Below are positions 1 through 64,000 of a DNA stretch of 64,000 bases, piece by piece; position 1 is the first letter of the stretch, and the number at the start of each line of letters is the position of its first letter. Made by a program: the position numbers and the translations under genes. Under the pieces are notes generated by a model that saw nothing but the letters and a program-made list of their open reading frames with translations, ran no database searches and was not told the origin of the DNA. The DNA is from Carcharhinus longimanus (Eukaryota): positions 16,220,111 to 16,284,110 of the forward strand of contig JASCQW010000160.1 of assembly GCA_030264375.1 (NCBI GenBank), in the 5' to 3' direction.

Positions 1-72
1 CTCTGAAAGCTTGTGGCTTGTGCTACCAAATAAACCTGTTGGACTTTAACCTGGTGTTGTGAGACTTCTTAC
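1..72 (+). mobile_element. Penelope-like terminal repeat fragment (3' half of a hammerhead motif)
   Basis: ctctGAAAgcttgtg...aaataaacctgttggactttaacctggtgttgtgagacttcttact; same repeat at about 15037, 23041, 28870 and 43708. Confidence 0.65.
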
Positions 73-219
73 TTTGAACACCCAAAGGGTGCAGCTAAAT
101 AAAGAAGGGGATGACATATCCAAATTCAGATTGCAGGCAGTGCAAATTGTACATTAAGTTTAGGTAGGTTGCAAACTAATCCAAAGCCACTCTATTTACA
201 AATTGTTCTCCTTCGGCAG

Positions 220-366
220 ATGAGCTGTCAATGTCTGATTCATTCACTGTGTCGACACTGCCTGGTGATGAAGATATATCTGAAATTCTGCTTTCCTCTC
301 CACTGCTAAAAAAACTGGAAGACCTTAAACAAACATTGTTGAAAAATCACCATGGAAACAAAACAG
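220..366 (+). CDS. Gene 1 (uncharacterised protein), internal exon
   Basis: ttcggcag|AT...ACAG|gtagg, phase 1->1; DELSMSDSFTVSTLPGDEDISEILLSSPLLKKLEDLKQTLLKNHHGNKT; joins in frame to 4367. Confidence 0.75.
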
Positions 367-1669
367 GTAGGGATGAGAGCTGGTAAAACACAAGCTAATC
401 ATTATTTTCTGCTCCTAAAATAGCCAAGTGATATTTTATTGGATTGATACCAGCTATTATGCACGGAGTAACGTTATTAATTTTTTTAAAAAATGGTTGG
501 TTTAATTGCATCAAAGCCTGCGTACTTCTCTTGGCCCACCTTGTCAAGTGTATTGTGGGTTTTGTTTTCATGTGTAAGCTGTATCTGATTTGTGACTGGT
601 TCTAACTTCCTGGTAGGCCTCAGCCTATGCACAGATCTGACACTGGTGTCGGGGTTTTTCTGAATAAAGTTGCCTGTTTTAAAGTGGGGTTGAGGCAGTC
701 TGGCAATGGAAATGGGGCATGGAGCTCGCCCCCCCACCCCCCCCAACTCCAAATCGAATCATGGCCAGCAAAACCTCCCTCCCTGATCAGGCCATTGGAT
801 ACTCTCCCCAAAACACCAGAATTAAGGAAAGTGGGCAGGGGGTAATGTAGCCAAGTTGACCAACCCCCCACTCTTTTATTTCCCTCTGTTTATGAATAAT
901 TTGGACTGGAATGTCCACACGTAGAAAGTGAAGAAGGCATTAAGATTTTTTTCCCTGAAACAGTCCAAGCACTATTTTACTGTGGAACTCAAGTCATAAT
1001 TACTGGATTGCTAATTCAATATCACAATACCCGAGTTAATCAGGGATTCTAGTCCTGCACCTAACTGTTTGATTCTTAATGTTCTCAGGGCAACTAGGAT
1101 TGGGCAATAACTAACAACCATGAGTAAGCATGGTGTGCGAATCTTGAACTGGTGATATGCCAAGAAATATAGAAGTCCATCTGATCTTATTGGCTGGGCC
1201 TAATTGTCAGTATGTCTCACAGAGCTGTTCTGAGTCTTGTATGGTTGAATATTAGCTGTTTGTTGGCATCATGTAACTATGTACATTTATACAGGGTATA
1301 AGCTAATTCCATGCTTGCTTTTGCACTGGTCTCTGTCTAGTCCACAACTGTACCTGAAGAGTCCTCGTTGGTTTTAGTGGAATCATTGCACTGGCATTGC
1401 TGGACTCTATCCGTCCATTTGTTGCCTTAATAGCCGGACAGTTAGGTTGTGCTTGGCCTGATTTTGCTCTCTAAAGTGGATCAGTCCTGATGGCAGATTT
1501 CAGAAGGTCTAACTATTTGAATGGCCCTTTCTAGAGTCAGACTTCCTGAACTGTCGTAATCCTGAAAGGGCATCGTCAGTCACTCCAGTAACAATTCTGT
1601 GTCTATGAATTCCAACTTAAGGTCACTGTAGTCACAGCCTTCAGCCAATTTTTTATAATGTTTTTTACA

Positions 1670-2410
1670 AATACAGATAGGAAATAAACAATAAATAGCA
1701 GAACCCTTAAGAGTATTGCTAGGCAGAGGGATCTAGGTGTACAGGTACACAGGTCACTTAAAGTGGCAACGCGGGTGGAGGAGGTAGTCAAGAAGGCATA
1801 GGGCATGCTTGCCTTCATCAGCCGGGGCATTGACTTTAAAAATTAGCAAGTCGTTTTGCAGCTTTATGGAGCCTTAGTTAGGCCGCTCTTGGAAGATAGC
1901 CTTCAATTCTGGTTGCCACACTACTAGAAAGATGTGGAGGCTTTGGCGAGGGTACAGAAAAGATTTACCAGATGCTGCCTGGTTTGCAGGGCATTAGCTA
2001 TGAGGAGAGGCTGGAGAAACTTGGTTTGTTCTCACTGGAGCGACGCAGGTTGAGGGAGCGACCTGATAGAAATCTATAAGATTATGTGGGACGTGGACAG
2101 AGTAGATAGAAGCTTTTTCCTAGGACGGAAGAGTCGATTACTAGGTGGCATAGGTTTAAGGGGCAAGTTTAAGGAGATGTACAAGGCAAGCTTTTTTACA
2201 CAGAGGATGGTGGGCGCCTGGAACTTGCTGTCGGGGGAGGTAGTAGAAGCACTTACGATAGTGAGTTTTAGGGTGCGTCTGGACAAATACATGAATAAGA
2301 TGGGAATAGAAGGGTATGGTCCTAGGAGGGTAGGGGCTTTTAGTTCAGTTGGGTAACATGGTCACTGCAGGTTTGGAGGGCCGAAGGGCCTGTTCCTGTG
2401 CTGTAATTTT
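1670..2410 (+). mobile_element. CR1/HER1 LINE 3' fragment
   Basis: RT C-terminal remnants (SYEERLEKLGLFSLE, FFTQRMVGAWN) plus ggccgaagggcctgttcctgtgctgta tail. Confidence 0.9.
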
Positions 2411-2779
2411 CTTCCTCTTTTGAAAGAGCAATCAGTTCTCCAGATTGCTGGGCATGTTTGTTGAAATTCATCCACGCTGAATTGTTGCTGCTGCTTCAAT
2501 TAAAGTATGTATTGCATAATTTTTGAACTTCATCAGATTTAGCTGAGGACTAATTTATTCCTTGCCTCGCAGTGATGTCATCAGCTATCAGTCCTACTGA
2601 ATAAAGAAATGTATTTACTTGTTCAGCTTCAGTTTTTTATCCATCCTGAAGCTATTATGCATTGTTAGAGTCTTTTCTGCGAAAGTCCTCAATTTTGTGT
2701 ATAGTCCAGATTGGCCCAGTAATGTTGATTTGTTGACCATAGTTACTTTAAAGTCTGGGTAAGTACAGCTTTAAATGAA

Positions 2780-4150
2780 ACAAAGAGACCATTTCGTCAA
2801 AGTTTTTAGTCTTTCACTCTTAGATACAATTCCAATCCCAAATTTAAAGGGAAAAACAATTTATATTGTACGAGAGAGTACTGATTGATTTGTCAAGTGA
2901 ACTCTGGTAGAGATGTTGCCATGGAGAATGCCCCAGTTGATGGTGACTGACAGTTAACTGCCAAGCATTGCTTAAAATTTAAACCAGGCAACTTGACTCT
3001 GGTCAAAACATTGTTCTGAGGAACGAAGCAGCGAATGGCTGTCACATATTTTGTTTCGCTGAAATAGGTACAATGTGTATACGTGTTATTTATGTCTGCA
3101 AAGGACAGGACTCTTGTGTTTTTATATATGTAACCTTCAGTAAATGAAAAAGCGCTACATTGCGAGCCTAACTGGCAATCTTAAACTGGTCGTCAGCATC
3201 ATTCTTAGCACACAGAATTATTTAACGCATGCTGTCTAGTTAGGAATTACATCTGATATTGGACACTGTGTTTTAGGTTTAGCAACCAAGGGCTGGTTGA
3301 TACAATCTGTATTGTGTCTCTTGCAAACAGCAGAAGGTACATGCTGTTTGTTAAGATCCACCTGTCTTTGGAATGTACAGCCCACATACCGAGCATCACA
3401 CTGCCACTGAAATTTAGATATCACGTTACTCATTTATGTCTTTTTGGTTTGACGGCCACATCCCATTAATGGAGAAGGCCACTTGTGTTGCTGTTATAGC
3501 AGCACCAAACAGCTAGCTTCAATTGTTGCTCAGGTTTTTGAGATACTTCACACTTCCAGGCTAATCTGAGGCGGATTGGATACTTTTCAAAGGCTGAAAT
3601 CGACAGCCTTAGCACCACTCAAGATTTTTCAATTTTAAAATGCAAAATGATCCGATCCGGGTAGCCATTATCCTGCCTTTGGTGCATCCTATTTCAGCAT
3701 CAAGCTTGCATGGTGAGCAATGGCTCTGATCTTATTTATGAAGTTGCTAATAAGGCGAATAGTATAGTTTGTGGAACTTAAAAATCCCACAGCATATACT
3801 GACCAATGAGAGTAGGCTTGCAGTAGACCATGCTGGAACCCTTCCTCCTGGAAGATTTCTCAACCGATATGTCAAGAAAAAAATGTATATTTGACTGCTC
3901 CTCTTCAAAGATGAATTTGAATGCAGCATGGAGCCCATTAAGGTACATAAGGAAGTAATTACACACAACAAAAAAGTCTCTCAAATATAGCAAATGCATC
4001 ATCCATATATTGGAAATAGGCAAGGGATAGGAGATTAGGTCTAATCCTGTCCAAGACAAGTTTTTCATGGAATCGAACAAGGGTGTTTGAGAGAACTGGG
4101 CCTATAGGAGATCCCTTGGCAATACTATCCATTTGGGCACACACGGGGTG
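2780..4150 (-). mobile_element. Decayed Penelope-like retroelement (RT + GIY-YIG)
   Basis: KGSPIGPVLSN, YFQYMDDAFAIF, FKFIFEEEQ..FLDISV, VYCKPT (RT); SNVISKFQWQCDARYVGCT (GIY-YIG); frameshifted. Confidence 0.88.
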
Positions 4151-4366
4151 CAGTTTTGGGGGTGTTGATCAGACAAGGATATCTGTACAGTTGCAATGTG
4201 CTGGTGAGGATCACATAGCCAGCTAGAGAGGTGGGGTCTATACACACTGGCAACGCCAGGATCCTGTGATGTGGGTGCCTTTTTTAAGGAAAAGAAAATG
4301 AACATGTGTCATGTTTCTTTTGCCCAGTAATCATTTAACATTCTTAATGGTGTATTTTCTTTATAG

Positions 4367-4705
4367 AAAGCTGCGCTGTTAATCAATTGGATCCAATTCC
4401 TCTGAGTGACAAAAGCCTCAATCCAGTTGACCTGGGCAGCCTGTCCCCACACCATTTTATGGTCTACAGATTTGGGTGTTACATCACTCGCCTACTCTGC
4501 GGCAGCTGTGGTCACTCTCCTCTTACCCTCCTGCTGGCTGATAGCGTCCCCACTGAAGTAAGGACCTGCTGCCAGAACAGTGTGTACAAGAACAGGTTTT
4601 ACTATGATACCAACAACAGGATATTGTACATTAGGTCCACTTGGCTCGACAACATAGGAGGGTTTATCGTCAGCATTCTCCACACAATGGCACATATTAA
4701 AACCG
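4367..4705 (+). CDS. Gene 1 internal exon, globular domain ending in HTMAH
   Basis: ttttctttatag|AA...ACCG|gtaag, 339 nt, phase 1->1; ...PVDLGSLSPHHFMVYRFGCYITRLLC...FYYDTNNRILYIRSTWLDNIGGFIVSILHTMAHIKT. Confidence 0.9.
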
Positions 4706-5659
4706 GTAAGTGAACTAACTAGTGCAATTGTCAGCGTTTTGTTGCTATACCTTCATCAGTATAGCTGGTCTTAAGCATCTAGGTAGGAAGAGCATTTGGA
4801 GTGCTATTTAAAGTGTCTCATAGTTAAGGTTCATACTGTAGCCTCAGCCTAACTGCTACATCATACACACTTCTCCACTATGGCCTGGATTTTGTGGTCA
4901 GCCACTGATTTCGCCACTTACTACACCAGAACAGTCACACTCACAAAGCCGGGTGGCTGGGGTGAGACTATTAACATCTGGCTACGCCGAGGCCGGCCAC
5001 AGAATGAATTTGTGAAACGGATCCCCCTTACAAGTCTTCCGCGAACCAATTAAGAAGTCATATAATTATCAATAGAGGATCTGTATGTGACTTTTTAAAA
5101 AGTCACTTCAACCTTGTTCTGTAAGGTATTCCCCAGCAGGTCTTTCTGTTACCTCCCAAATCTGACGCTGGGAGGCCAGAATTACAACCCAATATTTCCT
5201 GAAAAAAAATTGAACGATATTTATAAAACTACTTTAAAAACATGTCTCCAGTAAAATCTTCCATTGGTGTCTTATTTGCATCAAGCATTTCTCAAGCATA
5301 ACATGATCCCAAGTCAAAACTGGTATGGCACTCTTCCCACTTCCACTAATAAGAACTCTTTGTTCTCGATTTTAATTGTCGGTTGCTGTCCCCACTCAGA
5401 ACAGTTCAAATATGAGATTATTTTGCATATGAGTGTGATGGTTCTGAAGTGCTCAAATAAATAACATTCATAAGAAGCAAAAAAAAAGTCTAGTCTGCAT
5501 GAGAGTCTATTTTTCTTTATTGAAGGTACAAGTTATATTAATGAGCCAATATTGACACCAAAATGGGATGTATTTTCTATGTAAAGACTGTCCCTTTGCA
5601 AAATTCATCAAGAATGGTGCATTATCCTTTGTGTGAATTACTGCTGAAGTTCGCAGTTC

Positions 5660-7100
5660 AGGACCTAATTGCATGCAGTTCTGGCTGCCACAGAGGAACG
5701 TGGAAGCTTTGAAGAGAGTTCAAAGAAGGTTCACCAGGATGTTGCCTGATCTTGAGAATTGACTATGAGGAGAGGTTGAATAAACTAGGATTGTTTTCAG
5801 CAGAAAGACAGAGGCTGAAGGGGACCTGATAGATGTCTACAAAATTATGAGAGGCATGGACAGGATGGATAGTCAGAGGCTTTTTCCCAGAGTGTAACTG
5901 TCAATTACAAGNNNNNNNNNNNNNNNNNNNNNNNNNNNNNNNNNNNNNNNNNNNNNNNNNNNNNNNNNNNNNNNNNNNNNNNNNNNNNNNNNNNNNNNNN
6001 NNNNNNNNNNNAGAGGCATGGACAGGATGGATAGTCAGAGGCTTTTTCCCAGGGTGAAAATATCAATTACAAGTGTGAGGTTATGCACTTTGGAAAGAGG
6101 AATGGAGGCATTGACTAATTTCTAAATGGGAAAACGCCTAGGAAATCAGAAACACAAAGGGACTTGGGAATCATTGTTCAATATTTTCTTCAGGTTAATG
6201 TGCAGGTTCAGTCGGCAGTTAGGCAAATGCAATGTTAGCATTCATGTTGAAAGGGCGACAATACAAGAACAGGGATGTACTTCTGAGGCTGTTCAAGGCT
6301 CTGGTCAGACCCCATTTGGAGTATTGTGAGCAGTCTTGGGCCCCAAATCTAAGGAAGGATGCGCTGGCCTTGGAAAGCGTCCAGAGGAGGTTCTCAAGAA
6401 TGATCCCAGGAATGAAGAGCTTGTCATATGAGGAACAATTGAGGAACCTGGGTCTGTACTCATTGAAGTTTAGAAGGATGAGGGGCGATCTTATTGAAAC
6501 TTACAGGAAACTGCACAGCTTGGATAGAGTGGATGTGGAGGAATGTTTCCATTCATAGGAAAAACTAGAGGGCACAACCTCAGGCTACAGGGACAATACT
6601 TTAAAACGGAGATGAGGAGGAATTTCTTCAGCCAGAGAGTGGTGAATCTATGGAACTCTTTGCTGCANNNNNNNNNNCTTTAAGATGGAGATAGGTTCTT
6701 GATTAATAAGGAGATCAAGAGTTGTGGGGAAAAGACAGGAGAATGGAGGATGAGGATAAAAAATCAGCCATGATTGAAGGATGGAGCAGACTCAATGGAT
6801 TGAGTGGCCTAATTCTGCTCCTATGTATTATTGTCTTATGGGCACAGGTTCATGTTGAGAGGGGAAATGATTAAGCGATATGAGCGGGGGTGTATTTCAT
6901 GCAGAGAATGTTGGGTGCCTGGAATGCGCTGCCAGAGGAAGTGATGGAAGCAGACACCAGCAACATTTAAGAGCCATTTGGATGGTTACATGAATAGGGA
7001 GGGAATAGAGGGTTACAGACTGAGTAAGGGCAGAACGTATTGCATTTAATTTAGTTAGGGCATCATGATCGGAGGACCTGTTCCTGTGCTGTATTTTTCT
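5660..7100 (+). mobile_element. Nested CR1/HER1 LINE fragments (with gaps)
   Basis: LFKALVRPHLEYCEQSWAP..LESVQRRFSRMIPGMKSLSYEEQL; a second CR1 3' end resumes at about 6840. Confidence 0.9.
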
Positions 7101-7939
7101 TAGCTCTTTGAAAGACGTGATACAAAATACCAACTAGAAGATATTCCAAATGAAAGGCAGTTTTAACAAGGGGAATCTTTAGAGTTTCAGGCTCACTTTT
7201 AAAGTATGTATTGATGCATGGAAATGCAATAAGGGAATTAAACAAGATATTAATGCCATGAAGTATTAGCCTTCCTCCTCATCAGAGGCAATCATGTAGG
7301 CTTGATTGTTTTGTGTGGAAAGGCAGAGTAAAGGGTGAGTACAGCTGAAATAAATAAAAGATGCATTAAGTAAGGAGGTAATGATTCAGTATTTTAAAGT
7401 ATTTTGGGTTGCAAAGACTTGCAGATTGAAGGAGAAAGAGCTGACAGAAGTGCTAGGTCTGCAGTTTTGAGGCAAGCAGAACAAATGAGTTTAAGTAGAA
7501 AAGTGCACGATGCAGCATTATCCAGCAATCTAGAGCATTGGGGCGGGTGTGTTTTGGAGTTAAATAAAGAAGAAAATTAATAAGAACACTAACCATATTG
7601 AGCATAAAGGTGAGACAGCCTGCAATGGAGGGAGTAGACATTTGGAGGGCAAGGATGAGCGACCTGTCAAATGATCTTTTCCTTAAATCCTGTCTGGAAA
7701 TGTGGGAGATACTGCCCGGATAAAGGAACAACATTCACATCATGAACAGATTTATTTTTTTTAACTGAGTTAAGAACTCTTAATGACGAAAGTCTGCTCA
7801 GCATAAAAGGGTACACCAAGCTCTGTCACAGCATCTTCAGCAATGGTAAAGGGTCTGGGAGTTCAACTTGAGATCAGTTTCAATAGTAAGGACGACAATA
7901 TAGGATGCATGTAGACACATCAACGTTAAGTGACAAGAA

Positions 7940-8053
7940 GGCTGGAATTCTCTGGCAGTTCCTGCTGCAGTAAATGGAGATTTGGCCAAGTGTCAAGTTC
8001 TCCGTCCTCACTTGCAACGACACTGGGGCGTGAATGGCCAGAGAATTCTGGCC
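7940..8053. mobile_element. Short MITE, Harbinger-like
   Basis: inverted ends ggctggaattctc ... gagaattctggcc. Confidence 0.55.
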
Positions 8054-8714
8054 AATATAGTTGAAAGATTAGAAGAAACTAGATTTTCATTGGCTCTTGA
8101 AGGGTATGGGGGAGGATCAAGACCGAGTTGCATTGTTGGAGGATCAGAGGTTGTGATGACGGAAAATGTGTAGTCTGAAGGAAGTTGATCAGAAGCAGAG
8201 CCCCCAATGCCCAACAGATGGGCCAACAATATAGGTCAATGATAGCATAGAGGGAATGCAGTAAAATGGCAGCATGGAAGGAGAAACTAGAGCTCTTGGA
8301 ATTAGCTAATTGACCTAAGATTTTAGAGTGTTAGCACTGCATGAAAGTAAGTAATGCGGGAAATAAAACTGTCATGTTCTGATCATTCACTGTGGTATAA
8401 GGCCATACTTTAGGTCTGGCAAATATGTTACAAGATTACAGGGTCTGAACACTCAATACACGTGACATACTTTAACTCACTATTTATAAAGGTAATTAGC
8501 AGGTCCATTAACATCTCAGATAAAGCAGTCGACATGTTAAGCATTCTTGAGTAATGACCGTAGATTCTATGGCATAATTGCAAATCCTGTATGTGAGCAG
8601 ATAACAGTATAGACTCTATGATTGTGTTCCACTAGGTTTAAACTAGCATAAATGTGTTTTGCATATAACTGACAGAAGTGTACTTGTTTTCTTAAATTCT
8701 CTCTGTCTCTTCAG

Positions 8715-8854
8715 GAATCCAAATAAATGACAGTCACCCCATCTTCATCGAGGAGTTTGAGCGTGCAGTTGCCACCCTGGGTACCACTCTGTTCTTAATG
8801 TGTTGTGACACTGCTGCTCACGAGAAAGATGAGCGCGAAGATACTAAAATATTG
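8715..8854 (+). CDS. Gene 1 internal exon
   Basis: tctcttcag|GA...TTG|gtaatg, phase 1->0; GIQINDSHPIFIEEFERAVATLGTTLFLMCCDTAAHEKDEREDTKIL. Confidence 0.85.
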
Positions 8855-9377
8855 GTAATGAAAGAATTGAATGCCTAGCCTGTAGCAATATGACCATTAT
8901 AATCCTGAATTTGAAGAGGAAAGTCATTAAAGAATGATACTGCTGGTAGTTCTGTTAAGTATCTGAAATGGTTAAATTTACTGGGGAAAAGTTTCCATAT
9001 TGGACACTGTCGACAAACATGGAAGAAATTGGACTGTTTTCCAAGGAAAAGTTGTGGTTCAAGTTTTCGCCCAAACTTATTTGTATAATTGCAAATATAA
9101 AATCTTTCCTGCATGAGTATAATCAGGTATTATCGTAGAACATATTTGTTTTCTTCTTTGCATTAAAAAAATATTCAAATACTGTGACAGAAGGGGAGAG
9201 AGATGGGAAAACTTCCCCATTTCTCACTTCACAGCTGACTGCAACATGATGTATTTTTAGAGTGCGTGCTCTGACTTTGGAGAACATGCATAAAGGGCTT
9301 TTTTTGTAAGTTTAAATCAAAAGAAAGGATGGACATTCATGTCTAAAACACCTGAAATGTAAATGCAACAAGCGGGG

Positions 9378-9403
9378 ACACACACACACACACACACACA
9401 CAC
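9378..9403. repeat. (CA)n microsatellite running into a gap
   Basis: direct reading. Confidence 0.95.
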
Positions 9404-10598
9404 NNNNNNNNNNNNNNNNNNNNNNNNNNNNNNNNNNNNNNNNNNNNNNNNNNNNNNNNNNNNNNNNNNNNNNNNNNNNNNNNNNNNNNNNNNNNNNNNN
9501 NNNCACCCCCCCGCCCCCCCCCCCCCCGGCACCCATTCCCCGCACCCACACAGGCCACACACACGCACCCACTCCCGCACGCGCGCACACGTAAAGATCA
9601 TTTTGAGAGGTGTAATTTGCATTTACATTATTAGATAGATAAAACAGAATGAGGTCACTCCTTAACAGCCATTAAAATGGTGACCATAAAGGTAGCAGGA
9701 CTGAAGGATTCTCTCCTGGTTCCTTGAAGACAAATCGTGATTGAAAGATTATGACAATTCAGTAGTAAACAAAAATAAGATCTTCCAAGTAAAATAAATT
9801 AGCCGATGATCTTTGCCTGAGATGGTTTTCTTTTCCAGGCGTGATTCTTTCCCCTTGCAGTGATGTAATTGTGCATGCCATGTATCACTCAAACTTCTGT
9901 ATGCCACCTTGTGGAATGCAGACTTCCTCGTAGCATGAATGCAGGCCAATTTAATACTCTGAAAGCTCCATCCCATCTATTGAGGGTGTGAAGTATGCGT
10001 TTCGCTGGATAGTTGCAAAATTCTGTGTCAACATGTTTGCAATTTAATTTGTTCTTGAAGTTTGTACCTGGCTCAAAGTAATACAATTGATCATTTATGA
10101 AAGATGGCCACTTTACAATTTTGTTTAGCATTGCACAGCTGACCATTCGATATTTACTATGCATTACAACAGTTTTCTGCCCTTTTCCTTTTCTATTCTC
10201 CATTTTAGTAGTGACAATCGAGGTTTAGTGTACTCTTGTTGGCTTTTCCTTCAGTTGAGGGCTGAGAGAGATTTATGAACAATCCATAATTAATAGAGGA
10301 CTGATAGTAAAGAATGTCTAGACTGCTCCTCTATAATTCAGTTTATTACATTTTCTGAAACCATTATATCTACCCTGCTCTCATCTCTGCTGTTCAGTTT
10401 CAAGCATCTCCAATTTAAATACTGACGTTTGCTGAATCTTATCTAATGGATGATACCCCTCTACAATTAAAAAAAATTCCCTTTGCTTAAAATGAATCTG
10501 TAATTTATAGATTAATCACATTGAAGATTAATTCCCGTATCCTTTGCCCATCATAACTAAGAAAAAAACTCCTGTTCCATCAATTTCTTTCTGATTTA

Positions 10599-10850
10599 GG
10601 GCAGCATGGTGGCACAGTGGTTAGCACTGCTGCCTCACAGTGCCAGGGACCCAGGTTTGATTCCAGGCTTCGGTCACTGTTTATGTGGAGTTTGCACATT
10701 CTTCCAGTGTCTGCGTGGGTTTCCTCCCACAGTCCAAAAGACATGCTAGTTAGGTGCATTGGCCATGCTAAATTCTCCAAACAGGCGGCAAAGTGTGGCG
10801 ACAGTAGCTTCATTGCAGTATTAATGTAAACCTACTTGTGACACCAATAA
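10599..10850 (+). mobile_element. tRNA-derived V-SINE, alternative-tail subtype
   Basis: ggcacagtggttagcactgctgcctcacag head and V-domain; tail cattgcagtattaatgtaaacctacttgtgacaccaataaa. Confidence 0.85.
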
Positions 10851-11349
10851 ACTTAATTTTAACGTCTTAGTTTTCATTTTCTCCTCTTATTTCCTTTCAG
10901 GGAGGTTAGCAGATTTCACTGCCCATCACCAGTACTTAAGTTCAAGCCTAAAGTCACCATATTTGATCTTCTCCATGACCTTGTAGTTTATCTGTATATT
11001 TAAGCATTCCTTTAGAATTGGACAGAGAATTCCAAGTAATATCTTTGTGAAAACTCAATGGCTCCTTACTTAAGTTATTTGCATTTCATCACCAAACTCC
11101 AACTTCCATATTTTTCACTTGTTCCTTTCATTGGTGAGTCCCCCTCTCCCTTTTTGTGCTATAGAGTAACGTGTACTGTCTTACCTTTTCCAACATTTGA
11201 TGCTGTTTACGGTAAGATACTCTGCTGTTTTACATGTCCTTGTGTGTAATAATTGCTCCCTCCTCACAGTTCATGTCTTAACCTGACATTCATTCTTTTT
11301 ATAAATCCCTATTTGGATGTGAACTGTGGTTATTGTTTCCATTTTACAG

Positions 11350-11468
11350 GATCCTGAAAACTGGAACCAAACTGAACATATTCAATCTGTTCAGACAATG
11401 TTCAACGATCTCATCCGCATCAAAGTGCCATCTGAAACAAAGTTTATGGGGGAAATCCTAAATGAAAG
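11350..11468 (+). CDS. Gene 1 internal exon
   Basis: ttttacag|GAT...AAG|gtagat, phase 0->2; DPENWNQTEHIQSVQTMFNDLIRIKVPSETKFMGEILNER. Confidence 0.85.
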
Positions 11469-11710
11469 GTAGATATCTGCCCAAAAAATGTTCGATGCGA
11501 CCACATGATGCCCTGAATTACATCAAAGCACTGACTGATATGTTAATATCTTTAAAATTCCCAAGATCACTTCCCGAAAATGTATGGAGCAATTTAGCTT
11601 CTCTTAAGTATGACCATTATAAATTTAGCCTACTCTGAATAAACACAGTCCAATACTTTGGAGGGTTTTGTTGTTGAAATGTTTTAACTGGGATGACCGG
11701 CACACTCCAA

Positions 11711-12030
11711 TGGCTGTATGGTGGCATAGTGGTTAGCACAGCTGCCTCACAGTGCTAGGGACTCAGGTTCAATTCCCAGCTTGGGTCACTGTCTGTGTGG
11801 AGTTTACACATTCTCCTTGTGGCTGCGTGGGTTCCCTCCGGGTGCTCCGGTTTCCTCCCACAGTCCAAAGATATGCAAGTTAGGTGGATTGGCCATGCTA
11901 AATTGCCCCTTAATGTTAAGGGGACTAACTAGGCTAAATTTATGGCGATAAGACCTGGGTGGGATTGTGGTTGGCGCAGTATCGATGGGCCAAATGGGCT
12001 CCTTCTGCACTGTAGTATTCTATGGTTCTA
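11711..12030 (+). mobile_element. HE1 SINE (V-SINE with CR1/HER1 tail)
   Basis: A/B-box head, V-domain, gggccaaatgggctccttctgcactgtag tail. Confidence 0.88.
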
Positions 12031-12849
12031 TAACATCAAGATATTGCAATGGGCTGAAAATATTTCAGCTTCTATCTAGCCTCTCCATATTGGCCTATGT
12101 ACAGAATTTGTTAGTCAAATTACTGAAGTATGAGTATGATGGAAAGAAATAAAAGGATTTCAACCAATTCTATCTCGGTGAGTGTTGGGCAGATAACAAT
12201 GGCCAAGTGTTTTTCTTTCCTAACAGAAGTTGGTTTATCGTCACAAAAGGTAATTGTGGACCTACAATCCAACACTAATCCTGTGGTTAAATAGCTCTCA
12301 GTCATAGTTATAGTAAGCAAGTAGTGCAAGTTTACACCTTTATTCTGTTGATGTCACTTGAGTTCTATTCAGTGATTGCCACAGGAATTAGTGGAGGTCA
12401 AACTTCTGCCAAAAGATTCAAGCAAACTTCCCACAGTGCTTCAGTGTTTTGGTTGGTAAAAATCCCAATCTGCTCTAACAGGAAATAATTTTATCTAAAA
12501 TTGTAGGGTATCATGACAAGGCAATTTTTGATATCTGTGTAACATTGTAAAGTTCTCTAAGGGCAATTTTCCTGATCATTGCTCCCTGGGGAATGTGGGA
12601 ATTCCCCAGGGTCAAGGTTAGGTAAAAGTGCAATGGAACCCAGTCTTTTAACTTCTGTTACCCTTTGATTAGGGTATGCCCTTGTTGATAGGAGTCGTNN
12701 NNNNNNNNGCTCTCCATCACAGCATCTTGCCCAGGCCCTGTCACTGCAATCCCACACTGACCCCTCCTCCCCCCAGACCTACACATCTTGGGGCAGTAAA
12801 GGGCAATTTAGCACAGCTAATCTGTGACCTGCTCCCTATAAGATCCAAG

Positions 12850-13495
12850 GATGAGCTGAAGAATCGTTGCAGAATGATTCTTTTGCATTACTTTCAGCCA
12901 GAGGGTGATGAATTTATGGAATTCATTGCCACAGAAGGTTGTGGAGGCCAGGTCATTGAACAAAGAATAAAAAGAAGTACAAAGAAGGGTACAGCACAGG
13001 AACAGGCCCATCAGCCCTTCAAGCTTGATCATGATGCCCTAACCGAACTAAAACAATTTTCTGCCCTTACTCGGTCCATATCCTTCTATTCCCTCCCTAT
13101 TCATGTACCCATCCAGATTTCTCTTAAATGTTGCAGATGTGCTTGCTTCTACCATCTCCTCTGGCAGTGAGTTCCAGACACCCACCACTCTGCATGAAAA
13201 ACTTCCCCCACACATAGCCCTTAAACTTCCCCCTCCTCATCTTGAACCTGTGCCCCCTGGTAATTGCCTTTTCCGCCCTAGGAGAAAGCCTCTGACTATC
13301 CACCCTGTCTACGCCTCTCGTAATTTTGTAGACCTCTATCTGGCATTGAGTGCATAGATTCTTGATTGGTAAGGGGATCAAAGGTTATGGGGAAAAAGTG
13401 GAATACTGGCGTTGAGAAATTTATCAGCCATGATTAAATGGCGGAGCAGACTCGACGGACAAAATGGCCTAATTCTGCTCCTCTATCTTACTTTC
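12850..13495. mobile_element. CR1 3' fragments, a minus copy nested in a plus copy
   Basis: IEVYKITRGVDRVDSQRL on minus; CR1 tail on plus. Confidence 0.8.
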
Positions 13496-14039
13496 TACTT
13501 AGCACTCAGAAGGCCTCAGTCTCAGAGATTCAAATCACCCCACTTTCTATCCCTTTTTGCTGGTGCAGTCTGTCTTAGAGGGGTCTGTTGGAGAATCAGT
13601 ACATATAGCCCAGGACAGCAAATCCCATCCTTGGGCCTAAGGAGGAGCAGCAGCCATCAGGTGCAGTGTTCCTTTTCCACCAGCAGATGGTGTGATGCTG
13701 CAAAACCTGCACAGCCTATTTTATGATAGCAATTCAGATCTTTTATTGTCAAGAAATCTTTTTTTAATAAGTTGACTTTAATCACAATTGCTAAAAGCTG
13801 CTTTGAGTAAAAATTTTAAGAGTGGGGAAAATATATTAAATTAGTTGAAAATAAAATGAACTCTTCCTAATGTTATACTGTTAAAGAAATGCAAGAGAGA
13901 GACTAGAACAGCGGCTGCTGTTTGCATTGTTTCAGCACAATGTTGAATGTATAATTTGGTGCTGCAGCTGATGGATCATGTTTGAGAACTCTAAAATTAA
14001 ATGTAGGAATTTTCCCGCTGTGTCAAGTTGTTTTTCAAA

Positions 14040-14686
14040 ATTCATTTATGGGTGTGAGCGTCACTAACTAGATCAGTTGCCCATCCCTAGTTGCCCTTGA
14101 GAAGGTGGTGGTGAGCTGCTTTCTTGAACCACAACAATCCCTGAGATGTAGGTTCACGCACAATGCAGTTAGGGAGGAAATTCTGGGATTTGGACCCAAC
14201 AACAGTGAAGGAATGGTCCAGGTCTGGATAGGGAGTAGGGAGTAACTTGGAGGGGACCTTCCAGGTGGTGATGGTGTTCCCAGGTAGCTATTGTTCTTCT
14301 ACTAGATGGTAACTATTTGGGGTTTGGTAGGTGCTGCCGAAAGAACTTTGAGTTCATGCAGTGCACCTTGTAGATGGTACACACTGCTGCCAGTGTTTGT
14401 CTGTGGTGGAGGGAGTGAATGTTTGTTGATGGGATGCCAATCAATTGGTCTGCTTTGCCCTGGATAGTGTCAAACTTCTGAGTGTTATTGAAGCTGCATC
14501 CATTCAGGCAAGTGGAGAATATTCCATCACACCCCTGACTTGTGCCTTGTAAATGGTGGAAAGGCTTTGGGGAGTCAGGAGTGAGTTACTTGTCACAAAA
14601 TACTGAATCTCTGATTGGCTCTTGTAAACATGCCATTAAATGGTTCCTCCAATTCAGTTTCTAATAAATGGTAACTTCCAGGATGT
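14040..14686 (-). mobile_element. LINE 3' fragment (same family as 38810-39530)
   Basis: tgcccttgagaaggtggtggtgagctgc...; colinear with the second copy in the window. Confidence 0.7.
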
Positions 14687-14687
14687 C

Positions 14688-14948
14688 ATAGAATCCTCTA
14701 GTGCAGAAGGAAGCCATTCAGCCCATCGATTCTGCACCAACCACAATCCCACCCATGTCCTATCCCCATAATCCCATGCATTTACACTCCAATTCCCCTA
14801 ACGTTAAGGGACAAGTAAGTATGGCCAATCCACCTAATTTGCACATCTTTGGACTCTGGGAGGAAACCGGAGCACCTGGAGGAAACCCATACACTGCCAA
14901 CCCATGCCAGGCTGTAAGGCAGCAGTGGTAACCACTGTGCCACCGTGC
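14688..14948 (-). mobile_element. HE1 SINE
   Basis: reverse complement of the HE1 pattern. Confidence 0.85.
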
Positions 14949-15009
14949 TGTTGATGGTGTCTTTTGTTTCTGTCAAACCATTGATTCTGAGTGCAAATTT
15001 AACTCGAGG

Positions 15010-15125
15010 ATGCCCGAACCTTTCTAAACGAGCACAGTAAGTTGTCTCACAACAACAAATTAAAGTCCAACAGGTTTATTTGATAGCATGAGCTTTCAGA
15101 GTATTGCCCCTTCTTCAGGTGAGTC
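15010..15125 (-). mobile_element. Penelope-like terminal repeat with minimal hammerhead motif
   Basis: minus strand: cac-CTGAAGA-aggggc-aat-actct-GAAA-gctc-atg. Confidence 0.7.
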
Positions 15126-15147
15126 AAAATGAAGCTTTCTAAATGAA

Positions 15148-15460
15148 GCATGGTGGCACCATGGTGAGCGCTGCTGCCTCAACGCCAGGGATCTGGGTCC
15201 AATTCCGGTCTTGGGTCACTTTCCATGTGGAGTTTGCACGTTCTCCTCATGTCTGTGGCTTTGCTTCAGGAGCTCCAGTTTCCTCCCAGAATCTAAAGAT
15301 GTGCAGGTTGAATGGATTGGCCAAGCTAAATTGACCCTTAGTATCAGGTGGATTAGCAGGGTTAATACTTGGGGTTACAGGGTTAGGGCCTGGGTTGGAT
15401 TGTTGTCGGTGCAGGCTCAATGGGCCGAATGATCTACACATGTTCTATAGGGTTTCAATG
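15148..15460 (+). mobile_element. HE1 SINE
   Basis: head, V-domain and tail. Confidence 0.85.
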
Positions 15461-16508
15461 ATTGAATGCCATTTCCCCAGGATTTATTAAGGTTTGCAGG
15501 GAATATGGAATTGGGTCAAATAAGATTCCCACAAGTAACAATGAGTTTCTTGTTGAGGAATGACTGGCAATGGTGCTTGTCCTAACCTCAAGCAACAACA
15601 CAATATGAAATGTTGCCAGTTTACCTCAAAGTGCTTATCGTTCCCACCCATAAGCTCTGTACTTTCCTCCCTAAAACCTCTGCATCTCACTGTCCATTTT
15701 TAAGATGCATATTAACACCTGAAGCAATAATTTTGGGATAGTGAGGTTTCCCTTTTAACCACCTAAAGAGTTGATGGGGAACACACTCCTGCTGACACTG
15801 CCTACCCCGCACTATTTCTCATTTCAGTGAGTGTTAATTAACATCAGGTGGAACTTCAGCTCTACCCCCTTCCCTGCTGCTGCTGCCACCACCACCACCA
15901 CCCCTCAAGGAGGAAGTCCCACCTCAGAGGGCTTCGATTGGAGCAAATGTGCAAAGGCTTTGTTGCTCCAAAGGAGAAAATGCTGGAAAATCACAGCAGG
16001 TCTGGCAGCATCTGTAAGGAGAGAAAAGAGTGACATTTCCTGTCCAGATGACCCTTTGTCAAAGCTAAAAGGCACAGAAGTGGGGGATAGTGGAAAAATT
16101 AGAGATATTGGAGAAAATGGGAGTCCAGCAGAAAGTCCATACAAGGAATTTTACATTCTCCTCCTCACCCCTCAGGCCTACAAACCCACCAGCGGGGAAT
16201 GTAAAATTTTGCCCTTACATTTTTGACCAAGCTTTTGGCCACATGTTCTAATGTCTCCTTGATCAGATCTTCTCTGATGCTACACTCTCATGCACCCCTG
16301 GACATTTTACTATGTTAAATGTGCTGTTTAAATCCAAGTTATTGCCCACTATACAAGTTTAAATCAGAAAAACTTGGTCAAACAGAGAAATAAATCTGTT
16401 CAGATAACCATCTCCTCAGGGAAAGGAGTGTTTTTGAGTCTAATTTCAACCTGCATTGCTCCCTTTATTTCACCTTCAGACCACTAACACTGCTTTCTAA
16501 TTTTCTAG

Positions 16509-16639
16509 ACTTAAGAAGTACACATTCTTCAAACTGCATAGTGTGTTACAACAAATCTTGAAGCCTACAGGAATCTACAGGAGATTCTCAGTACAGGAGG
16601 GAGGAGGGGTAGCTGATGACATGCCTCGTGTGGAAACAG
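16509..16639 (+). CDS. Gene 1 internal exon
   Basis: ttttctag|A...ACAG|gtaac, phase 2->1; LKKYTFFKLHSVLQQILKPTGIYRRFSVQEGGGVADDMPRVET. Confidence 0.8.
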
Positions 16640-16729
16640 GTAACCTAGGAGCCCAATGAAGAAGATTTCTAGACAACTTGTACTATTTTTTTGTTTCACC
16701 CTTCCATCTCTGTGCAATGATCGATAGTT

Positions 16730-17027
16730 CATAGAATCCCTACAATGCAGGGGACAATTTAACCCATTGAGCCTGCGCCAATAACAGTCCCACCCAAGCC
16801 CTATCCCCTTAATTCCAAGCATTTACCCTGCTAATCCCCCAACACCAAGGGGCGATTTATCATGGCCAGTCCACCTAACCCGCACATCTTTGGACTATGG
16901 GAGGAAATCCACACAGACACGGGGAGAACGTGCAAATCCACACAGACAGTGGCCCGAGGCTGGAATTGAACCCAGCTCCCTGGCACAGTGAGACAGCAGT
17001 GCTAACCACTGTGCTACCATGCCATCC
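16730..17027 (-). mobile_element. HE1 SINE
   Basis: reverse complement of the HE1 pattern. Confidence 0.88.
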
Positions 17028-17352
17028 ATAGTTTGGTGTCATGGTTAGATGGAAATAATGTTGGAGTTTGAAGCATACAGTTTACCTTTCAAGTGAGGAC
17101 TTGAGATTGACTGACTGGTTATTAAAGATGAACAGGAAGTGACTGCTGAGTAATAGAGTGACGAATTCTAAATTATCTCATCAGTCCAGTGATTTATTTT
17201 GGTAGGAATTACATGACTTTAAGTAGTTCAGGAAGCAGAGACTCAGAAGAGGAAAGACTATGGTAATTCTGATCCAGGTTGTACTGTTTGAAGTGCATTG
17301 CCATTGGATGATATTTCTGATTAATCTCAGAAAAATTATTTCTTTCCACTAG

Positions 17353-17396
17353 AGTCTGAATCTAAAGAAGAAGGCCTTGAGGAATCCAACACTCAG
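17353..17396 (+). CDS. Gene 1 small internal exon
   Basis: tctttccactag|AG...CAG|gtactc, phase 1->0; ESESKEEGLEESNTQ; resolves the phase between 16639 and 21301. Confidence 0.65.
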
Positions 17397-17653
17397 GTAC
17401 TCCATCAGTATGGTGCAGATTATAAACACTACCTCATGTCCTCTACACCCAATCATGTTCTCCGACATGTGACTGTTCTGTAGGCATCTATCAGGTTTGG
17501 TGTGGTGTATTGTTCGATCTATTATTATTACAGTTCCTGTCAACTTGCCTTTCTGCACAGCGTTGTTTCATTATTATACTGAAACAATGAAACATTTCTC
17601 CAATATTACTAGGGTGGAAAATGTGTTTTAATTGGCCATCTAGCACTGAATGC

Positions 17654-19114
17654 TAGGCTTATCCAACCCATGACCCCCCAGTTGCAATGCGAAGCCCCTC
17701 CACGCGGCCCACGGAACGATGGCTGAAGTGTCAGCTGGATGGGTTAGTGATTTAGAGGATTGTTACATGGGACTGCTCCTCCAATCACAATCTGTTTCTC
17801 TCCCGTGTTTGCTGCCAATATCACTATCAATGACAGGAGAAAACAGGCTGCGATTGGACTGAGAAGTAAACATCTGCACATCTGAGTATGCAAACATAGA
17901 GGTGCAGGAGTACACGAGGCCTTCACTGACATGGCTTTCTCTGGACTCTGGCTGCTTCACGCTCAGCCCAGTTCGATAGCCCAGCTCCTGCTGTTTCCCC
18001 CACTTCTCACTGTATTTCCTAAGAATATTCCCCCAATGTTCACTGCGTTCCACCCCCGTTCCCACTGCGTTCACCCCCCCTCCGTTTGCCCTCTTTTCCT
18101 GACACACTACCCTGATTCTCCGCACTCCCTCAGTGCAAACTCATGTTCAGGTACCACTCGACCTATAGCCTTGCTTCATATCTCTCTTCCCTTTTCACTG
18201 TCCCCTAGCCAATTTAATGAAAATGAGTAATTGAGTGTGAGGGTGGTTAAGAAAGCAGACAGGTGAGTGGTCCGAGAGTGTGGAGGGAGGGCATGTGTGT
18301 GTCTGTTTGTGTGTGTTAGTGTATGGGAAGGCATTGAATTCTGTGTGTGTGTGTGATGGGGTGAATCTATGTGTATTTGGGATGGGATTAATGTGTGTGC
18401 ATGAGTGAGTTTATGGGGTGGATGGTAGTGTCTGTGTATGTGTGTGTGGATGGATTGAGCATGTGTATGTGGGAGGTTTTGCATATAGGATGAGCATGTG
18501 TGGGAGGGCCTGTGTGTGGAGGGGCTGTGTGTGTAGGAGGCTAAGTGTCTGTATGCATGTGTGTATAAAGGGGACTATGTATGGAGAAGTGTGTGCGTGG
18601 GGGTGTATATGTGTTCAGGAATGTGTGTGGGGTGTGTGTATGTGTTGGTGTTGTGTGTGTGGGGGGGGAAGTGTGTGGCAAGGCTGAGTAAGTGCAAGAA
18701 TGGGGGGTGGAGAGATAGAAAGAGAGAATTTGAGAGATTGGGAGGTGGAGGGTGAATGTGTGTCTGGCTTACTCTGTCTCTGTGTTCTTACTCACCATCA
18801 CCTCCACACACCAACAGGCACTTCCCAGCCACACTCACCCTGGGTGAGGGTTGAGTGAATGATCCCATGAGTGAGCTGGACACACGCACACACTCTGACC
18901 ATTTCATTCTCTATTGAACACCTTTATTTATCACTCATTTCTAGTTGTCAATGTATTGTTGTGACTTTTTTGCAGTGAGTTTTTTTTCCTGTGTCAGATC
19001 TTTTTATGAAATTCATGTTTATTACTGTATGAGACCTTAACTGAAATATTTTCATCCGCCCCCGCTAAGTGCAAGGAAATTGGCCTCCCTTTATAAACAT
19101 GTTGGACAAGCCTG
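17654..19114. mobile_element. Non-autonomous hAT-like DNA transposon with internal TG-rich low-complexity tract
   Basis: inverted ends taggcttatccaac / gttggacaagcctg, subterminal gcggccc motif; no clean 8-bp TSD. Confidence 0.55.
18260..18780. repeat. Degenerate (TG)n / G-rich low-complexity tract
   Basis: direct reading. Confidence 0.9.
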
Positions 19115-19431
19115 ATATAGAAGATCGATTGGAAGTGGAGTAAAAAGATATTTAGATTTCATTGGCAAACATATTGTAGATGTCTTCAATCACTATTCTA
19201 TGGCATCATCAATGTGCGTCATGGTATGAGTGATTGTTGAAACTCCCTGAAGTATATGTGGTGTCACATTGACATTTATTGGTGTTACCATCTTCTCGAG
19301 AGTTCACAGGTAGCATGTTAACCCCTCATTTCGGATTTGTCTCTTATGAACAAAACACATTGTGTTATAATTTTCAAAACAGCTGCAAAAATAAAACAAA
19401 GCAGCATCTTCCTTCTCCCTAATGTTCTTAG

Positions 19432-19488
19432 GATCAGCCGGAAGCAAATTCAGTTGCAACTTTGAATATAAAATTGGATCTGTTGCAG
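19432..19488 (+). CDS. Gene 1 candidate 57-nt exon with non-canonical GC donor
   Basis: strong pyrimidine-rich acceptor ttccttctccctaatgttcttag; DQPEANSVATLNIKLDLLQ; donor CAG|gctttg; continues the heptad register into the next exon. Confidence 0.45.
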
Positions 19489-19874
19489 GCTTTGATGTCA
19501 GCCTTAAAATTGACCACAATTTTACCCTTCAAATAACCAGACCAAGTCCCAGAGTTCTCTTAAACAGCTGTTTGAATCAAGATATATATCTCGGACCCTG
19601 GAAAATCACGGGTCACGGTCTGTAATTAGCCAGAGTGCAGAATTCAGAAATATACAAGCAATTATAGTTTCAAATTCAATTACAAGTAATTAGCATATAC
19701 CAATCACGTTTTAGGAGTTATCGCAATCCGTTCAGAGTTATTAAGGTTATATCATTCAGATATTAAAACCAATCACAATCACTTTATGCTTGCTTGATTT
19801 ATAATATCCAATCAGCGTGAAGACGTAATCCATCAGTGTTATAAGTTAACTTTGTTCCAGCTCAGTCTGTGTAT

Positions 19875-20168
19875 CGTAGAATCCCTACAGTGCAGAAGGA
19901 GGCCATTCACTAAATTGAGTCTGCAGCGACCACAGTCCCATCCAGATCCCTATTCCTGTAACCCCACACACTTACCATGCTAATCTCCCTGATACCAGGA
20001 TCAATTTAGCATGGCCAATCAACCAAACCTGTAAATTTTTGGATTGTGGGAGGAAACCCACGCAGACACAGCGAGAATGTGCAAACTCCACACAGACAGG
20101 GACACAAAGCTGAAATCAAACCCTGGTCTCTGGCACTGAGAGGCAGCAGTGCTGAACACTCTGCCACT
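19875..20168 (-). mobile_element. HE1 SINE
   Basis: reverse complement of the HE1 pattern. Confidence 0.85.
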
Positions 20169-20987
20169 CCCGTTTTCTAGTTTGAGATGTCTGATTCAAT
20201 TAATTTTCTCAGACTAATGGCCTTGATGCTTATCTGTGATGACTTTTATAAGAAGACCCTTTCTTTCATAGCCGCTTGTGTGATTTTTTTAAACTTGTGT
20301 GATTATTAACCCTTTCAGATCATTCTCTGAAAGGCTGTATTGAGTGGGTGAAAAGCCTTGAGTGGCACTGGGTGAATTCCTCCAACAGAGACACAATGGG
20401 CTGGATGACCTGCTTCTGCACCATTACTTTTTATAATCCCTCGGCCTCACTCTTGCTGTGAGAATTTATCCCTGCGTCGTCAGCCTTTCACAAGCTTATG
20501 CTCTGAGTTAGAGTTATGCTTTATTTTGTTTTCCGAAACCACAAGCACCAACGTTATTGAGGTGTAGAGTTTTGCCAAGTAGGTCAGTCAGCCTTTTATT
20601 TTTCAGTGGGTATGCATGAGTACTCAGCTCCAGGTCTAGATTGACTGGCTGTGCAACAGTATTGGGTTCCTCCGCAGGATTCCACATTGTCTCTGGCAAC
20701 TTGCCTGAGGGAGAGGAAATTCAGCCAAAAATCCGGCTTCTGATCTTGGCCCAGTGACTTTTCTTGGAAAGTGGCCACTTTGGCAAGGTACCAAAGGAAG
20801 GTTGCCACCATTGGATAGAACAGCAGCATTAATCCATGGCCCTAAAGATAGGAAGTGGAAGCAGATTAGCACAAAGTTAGAAAACTGAATTCTTCCATGC
20901 AATATATGTCCCATTGCATTTGTAAGGGAAATATTTTAATGATATCAGAAATAAATATTCGAAAAATCCAACGGTTAGGAAACAGTC

Positions 20988-21123
20988 AGCAGGATTTTCC
21001 GATCGCGCCCACCCAGAGACTAGAAATACCCGCCCATAGTCAACAGATCTTTAAGTTCGTCCACCAAATTTTCCAACCCATCCCCGGCACTTTCCATGGT
21101 GAGTGGGACCAGAAAATCCTCCC
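20988..21123. mobile_element. Short MITE, Harbinger-like
   Basis: aggattttcc ... agaaaatcct inverted ends; relatives at about 25430, 36863, 49383 and 61856. Confidence 0.55.
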
Positions 21124-21300
21124 AAGTATAAAGACGAGAGATCTTTGTAAACCGTCACGAACTGGGCAGGACAAATATCTCGCAATGTGTTTCAGATGTT
21201 CTCAAGTGTCCTCGCTTTGTACAATTTCCACTCACTATTTGTGACACACCGGCTGATAAAGTTAATTAATTGCTAAGACATACTTGCATCTTTGTCATAG

Positions 21301-21438
21301 ACAAGAATTGAAGAACTGGAAGATGAACTGGATAAAATGAATGAAGAGTTCTCTCTTCACACAATCAAGATTGCCGAGTACAAGCAACAGCTAGAACATT
21401 TGAAGGAGGAATTAAGGATCCAGGCTAATTTAACACAA
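21301..21438 (+). CDS. Gene 1 coiled-coil exon
   Basis: tttgtcatag|ACA...CAA|gtatgg, phase 0->0; TRIEELEDELDKMNEEFSLHTIKIAEYKQQLEHLKEELRIQANLTQ. Confidence 0.85.
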
Positions 21439-21569
21439 GTATGGATCTAGATTAAATAACAGTGGACACCAAATGCTGTTGGATAGTTATTTTTCCCTGC
21501 ATTTATTTTGTTTTTTGGAAAACAGTATTTTTTAACTGTCTTAGTATTCATTTTGCTCTTTCCTGGAAG

Positions 21570-22500
21570 GAGCAGGAATAGGCCCTTTGGCCTATGAGAT
21601 CATGACTAATCTGACTGTAACCTTAACCACACATTCCTGGCTACCTCCAATTACCTTTCACCCCCTTGTCAATCAAGAATCTATCTAGCTCGACCTTAAA
21701 AATGTTCAAAGATTCTGCTTCCACCACCTTTTCAGGAAGAGAATCCCAGAAACACATCACCCTGTGAGGAAAAAACAGTTCTCCTCATCTGTCTTAAATG
21801 AATGACCCCTTATTTTTAAACAATGACCCCGAGTTCTAGATTCTCCAACAAAGGGAAACATCTGCTCCACATCCACCCTGTCAATGTTCCTGAGGATCTT
21901 AAAGTTTTGATCAAGTCTACTCTTACTCTTCTCCAACCTATTCACTCCTGATATTAGCCTATTAAACCTTCTCTGAACTGTTTCTAATGCACTTACATCT
22001 TTCTTTAGATAAGGAAATTAGTGCTGTATACGATACTACAAATGTGGTCTCACCAATGCCCTGTGCAACTGAAGCGTAACCTTCCTAATTTTGTAATCAT
22101 TTCCTTTCACGATAAACGATAACATGCTATTTAGCTTTTCTAATTATTTGCTGTTTTCTGGCCTTTTGTGATTCATGCACTAGGAAGCTCAGATCCTCTG
22201 CACTTCAGAGCTTTGCAATCTCTCATAATTTAGATAAGCCTCTTTTTTTATTCTTCCTGCCAAAATTAACTATTTCATGTTTGCCCACATTATACTCTGT
22301 TTTTTGACCATTCACTTAACCTATTCATGTCCTTTTTGTATCTTCCTTGCATCCTCTTCATAGTTTACTTTTCTACCTATCTTTTTGTCATCAGCAAATT
22401 TAGCAATCATGCATTCAGTCCCTTAATCCAAGTCATTTATATAGATTATAAAAAGTTGAGGCCCAGCACTGACCCCTGTGGCACATTCTGTCAACTAGAA
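21570..22500 (-). mobile_element. CR1 LINE 3' fragment
   Basis: FKILRNIDRVDVEQMFPFVGESRTRGHCLKIRG. Confidence 0.85.
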
Positions 22501-23449
22501 ATGTGTCCATTTATGCCAACTGTTTTCTGTACCCAGTCAACTGATCCAAAAGGGTCCATAGTGGAATAGGCAGCTGAATAAATGTGAATAAAACCCAGTC
22601 ATTCTGATTGCATATAACCAGATTGCACAACACATCACTTCTACTAGGTCATTAATCAATCAACCAGGGTTACAATAGCTGTGACAGTCTCAATAGAGTG
22701 TCAATTTTTTATTAAGCTAATATTTTTACAAAACATTCTGCTCATGTTTCCTATCAAGATATTTGTCTGTGAAGAAGTGCACTCCATGTAATACTGTTTT
22801 GCCTCTGAGGAAGGGACTGATTCTTTATCTCTTGTTGAAAATCCATTGTACCAATGGAGAGCTTGCATTCGTGTAACCATTTTAACATGTTCCAAACGCT
22901 TCATTCATGGCATCAGGAAAAAGAAACTGGGTACTTGCTGAGCCAAAGAAGAGGTGACCAAAAGTCTGGTCAAAGTCTTAAGGAAGGCTTTAAGGAGTGA
23001 GAAGGGTATTGAGCATGGGGTCCCATGTGACAGAAGACATAGTAAGAAGTTTCACAACATCAGGTTAAAGTCCAACCAGTTTATTTGATAACACCACAAG
23101 CTTTTGGAAACAGCGTTTACCCCAGTTCAACGCCAGCATGTCTACATCACAGAAGACATAACCATCAATAATGGACTGATCAGAAGAGAGTATATAAGAA
23201 GGGAGATTCAGAAGCACCTTCCCAAAAACAGCTTGTCCTATGAATTCATGATCTGATTTGTGGTGCTTCCCTTGTCTAGAATTATTCTTCTGCTCTGTAG
23301 GCCATATGGCACAGTGGTAGCGCCCTTTTCTCTGGACTAGAATCTCTAGGTTCAAGTCCAACGCCAAGACTTGTTGGCCAAAGAAGGAGTATTCAATGGA
23401 CTGATAGCTCGGAAATTCTTCCACCACTTCCCCATTATTCCCCAAAGGG

Positions 23450-23850
23450 TAGAAAACAGTTTGAGGAGGAATTTCTTCAGCCAGAGAGTGGTGAATCGGT
23501 GGAACTCATTGCCACAGAGGGCTGTGGAGATCAGGTCTTCGAGTGTCTTTAAGACACAGATCAATAAGGAGATCAAGGGTTATGGGGAGAAGGCAGAAGA
23601 ATGGAGATGAAAATCATAGCAGCCATGATTGAATGGTANNNNNNNNNNNNNNNNNNNNNNNNNNNNNNNNNNNNNNNNNNNNNNNNNNNNNNNNNNNNNN
23701 NNNNNNNNNNNNNNNNNNNNNNNNNNNNNNNNNNNNNNGAGAAGGCAGAAGAATGGAGATGAAAATCATAGCAGCCATGATTGAATGGTAGAGAAGATTC
23801 AGTGGGCCGAATGGCCTAATTCTGCTCCTATATCTTTATGGTCTTATGGT
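23450..23850 (+). mobile_element. CR1 3' tail (with gap)
   Basis: RRNFFSQRVVNRWNSLPQRAVE. Confidence 0.85.
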
Positions 23851-23985
23851 ATGGGTGTGAAGATAACCATATTGTCCTGCTCGAAAGAAAGTAGGGTCTA
23901 CTGAGTTCAGTCAGTAACTTGACTGATCCTGTCCAAAATCTCGGGTGTTTGTCCTCTTTGTGATATGGTTTCTCCATTGTTTCAG

Positions 23986-24168
23986 GAACCCAGGGACAGG
24001 TGTGAGCCATCTCTTGGAGATTTCAGCAACCTGTTGAAAAACCTCACACGGGCAAGAGACGAGCTGTCAATGCTGCACTTGCAGAGAAGCTGTGGACTGA
24101 ACAGGCTGACAGAACTGGAATCTGAATTAGCAGAACTTTCCACAGCACTGGGGAACAGTGCTGTGTAA
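23986..24168 (+). CDS. Gene 1 terminal coding exon (coiled coil, stop TAA)
   Basis: ttgtttcag|GAA...GTG TAA; EPRDRCEPSLGDFSNLLKNLTRARDELSMLHLQRSCGLNRLTELESELAELSTALGNSAV*. Confidence 0.85.
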   Translation, partial: EPRDRCEPSLGDFSNLLKNLTRARDELSMLHLQRSCGLNRLTELESELAELSTALGNSAV

Positions 24169-25629
24169 TTTCAAACCTGATAACAGAAGCACGGTCAGGA
24201 AGTGTTGTCATTGTTTTAATTCCTTACACCAGGTTGCAAAAGGAATTCAAACTTGGAGCAAACTTATCACTGTACTTTACTTCCTGCTGAGATGTAGTTA
24301 GTGTTTATGTATCACACTGGTCAATCGCTTCTGATGATTATCACCGGGAGAATGAGAGATTGTTGCTTTGTAAACAATCAAGCCTGTGTTGTAATATGCC
24401 TTTAAGGGGAAGGTTTGATTGTCCATTGTTTTACCAACCCGTTGTGATTCAGATTTCACTNNNNNNNNNNAACACACTTTCCCTGTTATACAGTTTGTTT
24501 ATTTTGGAATAAGCATTGCATCTCTTGTTTTCCCGATTTTATTTTCTTGGGCAACTGCCCAACTAGAACAGGAAAGGTAGGCAACTAAACAAAATGGCTA
24601 AGCTGTTGCCTGTGTCAGTACAAACTGACAGCTAGACAAAGCAGAGTGCCATCACGCTCTTTTTTCTCTCTCTCTCAATTTCTCCTTTCAGAGGAAAGAA
24701 GTAGCTTTATGTTATCTCACCACTGTGAGGAACTAAGGTTGATACTTCAAAATATGGGTACTTCATCACTCCTTAGCATTTCAACCCACTTTCATCTGCA
24801 AAATGTCCCCTTTTCACTTGAACAATGGCTTTCAATGACCAGAATATCCCTGATTCTACTCTCCACTCTGCGGAGTTTGCATATCAAAGCATTAGCTGGC
24901 AGATCCTTCAACCATTATGTCCCTCCACTCTAAAATGTTGTGGCTGAAACCCACCCACCCACCTCGCTACGTACATCGTCCCCAACCTTCCAAAAGCGAA
25001 CTCATCCGAAGGTCCAAGCCCAATCATGCCTCATGGCACCCTTTATCTCCTCCCACTTCATGTTCTGTATCTGTTACTAGGCATGGGAGTTTGGAGCATT
25101 ATTTGTCTGCCTCAAGTGAGGAAAGAATTCAAAATGATATTGTGTAGATTGAATTTACACTTGTAAATTAATCTTGTTTGTGAACCCCCACAGCGTAAAT
25201 TCAGTCAGCTTGAATAGTTGGCTGCTATGTTGCATTGTGTGGTAATGTGGTCCTTAGAAATGTTAAACCTTGAGCTTGTTGATGAATATTAATGTGGATG
25301 GTAAAATAGTTATGACAGAGCGTTTGAAAAAATACAGTAAATTGTATTTGAACAAATATTGACAGTGTGGTATTTACATGACAAAATGTAGAGGAGAGTG
25401 TTTTTTTTGTCTCGCCTGCCACAAGAATTGTAGAAGGCAGAGAGCAGACCACGCAAAGGTCTGTTCACCTCAAGCAGGATTTTCCGGTTTTGGGAGAAAC
25501 GCGGTTGGAAAATCCTGCCCAAAATCACAGCAGCAATCTAATCTTTCCCCTCCCAAATGTCATGCTTAACAAATCTGGGCAGCATTCTATAAATACATTC
25601 AACAAGTTTTGTTTTGTCAAATTCTACAT

Positions 25630-25935
25630 CGGGGTGGCACAGTGGTTAGCACTGCTGCCTCACAGCGCCAGGGACCAGGGTTTGATTCCCAGCTTGGGTC
25701 ACTGTATGGAGTTTGCACATTCTCCCTGTGTCTGCATGGGTTTTCTATGGGTGCTCTAGTTTCCTCCCACAGTCCAAAGAAGTGTGAGTTAAGTGGATTG
25801 GCCATACTAAATTGCCCCTTAGTGTCGGGGGACCAGCTAGTGTAAATGTATGGGGTGAGGGGCTGGGTTGGATTGTGGTCGGTGCAGACTCAATGGGTTG
25901 AATGGCCTCCTCCTGCACTGTAGGATTCTATGAAC
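25630..25935 (+). mobile_element. HE1 SINE
   Basis: head, V-domain and tail. Confidence 0.88.
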
Positions 25936-25949
25936 TCTATCTAAAACAA

Positions 25950-26270
25950 ATACTGACACTCAAATGCAGAGTGTGCTACACTGTCAGACGTGCCGTATTC
26001 TGGATTAGATGTTAAACCGAGACCCCCATTTGCCTTCTTGGGAGGATGACACTCTTTGAAAGAGAGTTGGGGGAGGAGGTTATATCCAGTGTCCTGGATA
26101 TAACCACAATAAATATCATAGGGAACAGATTATCTGGTCAATATTACACTGATGTTTGTGAGTTTTCTATTTGCTGCCCTGTTTTCTACACTACAATAGT
26201 GACTACACTTCAAAAAGCACTTTGAGATATCCAGTGTTTGTGAAAAGCGCTATGTAAATACAAAGCTTTT
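25950..26270 (+). mobile_element. Deu-domain SINE (SacSINE1/AmnSINE-related)
   Basis: gttaaaccgagacccc...acagattatctggtca...gtgactacacttcaaaaag...gcgctatgtaaat matches the recalled DeuSINE consensus. Confidence 0.7.
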
Positions 26271-26344
26271 TTTAAAAAAAAGATTTAGTGTAATTTGTAG
26301 TGATTGCTTTTCTAAGGGAAATTGGTTAAAGTTTAACTTTTAAA

Positions 26345-26598
26345 GTTTATTTAATAGTGTCACAGTGTAAGTAGGCTTACACTGCAAAGAAGTTACTGTG
26401 AAAATATCCTAGTTGCCACACTCCTGAGGGAGAATTTGGCATGGCCAATGCACCTAACCAGCACGTCTTTCGGAGAAGGAAATGCAGAGCATCCAGACGA
26501 AACCCACACAGACACGAGGAGAACATGCAAACTCCATGCAGACAGTGACCCAAGCTGGGGATCAAACCCAGGTTCCTGGCAATGTGGGACAGCAGTGC
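26345..26598 (-). mobile_element. V-SINE, alternative-tail subtype
   Basis: aagtaggcttac...tactgtgaaaatatcctagt tail with standard head. Confidence 0.85.
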
Positions 26599-27477
26599 TA
26601 ACCACTGTACCACCATGGCTCATTGCCCTGCAGATGGAAAGAGCCATGTGTTGTGCAACAAACACATACCTTACAACTGTACAAATGTTTGCCATTTTCA
26701 GGTACATCGCTCATGGTTCTACACCTGGGTGATCCAACAGTGAGGTATCAGGTCTGGAAAAATTCAGTGGAAACATATATTGGCCTATGGATTTGGACAG
26801 CACCTATTTCTGGGCACTTCATCCGTAGGGTACTCACCGCTTGGGCTTTTGTTCCTTGAACCCCCCCCCGCCACACACACATACATACACGCACACAGCC
26901 GTATAGAAGACGCAGTGGTAGAAGTGCACACTGATTCATGCACTAGTGTATTGCTAAGTGATGGAGGAAGCTCTCACTGCTGTGGACCAGGAATAGCAGA
27001 GCCTCAGCGTGTGATCATGATGGGAAGCCAGAAGGTCAGGAAAGGAAATCACAAGGGTGTGCTGACTAAGCATTGTTGTTAGCAGGGGCTGGAGGTCAGA
27101 GTAGGGAGTGAAGCTGAAGACTTTAGAATGGAGAGCAGCAATGATTTGGTTGAGTACTGACCTTTTGTCTACTCCATGCTGCCTGGTGTTAGTTTTCGCC
27201 AAGACAATTAGCACTGATGCTGCCTGCCTTGGGCACAAGCCTAAAAGGGAGTACAAGCAGCCTGAGGCTCCTTATTTGCATATGATTGCCTAAAAGCTTC
27301 TGATGTGGGTAAAGGATGCCTCTTGTTTGGCACCTTACCAGCATGGTGTCCAGCATGGCCTACAGCAGAATTGTGCTCATGCATCTGCCACTTTGGTCAG
27401 AAAATGGCACCCATTGTATCAAAATCCTGGGCCCTATGGAGCCAAATTTCTAACCCGTTGCCTTTCTTTGCCTCTGG

Positions 27478-27762
27478 TCATAGAATCCCTACAGTACAGA
27501 AAGGGCCACTTGGCCCACTGAGTTGGTACCGACCACAATCCCACCCAGGACCTATTCCCATAATCCTCATTTACCCTGCTAATCCTCCTGGTATTAGGGT
27601 CAATTTAGCATGGTCAATTAACCTAACCCACACATCTTTGGTCTCTGGGGGGAAACCCATGCAGACATGGGGAGAAAGTGCAAATTTCACACAGTCACCA
27701 AGGTTGGAATTGAACCTGGGTCCCTGGAGCTGAGAGGCAGCAGTGCTAACCACATTGCTGCC
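27478..27762 (-). mobile_element. HE1 SINE
   Basis: reverse complement of the HE1 pattern. Confidence 0.85.
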
Positions 27763-28478
27763 CTCACCTGGAGGTGCATATCCGAGTGCCCCCACAGGTT
27801 AATTATGGTACATCAATTTCTGAGGGATCTACAATGCCCATTTGAAAGGGTTAATTGGGCCTTTATTCAAAAGACAACACCTCCAGAAAATGTAGCATTC
27901 TGTTTTTACTGCACTAAGTGCCCATCCAGGCTACACATTCACATCCTGGAGTGAGACTTGGACCCATAATCTCATTGGTGCTATTAGTGAGCCAAGGTTG
28001 GCAAGATGGGAGAAGTAGAAGGTAAGTAATTGGGTACTAAATCACGCTTACTTAATAAATCATGAAATGAGATCAAGTTCTACTCAGTCCAAGGAACAGA
28101 ACAGCAAGTTCCTTCGTACTAGTAACTTATTGTAAATGGCCTTTTAAAAAAACATTATGTTAAAAGCATTGAGGATTAGCTCGACAGCTTAAAGCTACTT
28201 GACAATGTTCTTTTCTTACTCTGCATTATTTCTGGAAAGTGTCCAATAAATATCTGAGCCACTGCTGGTTAATAATTAATAATGTACCATATTTATCATT
28301 GAATATATATTGCCTCAAAGGAATCATTTATTTACTTATTTGTTTTAGAACAGGAGCACGTTACAGCATGCCCGGTCTTGCATTGCTGTTGGTAGTTAAC
28401 TGAATATTGCAATTAACATCTGATGGACGTCGAACAGCCATTTCAGAATCGTGTTAGAGTTTTGCTGTAGTGATGATC

Positions 28479-28503
28479 ATGTTTATTACAGTGTTGTACG
28501 GAG
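28479..28503 (+). CDS. Gene 2, CXorf65/C22orf15-family protein, first coding exon
   Basis: ATG TTT ATT ACA GTG TTG TAC GGA G|gtaag = MFITVLYG, the family-typical N-terminus (as recalled: C22orf15 MFITVMFG, CXorf65 MFIFIKHG). Confidence 0.8.
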
Positions 28504-28867
28504 GTAAGTGTAAGAATCCTTTCGACAGTTAAAGTAGCTGCCTCGCCCTCTGAATCGGTATCTTTTGTTTTAACTGCAGAATCCTAGGTTTCCAGATCTG
28601 CATTGTATGTGGTAATAGGTATGCTAGAGAAATCTAGAGTTAGTTTCCATCAGAAATTTCTGAGATTAATGTATTTTTGTTGGTAAACATTTGAAGGGAT
28701 ATAGAATTAAGACAGGTAATGGAATTATAAAACGGATCAACCATGATCAAACTCATAGGGTTGGATAGCTATTACCTAGGATCTGCGATGGCTGGTAGTC
28801 TATACCAGTCAGTCCTCATAACTTCGTGACTCTTTGAACTGAAGGCTCAACCAATTAAAATTTATGA

Positions 28868-28992
28868 TATGGAGATGCCGGCATTAGACTGGAACGGGCA
28901 CAGTAAGAAGTCTCACAACACCACATTAAAGTCTAACATATCCGTTTTAGTAGCACAAGCTTTTGGAGCGCTGCTCCTTCATCAGGTGAATG
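28868..28992 (-). mobile_element. Penelope-like terminal repeat with hammerhead motif (GAAA decayed to AAAA)
   Basis: minus strand: cac-CTGATGA-aggagc-agc-gctcc-aAAA-gctt-gtg. Confidence 0.72.
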
Positions 28993-28996
28993 ACTG

Positions 28997-29312
28997 CGCA
29001 CAGTGGCACATTGGTTAGCACTGCTGCCTCACAGCTCCAGGGAGCCGGGTTCGATTTCCGTGGGTCACTGCCTGTGTGGAGTTTGCACATTCTATCTGTG
29101 TCTGTGTGGGTTTCCCCCAGATGCTCCAGTTTCTTTCCACAGTCCAAAGATGTGCGGGTTAGGTAGAGTGGCCATGCTAAATTGCCCCTCAGTGTCAGGG
29201 GGACGAGCTAGGGTAAATGCATGGGGTGATCAGGATAGGGCCTGAGTGGAATTGCAGTCGTCACAAACTCGATGGGCCGAACAGCCTCCTTCTACACTGC
29301 AGGGATTCTATG
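28997..29312 (+). mobile_element. HE1 SINE
   Basis: head, V-domain and tail. Confidence 0.88.
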
Positions 29313-29669
29313 ATAATACCACTAGGGCATCACTTCACCTTGTTGGCCTGTGCTTCCTTTATCTGAGTGCAAGTCCACTGAGCTGATTACAAATGTTGCC
29401 ATCATTCCATTAACTGCTTCTTTCGAACTTTGGTTTCAGTTTGCAGTCAAAGATTCTGGGAGTGGTTGCCCTTTCCTCACTCTCCGTTACATCTCCATGA
29501 CACATTGGCTGATAAGCGCACTGCAAAGTACGTGAAGTACAATGTGTGCTGTGCTCTCCAACTGTCACAGTGTTGTATTAAAAAGTTACAGAAGTCACAG
29601 GCCACCGACAACTAAGTTGTCTCTCATTTATTGCTCCCAATTGTACCATGCCATTAACAATATTACTTG

Positions 29670-30170
29670 ATTTGATTTATTCTTCTCACTGTTATAAGTG
29701 AAAAGTATTGTTTCTTGCGCGCTGTACAGAAAAAGCATTCCGTTCATAGAGAAGGAAAGGTGAAAGTGCAGAATGTAGTGTTATAGTCATAGCTAGAGTG
29801 TAGAGAAAGGTCAACTTAATGCGGGGTAGATCCATTCAAAAGTAGCAGGAAAGAGGCTGTTCTTGAGTCGGTTGGTACGTGGCCTCAAAATTTTGTATCT
29901 TTTTCCCAATGGGAAGAAGGTGGAAGAGAGAATGTCCAGGGTGCATGGAGTCCTTGATTATGTTGGCTGCTTTTCTGAAGCAGTGGGAAGCGTGGGCAGA
30001 GTCAATGGATGGGAGGCTGGTTTGTGTGATGGACTGAGCTACATTCACAACCTTTTGTAGTTCCTTTGCAGTCTTGGGCAGAGCAGGAGCCCATACCAAG
30101 CTGTGATACAACTGGAAAAAAAGCTTTCTATGGTGCATTTGTAAAAATTGGTGAGAATCGTAGCTGACAT
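29670..30170 (-). mobile_element. Rex1/Babar-type LINE 3' fragment
   Basis: LTNFYKCTIES..SCITAWYG; LQKVVNVAQSITQTSLPSID..IIKDSMHPGHSLFHLLP. Confidence 0.82.
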
Positions 30171-30604
30171 GACACAGTCAGCGAGCAGAGGGGGTCCCGT
30201 TACACATGGGCAGCAGCAATCCTCAGGTTTATTCAGGTTTGTAATTTTCTGTGTCATTCTAATTGTTATTTCTATTTAGGAGTAGTTTTGTCTTTGTGCT
30301 CCATCCCGCTCCCACCTTTTGGTGAGATCTCTGGGAATATGTTGCCTTTCTCCCTGTGGCAAGTTTACAGAGCTGCTGAAGGCTTTCCCAGACATCAGTG
30401 GTTTATGAGATTGCATTCAGATTCCGTCTGCATGGAAAGGGATTATTTAAAGGCTTCTCCTTAAAGCTGTGCATTAGCAATGGACCAACATGAAGAACAG
30501 AATTCCTTTTCATTTGAAGAGGTGAAAGTCTTCGTCTAATAAGTCCATCTGTGTTTGGAAGATCATCACATATGCTTTGCTTTGTTATCATTTCTCTCAG
30601 CCAT

Positions 30605-30910
30605 CATCGAAACCCCACAGTGCAGAAGGATTATATTTGGCCCATCGAGTTTGCACTGACTCTGACAGAGCATCTTAGCCAGGCCCTAACCCCACACACT
30701 TATCCTGCTAACCCACACATCTTGGAACATGAAGGGCCAATTTACCATGGCCAATCAACCTAACCTGCACATCTTTGGACTATGGGAGGAAACCGGAGCA
30801 TCCAGAGGAAACCCACGCAGACACAGAGAGAACGTGCGCAGACAGTGATCCAAGCCAGGAATCGAACCCAGGTCCCTGGCGCTGTGAGGCAGCAGTGCTA
30901 ACCACTGTGG
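30605..30910 (-). mobile_element. HE1 SINE
   Basis: reverse complement of the HE1 pattern. Confidence 0.85.
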
Positions 30911-32419
30911 TATCATCCCATTTTATCTCTGCAACCTCCTCCAGACCCCGCATCCTAATCCAAAGTCTTTGCGTTACCCTGGTCCCCTCTACAAGAAGGC
31001 AGCTCTCCACCACCTTCTTAAGGGCAATTAGAGATGGACAGTAAATTTACTCTAGTCAGCGATAACTAGATCCCATGAATAAATTTTTTAATCTCTCACA
31101 ATCTTTACTACACCAGTGTTGGAAAACCCATAGTTTTACTTTTTGATGTATCCTCCCCAAACATCTTCATGTCTAAATTGGTGGCCATGCCTTATACCCA
31201 CCTGAGAGTGCAGAACTAGAATCATAGAATCAAACAGTGCAGAAGGAGGCCATTCAGTCCATCGAGCCTGCACCAACAATACTCCTACCCAATCCCTATC
31301 CCCGTAATGCTGCTCATCCCACTGACACTATGAGGCACTTTAGCATGAACAACCAACCTAACCCGCACATCTTTGGAGGCCATAGTTTGAGGATAAGGGG
31401 TAAACCTTTTAGAACTGAGGTGAGGAGAAATTTCTTCACCCAGAGGGTGGTGAATNNNNNNNNNNNNNNNNNNNNNNNNNNNNNNNNNNNNNNNNNNNNN
31501 NNNNNNNNNNNNNNNNNNNNNNNNNNNNNNNNNNNNNNNNNNNNNNNNNNNNNNNCCCTCTTGTTGAAGATGACTTTTGCCCAAGGTCGTGAGTTTCTGC
31601 CGTGGGCCTTCACGTGACTGAAGGTCATTTCTTAAACTGCAGACCTTTGGGCATGTAACAGTATTGGGTAATAGGCGAAATTAGTGTAATGCACAATGAC
31701 ACAAGTAGGATGGATAGAAACAAATAATTTCCTCTGGTGATGGAATCCAGAACAAGAGAGCACAACCTTAAAATTTGGAGTGAGGTCAAGTGTAATGTCA
31801 GGAACTGAGATGACAGTGCCAGGAGAGTTGAATAGCCATTTAGACCTCTTCTCCCCCGCCGTCCCCTACCCGCTCCTCCCAACTCAAAACGCTGCTAAGC
31901 TAGATCCATAGAAAATTTCTGAGCTTAATAGATTCTTGTTGGTAAACATGTGAAGGAATGTAGAACCAAGGTGAGCAATGAAGTTATGATGCACGTCAAC
32001 CATGATCACAGTCATAGGGCTGGATAGCCTACTCCATTACCGAGGATCTGAGATGGTTGGTATTCTCTACAGACCAGGAAGATTCCAGCCCTTCCTCTGT
32101 GTTGAGCTAATGGATCTCATTCTGAGTTGGGGACAGAGCTTTACAATTGAGTCCAGCACTCTTTGAATCAGTCAGAGTTTAATTCCCAAATACTAACCTC
32201 TGAACCTGTGCCCATCTCAACGTCCAGCTTTGTGGTTACCATTGAGCTGAGTATTTTGTCCTGTCCGGCTACATGTATGAGGAATGAATGGTCAGTTGGT
32301 CCAGATAATTGACTAAACTCCAGCACGCATTAGTACAATCAGGAAATGTGGGAGAAGATATTGGGAGAAAAGTCAAATATTTGAAATATTGATTAGTCAA
32401 GAAGTTAAATATTTTACTT

Positions 32420-32710
32420 TTTTTATTAGTGTCACAATTGGGCTTACATTAACACTGCCATGAAGTTCCTGGGAAAATCCCCTAGTCGCCTCACTCCCGT
32501 GCCTGTTAGGGTATGCTGAGGGAGAATTTAGCATGACCAATGCACCTAACCAGCACGTCTTTTGGACTGTGGGAGGAAACCGGGGCACCCAAGGAAATCA
32601 CGCAGACACGGGGAGTACATGTGGACTCCACACAGACAGTGACCCAAGCTAGGAATCAAACCTGAGTCCCTGGCGCTGTGAGGCAGCGATGCTAACCGCT
32701 GCGCCACCGT
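32420..32710 (-). mobile_element. V-SINE, alternative-tail subtype
   Basis: standard head with alternative tail. Confidence 0.85.
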
Positions 32711-32804
32711 ACAATATCCATTTGTACTAAATGGCACATAACTGTAAGAATTCTTCTGTGGCTTTTAATCTGTCTTTTTTTAACCAAGTATGTGTTCACT
32801 GCAG

Positions 32805-32891
32805 ATAATGAATGTGCTCTCTTCAATTTATTCTGTAAGATCCAAATTTTGCTGGACTGCATCAAACGTAACTGTCACTATGAGACTCAAG
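32805..32891 (+). CDS. Gene 2 coding exon 2
   Basis: ctgcag|AT...CAAG|gtaag; DNECALFNLFCKIQILLDCIKRNCHYETQ, family pattern N..C....LL..IK. Confidence 0.85.
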
Positions 32892-33309
32892 GTAAGAGCA
32901 ACCAGAGGTAAGAGTTCACTAACGCCCTTTAGGGAAGGAAATCTGCTGTCCTTACCTGGTCTGGCTACATGTGATTTCAGAGCCACGTGGCAACTTACTA
33001 AATTGATTATGAATATTCAGACACTTCATAGTGAGTGCACCATCTTAAAACATTTCAAAACTGGTTTGGGATCGATTTTGTATGATTTCCATACCAAATT
33101 AAAGGATAGACATCAACAAATAATTGGTGAAGGTTTGTGTCAATAACTTTCTTCATGGTGAGCTCTTGATCACAGCCATGTATTCGAGGAAGGGCAGAGA
33201 TCAAATATTTTTCCACAGGGAACTAAAATAAGGAGATTCAGAAGGATAATCTCTCACCATTATTTTGTTTAGCACTGGCTGAGATACTGTTCCACTCCTG
33301 TTCCACCAG

Positions 33310-35190
33310 AGGCCCAAACATCCTAGACCACTTCTACATAAATATCAAACATTCCCACCACTCTATCACCCGCCCACGCTTTGGCAAATCAGACCACAAA
33401 GCTGTGCTTCTGCTCCCGGTTTACAAGCAAAAACTGAAACGGGAGAATCTGTCAAAGAAATTTGTGCAATATTGGTCCGAGGAATTGGATGATCTCCGAC
33501 AGGACTGCTTCAACTCAGTAATCTGGTCAGTATTTCAAAACCTTGTGACCAGCCTGAATGAGTACGCCACAACAGTGACTGATTTAAGGAGTAAATGTGT
33601 GGAAGACTGTAGAAGCAAATCCACATGTTTCCCAACCAGAAACCATGGATGAACAGGAATATCCATTGCTTGCTGAAATCTAGATCTGAGGCACTCAAGT
33701 CAGGTGACCTGTCCTATACACGAAAGCCAGATATGATCTAAGGAGATCCATCAAAGATGCCAAAAGACAGTACCATACCAAGCTAGCCACACAGATCCCT
33801 GCCGACTATAAAGTTTATTTATTATTTATTTATTAGTCACAAGTAGGCTTACATTAAGACTGCAATGAAGTTAGTGAAAATCCCCTAGTCGCCATACTCT
33901 GGCATCTGTTCGGGTACATTGCGGGAGAATTCAGCATGGCCAATTCACCTAACCTGCACATCTTTGGAGTGTGGGAGGAAACCGGAGCACTGGGAGGAAA
34001 CCCACGCAGACATGGGGAGAACGTGCAGNNNNNNNNNNNNNNNNNNNNNNNNNNNNNNNNNNNNNNNNNNNNNNNNNNNNNNNNNNNNNNNNNNNNNNNN
34101 NNNNNNNNNNNNNNNNNNNNNNNNNNNNNNNNNNNNNNNNNNNNNNNNNNNNNNNNNNNNNNNNNNNNNNNNNNNNNNNNNNNNNNNNNNNNNNNNNNNN
34201 NNNNNNNNNNNNNNNNNNNNNNNNNNNNNNNNNNNNNNNNNNNNNNNNNNNNNNNNNNNNNNNNNNNNNNNNNNNNNNNNNNNNNNNNNNNNNNNNNNNN
34301 NNNNNNNNNNNNNNNNNNNNNNNNNNNNNNNNNNNNNNNNNNNNNNNNNNNNNNNNNNNNNNNNNNNNNNNNNNNNNNNNNNNNNNNNNNNNNNNNNNNN
34401 NNNNNNNNNNNNNNNNNNNNNNNNNNNNNNNNNNNNNNNNNNNNNNNNNNNNNNNNNNNNNNNNNNNNNNNNNNNNNNNNNNNNNNNNNNNNNNNNNNNN
34501 NNNNNNNNNNNNNNNNNNNNNNNNNNNNNNNNNNNNNNNNNNNNNNNNNNNNNNNNNNNNNNNNNNNNNNNNNNNNNNNNNNNNNNNNNNNNNNNNNTGG
34601 TGTTGAGATGGCGGCGCGGGCTCGTTGGGCTGAAGGGCCTGTTTCCCGGGCTGTTTTTGTTCTTTGTTCTTTGTTCTTTGACTACCGCTCAGCCTTCAAC
34701 ATTATTATTCCTACAAAACTCATCTCCAAACCCCGTGGCCTGGGACTCTGTTCCTCCCTCTGCAACTGGATCCTGAACTTCTTAACTCAGACCACAATCA
34801 GTAAAGATAAGCAACATCACCTCCTTTACGATCATCCTCAACACCAGTGCCCTACTCTATCCTCAGCCCCTTACTATATTCCTTATACACCGATGACTGT
34901 GCGGCCAAATTCCCCTCCAACTTGATTTTCAAGTTTGCTGATGACACCACCGTAGTGGGTTTGAGGACACATACAAACTGACTCAAGGACAGCTTCTTCC
35001 ATGCTGCCATCAGATTTTTGAATGGAATTACCTTGCATTAAGTTGACCTTTCTCTACACCCTAGCTATGACTGTAATACTAAATTCTGCAGTCTCTCCTT
35101 TTCTTCCTTATGTACGATATGCTTTGTCGTATAACAATATTTTTCATTGTACATTAACACATGTGATAATATTAAATCAAATCCAAATCC
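33310..35190 (+). mobile_element. Rex1/Babar-type LINE fragments interrupted by a minus-strand V-SINE (33812-34028) and a gap
   Basis: FGKSDHKAVLLLPVYKQKLKRE, NQKPWMN; [27 protein letters not shown]; FKFADDTTVVG; aaatc tail. Confidence 0.8.
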
Positions 35191-35549
35191 TAGAACCTGG
35201 ATTCAGCAAAGCCCTAGAAGTAAAATTTGTTTATCCTTTACCAAGGATCACAAGGAAATTCAGATTGTAGGAAAGGAGGAAAGAAATACATGGCTGTAAA
35301 GATCCAATCAAAACAGAAGTTCATGATGTCTAACCCTCCTTTTAAATACATTATTTTATCTGTTTTCAACGTAATTGTGAAAGTCTTTTTTACATTGTAG
35401 GCTCTTGCTCACTCAATGTTGGTAAGAACACTCTGTGAAACTTGCTGTGTGATGAGAAATTGTCATTTCCTCAGGATTTTCCCACTTGATTAACTTTGCT
35501 GGAAGAACCACAAAAACCCTGTGAAAACGGCATCAGTTGAGGTTATTAT

Positions 35550-35862
35550 GGGCGACACAGTGGCTAGCAGTGTTGCCTCTCAATGCTAGGTTCCCAGGTT
35601 TGATTCTAGTTTTGGGTGAATCGGTGAAATTTGCATGTTTTCCCTGCGTCTGCGTAGGTTTCCTCTGGGTGTTCCGGTTTCCTCCCCCAGTCCAAAGATG
35701 TTCAGGTTAGTTGGATTGGCCATGCTAAATTGCCCCTTAGTATCCCATGGTATAAAAGTTAGGGGGATTAGCAGGATAAATACATGGAGTCATGGGGTAA
35801 GCCTGGACATGAGTTGGTGCAGACACAATGGGCCAAATGGCCTCCTTCTGTAGGGATTCTAT
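35550..35862 (+). mobile_element. HE1 SINE
   Basis: head, V-domain and tail. Confidence 0.85.
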
Positions 35863-36333
35863 CATTGTAAACTCCCTTTCTCCCAGTTTGTTGGTGGACA
35901 TCTCTATCACAGAGATGATGTTTCCATTTGTAAGGCAATCCAAGATCAGGAGTCATCAATGTAAGATAGCCATTGCTAAACCCAATGAGAATTCAGGAAA
36001 ACCACGTGACTCAGGGAGTGATTAGAACATAAACTACTGCACGTGTCAGTAAGTTTTATGCAGAGAGGAAATTAGATAAATACATGAAGAAATGGATAGG
36101 AGGGTACTGTGGTGACCTTTAACCCAGAAGCAAGGCAGTGAGGAATGTTTGTAGTTTCTTGTAATAAAGAGGATTAAGTAACGCAGCAATATGAGACTTT
36201 TGAGATACAATTAATTCTAGTTATTTGCAAAGAGCTACAAGGAATCTGAAAAAAGTTGCAGGGAGAAGCTGATATGAACTTTTCCCAGTATTTCCTTTTG
36301 TACTGATGTAGTTCTGATGTTTCTGCACTTAAG

Positions 36334-36450
36334 TCGAGGTTGATCTAGCAGATAACAGTGGGCAAGTGAAGAATCTACCAGAAAACCAACATTGCTACGC
36401 CTCTGACATCCTGACTGAACGAGAGGCCTATATTCTTCTTGGTGTGAACA
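36334..36450 (+). CDS. Gene 2 coding exon 3
   Basis: cacttaag|TC...AACA|gtaagt; VEVDLADNSGQVKNLPENQHCYASDILTEREAYILLGVN, family pattern vDL.d..G.vk.L....YAS..L..R..YvL. Confidence 0.85.
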
Positions 36451-37689
36451 GTAAGTAAATTCCTCTAAAGAAATAAGCCAGTTAACTGCATGTGGACCAA
36501 TCAGTCCAGGAAGATAAGCTGCTTAAGACCAGAATGAAAGGATTCTATATTACTGTGTGATTGGTACAAGTGGCACATTGGAATACCTGTATAAGTTTTT
36601 GATAGTAGAATCATAAATCATAGTATATACAGTGCAGAAGGAGGCCATTTAGGCCCATCAAGCCTGCATCGACAAGAATCCCATCCAGGTCCTATCCCTG
36701 TAACCCCGCATATTTACCCTCCTAATCCCCCTGACACTCGGGCAATTTATCATGGCCAATCAACCTAACCCATACATCTTTTTGGGAGTTTTGTAAATAG
36801 TGGACTAATGTTTATGTACTTTTAATTTAGCCACTTTTAGAATGGTCTGTTTGACTTTCTCAGTGGGACTTTACGGCCTCGCTCATCCCGAAACCATAAA
36901 ATCCCACTCGAGGTCAATGGACCTTTCCATTGTCCGCCCCTCACCTGTTCTGATTCCTGTGGGGTGATAAAATTCCAGCCTGAGTTAGATAATTAACAGT
37001 CAAGACAATTGGAAAACAGGAAAGCAATTGTTAGTGAGAAGGTATACCTGATGAATTTATGATTCCAATGGTGCCTTGAAGTCTGAAGTCGAGGAGTTTT
37101 CTGCTTTGAAGGAATAGTCAACAGCATTGAACTCAGGATGACAACTTGGCCCCTACTTTCCTGGGATTGGCAATCACTGCAGATTGCCATTTCGTAGCAA
37201 TTTGCCTCAGCTTGAAATCCAAATCACCCATCTCGCTCGACCTTCCTGACTCAGGCCAGGTGAGACTGAAACAACAAAGTAGCTCAGGGGTTCCAATAGC
37301 GAAGTGTAAAAAGAATGTGGTGAAGAAGGACACACCCTCCTCTTTACGACACTAGCAGGTGAATTTTAAAGGGACAGTTGAAAGGGGACGTAAGTTTCAA
37401 AAGTGAGTGAATGTGAAGCTTCAGACATTGACGGTGGGAGTGGGGTTGTGTAGGGTTCTGTCAGCTGGCAGGGAGCAGAGCTGCTGGGTTGAACCTGGGG
37501 GAGGTTGGGTGTTGGAGGGGGACAGGGGATGATGATGAGGTAGGTCAGGGGAGTCATGAAGGTGACACAATGGGGATTCCCCAAGGAGCTCAAGGTATGC
37601 CGTGTAAGGTACAATCTGGATCTTTAAAATAGTTGCTCTGAAGTTAAAAGTGCTTTTTTCCTTCTAATACTTGCAGAGTAAATATGAGT

Positions 37690-37950
37690 GTAAAACTGAA
37701 TTCAATGTAAAAAAAATCTGGAATTAAATATCTTCTGATTGAAAACCATTGTCGATAGTTGGTAAAAACCCATCTGGTTCACTAAAGAGTTTAGGGAAGG
37801 AAATCTGCTATCCTTACCTGGTCTGGCCTATATGTGACTCCAAACCCACTGCAATGTAGTTGACTCTCAACTACCCTCTGAGGTACAAGGGCAATTAGGA
37901 ATAGGCAATAATTGCTGGCCCAGACTGCGACACCCATGTCTTACAAATGA
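37690..37950 (+). mobile_element. Interspersed SINE-like repeat (also 58195-58545 on minus, partial at 32915)
   Basis: aaaacccatctggttcactaa...gggaaggaaatctgctatccttacctggtctggcctatatgtgactcc; several copies in the window. Confidence 0.7.
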
Positions 37951-38809
37951 ATAGGAAAAGAGAACTGGCAGAACGATCCAAAGTTAGGATTTAAATTTGT
38001 TTTGTCTGATGGTCCAGCACAATTGCCCAAAGCAAATTAGCCCTTCTGGACAATTGCCAGGTGAATCCTTATATGGAACATCCAAGGGAGATTCTCCAGC
38101 ACGTCTTTGGGGGTTACCCCCAAATGAGACGCTGGGGAGCCAGGAAGTTATGGCCCCTTATATTTAAACAAACCATGCATTACTTCAATTGATCTGTACC
38201 AGAAGGAAACCCTTATTCTTTGATATTACAGAATGAAGTTGTCTTAGCTGTTGATTTCATTAGCTTAAGTGTGGGGCTTGGGTTAAAATATGTTGACTGG
38301 AAAATGTGATTTTATGACTGGTATCAAACAGAAATGTGTCATTTGTTTGTAATGGAATTGGAGTCTGAGGAAGTAAATTACAGAGTTTACAACCCATAAA
38401 GCAGAGAGTGGCACAAGATGACTTGCACCCTGTGGAAGAGGTAAATTTAGACCATTCCCAGAAAAGGAAGTGGTGAGTTATGAGTAGTTAGTGAGAAATG
38501 AAAATTGGAGAATTAGTGTCACTGTTGGCATAGTTTTACCATTGTATCAATGGTATACTTCTATAGTTCATCATTACCCTGAGACAGGAAAAAACAGACT
38601 TCAGCTGCTCTGTCAGTATTCAAGAAATCCTACATGTATCCTTGAGGATAAGTGTATCAAGGCTGTCTTCACTGCTTCTTGTTAAGTATATTTACATTTT
38701 GCTTAATTCAGAAAAATTATAAGTCAAGGACCCTGGTTTTTGAAATTAAAACTTTGGACCTTAAATGTTTTTTAATTGGAAGTGTTTTTGTTATGTGGCA
38801 CTTTTTTTA

Positions 38810-39530
38810 ATCCATTTGTGGGACGTGCATGTCGCTGGTCAACATTTATTTTACTGCCCATTCCTGATTGCCCTTGAGAATCGCTGCAGTCCACGTGCTG
38901 CGGGTTGACCCACAATGCTGTTAGGGAGGAGAATTCCAGGATTTTGACCCAGCGACAGCGAGCGAATAGCTCTATATTTCCAAGATGGTGAGTGGCTTGG
39001 AGGGGAACTTGTAGGTGGTGGTGTTACCATGTATCTGCTACCCTTGTCCTTCTAGATGAAACTGGCTGTGAGTTTGGAAGCTACTGTCTAAGGATCTTTG
39101 ATGAATTGCTGCAGTGCATCTTGTAGATAGTACACACTACTATCTACAAGATGCGTGTCAGTGGTGGAGGGAGTGGATGTTTGCATTTGTGGTATCAATC
39201 AGGCAGGCTGCTTTGTCCTGAATGGTGTCAAATTTCTTGAGTGTTGTTGGATCTCTACCCATCCAGACAAGTGGGGAGCATTACATCACGTTCATGACTT
39301 GTGCCTTATAAATGCTGGACAGGCTTTGGGAGGCAGGAGGTAGTTACTCACCACAGTATTCCTGGCTGCTCTTGTAGCCATTATGTTTATGTGGCAAGTC
39401 CAGTTGAGTTTCTGGTCAATAGTAACACTATTGAATGTCAAGGAGTGGTGGTTAGATTCTCTCTTAATGGTGATGGTCCTTGCCTGCCATTTGTGTGGCG
39501 CGAATGTTACTTGCTACTTGTCAGTCCAAC
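38810..39530 (-). mobile_element. LINE 3' fragment (same family as 14040-14686)
   Basis: colinear with the first copy. Confidence 0.7.
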
Positions 39531-39995
39531 CCTTCTGATATAATTAAGGGATTTCAGATTTTATTAGGAATAAAACATATTTATTGAAGAGAAACCAGGT
39601 AAAAGGGTTTGCAGCCCCAACCCTCTGCTGCTCCAGTCCTCATATGCTTACAACATGGCCTCCAGGTGAATTCTACCTGAGAGAGGATTCCACCTTCTGG
39701 GGTGGTAACTTGCTGTCTGTTCCCATTGGTCCTTCAAGTCAGGTGACCCTCTCTGTACTGTCTTAAAGAGACAGACACCACAATCACTACAGCTCAATAC
39801 CTCAACCCTCAAACTTTTTACCGGCAATCGCTGAGCTAGACCGTTCTATCCTCCAACAGCTGGAGGAAGAAAGCAGTGAGGTAAGGAAGCAGCAGCAGCT
39901 GGAATCCAAAGGGTTTAAGAATCACAATTATTTAGCTTTGTGTCTTGAAATAGTGTTTTTTTTTAACCTTGTGTGTGTATTTCTGTATCTTCTAG

Positions 39996-40070
39996 GACCA
40001 GCCTATGCCTCAACACCGGTTTATGTACCATTACTGAACAATGAAAACATTGTCAATTTCAAATTCCTTG
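39996..40070 (+). CDS. Gene 2 coding exon 4
   Basis: tcttctag|GA...CTTG|gtaagt; RPAYASTPVYVPLLNNENIVNFKFL, family y.PLL motif. Confidence 0.85.
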
Positions 40071-40374
40071 GTAAGTCAAAAATTGCCAACAGTTTTTTAT
40101 TCTTCACATGGAATTAAGAAAGCAATTCTCCTTGTACAATGAAAATGAATACATCAAGCATATCATAGTAATATATTTTGCAGCTAGTGTATACAAAATG
40201 CCATGTAGTTACAACTAAAGTAGCGTGCCAGTTAGAGAACCTATTCAAAAGCAGCACATATTAATCAGGTAGCCAAATGTGAGTTTTAGAATATGTTTTC
40301 ATGCAATGGTAATCCTTATTGCGCTGAGCTCCTGGTATCTCCTCTGCTGTGGAGAAACCCTGACTGCTTTTTCG

Positions 40375-40650
40375 GGATGGTGGCTCACTGGTTAGCAGTG
40401 TTGCCTTACAGCGCCAGGGACTCGGGTTCGATTCCTGGCTTGGGTCACAGTTTATGCGGAGTCTGCACGTTCTCTCAGTCTCTACGTGAGTTTCCTCCCA
40501 CTGTGTGAAGACATGTTGGTTAGGTGCATTGGCCATGCTAAATTCTCCCTCCGTGTACCCAAACCAGCGCCAGAGTGTGATGACCAGGGGATTTGCATAG
40601 TAACTTTGTTGCAGTGTTAATGTAAGTCTACTTGTGTCACAAATAAATAA
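40375..40650 (+). mobile_element. V-SINE, alternative-tail subtype
   Basis: tail gcagtgttaatgtaagtctacttgtgtcacaaataaataa. Confidence 0.85.
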
Positions 40651-42219
40651 CTACATACAAATCCTTCACTTGCTGAAAATAACTCGGGTACTAACAAAAA
40701 CATCTTGTCATTAAGAGTGAAAATAACAATGGGATTATTTTTGTTTGAGGTTGAAAAGTTTTCAAGGTGCGGCTGATTAAATCCAAAGCTATGCAGGCTG
40801 GGTGGACTGGCTATGCGAAATTGCCCTAAGACGTGTAGGTTAGGGGAATTAGCGGAGCAAATAGATGGGGTTATGGGGATAGGGCCTGGGTAAGAATCTC
40901 TGTCCCAAGAGTCAATGCAGACATAAAGGGCCAAATGGCCTCATTCTGCACTGTGGAGATGCTATGATTCCACGGTTCACAAGAAGAAATAAAATGGAGA
41001 ATTATTAACGGGGGTGAGCAGTTACCTGTCCAGCACATCCTGGAATGTCTAGTTTCAGAATCATCTGCCAACTTCTTAAATAACAGGAAAATGTTACAAG
41101 TAATGTGTAATCATAACTGATAAAAACAACATCCTTTTCACAATTTCATTGCTCACAATTTGGAATCAGTTTGTGGATATGCATAAAAGTCGCTGCAAAT
41201 ATATTAGATACATCGTGACAGGGGAAGGTATATAAAATTTAAAATAAATACTTGCACAAAGCAGTTGCATTTATTTAAAGCCTTTTATAGCCTCAGGTTG
41301 TCTCTTACAGGAAGTAATTAGTTTTGATACGCAGTCACTTGTGTTTCTGATGGTTGGGAAAATAAAGTAGCCAGTTTGGGCACAGTCTGATCCCAGGTAT
41401 AAGAATGATCAGATCTTTTTTGGTAAGATTGGCTGAGTGGTAAACATTAAATAGGAATCAGTTGCACAGAAACAGGCCATTCAACCCTTTGCTGACTCTT
41501 TGAAAGTGACTTCCTAAAACCTTGCAAAATTTTTCTTTTTTAAGTAGACATCAAATTCCATTCTGAAAGTTGCTATTGAATCAACTTCCTTGTGCATTCC
41601 AGATCAGAACTCAGAGTAAATGGAATTCTCCTAGTCTTTTCTTCCCCTGGCGAATTTGTCAACAATTTTAAATCTTTCTTGATTAGGGATCTTCCTTCCA
41701 TTGGAAACAGTTTCCCCCTATCTACCTTAGGACTAGAACTTTCCAACTCTCACTGCACAATGTTTTCCTCCATTGGAGGTGGCCTTCCATCAGCTGCTGG
41801 TGAGAGCTTCCAGTCCTGCCAAAGTCTATGCCACTTTGCACGGGTCATCCATCCTGCCGCCAAGAAACCTGCCCACCTTTGGGCAGGATCGGAAGATCCC
41901 AACAACACACAAAGCTGGAAAATCACATCTTATTAAATCTCCCTGTAACTATCTCTGCTCTAAGGATTAATCCGAAAGTATTTGCAGCCGCAAAATCTCT
42001 GATTCTTGTTTTTCCAACATGGCCTCCAATTAATTTGACTTCTCCAACAAATCATTTGCAAAGTGTTTGAAAAGGCTACATTTCTCTCACCTTTAATCAG
42101 CTTTAGTGCTTGTTGGGTCTGTGTTTCTCCATTTTATTGGAACGCTAATGAAAAAGTACAATTAAAGGCAGCTTGGGAGAAAGGGGTTCAAGTCTCTCTT
42201 TGCCTCCTTTATCCTGAAG

Positions 42220-42327
42220 CTCAGCTTGGAGCTCGTCTGGACCTTCCAGGTCAGTCTGAAGGAAAAGCAAAGAAGATGCGCAAAAAGTCCTCATCACCAT
42301 CTCCCTCTCGCTCATCCACCGCAAATG
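42220..42327 (+). CDS. Gene 2 coding exon 5 (basic, Ser-rich tail)
   Basis: cctttatcctgaag|CT...AATG|gtaag; AQLGARLDLPGQSEGKAKKMRKKSSSPSPSRSSTAN. Confidence 0.75.
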
Positions 42328-42696
42328 GTAAGAAGTCATACTTATTGCAATAGCTTCAGTTCCAACTATTATAAACTAGTGCACGTGTAAAATGCATTCT
42401 AATCACATCTTCATTTTACCAAGGTTGCTGGTAATGTTCAATGTTTTTAAAAAAAAAGTCACATCTCTCCCACTACCCTCCTGCATGTGCACTGCTCTAA
42501 CACAAACACTCCACTCCTCCCAGTGGAAGTTCAGCAGAGGGAAGTAGGAGATAATAACTTACCATACTAACTTTTTCAACTTGAGTTAGTAAAATAATTT
42601 TTGGGCTGGTTGGGTTCAAGATTCTATACTGTAAAGATTCTTTACTGTAAAAAAAAAATTGTACATTTTCTGATTGGAGAATATTTTGTTTAAAAG

Positions 42697-42972
42697 TTTA
42701 TCACTTAGTATCACAAGTAGGCTTACATTAACACTGCAGTGAAGTTACTGTGAAAATCCCCTAGTCGCCACACTCCCGCGCCTGTTCGGGTACATTGAGG
42801 GAGGAGCTAGCATGGCCAATGCTTCTAACCAACACATCTTTCGGACTGTGGGAGGAAACCAGAGCACAGGAAATCCCCACAGACATGGGGAGCACATGCA
42901 GACTCCGCACAGTGACACAAGCCATGAATCAAACCCCAGTCCCTGGCTCAGTGAGGCAGCAATGCTAACCAC
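42697..42972 (-). mobile_element. V-SINE, alternative-tail subtype
   Basis: standard head with alternative tail. Confidence 0.85.
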
Positions 42973-43704
42973 ATTTCATGTAACACATTGTTTTTTAAGA
43001 ACAGGGATAGCTGATTTTTAGATAACTAAGAACTCGACCAACAATAGTTTAATTCATCATGTACCTCTGGCTGCTTGGGATCCTTGCAGCAGACTTCTGC
43101 CTGGATCGCAACAACAGCCACTTGTTAAAAAGGTCATTTATTGGCTGTTAGATGCTATGAGGGCCTGAGACTATGAAAGAGGCTAAGTAAGCACAAGCTC
43201 TTTCAGACTGCGAGGAGTTCAAGATTAAAGGGTAAATCAATCACTCACCAACATCTCCTTCACGATAAGCATAAAGAGGCTTGTGCCTTTCTGTTCACCT
43301 CCCTAACCAGGGAAATAGTGCATTTGATAAAAGGTCAGATATTGCCTTTTATGACTGTTTATGACCTCAATTGCACCCAAATTGAAGTTTCACTGGTGTT
43401 GGAAGCATTCTGCAAAATAAGGTCCCACAAATAGAATACATCAGTCAGTTCTATTGAACTGACAGAACTCTGTGCCTTGCTTTCTTTTATGTCCAATTGA
43501 CTGACTAGGCCTCAGTTTAGTGTCTTAACCTTATCCAAAGATATTTCCTTCAGCACTGCACTGATTTGTGAACCTCGTTTGTGTGTTTAAATTTTAAAGT
43601 GGAGTTTAAACACAAAACTGAGTGCTATCGATGTGTCAAAAAGCTTGCAATTAATTTCTTTGCCTTTTAGGCATCAAATTGGGGCATTAAGAATTATACC
43701 CAAG

Positions 43705-43872
43705 TACAGTAAGGAGGCCAACAGGCTTGTTTGGAACGCTGCTCCTTCATCAGGTGAGTGTCCACTCTCTTGATGAAGGAGCAGCGCTCCAAAAGCTCAT
43801 GATTCCAAACAAACTTGTTGTTGTGAGACTTCTTCCTATGGCCACCCCAGATGAACGCCGGCATCTCCACAT
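43705..43872. mobile_element. Inverted pair of Penelope-like terminal repeats
   Basis: ttggaacgctgctccttcatcaggtgagtg / cactctcttgatgaaggagcagcgctccaa. Confidence 0.75.
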
Positions 43873-43981
43873 TGTAACCAAGTAGGGATTGATTTGTATT
43901 AGTCCCTATTTTTTTTTTGTAACTTTGATACTTATTTCCGACAAAAAGGTAATACTTTTCCCCCATATTTTGTTTTGTCAG

Positions 43982-44061
43982 GTAAACAGAGTATTTCACC
44001 CCAAGGGAGAACTAAAAATACCCCAACACCTCGATCAGAGAAGCACGCTCAGAGCACTTAA
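43982..44061 (+). CDS. Gene 2 terminal coding exon
   Basis: ttttgtcag|GT...ACT TAA; GKQSISPQGRTKNTPTPRSEKHAQST*; total CDS 492 nt, all introns phase 1. Confidence 0.7.
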
Positions 44062-44196
44062 CAGTGATGTTGGCATTCTGTTTTATTTATTGTCATCAAT
44101 ATTTATTAAATCTATATTGTTTATAAACAAAACTAATTTTCTAGTCACAAAATTTATGAAACTTCCAATTGGTGCACAAGGCTAGTAATGGAAATC

Positions 44197-44202
44197 AATA
44201 AA
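44197..44202 (+). terminator. Candidate polyadenylation signal (AATAAA) for gene 2
   Basis: AATAAA about 135 nt after the stop codon. Confidence 0.45.
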
Positions 44203-44341
44203 GCAAGTGATAGTCATATTAAATTTTTCTCCCACCTATCTTAGTGCAACAAGTTGTTGATGAACTAAGATCAGTAAAATAGTTTAAATGTTTGTACAAT
44301 GTTGCCCACAGGGTAATGTTTTGAAGCCTCTTTGCCTCAGA

Positions 44342-44347
44342 TTTATT
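44342..44347 (-). terminator. Candidate polyadenylation signal for ATP12A
   Basis: AATAAA on the minus strand about 530 nt past the stop; further candidates at 44082-44107. Confidence 0.35.
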
Positions 44348-44874
44348 ATAGAGTGTTTTGTTTTCACCATAATCCTACGCTGTGCAGAGTATAAAATTGT
44401 GAAGTAAAAGCACAATAGAATGTATTAACAGCTTTTCATTTTCTATCGATTCAATAATTAGATTTAATTAATAAGGTGCAAGTTAGTTGAAAGGCCACAT
44501 ATAATTATTTGATTAGAAATTCACTTGTGCAAACTGCAAAGGACTGGGATATAATTATATGGATGTGGATTTCTTTCTTACACGAGACCTGAAGCAGAGT
44601 TGCTTCTGGAGAACCCAGTGGAGTTGGGTATCCAGCGACTATGTGGTGTGTTTAAACTGGAATCTCTCCAATTGCAAAATACCAAAATTACTGTTCTCCG
44701 ACTTTGCTTCTATATACCGAAGACAGTTTTAACAATAAATGGTACAGCAAAGCTTGTCTTGCTGTATCTATTTTCTGCAGCTGGCAAGACCTCATCTTCC
44801 CCAGTCCTATCAGCACATGTGAGATCTTCAATCCAGTGGTGAAGGATGTTGCATATAGAATTGCAAGATGACTT

Positions 44875-44903
44875 TCAATAATACATGTTTCTGTCCCACC
44901 AAC
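44875..44903 (-). CDS. ATP12A: Non-gastric H+/K+-ATPase alpha, terminal exon
   Basis: ttacag|GT TGG TGG GAC AGA AAC ATG TAT TAT TGA = SWWDRNMYY*; ATP12A ends WWDKNMYY, Na,K-ATPase ends WVEKETYY. Confidence 0.92.
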
Positions 44904-46210
44904 CTGTAACAGTCACATTTTTCTATTAATATTTGAATTATTCAGTAATTCTCAAGACTATCATGACTTAGTTGCACAGTTATAAGTTTTCTTTGTTAGC
45001 AGATAAAGACACAATAGATATGGTCACATATTTCAAGATAAATTGTGGCAAAAAATTATTTTTTTGAAACTTTTTTTTTCATGGGATATGGGCATTGCTG
45101 GCCAGCACTTGTTGCCCATCGCTATGGGTCTGGAGTAAGAATGCAGATTTCTGTCCCAGAAGGTCATTAGTAAACCAGACAGGTTTTTACAGCAATAATT
45201 TCATGCCCACCAGCTGCAATGGATTTGAACCCACTAGGTCACTAACACAAGGCCTCTCCAGTAGGGAAAGTCCCACATGAAACAGAAGTAGACTTAAGGG
45301 ATATGCTGGAGTACCTTTTTTTAACATTTGTTCATGAGATGTGGGCTTGGCCAGCATTTATTGCCCATGCCTAATTACCCTTCAGCTGAGGGCATTTAAA
45401 AGTGAACCAGATGAATTTTTCCAACAATTGTTTCATGGTCAAGAGTAGATTCTTAATTCTAGATAATTCAAATTCCACCATCTGCAATGTTGGGTCTCTG
45501 GATTAGTAGTCCACCACTGCCTCCCCAGTCCCCAATATCCCCTGATGAACCCATTTCTGCTTGTGAAAGGAGCAAACTCTGGGTGAGGTTATATCTGTAG
45601 TCACGAAATTTGACAAATGGGGCCACCCAGCCCCTTACACTCTCAGGAAACTTACTTTCTGAATATCACAAGGCAACAGGTATGGCATCTGTGCTGACTG
45701 GGAAACTGGTGATACCTCCAATTGTTTCCTGCAAAGTTCTAAACTGCACTTCTAAGTAAGTATACTGGATTGAGGGCTGAAGTCGGAGGAATTTTATCTG
45801 CTATGTTGAACAAAAGGGATTGCAAAATGACAATTTCTATTCACAATCTACTGCAATTTCTTCCTTTCAGATCACACAATTTGGAAGGAAGAATCATTTC
45901 ATGAGAAAAAATGGGCAATGTTCACAAAATCTCCCCTCATAAAAGCAATTAAAAACATCATTCAAAAAAGAACTGTGTCATTTTAGGATCCAATTTTTTT
46001 TTTTGCTGCTTTACTTGAAGTACTTGTCAGTGGCACGGGGGTGATGTGAGTACAGCTACGTCAATTTGCACATTTCCGATTGAAGAGGTTGTGTACATTG
46101 CAAGCTGTGTATTTGATGAAAAATCTCTGGTGTCAGACTTTTGCTATACCTCCTTTTGTCATTTGCACTGAAAAAGTTAAAAATTGAGAACCAGTTTTAG
46201 GAAAACTTAC

Positions 46211-46302
46211 TTCCAGGGTATCTGCGGATCAAGAATTTACGAGCTTCATCATACACAAAAATTAAAATTGCGAAAGGTGAGACGACAAACCAGTACTGAA
46301 TC
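46211..46302 (-). CDS. ATP12A: ATP12A exon (M10)
   Basis: 92 nt; [30 protein letters not shown]. Confidence 0.92.
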
Positions 46303-46377
46303 CTATAAAGAATAAAAATATTGATTAGAATTAATACCATGTAACATAACCATATATGATAATGAATCACAAACCAC

Positions 46378-46875
46378 GGGCAGGATTCTCTGGTCTCTCT
46401 GCAGCTTGTTGGGATTTTCCATTGACTCCATCATGCCATCAGGAAACCCACGGCAGGGGCGTATCGTTGGTGGGCACTCTCAGGTGGGCACTGCTTAGCC
46501 ATGTCCCCAACCACACTGGGCGCTTCAATAGCAAAATGACGATTTCTATTCAGATAGGCCTCGGTGGTATCTCATGGCTCATGAGGCTCCAAGCCCCCTG
46601 GATTGGCCATTATCGCAGGTCTCCACTAGATTCTTGTGCGTGCCCGAGGGTCAGAAGATCCCGGGAGCTGGGAGAATTTGGCGTCGAGTGGACTAGGCAT
46701 GTTTAAATGTGTTAACCAGTCTCACAGTCTTTCTGGGCATAATCCAGATTGCACTACTAGAAAGGGACTGAGGTGATTGCAAACCATTCAGCACCAAGTA
46801 CAAAACCCGTTTTCAGGCTTGAACGCTACTTTCCGGGATCGGCGCCAGGCACGGTGAGGCTGGAAAATCACCCCC
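46378..46875. mobile_element. GC-rich MITE, Harbinger-like
   Basis: gggcaggattctc ... ggaaaatcacccc inverted ends. Confidence 0.5.
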
Positions 46876-48403
46876 CCTTGTCTTCTGGGTTGTTCTGTGC
46901 CTTATGGTAAGTTTCAAGTTTATTTCTGTCCTTTGTGGAATAGTTTTAGATAAATTTGCTGTGCACTTTTTGTAACTCGATGTATAGAACTGCAGTTCAC
47001 TGTATGACTGCAAACAGGACAATATTTCAAATTTTATGTTCATTCTAATTTCACTGGTTACTGAGCTGAGATATCCATACTTTATGAAGATTTGATAATG
47101 GTCTAAGTGGGTCACACTCAGCACCAAAATTTGGTTGAATGCCTTTCATATTGCAATGCTTCATAAAGGCTGAGATTTTTCTACTTAAACAGCTTTTAAG
47201 TTGCAGATCTGGGACTTCCAGGTCTATTGCTTTAACAACAATCCATCAATTTCAGCTTTGAAATTTCTAATGCTAGGGGAAAGATTTTTCAATTTTCACT
47301 CCCATTTAACACAAAATAAACCAAGGAATTACCAGTTGTGTTTTGGAGTTGGAAGAGTTATTAGAACTTTTTCATTTACAGTCATTAGCTGAGAACTTCC
47401 TTTATTAATTTTTGAATTGCAATATTATTCTCTAGCTGATCATATTCCTGTCAGATTAATCTGAAATATTTTGGCCAGAATTTTACTGTCCCACCTGCCA
47501 CGGAAATTGGAGTTGNNNNNNNNNNNNNNNNNNNNNNNNNNNNNNNNNNNNNNNNNNNNNNNNNNNNNNNNNNNNNNNNNNNNNNNNNNNNNNNNNNNNN
47601 NNNNNNNNNNNNNNNACGCGCCCCCCCGCCCCGGAAATGGGAGGGGAGGGGGGGGGGGAGAATGCGGTAGGTGGCACAGACCATGGAGAGGTCTGCTGAA
47701 CTTGGGCAGGTTTTTCCAGTTTTGGGGTGAGTAAAGCCAGGAGTCTGTTAGTTGTACACGTAAAGGTATCACACCTGAGCAATGCAATAGAAAGCATAGC
47801 TCAAAACAAGAATACTCACTCTGATTCTGCAATGTTTAAAGAAAATAAACACTGGCTCAGAAGCACTGTGTGTTTTTATAAGTGTCTGGTAGGTAAAGGG
47901 TCAATGTGGGAGTGAGTACAGTACTGGCCCCACAGTGATGTAAGGAGAGCCTGGGGATGGACACAGTTGGGTTGAGACTTAAAATGGGGTCAGCTCCATA
48001 CTTGTATATTCTTCTGTAAATATGTACATTGTTAGAGTTAATAAAGGCTTGCTGTTAGGTGCGGAACAGGGGCTAGGTATTACTTCCTCACAGCTGCAGG
48101 GACCTGGGTTCAATTCTGGCCTTGGGTGAGGGTGGAGAATTTCAACATTCTTCCCTTATCTGCGTGGGATTCCATCAGGTGCTCCGGTTTCCCCCACACA
48201 GTCCAAAAATGCGCGGGTTAGATGGATTAACCATGGCAAATGTTTGGGGTTACAGGCAGGGGGCAAGGGTGCCTGGGTAAGATACTCTATCAGAGAGTCA
48301 ATGCAGGATCGTATGAATGTATTCAATGACTGAAGGCTGTGATGTCCAAAGCAGGATTCTTCACTCAGCATTCGAGCAAACAACATTAGTGTGAATTCCT
48401 CAC

Positions 48404-48505
48404 CTGAGAGGGGTGAAGTGAAGACTGTTTTGCATCCCAGGGCTGTAGCAAAGCAGAAGAGCGATACCAACTTGAGAGAGGAGACCTATCCAGAGCACTT
48501 TATTT
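48404..48505 (-). CDS. ATP12A: ATP12A exon (M9)
   Basis: 102 nt; NKVLWIGLLSQVGIALLLCYSPGMQNSLHFTPLR; SQ in place of Na,K-ATPase EE. Confidence 0.92.
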
Positions 48506-49577
48506 CTAGAAAAGAGATTAGAAAAAAGTTACTGGTTCAGACACTTCCAAAAAAATCTCACTACCCCCACCCCAGTTGTGTTCATGTTGTCATCCCCTTT
48601 TATGCTGCCACTCAGGGGTCACAAATACCCCTCCCATGGTCAAACTGAGACAAAGGCTGGAAAAGAATATCCCCACAAATAATTCAGAAGTATATTCTGT
48701 ACAGGCACCAGAAAACTGTAGCATCCCTTTCAGTGTTTGACCTAAAAATTAGGGAGTAATTTCACCATTTTTTTGTGCTGAGTGGACTGGAAACTGGGAG
48801 AGTTTCAGATCTGTCTTGCGAGTATGTTTTTGAGGCTTCCCCCATACGCACTTGCCTGCACAATTCTGAGTGGGCGGGGCTTAACATGCCTAAAAGTCTG
48901 TACGTGCACATTAGCAGCAGTCTGGCCCCTGCAGTGCAAGCTGCCCCCCAGCCGTCCAGACTGATCATGGACCCACCACTGGTTGCTACAGAGTGGGCAC
49001 CCTCTCCCACATTAGCCCTGCCCAGGTCATACTGCTATGTAAATACTCCTTTATATAAATGTCAATACATTAACCTGCCTCTCAATCATTTCCAGTAAGA
49101 GGCTGACCAAGCCGGAAATCTAGCACTTGTAAAATGGCACCAGTCGTAAAACCCAGCGCTAATTGCTTTACCCTGCTAATCCCACCGACATTTAACATGG
49201 CCAATCCATGTAACATCTTTGGACTGTGGGAAGAAACCAGAGGAAACCCACAGCCATGGGGAGAACGTGCAAATTCCACACAGACAGTCACCCAAGACCA
49301 GAATTGAACCTGGGACCCTGGTGCTGTGAGGCAGCAGTGCGAACCACTGTGCTGCCCTTTAACCTTTGTGAAATAAAATTAAGGGTGGGATTTGGCTACC
49401 TTGCTCCAGTTCCCAAAACTGGAAATGCCCACCTGAGGTCAATGAACCTGTGCATGGTCTGCCCTGCAACCACCCACCACTACGAATCCCATGGTGGGTG
49501 GGACAGGAAAATTTCCCTGAAAAAGTTTAGCAGTCGGGATTTGCTTTGAAGTGCAATATTGCTACATAAAGTCTTAC

Positions 49578-49711
49578 CCAAATATACCCTGCTGGAAAAT
49601 GGAGTTGCGTCTGGTTTTACGAATGATCAAGTCTGCGAGTTGTTCAATGACAATTCCAACAAAGAAAGCCGTGTAGCAGGTCCACTCCATATACCGTCTC
49701 TGCTGATACGT
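49578..49711 (-). CDS. ATP12A: ATP12A exon (M8)
   Basis: 134 nt; [44 protein letters not shown]; IIRKTRR is H,K-type. Confidence 0.93.
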
Positions 49712-50790
49712 CTGCCAATGAGAGATTTGAACTTTTACAGGTGTGTCTCCAGCAGAAGCTTACCTGGGAAGGAGCGGTTTCCCCAGAGGACCCTCCCCAC
49801 GCTGACCTGGCCAGGGCCATAGGTTAACAAGATGAAAACCAAAAGAAAATAATTGCTGGAAATACTCAGCACGTTGGCAGCAACTGTAAAGCGCGAAACA
49901 AGAGTTGGCATTTCATACAGGCCTTTCACGATTGATCAGAAATGGTGAGTTGAAGGGAGGGGTGGATGTAAGNNNNNNNNNNNNNNNNNNNNNNNNNNNN
50001 NNNNNNNNNNNNNNNNNNNNNNNNNNNNNNNNNNNNNNNNNNNNNNNNNNNNNNNNNNNNNNNNNNNNNNNNTAGAGAATTCACAGGTTCCTCACCCTCT
50101 GATTTCTCGTTTCTCCTCATTTCAGTCCTAAATGCTCTACCCTGTATCCTGAGACTGTGGCCCCTTGTTTGAGAGCCTCCAGCCAGAGGAAACAACAGCC
50201 GGAATTTTACCAGCACGCCCGCTCCGATCCTAGGGCGAGCGAGGCTCGCAGAACAGCATTCTCCATTGGGCAAGGGAGTAATGTTCCAGCAAACATCTCA
50301 GAATCCTGACTAGGCTGGATAGATTGGATGCAATAAGATCCCCCATCATTCTTTCAAGTTCCAGTGAATATAGGCCCAGTTGACCCAATCTCTCCTCCCA
50401 TCCCAGAGATCAGAATATTTTAATCATTGATAGTGGCCAGATTCAGGATGAAATTTGGTTTGGGGGATCTTCCCAAGGCTTTAGTGGAAAAAAGTGCAGC
50501 TCACCTAAGACTGAATGTTGAAAAAACTGTTCATTTTATAGGCAGTAGAGAGGTCAGAAAAGGTAGAGCTCAGTGTTATCAGTGCACATGAAGCTAATCT
50601 CAACGCACAATCAACAAAAATGGCCTTAGATTATAATAAACATCTAAAATTATCTATGTTTGTCTTCAGAACAGTGACTGTACTGTAATTTATTAGTCGT
50701 AAAATGCTTTGAGATGTCCTGAGACGGTGGTAACATGCTATATAATTATAAGTTCTCTAAAGATAATGACTCATGGAACAATATTCCTAC

Positions 50791-50936
50791 CCATTCTTGC
50801 CCATAGCTGTCTTCAACATCATTATTAGTTGCATCCTCCCAAGCTAAACGTATACCAAGAAGCCTTGAAGGAAACCAGCCTTGGTCTGCCAAGACAGTGA
50901 AATAACAAAGAAATCCTCCAACTGACTCTGTTACAC
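50791..50936 (-). CDS. ATP12A: ATP12A exon (M7 and M7-M8 loop)
   Basis: 146 nt; [49 protein letters not shown]; SYGQ beta-subunit binding motif. Confidence 0.93.
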
Positions 50937-53015
50937 CTGTAAGAATTAGAGAAGCGGTCAGATTTCCGTATGAGTCTATATATAACTGAAGATGGACATG
51001 CAAAAACAGATACCCGAATAAAGTAGACATAAATATTCATGCAAAATGGGTTCTAATGACTGTTCACTCTATGTTGTCGTTGTTGTTGCTGCTGCAGCAA
51101 GGTTGGAGAATTTGACACCCAGCAAACTCTCTGTTCACTGCAGCTGGATGGGAAAATCCTACCAGCATGAACGATGGTGACATTCCAGCCTTTTTTCAAA
51201 AAAACCCAGAACTTTTCTCATTTCTTTCAGATAAAAATCCGGATGCTGGATCTTTAGACATTCACATTGGCGGGATCTCCCTGTCTCACGGATTGCATAA
51301 CCCTGCCAGAAGTGCATTCGACAGGAAACCCCATTGACAATGGCGGGACTAGGAGATCCTGCCGTCGGCCAATGGTGGACACACGTGGGTTACATAGAAA
51401 ACCCCACCCGTTGTTTGCATCAAAAACATCGATTCCCTGCTCTTTCTAACCCTATTTTTGGAAATGACTTCACAGGCCAGATGAAACTTCCCAAAGCCAC
51501 ACAGATAAATTTTCCAGTGAGGACAGATACACTCCATTACACATCTGCACACTTAAATTGCCTGCTAAATTTAGCGAAGGGGCTAAACATGAAGTTACAC
51601 GTTCAAGGACAAAAATATATTTACCAATAACATATGTACTTCCAAAGACCAAGTTCCTTGATGATTATTATTGTTATTCACTGGTCAGATATGGTGAAGA
51701 CTTGTGTGTTCTATTAAGGTATGGGTATAGGCTACTCAGATAGATCATGGCTGAACACCATCTGAGCTTCGGGAAATTTCAGACTTCCAGTACCCTTTGA
51801 GTGAAAACTTATTTTGTCATTTCACACCTGAATGGCCCAGGTCAAAGCTTTCCTTTGATTTGGAATCCTCCACCCAGCTTTTCTCTATCCACTCTGTCAA
51901 AAATCTTGGTTATTTCAAAGACCTGAAGTCCATAGAATCCCCACAGTGCAGAAGAGGCCATTCAGCCCATCAAGTCTCCACCAACTCTCTGACAGCATAT
52001 CCCACCCAGGCCCTCCCCTCTGCCATATTCCTGTAACCATGCCCATTTACCACTGCTAATCCACCCAACCGATACATCTTTGACAATTTAACATGGCCAA
52101 CCACCTAATCGATCATCCCTCAGTCTTCTAAACTTATAGGAATTCAAGCAATCACTCCTCCTTTTATGGGCAATGCATTCTCCTGCCTGGTCTCATCCTT
52201 GGAGTTTTCTGCTCCATTTCCATCACCATTTTAGCTAGCGTCCGATGCAGATTAGTACTCCGCATTTGCTCCCAAGCCAATTACAGCTCCTGGAAACCCC
52301 TAATACGATTTCACCAGTGTTTTGTTACTTGCCTAAGCTCAGTATCTTTCTCTGCAGCTACTTTTAAGATCCAGAAGACAGGTCAAACCTGCCACTCTTA
52401 ACTCTAGGAATACAGCACTCCAGCATTCAGTGGCAGCACTACAGCTTTTCCATGTCGGAAAGAAACTCAGAGCGGGGTTTCCTGGCCCCGGGACATGTCT
52501 TTCAGTGGCAGTGGCAGTGGCAGAGGCGGCTTGCCATTGGCTACCAGGAGGATTTTCCTGTCCTGCCAATGACTACCGCGTTTTGTGTGACTCGCCCATC
52601 CCATTGTCAGGGAACCCATCCATGGGGGGAGGGGGGACACCTCTGGAAGGACCAGAAAATTCCAACCTCAGAGGTTTGGGCAGAGGAGCTTGAAAATGAA
52701 AAAAACATATCCATTAAGGCAGTTTCCTGAATAAAATTTTAACAAGAAAAATAAAATGACTGAAAAGGGAAAACGGTTAGTAAAAGAGTACAAATCGAGT
52801 TTTTTGCTCAAAGATGAGCAAATGTCAAAATATGTACTTTGAATTGAATCTAGAATGGCAAGATCAAAAAAAAACTTGGATTACCATTAAGCTTGTATGT
52901 TTAATCTTATTGTATAACTAGTGCCCGACCACCTCAGTTACGAAGCTATTAAACTCTGGCAGTGTACAGCAAATAGTGAATCACAGTGCAGCAAATTTTA
53001 AGTGTGTCTGCTCAC

Positions 53016-53139
53016 CAACTTGCAGGTATGAATATGATGCCAGATGCAAGTTCACCAGTTGATCTTTGCTGGGGTTTCGGGGTTGGACATTCATTATATC
53101 TCTTTCAGCTTTCTCATAGGCCAATGAAATTGATGGGAT
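53016..53139 (-). CDS. ATP12A: ATP12A exon (M6-M7 loop)
   Basis: 124 nt; [41 protein letters not shown]. Confidence 0.93.
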
Positions 53140-53672
53140 CTGTTGATGAAGCAATCGGTTGATTAGAAGCCTACTTATAATTAGGACTCAAAAATCTTGG
53201 CATTTATATGTTACATACATCTCTGCATTCAGATACATAAAACAAAAGGATTTTGTACATTGATAATTCATATTCCAATTCTTCCCGATCAAAGCTTGTG
53301 CCCCAACATGTGTTCATTGTAAATTTCACCCACCTTACAGGAGTGCAGTAGAATTTTGCATGGTTCTTTTCAATTTTTGAATATTGGTTGGAATAGCAGT
53401 AGCGGTGGGGAATATTAGAGTTAGGGTTAGCAGTGATTTGCTCCTTACCCAACTTCCATTTCAAACCTGCCCCCAGTCCAGATTTGCTTCTGGTCTTTCT
53501 CTCCCACACAATTCATTCCGAGTGCTAATGGAGGCAAGATTGGAACCAAATTCCCACCTATCTAACGACCATCTCTTCCTAGTGGATGGTTGTGATGGTA
53601 GTTCTTGAGGTTGCAATGGCAATGACTCTGTTGTCCAACAATGGTGAAACAGGTCAAATTAAAAGCTCCCTT

Positions 53673-54000
53673 TCATAGAATCCTACAGTGCAGAAAGAGG
53701 CCATTCAGCCCATTAAGTCTGCACCAACCACAATCCCACCCAGGCCCTGTCCCCATATCCCTACATATTTACCCATTAATCGCTCTAACCTATGCATCCC
53801 GGGATACTAAAGGCAATTTAGCACAGCCAATCAACCTAGCCTGCACATTTTTGGACTGTGGGAGGAACCCAGAGGAAACCCATGCAGACAGAGGGAGAAT
53901 GTGAAAACTCCACACAGACAGTGGCCTGAGCTGGGATTCGGACCCAGGTCCCTGGAACTGTGAAGTAGCAGTGCTAACCACTGTGCTACCATGCCACCCA
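53673..54000 (-). mobile_element. HE1 SINE
   Basis: near full length; further copies or fragments at about 36608, 48060, 49165, 51930 and 56930. Confidence 0.88.
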
Positions 54001-54452
54001 TTCCTTGCAGACTGACTCCCATGCCTCCAATCTACAGTTTCTGACTGGCTCCCTTCACAACAGTGGAATTTTCTGCTCGTCCCTGGCCACATACCGCACT
54101 CCTGCTGTAGTGGGTTTCATGATAGCATCACAAACATTCCCTCCTTCGACTCAAGTGGGTTCCCTACTGCAATATTGCTTGCAGAGTCAAGATGCATGCA
54201 CTATTGTACAATGACCCAACGTTCTTGTGAGACTGCCCTCCTTTCATGTGTGCTGAAAATTATGAATTCATTATGTGACCATCTTCTAAGTAATGTGATG
54301 GGTGAAAGGGAAAATATAAGTTGAAATCAGCCATAATATGTCCATGATCGATCAATCCATTAAGAATGGAGCAATGATGATATGGAAAGAGGGAGGACAG
54401 GGAAAAGACCAAAACTGGTATAACTGATTCTAGAGCATGAATAATTACTTAC

Positions 54453-54607
54453 AACATCTGTACCCAAGTCAATGAGCAGAATGGTAATAGTACCGATGGG
54501 AAGCGGGATACTGGTAATGATGTACACGAGGAAAGGACACAACTCAGCCATGTTCTTTGTCAGGGTGTAGGCGATTGCCTTCTTCAGATTGTCAAAAATC
54601 AGACGAC
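54453..54607 (-). CDS. ATP12A: ATP12A exon (M5-M6)
   Basis: 155 nt; [51 protein letters not shown]; KNxAELCPF and IDLGTD separate it from ATP4A (KNIPELTPY, IELCTD) and ATP1A (SNIPEITPF). Confidence 0.95.
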
Positions 54608-55111
54608 CTGTTGAACATATTACACCGATTTGGCAGTGAGAAAACATCCACAGTCTGACAATGATCTTTATCTACTAAATCGCAAATCATAAACACACAA
54701 ACCTAAAGCAATGTCCGACAGCACAATATAGGCATTTCTCAATTGCCAGCTTCTCAACTTAATTCCCACAAATCCTAACTGGAGTTGAATAATTCGCCTG
54801 GAAATATTTCAAATCCAAAGACCCATTGAGTGCAGATCCTCCTCTTTGTCCAGATTCCTGCTCTTTCATCTCTTGCAGCTGAATTCGAATCATGCCCAGA
54901 CTCTACTTTTAGAAAAGGTTCTATAATGATGGAGTGAAGAAAAGCACCTGAGCTTGTGCACGCTGCAAGGACTGTATCCAAAGTGTATCTTTCCCTCTCC
55001 TTTCCCCAACCTGCTGCATAACATTTTCCACTTGCATTTGGAAGTTGATTGGATAAAGAAAGAACATTTATTTGTGAACTGCACTTTACCTGGGATTCCA
55101 ATCACAGGCCA

Positions 55112-55404
55112 CAATCCCTACAGTGCAGGAAGCGGCCATTCGGCCCATCAACCACAATCCCACCCAGGCCCTATATCCATAACCCCATGCATTTACCCCA
55201 GTCAGTCCCCTGACACCAAGGGGCAATTCAGTATGGCCAATCCACCTAACCCATGCATTTTTGGACTGTGGGAGGAAACTGGAGCACCCAGAGGAAACCC
55301 ACACAGACATGTGGAGAATGTGCAAACTCTACACAGTGACCCAAGCGGAATTGAACCTAGATCCCTGGCACTGTGAGGCAGCAATGCTAACCAACATGCC
55401 ACCC
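55112..55404 (-). mobile_element. HE1 SINE
   Basis: reverse complement of the HE1 pattern. Confidence 0.88.
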
Positions 55405-56039
55405 AGAAAATCAGGTGCAACCCCAGTTCAGCATGGGGCTTCTGGCTCCATTCTAGGCCCACGAGGGTTCCAATACCTATAAAAGCCTGCCTCCAAGAGC
55501 TGCCAGATAATTGGAGGGCTAACAACTCTTCATCCCAGCAGGGCCACCCAACTAAAACGCAGCTATGGATGCAGTCCTCAGAACAAGGTGAATGGAGTCA
55601 CGCATCATCAGGGTCAGTTATGGAATCTCTGACCAAGGGGGTGGCCAGACGGGAAGGGGTGGGCAGAAATGTGCTGGTGAAGGCAGCAGAGATGTTGCAA
55701 TGGTGGCAGCCACTCCCTAGACCATAGGGTTACTGATTCGGAGGAAACCCCACCACTGTGCCCTCAGCAAGGCTGCCATGTTCACCAAGCAGCCACTCCA
55801 CGTAAGAGGGCTCCCCACTGCTGGTCTAATGCCAGCAGCACCAAGAAGACACCCTTAATTAGGCACTTAAATGTCCCAGTTGGCCTTCGATTGGGAGGGA
55901 AAGCCACCCTCCATCTTGCCACCAAGGTAGCGGGCACTCTCGCCTTTCCTCACTACATCCTGCACCCCCCCAGCCCCGTCCCCTCCCTTCCAGTGAGTCC
56001 ATCACCCGTGAGAACTAGTAAGATTCAGTACGTCATTTA

Positions 56040-56303
<264 letters not shown>

Positions 56304-56604
56304 TCAAGTCCCCATGAATCTTTTAGGTGAAAAAAATCTCCAAAGCTTCATAATTCCCTAATCTTCTACAACAAATATCAACTTTATTGTAACAGTACTA
56401 CTTGTAGTCACTTTACCCAATAGTTGAGGTCAAGTTACAAAGGGAATAATCAAACTGATCAAGAAAATGGTCCCTTCCTCAATACCGCACTGGCCGAGAT
56501 CATGTGCTCCCTGAAGTGTGACTTAAATCTGTATCATTCAAACATTAAGGTGAAAATGCCACCACTTTTCTGAGCTAACTTCAGATTAACAGGTGAATGG
56601 TTAC

Positions 56605-56755
56605 CTGTCTTTGGCAGGCCTCAACGATAATTAATTTCTGCTGAGGTGACGTCCTGGCAAATACAATTTCACTGTGATTCCTCAAAATGTTGTCCAGGAA
56701 CTCTGGGTCCATCACTTGGAAATCTGACCCGTTTATCACAGCAGCTTTGGCTTCC
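56605..56755 (-). CDS. ATP12A: ATP12A exon (P domain)
   Basis: 151 nt; [50 protein letters not shown]. Confidence 0.93.
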
Positions 56756-57281
56756 CTTATTCAAAATACAAAGAACATTTACACCGTGTTATATTTACTG
56801 CATTTCATAACTTGGCATATTTTCATATCACAGTTATTTTCAGGCATGTCAACTGTAGGGTCCTCGAGTTCAACGTGAATATTAAAACCTCTCTGTTCCT
56901 CCTGCTGTCAACATGCATCGAGTCTATATATCAGTCCAAAGATGCGCGAGTTAGAGACAATTTAGCATTGCCAATTCACCTTAGTGTCAACTAGGGTAAA
57001 TGCATGGGGTTATAGGAATGGGGCCTGTGTGGGATTATGGTTGGTGCAGCCTCGATGAGCCAAATGGCCTCCTTCTGCGCTGTAGAATTCGACAATTCTA
57101 CATGTTGACGTGTGATTAGCTTCTCTATGCCATCAGATATCAACAGATGTTAGCCACACTGGTCAGTCTCCCATACCTGTATCAGGAATACAACACCAAC
57201 AGCTCATTTAAACACCCACGCAAGTTACTGGCTGCAAAGTAGCCTCGTGTCATTTACCCTGCCTATGGAATTCTCTCTCAG

Positions 57282-57562
57282 GCAGGCGGCACAGTGGTTA
57301 GCATTGCTGCCTCAAAGCGCCAGAGACCCAAGTTCAATTCCCAGCTTGTCTGTGCAGAGTTTGCACGTTCTCCCCGTGTTTACGTGGGTTTCCTCCGAGT
57401 GCTTGGGGTTTCCTCCCACAGACTGCAAGACATGCTAGTTAGTTGCATTGACCAAAATAAATTCTCCTTTGTACCCAAACAGACTCTGGAGTGTGACAAC
57501 TGGGGGATTTTCACAATGGCTTCATTACAGTGTTGATATAAGCCTACTTGTAACACTAATAA
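57282..57562 (+). mobile_element. V-SINE, alternative-tail subtype
   Basis: tail cattacagtgttgatataagcctacttgtaacactaataaa. Confidence 0.85.
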
Positions 57563-58021
57563 AAAACACATTAGGCATAATTCTACAATCCTAGCAGGGA
57601 GCTGTGCTGATAGAGAGTACTGAGTAGAGAATGCAACCTGTATCTGATCTAATGTGGTACATGACACCCCTCCACCTATCCCCACACTGAGTGAGAGAGA
57701 ACAAGGAATTATGCCTTCTGTTTCTTGTAGGTATAGCTTTGAGATACAGAATCAACCAAAAGCAAAATACTGCAGATGCCAGAAATCTGAAATTAAAAAC
57801 AGACAATGTCTGCAGAAAGAAAAGCAAAAGAGTGATTTTTTTTCAGTTTTAGATCAGATTTAAGTTCATAAATGCTTGCTGTACCAGGAGCACTCAAGGA
57901 AGCGGAGAATAACTTGTGAGAAATGCTTGCTGATGGCCCAGTACAATTTCTCCAATAATTAAATCTCAATAACATGGTGAAAGAAAGAGTCTTTAGTGTA
58001 ACACAGATTACCTCAATCTAC

Positions 58022-58158
58022 CTTTTATTCACTTGGGTGACAGGGATATTAAGGCGCTTTGCGATTTCTTCCACTGTCTCACTGCCAGCCGAGATAATGC
58101 CAGTACTCCTTGCTATAGCCTTTGCTGTGATTGGGTGATCTCCAGAGACCATAATGAC
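58022..58158 (-). CDS. ATP12A: ATP12A exon (P domain)
   Basis: 137 nt; [45 protein letters not shown]. Confidence 0.93.
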
Positions 58159-60165
58159 CTGTCAGGGAGAGATAAATAGGCACTTGTTAATTTTTTTTAT
58201 TCATTTGTGGGACATGGGCTTCGCTGGCTGGCCAGCATTTATTACCCATCCTAGTTGCCCGAGGGCAGTTGAGAGCCAATCACATCACTGTGGCTCTGGA
58301 GTCACATGCAGGCCAGACCAGGTGAGGTTGGCAGATTTCCCTCCCTAAAGGACATTAGTGAACCAGATGGGTTTGTCTGACGATCGGCAATGGTTTCATA
58401 GTCATCGGTAGACCGAATTTCTATTTTATTATTGAATTCAAATTCCATCATCTGCCACGGTGGGATTCAAACCTGGGTCCCCAGATCATTAAGTTGAGTT
58501 CATGGATTAACAGTCCAGCAATAATACATGAAGCCATTGCCCCCCCCCCCACACCCACACTAATGTTAAGAGCTTTAAAACAAAACTAACAAAATTCAAA
58601 GATTTCCAGTCCATCAGACACTTTTAATTTTGTGGGTTTTACAGAATTTAATAGGTTCTGTAAAATTCTCAGGTTAAAATGCATAAAATCATTACATTTT
58701 GATGTCTGATAATATACCTTTTTATCTGATATCCCAGTGTAGCAGAAACTGCCAATTTACTGGCATTCTGTGTGTGAAAGATGTGAAGGCCGTAGATAGA
58801 GGGAGACCACAAAAAGAATTCACAAAAATGGATCCAGAAATAAAGAATAATCTCAAAATACTGCAGATGCTGAAATCTGAAACAAATTCTGTGTGCTCGC
58901 ACGCAGCGGCAGCAGAATAGCCGGAAAATTCCTTGTGTCAGCTCTCGACTGAGTTATCCAATTCATTCAATTTCTCTGCTCTTTGCCCATAGTAGTTATT
59001 TATTTACAAACAGAAAATGCTGGAAAATCTCAGCAGGTTTCAGAGCATCTGTGGGGAGAGAATAGGGCCAACTTTTCAAAGAACAAAGAGAATCAGGAAA
59101 GATTTATACCACGAGGGTGGCAGGGAAAGGGGCGGAATGGGACAAAGGGAATGTAAATGAGGATACAGAAGGCTGAGAAGGTGCTAAAAGTACCCATTAA
59201 GAGATTAGAATGAGTGAATGGCAGAACACAGGCACAGGCGCTGTTCCTCCAGTTTTGCGCTGGTGTTCATTAGAACATTGCAAAAGCCAAGGACGGACAT
59301 GTAGACAGGAGAGCAGGGTGGTGTGTTGAAATGGCAAGTGACAGAAAGCTCTGCATCCTGTAGAGATTCTCTGATTTTATTCTATGATTTAAATGTAGCT
59401 GTTTTCTGGGTTTTTTTCAAACTCCAGGCTTTGCTGTCCAAGAAACCTTTAATCTGGTTAGCTGAATGATGTCTTCTCTACTCACAGATCCTGTGCTGAA
59501 AAGCCTCTAAAAGTCAGTGAGCTGCTGCATGCAAGGTGAACAGAGCAAAGTCCAGGCCATTATAAATTAAATCAAAAAGCCCTCTGGGCCATATGGATGA
59601 AAATTCCTGCCAATTATATATGCTGACTGTTCTTTTTAAGATACTACCTAGTATCTCTAGGTCGTAAATATGAATGTTTCCCTAATATTTAATAATTAAT
59701 TGCAAACATGGTACATCCGTACCCATTTCCTTTGCATGAGGTAAATAATTTGACCATTGGCTCTCTATCTTTCAGGCCAATTTCTTGCTTTCTTCTCTAT
59801 AACAGGGTACCAAGATCACTTGCAATTAATTTCACTCTAAAACCAGCAGAGTACCATTACCACCCCAAAAACCTCCAAGATTACCATGGTTGGGGAATCT
59901 AAACCCACAGAACTTTCCATTTTACAAAACTGTAAGCAGGATTAAAAGAAACATGAGCTAACTATTTTGGATAATTATTGCCTTTGGATAGCGATTTTGG
60001 CAAATGAGTCAGAAAGAAAAGCAAGTGTGATTGCACCAAATTTGCATAATTGCATATCATTCTTATAGGGTTAAACAATTTTGGGGGAAAAACATACTGG
60101 CATTCATCAATTTAACCTTAGCGGGAAAGTATTAAAAGCAAATTACATGCAATGGAAGACCATAC

Positions 60166-60341
60166 CCTGATTCCTGCACTTCTGCATTTTAGTACAGCGT
60201 CTGGCACATTTGAACGAGGTGGATCAATCAGAGACAGAAGACCAATGAAGCATAAATTGGAGATTGGGAAATTCTTTTCGTCTGCGTCAAATATGTACAA
60301 ATCTGGATATTTGTCTTTTGGCAAATATTGATGACAAAATC
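60166..60341 (-). CDS. ATP12A: ATP12A exon (N domain, DPPR hinge)
   Basis: 176 nt; [58 protein letters not shown]. Confidence 0.94.
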
Positions 60342-60571
60342 CTAAAAGAATTGAAAATTGTTAGTGAAAAACTCACAAAACATAATTGTGACATTAAATT
60401 CCTACCAAAATCTATATGGCTAATTAATTAGCAAGCTTAAAAAAAGGTGGAACATTTGGTTATTTAAGGAAGAACATGGCAAAATATAGGCCACAAAAAT
60501 TTCTAACTCCAAATTATATAAACAGAATTGCTGAGATTTTGCAGAAGGGTCAATGTTCATGTCAAGATCAT

Positions 60572-61028
60572 GGGCGGTGCAGTGGCACAATGGTTAGCAC
60601 TGCTGCCCCGCAGCTCCACAGACCCGCGTTTGATTCCAGCCTTGGGTGACTGTCTTTGTCGAGTTTACATGTTTTCCCTGTGTCTATGTGCGTTTTCTCC
60701 TGGTGCTCCAGTTTCCTTTGACAATTGAAAGATGTGCAAGGTAGGAAGATTAGCAATGGCAAATTGCTCCTCAGTGCCCCAGGTTGTGTAGGTTNNNNNN
60801 NNNNNNNNNNNNNNNNNNNNNNNNNNNNNNNNNNNNNNNNNNNNNNNNNNNNNNNNNNNNNNNNNNNNNNNNNNNNNNNNNNNNNNNNNNNNNNTCCCTT
60901 AGTGTCAGGGGGGTTAGCAGGGTCAATATGTGGGGTTATGGGGATTGGGTCTGGGTAGGAATGATGTTGGTGCAGGCTTCGTGAGCTAAATGGCCTCCAT
61001 CTGCACTGCAGTGATTCTATGATTCTAT
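60572..61028 (+). mobile_element. HE1 SINE spanning a gap
   Basis: head before the gap, tail after it. Confidence 0.8.
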
Positions 61029-61439
61029 ATGAGTCCATATGAACACAGTGGGTCGTTGCAGTGCTGTAACTATTCCATCATCCCATAAATTTAACTTATC
61101 ACAGGAGAAGCGGAAATTAACACTGACTTATGTTGAAAGTAGCACCAGCTAACACTCAGCCCCAACCAAATCCACAGCAAATCCTCTGCTAGAGAGGTGG
61201 CCCAGGAAAATTAGATATAAAGTATCAATTGCATTTGAATCTGTCTAAAGTCCACCAATCACTAGTTGGTTGTAATAATGCCAAAGAGAAATGTCTGGAG
61301 AATGTGGTGATCATCAAATCTATACACACATGTGCAGCTAATCAAAACAATTCAGAGAGGTGCAACTTGGTTTTAAAAGTAAATTTTCATATATGGGGTC
61401 ATGTGAATTATGAGAAAAATGGTCTTTACTGAGAAAGTC

Positions 61440-61715
61440 CTGTAGCACAGTTGGGCCAGACGTTCTCGGTTCAAGTCCCATTTCAGGACTTGATGGCCAT
61501 GGAAGGTGTGTTCATAACAGGAACAAACAGGTTAATCCTTCCCCAATAGGCCTGATGGCAGATTGTAAGAGCAGGAGGGTTTCCTGATCAGCCATTTTGC
61601 AGAAGGCAATGGCAAATCACTGCGGTACTTTTTGCCATACAAATTCATGGCCCAATCAAATGGAAGTTCATGGTTGCCAATGCCTTCCTAGGGCAGGGTA
61701 CGTGAAGGAGGTGCA
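61440..61715 (+). mobile_element. tRNA-headed SINE with RTE-type tail
   Basis: ggttcaagtccc B-box; gaaggcaatggcaaatcactgcggtacttt resembles RTE/BovB 3' ends; related head at 23305-23400. Confidence 0.55.
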
Positions 61716-62072
61716 GGTCTTCACATCAATGTCAGTTGAGTTAATGTATTCATAAAATGAAGAGATAAATTCTTGATCTTTGCTTAAACTAGAAGCATTA
61801 AAGTAGGAACAAAAACTAAAATCAATAAACCAACCTCGATCTGTTTAATTTCACTGGCCAGGATTTTCTAGCTCCATTGGAAATTCCCACTGAAAGTCAA
61901 TGGATGTTTTGCTCATCGCCAAATTTTCCAATTCTCTCGCAACCAGAAAATCTAGCCCATTATTGTTAGACAGATTCATTGAGCTAATAATTAGCTGTCC
62001 AGTAAGATAATTTGTTCAAATTAAATACTCCAATGAGTCATACATGGTGCACCTCTTATCTCGTCTTCTTAC

Positions 62073-62265
62073 CTAGAACTCTCTCCCCCATCCCTCCAAA
62101 TTCATGATAAGCCGAGTTAATAACTTCTATCTGACTATCATCCAGAGGAACCTCTCTGCCCTGAAGCATTATGGTGGAACAAGATTCCAAGATGCGTTCT
62201 GGTGCCCCCTTCATCGCTAGGAGGAGACGTTTATCATATGGATTGTTGGTCTTATGAATGGACAG
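62073..62265 (-). CDS. ATP12A: ATP12A exon (N domain, KGAPE)
   Basis: 193 nt; [64 protein letters not shown]. Confidence 0.94.
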
Positions 62266-62444
62266 CTAAAAATAAAAATGCATTAGTTAAACATCTACTA
62301 TATTGGTTTTATTTTGCTTTAAGGAGGAAAGATGTAAATGGAGTAAATGTAAATGGCTAAACCAGTCATAGGATTTGTTTTAGAATTCACCTCGTAAATT
62401 GGACTGCACCTCCCACCATCTGTAACACACGGTGCACCTCTTAC

Positions 62445-62635
62445 CTAGAGCATATGCTCTTAACCCTCCAAGTTCAAGACAATCCGACTGAATGATTTCT
62501 ATCTCAACATCATCCAGCGGGATCTCTCAGCCCTGAAACATTGTGTGGAACAAGACCCAGTATGCTCTCTGGCATCCACTCTTCATCATTAAGAGGACTT
62601 GCCTGATGTTAGCTGATGTCAAATAAAGCAGACAC
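62445..62635 (-). pseudogene. Degenerate tandem duplicate (pseudo-exon) of the ATP12A KGAPE exon
   Basis: reads QVLLMMK..PESILG.CST..FQG*EIPLDDVEIEIIQSDCLELGGLRAYAL with frameshifts and a stop; keeps the donor CTAG|gtaaga; 5' boundary approximate. Confidence 0.85.
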
Positions 62636-63925
62636 AAATAGATGTCCCAAAAAATGTTGAAATAAAACCTGAAACCTAATTTAGGAGGAGTCACAATCGG
62701 TTACGTACTTGAAGGTGGATAATAAACAATTTCTACTTCTGCATCTTCAGCCTTATTAGTGCAAATTACATGTCTTTGTTAAGAACCCAATCATTCCATT
62801 TTACAAATACCACCCAGCTGCCATTGAATATTCCAGTGTCTGATGTGATCACAAAGGATCTCAGGTCAGCTGTAGCTGATGTCAGCTCTGTAGTGGGTTT
62901 GAGATTCAAAATGACACAGAGCCAGAAAGTGGCCTTTCTATAGATAAGATTATCTGAAAATCAAAAATGTGCAGGGTTATGGGGAGAAGACAAGAGAATG
63001 GCACAAAGCGAAATGTTCATTCAGAGAGACGGTGCAGGCACAATGAGCCAAATGGCCTCCTTGTGCACTGTAACAATTCAATGAGATCAAAAAATTGCAG
63101 AATTTTGGGACATAAGTGAATTATTCAGGCAAGAAAATCCAAAGCCTTGATCAATCCCTGTGCTCAAACAAATCTCTGTTCACAAAACCGGCCTCACCTC
63201 CTAACCTTGAACACGAGTAGCTTCCAATTGTATTTGTTAAGAGTGTGTCTTCGCATTGAGAGCAGACTTACAGGGCTAGTGGGAAAGACAGCCATCTTCT
63301 GCAATTTCTTAAGCTTTTTTAAGTTATCCTCATTGAAAATTACATTATTATTTGTTTCTTTTAATGAATTTTCATGCATTCAATTAATTACATGTTTGCA
63401 GGTTCTGAAACATGCTGTAGCTGATGTACATAAATGATGGTTAGAAGTTTTCATATGTATAAGATAAATCTGGGTCCAAGTTTTCATATGTATAAAATAA
63501 ATCTATGGAATGGATTCAACACTTCCTTTGGACCCTGGGTTTTTTATATTGATTAATGTCCTATTTTGAATTTTCGGAGTATTCCAATGAAAATAAGGGT
63601 GTACTTTGAGGTAACATAGGTAGGACATTGATTATGTTTCTGGCTGCAAAGTCTAGGTTGTGTCCGCAGAGGGAACTCTGGCGCTGTTGAAGATCCTCAT
63701 TGGCTGCAAAGAATGCAAGCATTCATTAAATTGCGAAAGCCGTTAATAAATGCAGACTCTTTCCTTCAAATTTAACAACTAATGAGGGTTAGAAGAGCAG
63801 ATTAGAGACTGATCACAACCTTCAGTCCTGTTACTGGGCTCTGAAATTGCTGGACATATGAGTTATTTTGACAAAGACTTGGAAATGTAGCAAAATCATA
63901 TTCTCCTGCAAATCTCATACATCAC

Positions 63926-64000
63926 CTGAAATTTGTTGGTTGAATTGAATGGTATTTCAAATATTTTGGTATTCTCCTCTCTGAATTCCATCACATTGCC
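63926..64000 (-). CDS. ATP12A: ATP12A exon (N domain), truncated by the window edge
   Basis: GNVMEFREENTKIFEIPFNSTNKFQ|gtgatg. Confidence 0.92.

What the first reader, a model, noticed from the sequence alone, without database searches (positions are those of the whole stretch)
62431..62635. Decayed tandem duplicate of the ATP12A ATP-binding (KGAPE) exon
Seen: about 180 nt upstream (in transcription direction) of the live exon 62073-62265 is a second, colinear copy reading QVLLMMK..PESILG.CST..FQG*EIPLDDVEIEIIQSDCLELGGLRAYAL. It has frameshifts and a stop but keeps the donor (CTAG|gtaaga) and shares the intronic flank ggtgcacctctta (62046 and 62431). The dead copy keeps consensus-like LELGGL where the live exon has divergent HEFGGM. 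Inference: an old single-exon duplication, possibly a former mutually exclusive exon pair in the nucleotide-binding domain, with the more derived copy surviving. I do not know of such an arrangement in vertebrate P2C pumps.
Basis: partly seen in the sequence, partly recalled or inferred. Interest (0 to 1): 0.7.

Follow-up and report, generated by a model that had tools for sequence, protein, structure and literature searches.

The report
Dead partial exon copy, shark ATP12A
An intron of an intact shark proton-potassium pump gene holds a broken, incomplete copy of the next exon, likely an old copying accident that is decaying without a function; this is an ordinary kind of genomic fossil.

Summary
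The duplicate is real: 74% identity over 161 nt, 372 nt from the live 193-nt KGAPE exon of an intact 22-exon ATP12A-like gene in a carcharhiniform shark. It is only a partial copy. Homology covers the last 153 nt of the exon plus about 30 nt of intron. The first 40 nt and the acceptor are not detectable (P about 0.003 for decay alone). It carries three indels, a TGA and a destroyed KGAPE motif. Four related organisms hold the copy with no indel inside it. In them it mutates at intron rate (7/153 against 0/193 in the live exon), and one has lost the donor GT. Its amino-acid-changing sites diverged at about the neutral rate (omega about 1.4, 95% interval 0.56-3.35), so long service as an alternative exon is unlikely. 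All 29 shark and ray ATP12A proteins from 17 species show one version of this exon per species. The copy's older residues (ELGGL) fit a frozen snapshot of the ancestral exon beside a gene that has changed faster throughout this lineage. Verdict: an old, likely neutral pseudoexon. A brief past as a mutually exclusive exon is not excluded. RNA junctions were not seen.

The parts
62445..62597 (-). Dead partial copy of the last 153 nt of the KGAPE exon: +2, -1 and -1 indels, TGA at 62529-62527, KGAPE destroyed
62416..62444 (-). Copied donor (GT at 62444-62443) and intron flank, 22/28 identical to 62058-62031. GT is lost in run X8 and the -1 G is changed in X11
62598..62640 (-). Where the exon's first 40 nt and acceptor should lie: no detectable homology and only weak AG sites (score at most 1.4 within 62773-62465)
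62266..62415 (-). Non-duplicated spacer with the live exon's branch-point-like motifs (62287, 62283) and pyrimidine tract; a 202-nt insertion in run X8
62073..62265 (-). Live 193-nt exon (exon 11 of the 22-exon model, phase 0 to 1), nucleotide-binding domain with KGAPE, AG/GT ends
62031..62072 (-). Live donor and intron flank, the counterpart of the copied flank, with 13 extra nt
63926..64000 (-). 3' part of the upstream exon 10 (phase-0 donor)
60166..60341 (-). Downstream exon 12
44875..64000 (-). 3' part of the intact ATP12A-like gene (exons 10-22); exons 1-9 lie in the adjoining 34 kb of G000:C160

Best explanation
The segment is a broken, partial copy of the ATP-binding exon of shark ATP12A, likely a neutral pseudoexon that is spliced out with the intron. 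Shown: the copy covers the exon's last 153 nt plus donor and flank, lacks a detectable 5' part and acceptor, has three indels and a stop, and mutates at intron rate in relatives. Inferred: it arose from one local copying event before this lineage split from Mustelus. Either about 185-195 nt were copied in one step 150 nt upstream of the acceptor, or a whole-exon tandem duplicate soon lost its 5' part by deletion. Because the exon is 193 nt, including two copies or skipping it would shift the frame (stops at codons 545 and 514). A copy without an acceptor is therefore the form that could be tolerated and drift to fixation. It then decayed while keeping some ancestral residues that the live exon has since replaced.
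For: Partial extent: the 5' 40 nt scores at shuffle level (16.5 against 17.5), while simulated decay at the copy's own rate gives 42; P=0.003. No trace of the missing piece elsewhere in the intron (best E 0.43). Neutral decay: 10/64 zero-fold sites in conserved codons changed (d=0.175), against 11/51 neutral sites over both lineages (0.127 per lineage); omega 1.38, P(omega<0.5)=0.014. Relatives X7 against X8: dead 7/153, live 0/193 (p=0.003), intron 15/622 (dead against intron p=0.17). No indel inside the copy in 4 of 4 runs laid; TGA unchanged in the 3 runs with complete difference tables; GT destroyed in X8; spacer length not kept. Cryptic AGs near the copy score at most 1.4, against 6.6 for the live acceptor. 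One exon version per species in 29 of 29 KGAPE-bearing proteins. Ancestral residues kept by the copy: E45, Q50, L54, L59 and possibly L56.
Against: No RNA junction was seen, so skipping of the copy is inferred. The donor 9-mer is still identical to the live one in this genome. The three indels sum to zero, which keeps the frame across the copy (about 1 in 3 by chance), although KGAPE is destroyed. The neutral yardstick rests on 11 changes. If all of them fell on the dead side, omega would be about 0.7, which leaves room for a short functional period. The acceptor model was trained on only 20 introns, and 2 of 21 real acceptors score below 0 with it. Tree placement of the copy is unresolved: the window's own terminal branch is 3.6 log-likelihood units worse but not rejected (AU 0.078). 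One residue (I48) groups the copy with Mustelus. The four relatives are close kin (about 98% alike), so they are not independent deep tests.
Confidence: 0.85

Rival explanations
1. Former mutually exclusive exon pair: both copies were once complete and alternately spliced, and the upstream one later died and lost its 5' end.
For: A 193-nt exon is the non-multiple-of-three type common in MXE clusters (60% of human clusters; PMC5740500, passages). The donor is kept, the net indel is zero, and the copy keeps ancestral residues. A whole-exon tandem duplication followed by a deletion gives the same final layout.
Against: Omega about 1.4 with P(<0.5)=0.014. No second version in 29 proteins from 17 species. 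No steric exclusion: the dead donor is 157-161 nt from the branch-point-like motifs, against under 50 nt in PMC5740500. No inverted repeat above 26 nt at 77%. No acceptor.
Confidence: 0.1
2. The copy is used today as a poison exon or decoy donor that tunes ATP12A through nonsense-mediated decay.
For: Strong donor in this genome (9.1, equal to the live one). All 5 cryptic exons tested give a premature stop when added to the live exon.
Against: GT is destroyed in X8 and the -1 G is changed in X11. The substitution rate is at or above intron level. Cryptic acceptors are weak.
Confidence: 0.04
3. Assembly artefact, or a fragment of another P2C gene.
For: The assembly has gaps: 11 N runs in the window, and one inside a paralog exon.
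Against: One contig of run X6 spans both copies without gaps, and X7, X8 and X11 hold the copy too. It is 26% diverged from the live exon, carries shark ATP12A-type residues, and frog and bird placements are rejected (AU below 0.001). It shares the live exon's own intron flank (p=0.0005).
Confidence: 0.01

Closest known systems
Unannotated intronic exon duplicates / decayed tandem exon copies (PMC9013439: 4,027 human intronic targets; passages read)
   Same: Intronic sequence homologous to a neighbouring exon, same strand, short distance
   Different: Here the copy is partial, frameshifted and shown to drift neutrally; some human targets have read support
Tandem-duplicate mutually exclusive exons (PMC5740500, PMC8373072, PMC9741552; passages read), including the ATP2B1-4 Ca pump events named in PMC8373072
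   Same: Tandem homologous exon, length not divisible by three, in a P-type pump gene
   Different: True MXEs keep both splice sites, an open frame and conservation; this copy keeps none of these. ATP1A, ATP12A and ATP4A do not occur in the main texts of PMC8373072 or PMC5740500; ATP1 and ATP4 do not occur in PMC9741552 (ATP12A is covered by the ATP1 prefix); supplements not read
Drosophila Atpalpha mutually exclusive exon cluster (recalled; not confirmed by any search)
   Same: P2C pump gene with duplicated exons
   Different: Functional in insects and, as recalled, in a different part of the protein
ATP12A, non-gastric H,K-ATPase alpha 2 (host gene)
   Same: Best structure match through the Mustelus ortholog; M5 lysine motif LTKN and DKTGT, KGAPE and TGDGVND present
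   Different: This lineage reads TGEF for the TGES loop and E for an otherwise invariant Q at residue 848

Membership tests
Mutually exclusive tandem exon pair | Homologous neighbouring exons on one strand | tested here: met
   74% over 161 nt, 372-nt spacing
Mutually exclusive tandem exon pair | Both exons complete, with acceptor and donor | tested here: not met
   No 5' 40 nt or acceptor; GT lost in X8
Mutually exclusive tandem exon pair | Open frame with the same phase | tested here: not met
   Three indels, TGA, KGAPE destroyed; net length unchanged
Mutually exclusive tandem exon pair | Purifying selection on both copies | tested here: not met
   Omega 1.38 (0.56-3.35); 7/153 against 0/193 changes between relatives
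Mutually exclusive tandem exon pair | Alternative isoforms in relatives' annotations | tested here: not met
   One version per species in 29 proteins, 17 species; no chimaera protein was returned
Mutually exclusive tandem exon pair | Exclusion mechanism (steric hindrance or competing RNA pairing) | tested here: inconclusive
   Steric hindrance absent (157-161 nt); only weak inverted repeats; a frameshift-decay mechanism would be possible
Mutually exclusive tandem exon pair | Junction reads into each exon | not tested
   No RNA data were laid on the locus
Decayed exon duplicate (pseudoexon) | Homology to an exon of the host gene, inside an intron | tested here: met
Decayed exon duplicate (pseudoexon) | Disabling lesions | tested here: met
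   shared with relatives
Decayed exon duplicate (pseudoexon) | Neutral evolution | tested here: met
   small counts
Decayed exon duplicate (pseudoexon) | Absent from mature mRNA | not tested
   Inferred only; no RNA data
ATP12A (host gene) | Closer to ATP12A than to ATP4A or ATP1A | tested here: met
   Mustelus ortholog 1568 bits against 1436 and 1408; window protein 95% to it and sister to it in the tree, bootstrap 100. The tree held no ATP4A or ATP1A rows. The exon alone did not separate alpha3 from ATP12A
ATP12A (host gene) | H,K-type lysine in M5 (LTKN, not LTSN; motif meaning recalled) | tested here: met
ATP12A (host gene) | Intact reading frame | tested here: met
   1011-codon open frame over 22 exons; 20 GT-AG introns and 1 GC-AG; start of exon 1 approximate
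ATP12A (host gene) | Synteny with tetrapod ATP12A | not tested
   Neighbouring genes were not annotated

The most novel reading that the evidence does not exclude
Early galeomorph sharks had two alternatively spliced versions of the ATP-binding exon of ATP12A, the first such pair in a vertebrate P2C pump. The upstream one died in this lineage but is still intact and used in some unsampled shark.
Probability: 0.06. Interest if true: 0.6.

Novelty: new member of a known kind. Interest (0 to 1): 0.15.

Why it matters
Little, as it stands: decayed intronic exon copies are a common class. It has two small uses. It is a presence/absence marker for shark phylogeny, and it is a frozen sample of the ancestral exon that shows which residues the live ATP12A exon has since changed. 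It would matter more only if an intact second exon turned up in another shark, because that would give a P2C pump with switchable ATP-binding domains.

Tried and rejected
No RNA holder was listed for the stretch (one guessed RNA run at share 0.10). No RNA was laid, so expression and junctions are untested. A metagenome scan gave 2 loci of 337 candidate stretches, both intronless P-type ATPase genes at 32-33% identity and irrelevant. Earlier findings: nothing by place or by words. Four paralog exons in this genome show no tandem copy within about 1.5 kb on each side (0 of 4). The missing 5' piece was not found elsewhere in the intron. Likelihood placement of the copy rejected frog, bird and some ray branches but could not choose among galeomorph branches. 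Exon-specific acceleration of the live exon was not significant (p=0.15). Paper searches: 'ATP12A'+'shark' 9 papers, none of the 7 listed relevant by title or abstract; 'Na K-ATPase'+'mutually exclusive exons' 0 (the comma form could not be searched); 'non-gastric'+'K-ATPase'+'elasmobranch' 1, on loaches; one search listed 25 papers with no ATP12A mention; PMC11765297 passages did not confirm MXEs in Atpalpha. Supplementary MXE catalogues were not read and could list P2C genes. An earlier count said 40 proteins; the checked count is 29.

Full report
Observation. On the minus strand, 62597-62439 aligns to 62225-62067 at 119/161 nt (74%, E 6e-21). A local alignment scores 181.5 against a maximum of 65 in 300 shuffles. 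The spacing is 372 nt. The copy has a 2-nt insertion just after the KGA codons, single-base deletions in the E and T codons of ILESCST, and AGA changed to TGA at 62529-62527. It ends in the same donor 9-mer as the live exon and shares 22 of 28 intron bases after it (p=0.0005). It is the only match in the 2.68-Gb genome besides the live exon (that search gives lower bounds) and the only intronic exon copy for 1 of 22 exons across 144 kb.

Host gene. The window is G000:C160:16220111-16284110. With 80 kb of adjoining sequence, shark orthologs map 22 exons that splice to an open 1011-codon frame with DKTGT, KGAPE, TGDGVND and the H,K-type LTKN (motif meanings recalled). The protein is 95% identical to Mustelus, 90% to Scyliorhinus and 72% to frog and bird ATP12A, and is sister to Mustelus within carcharhiniform sharks (bootstrap 100, one protein per species, 17 rows). 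The Mustelus protein scores 1568 bits to ATP12A structures, 1436 to Na,K alpha3 and 1408 to the gastric pump. The live exon is 193 nt, phase 0 to 1. Skipping it gives a stop at codon 514 and doubling it a stop at codon 545.

The copy is partial. Homology begins 40 nt inside the exon. The first 40 nt (p=0.71), that part with the acceptor (p=0.20) and the upstream 150 nt of intron (p=0.72) are at shuffle level. If the first 40 nt had decayed at the rate of the rest, the score would average 42; it is 16.5, with a null of 17.5 (P=0.003). The piece is not elsewhere in the intron (best E 0.43). A splice model built from the gene's own introns scores the 24 AGs between 62773 and 62465 at 1.4 or less, against 6.6 for the live acceptor. 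The model is small, and 2 of 21 real acceptors score below 0. One weak AG (before 62523) would give an in-frame substitute exon, but without KGAPE. A plain tandem duplication of a partial unit would leave the downstream copy incomplete, not the upstream one. So the layout needs either a one-step templated insertion or a whole-exon duplication followed by a deletion (inference).

Selection. In codons conserved in at least 90% of 15 distinct ortholog peptides, 10 of 64 zero-fold sites differ (d=0.175, assigned to the dead lineage). Neutral sites differ at 5/23 (four-fold) and 6/28 (intron flank), or 0.127 per lineage. Omega for the dead copy is 1.38 (95% 0.56-3.35; P below 0.5 = 0.014; 0.037 with four-fold sites alone). 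If every neutral change fell on the dead side, omega would be about 0.7, so a short functional period is not excluded. Raw dead-against-live dN/dS is 0.78 over 48 codons.

Relatives. Of 22 runs listed, 4 were laid, from organisms B to E, about 98% alike. All 4 hold the copy and none shows an indel inside it, so the frameshifts are shared. Difference tables are complete for X7, X8 and X11 (11 rows of X6 were hidden), and none of the three changes the TGA. X8 has lost the donor GT (62443) and carries a 202-nt insertion in the spacer; X11 has a changed -1 G (62445). Between X7 and X8 there are 7/153 differences in the copy, 0/193 in the live exon (p=0.003) and 15/622 in intron (p=0.17 against the copy); including the window, 8/153, 2/193 and 21/622. 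These are Logan contigs of modest depth and close kin.

Other sharks. Twenty homologs and their cluster members gave 30 chondrichthyan entries; 29 carry KGAPE and one is an unrelated 56-aa fragment. They span 17 species, several with 2-5 isoforms, and each species shows a single version of this exon. No chimaera protein was returned, and these are annotations, not genomic introns.

Why the copy looks more ancestral. It keeps E45, Q50, L54, L59 and L56 where the live exon has Q, N, H, M and F. Mustelus shares S44-Q45 with the live exon, which suggests the duplication predates that split. S51 is shared with carcharhiniforms, and I48 with Mustelus only. Likelihood placement favours galeomorph internal branches, within 0.6 log units of each other, and does not reject the terminal branch (AU 0.078), so the date is loose. 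The copy's divergence is roughly 14 times the per-lineage intron divergence between X7 and X8 (0.175 against 0.012). The whole gene has changed faster in this lineage (30 changes assigned to it against 13 to Mustelus or ambiguous), and the exon is not significantly enriched (4/65 against 26/864, p=0.15). A frozen snapshot explains the pattern without alternative splicing.

Comparison with what is known. Intronic exon copies are common (4,027 human targets; PMC9013439, passages). Human MXE clusters often have lengths not divisible by three (60%), and 9% rely on a donor-to-branch distance under 50 nt (PMC5740500, passages); here the distance is 157-161 nt. Tandem exon events are known in ATP2B1-4 (PMC8373072, passages). 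I found no mention of ATP1A, ATP4A or ATP12A in the main texts searched and no paper on this locus; supplements were not read.

Verdict. A real, old, partial and likely neutral pseudoexon: a new member of a known kind, interest 0.15. RNA junction evidence and distant shark genomes remain untested.

Noticed in passing
G000:C160, extended coordinate 76789 (L007), exon 6: The TGES loop of the pump reads TGEF here; among 16 other proteins only Pristis also has F. It could be a real change in a catalytic loop (role recalled) or an assembly error.
   Followed up: no
window 50928, 50874, 53061, 62217, 46232: Changes at positions invariant in the 16 other proteins: Q848E, L866F, R830Q, V493A, F996L, plus 2 more upstream. 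The gene's branch is about 7 times longer than that of Mustelus (0.050 against 0.007), suggesting relaxed or shifted selection. V493A is private to this genome against X6, X7 and X8.
   Followed up: partly
window 62316: A strong-scoring AG (9.2) 50 nt upstream of the live acceptor; X8 has a 10-nt deletion here.
   Followed up: no
L005 (G000:C105:35531138): The apparent frameshift in a Na,K-ATPase-like paralog exon is a 10-N assembly gap, not a lesion.
   Followed up: yes
extended coordinate 97952-97950 (L009): The first intron of the model uses a GC donor; the start of exon 1 was not resolved.
   Followed up: no
window 62948-63000 and 61882-61922: High-copy repeat fragments, by very high contig depth in all four runs; a 33-nt tandem pair at 63438-63503.
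   Followed up: no
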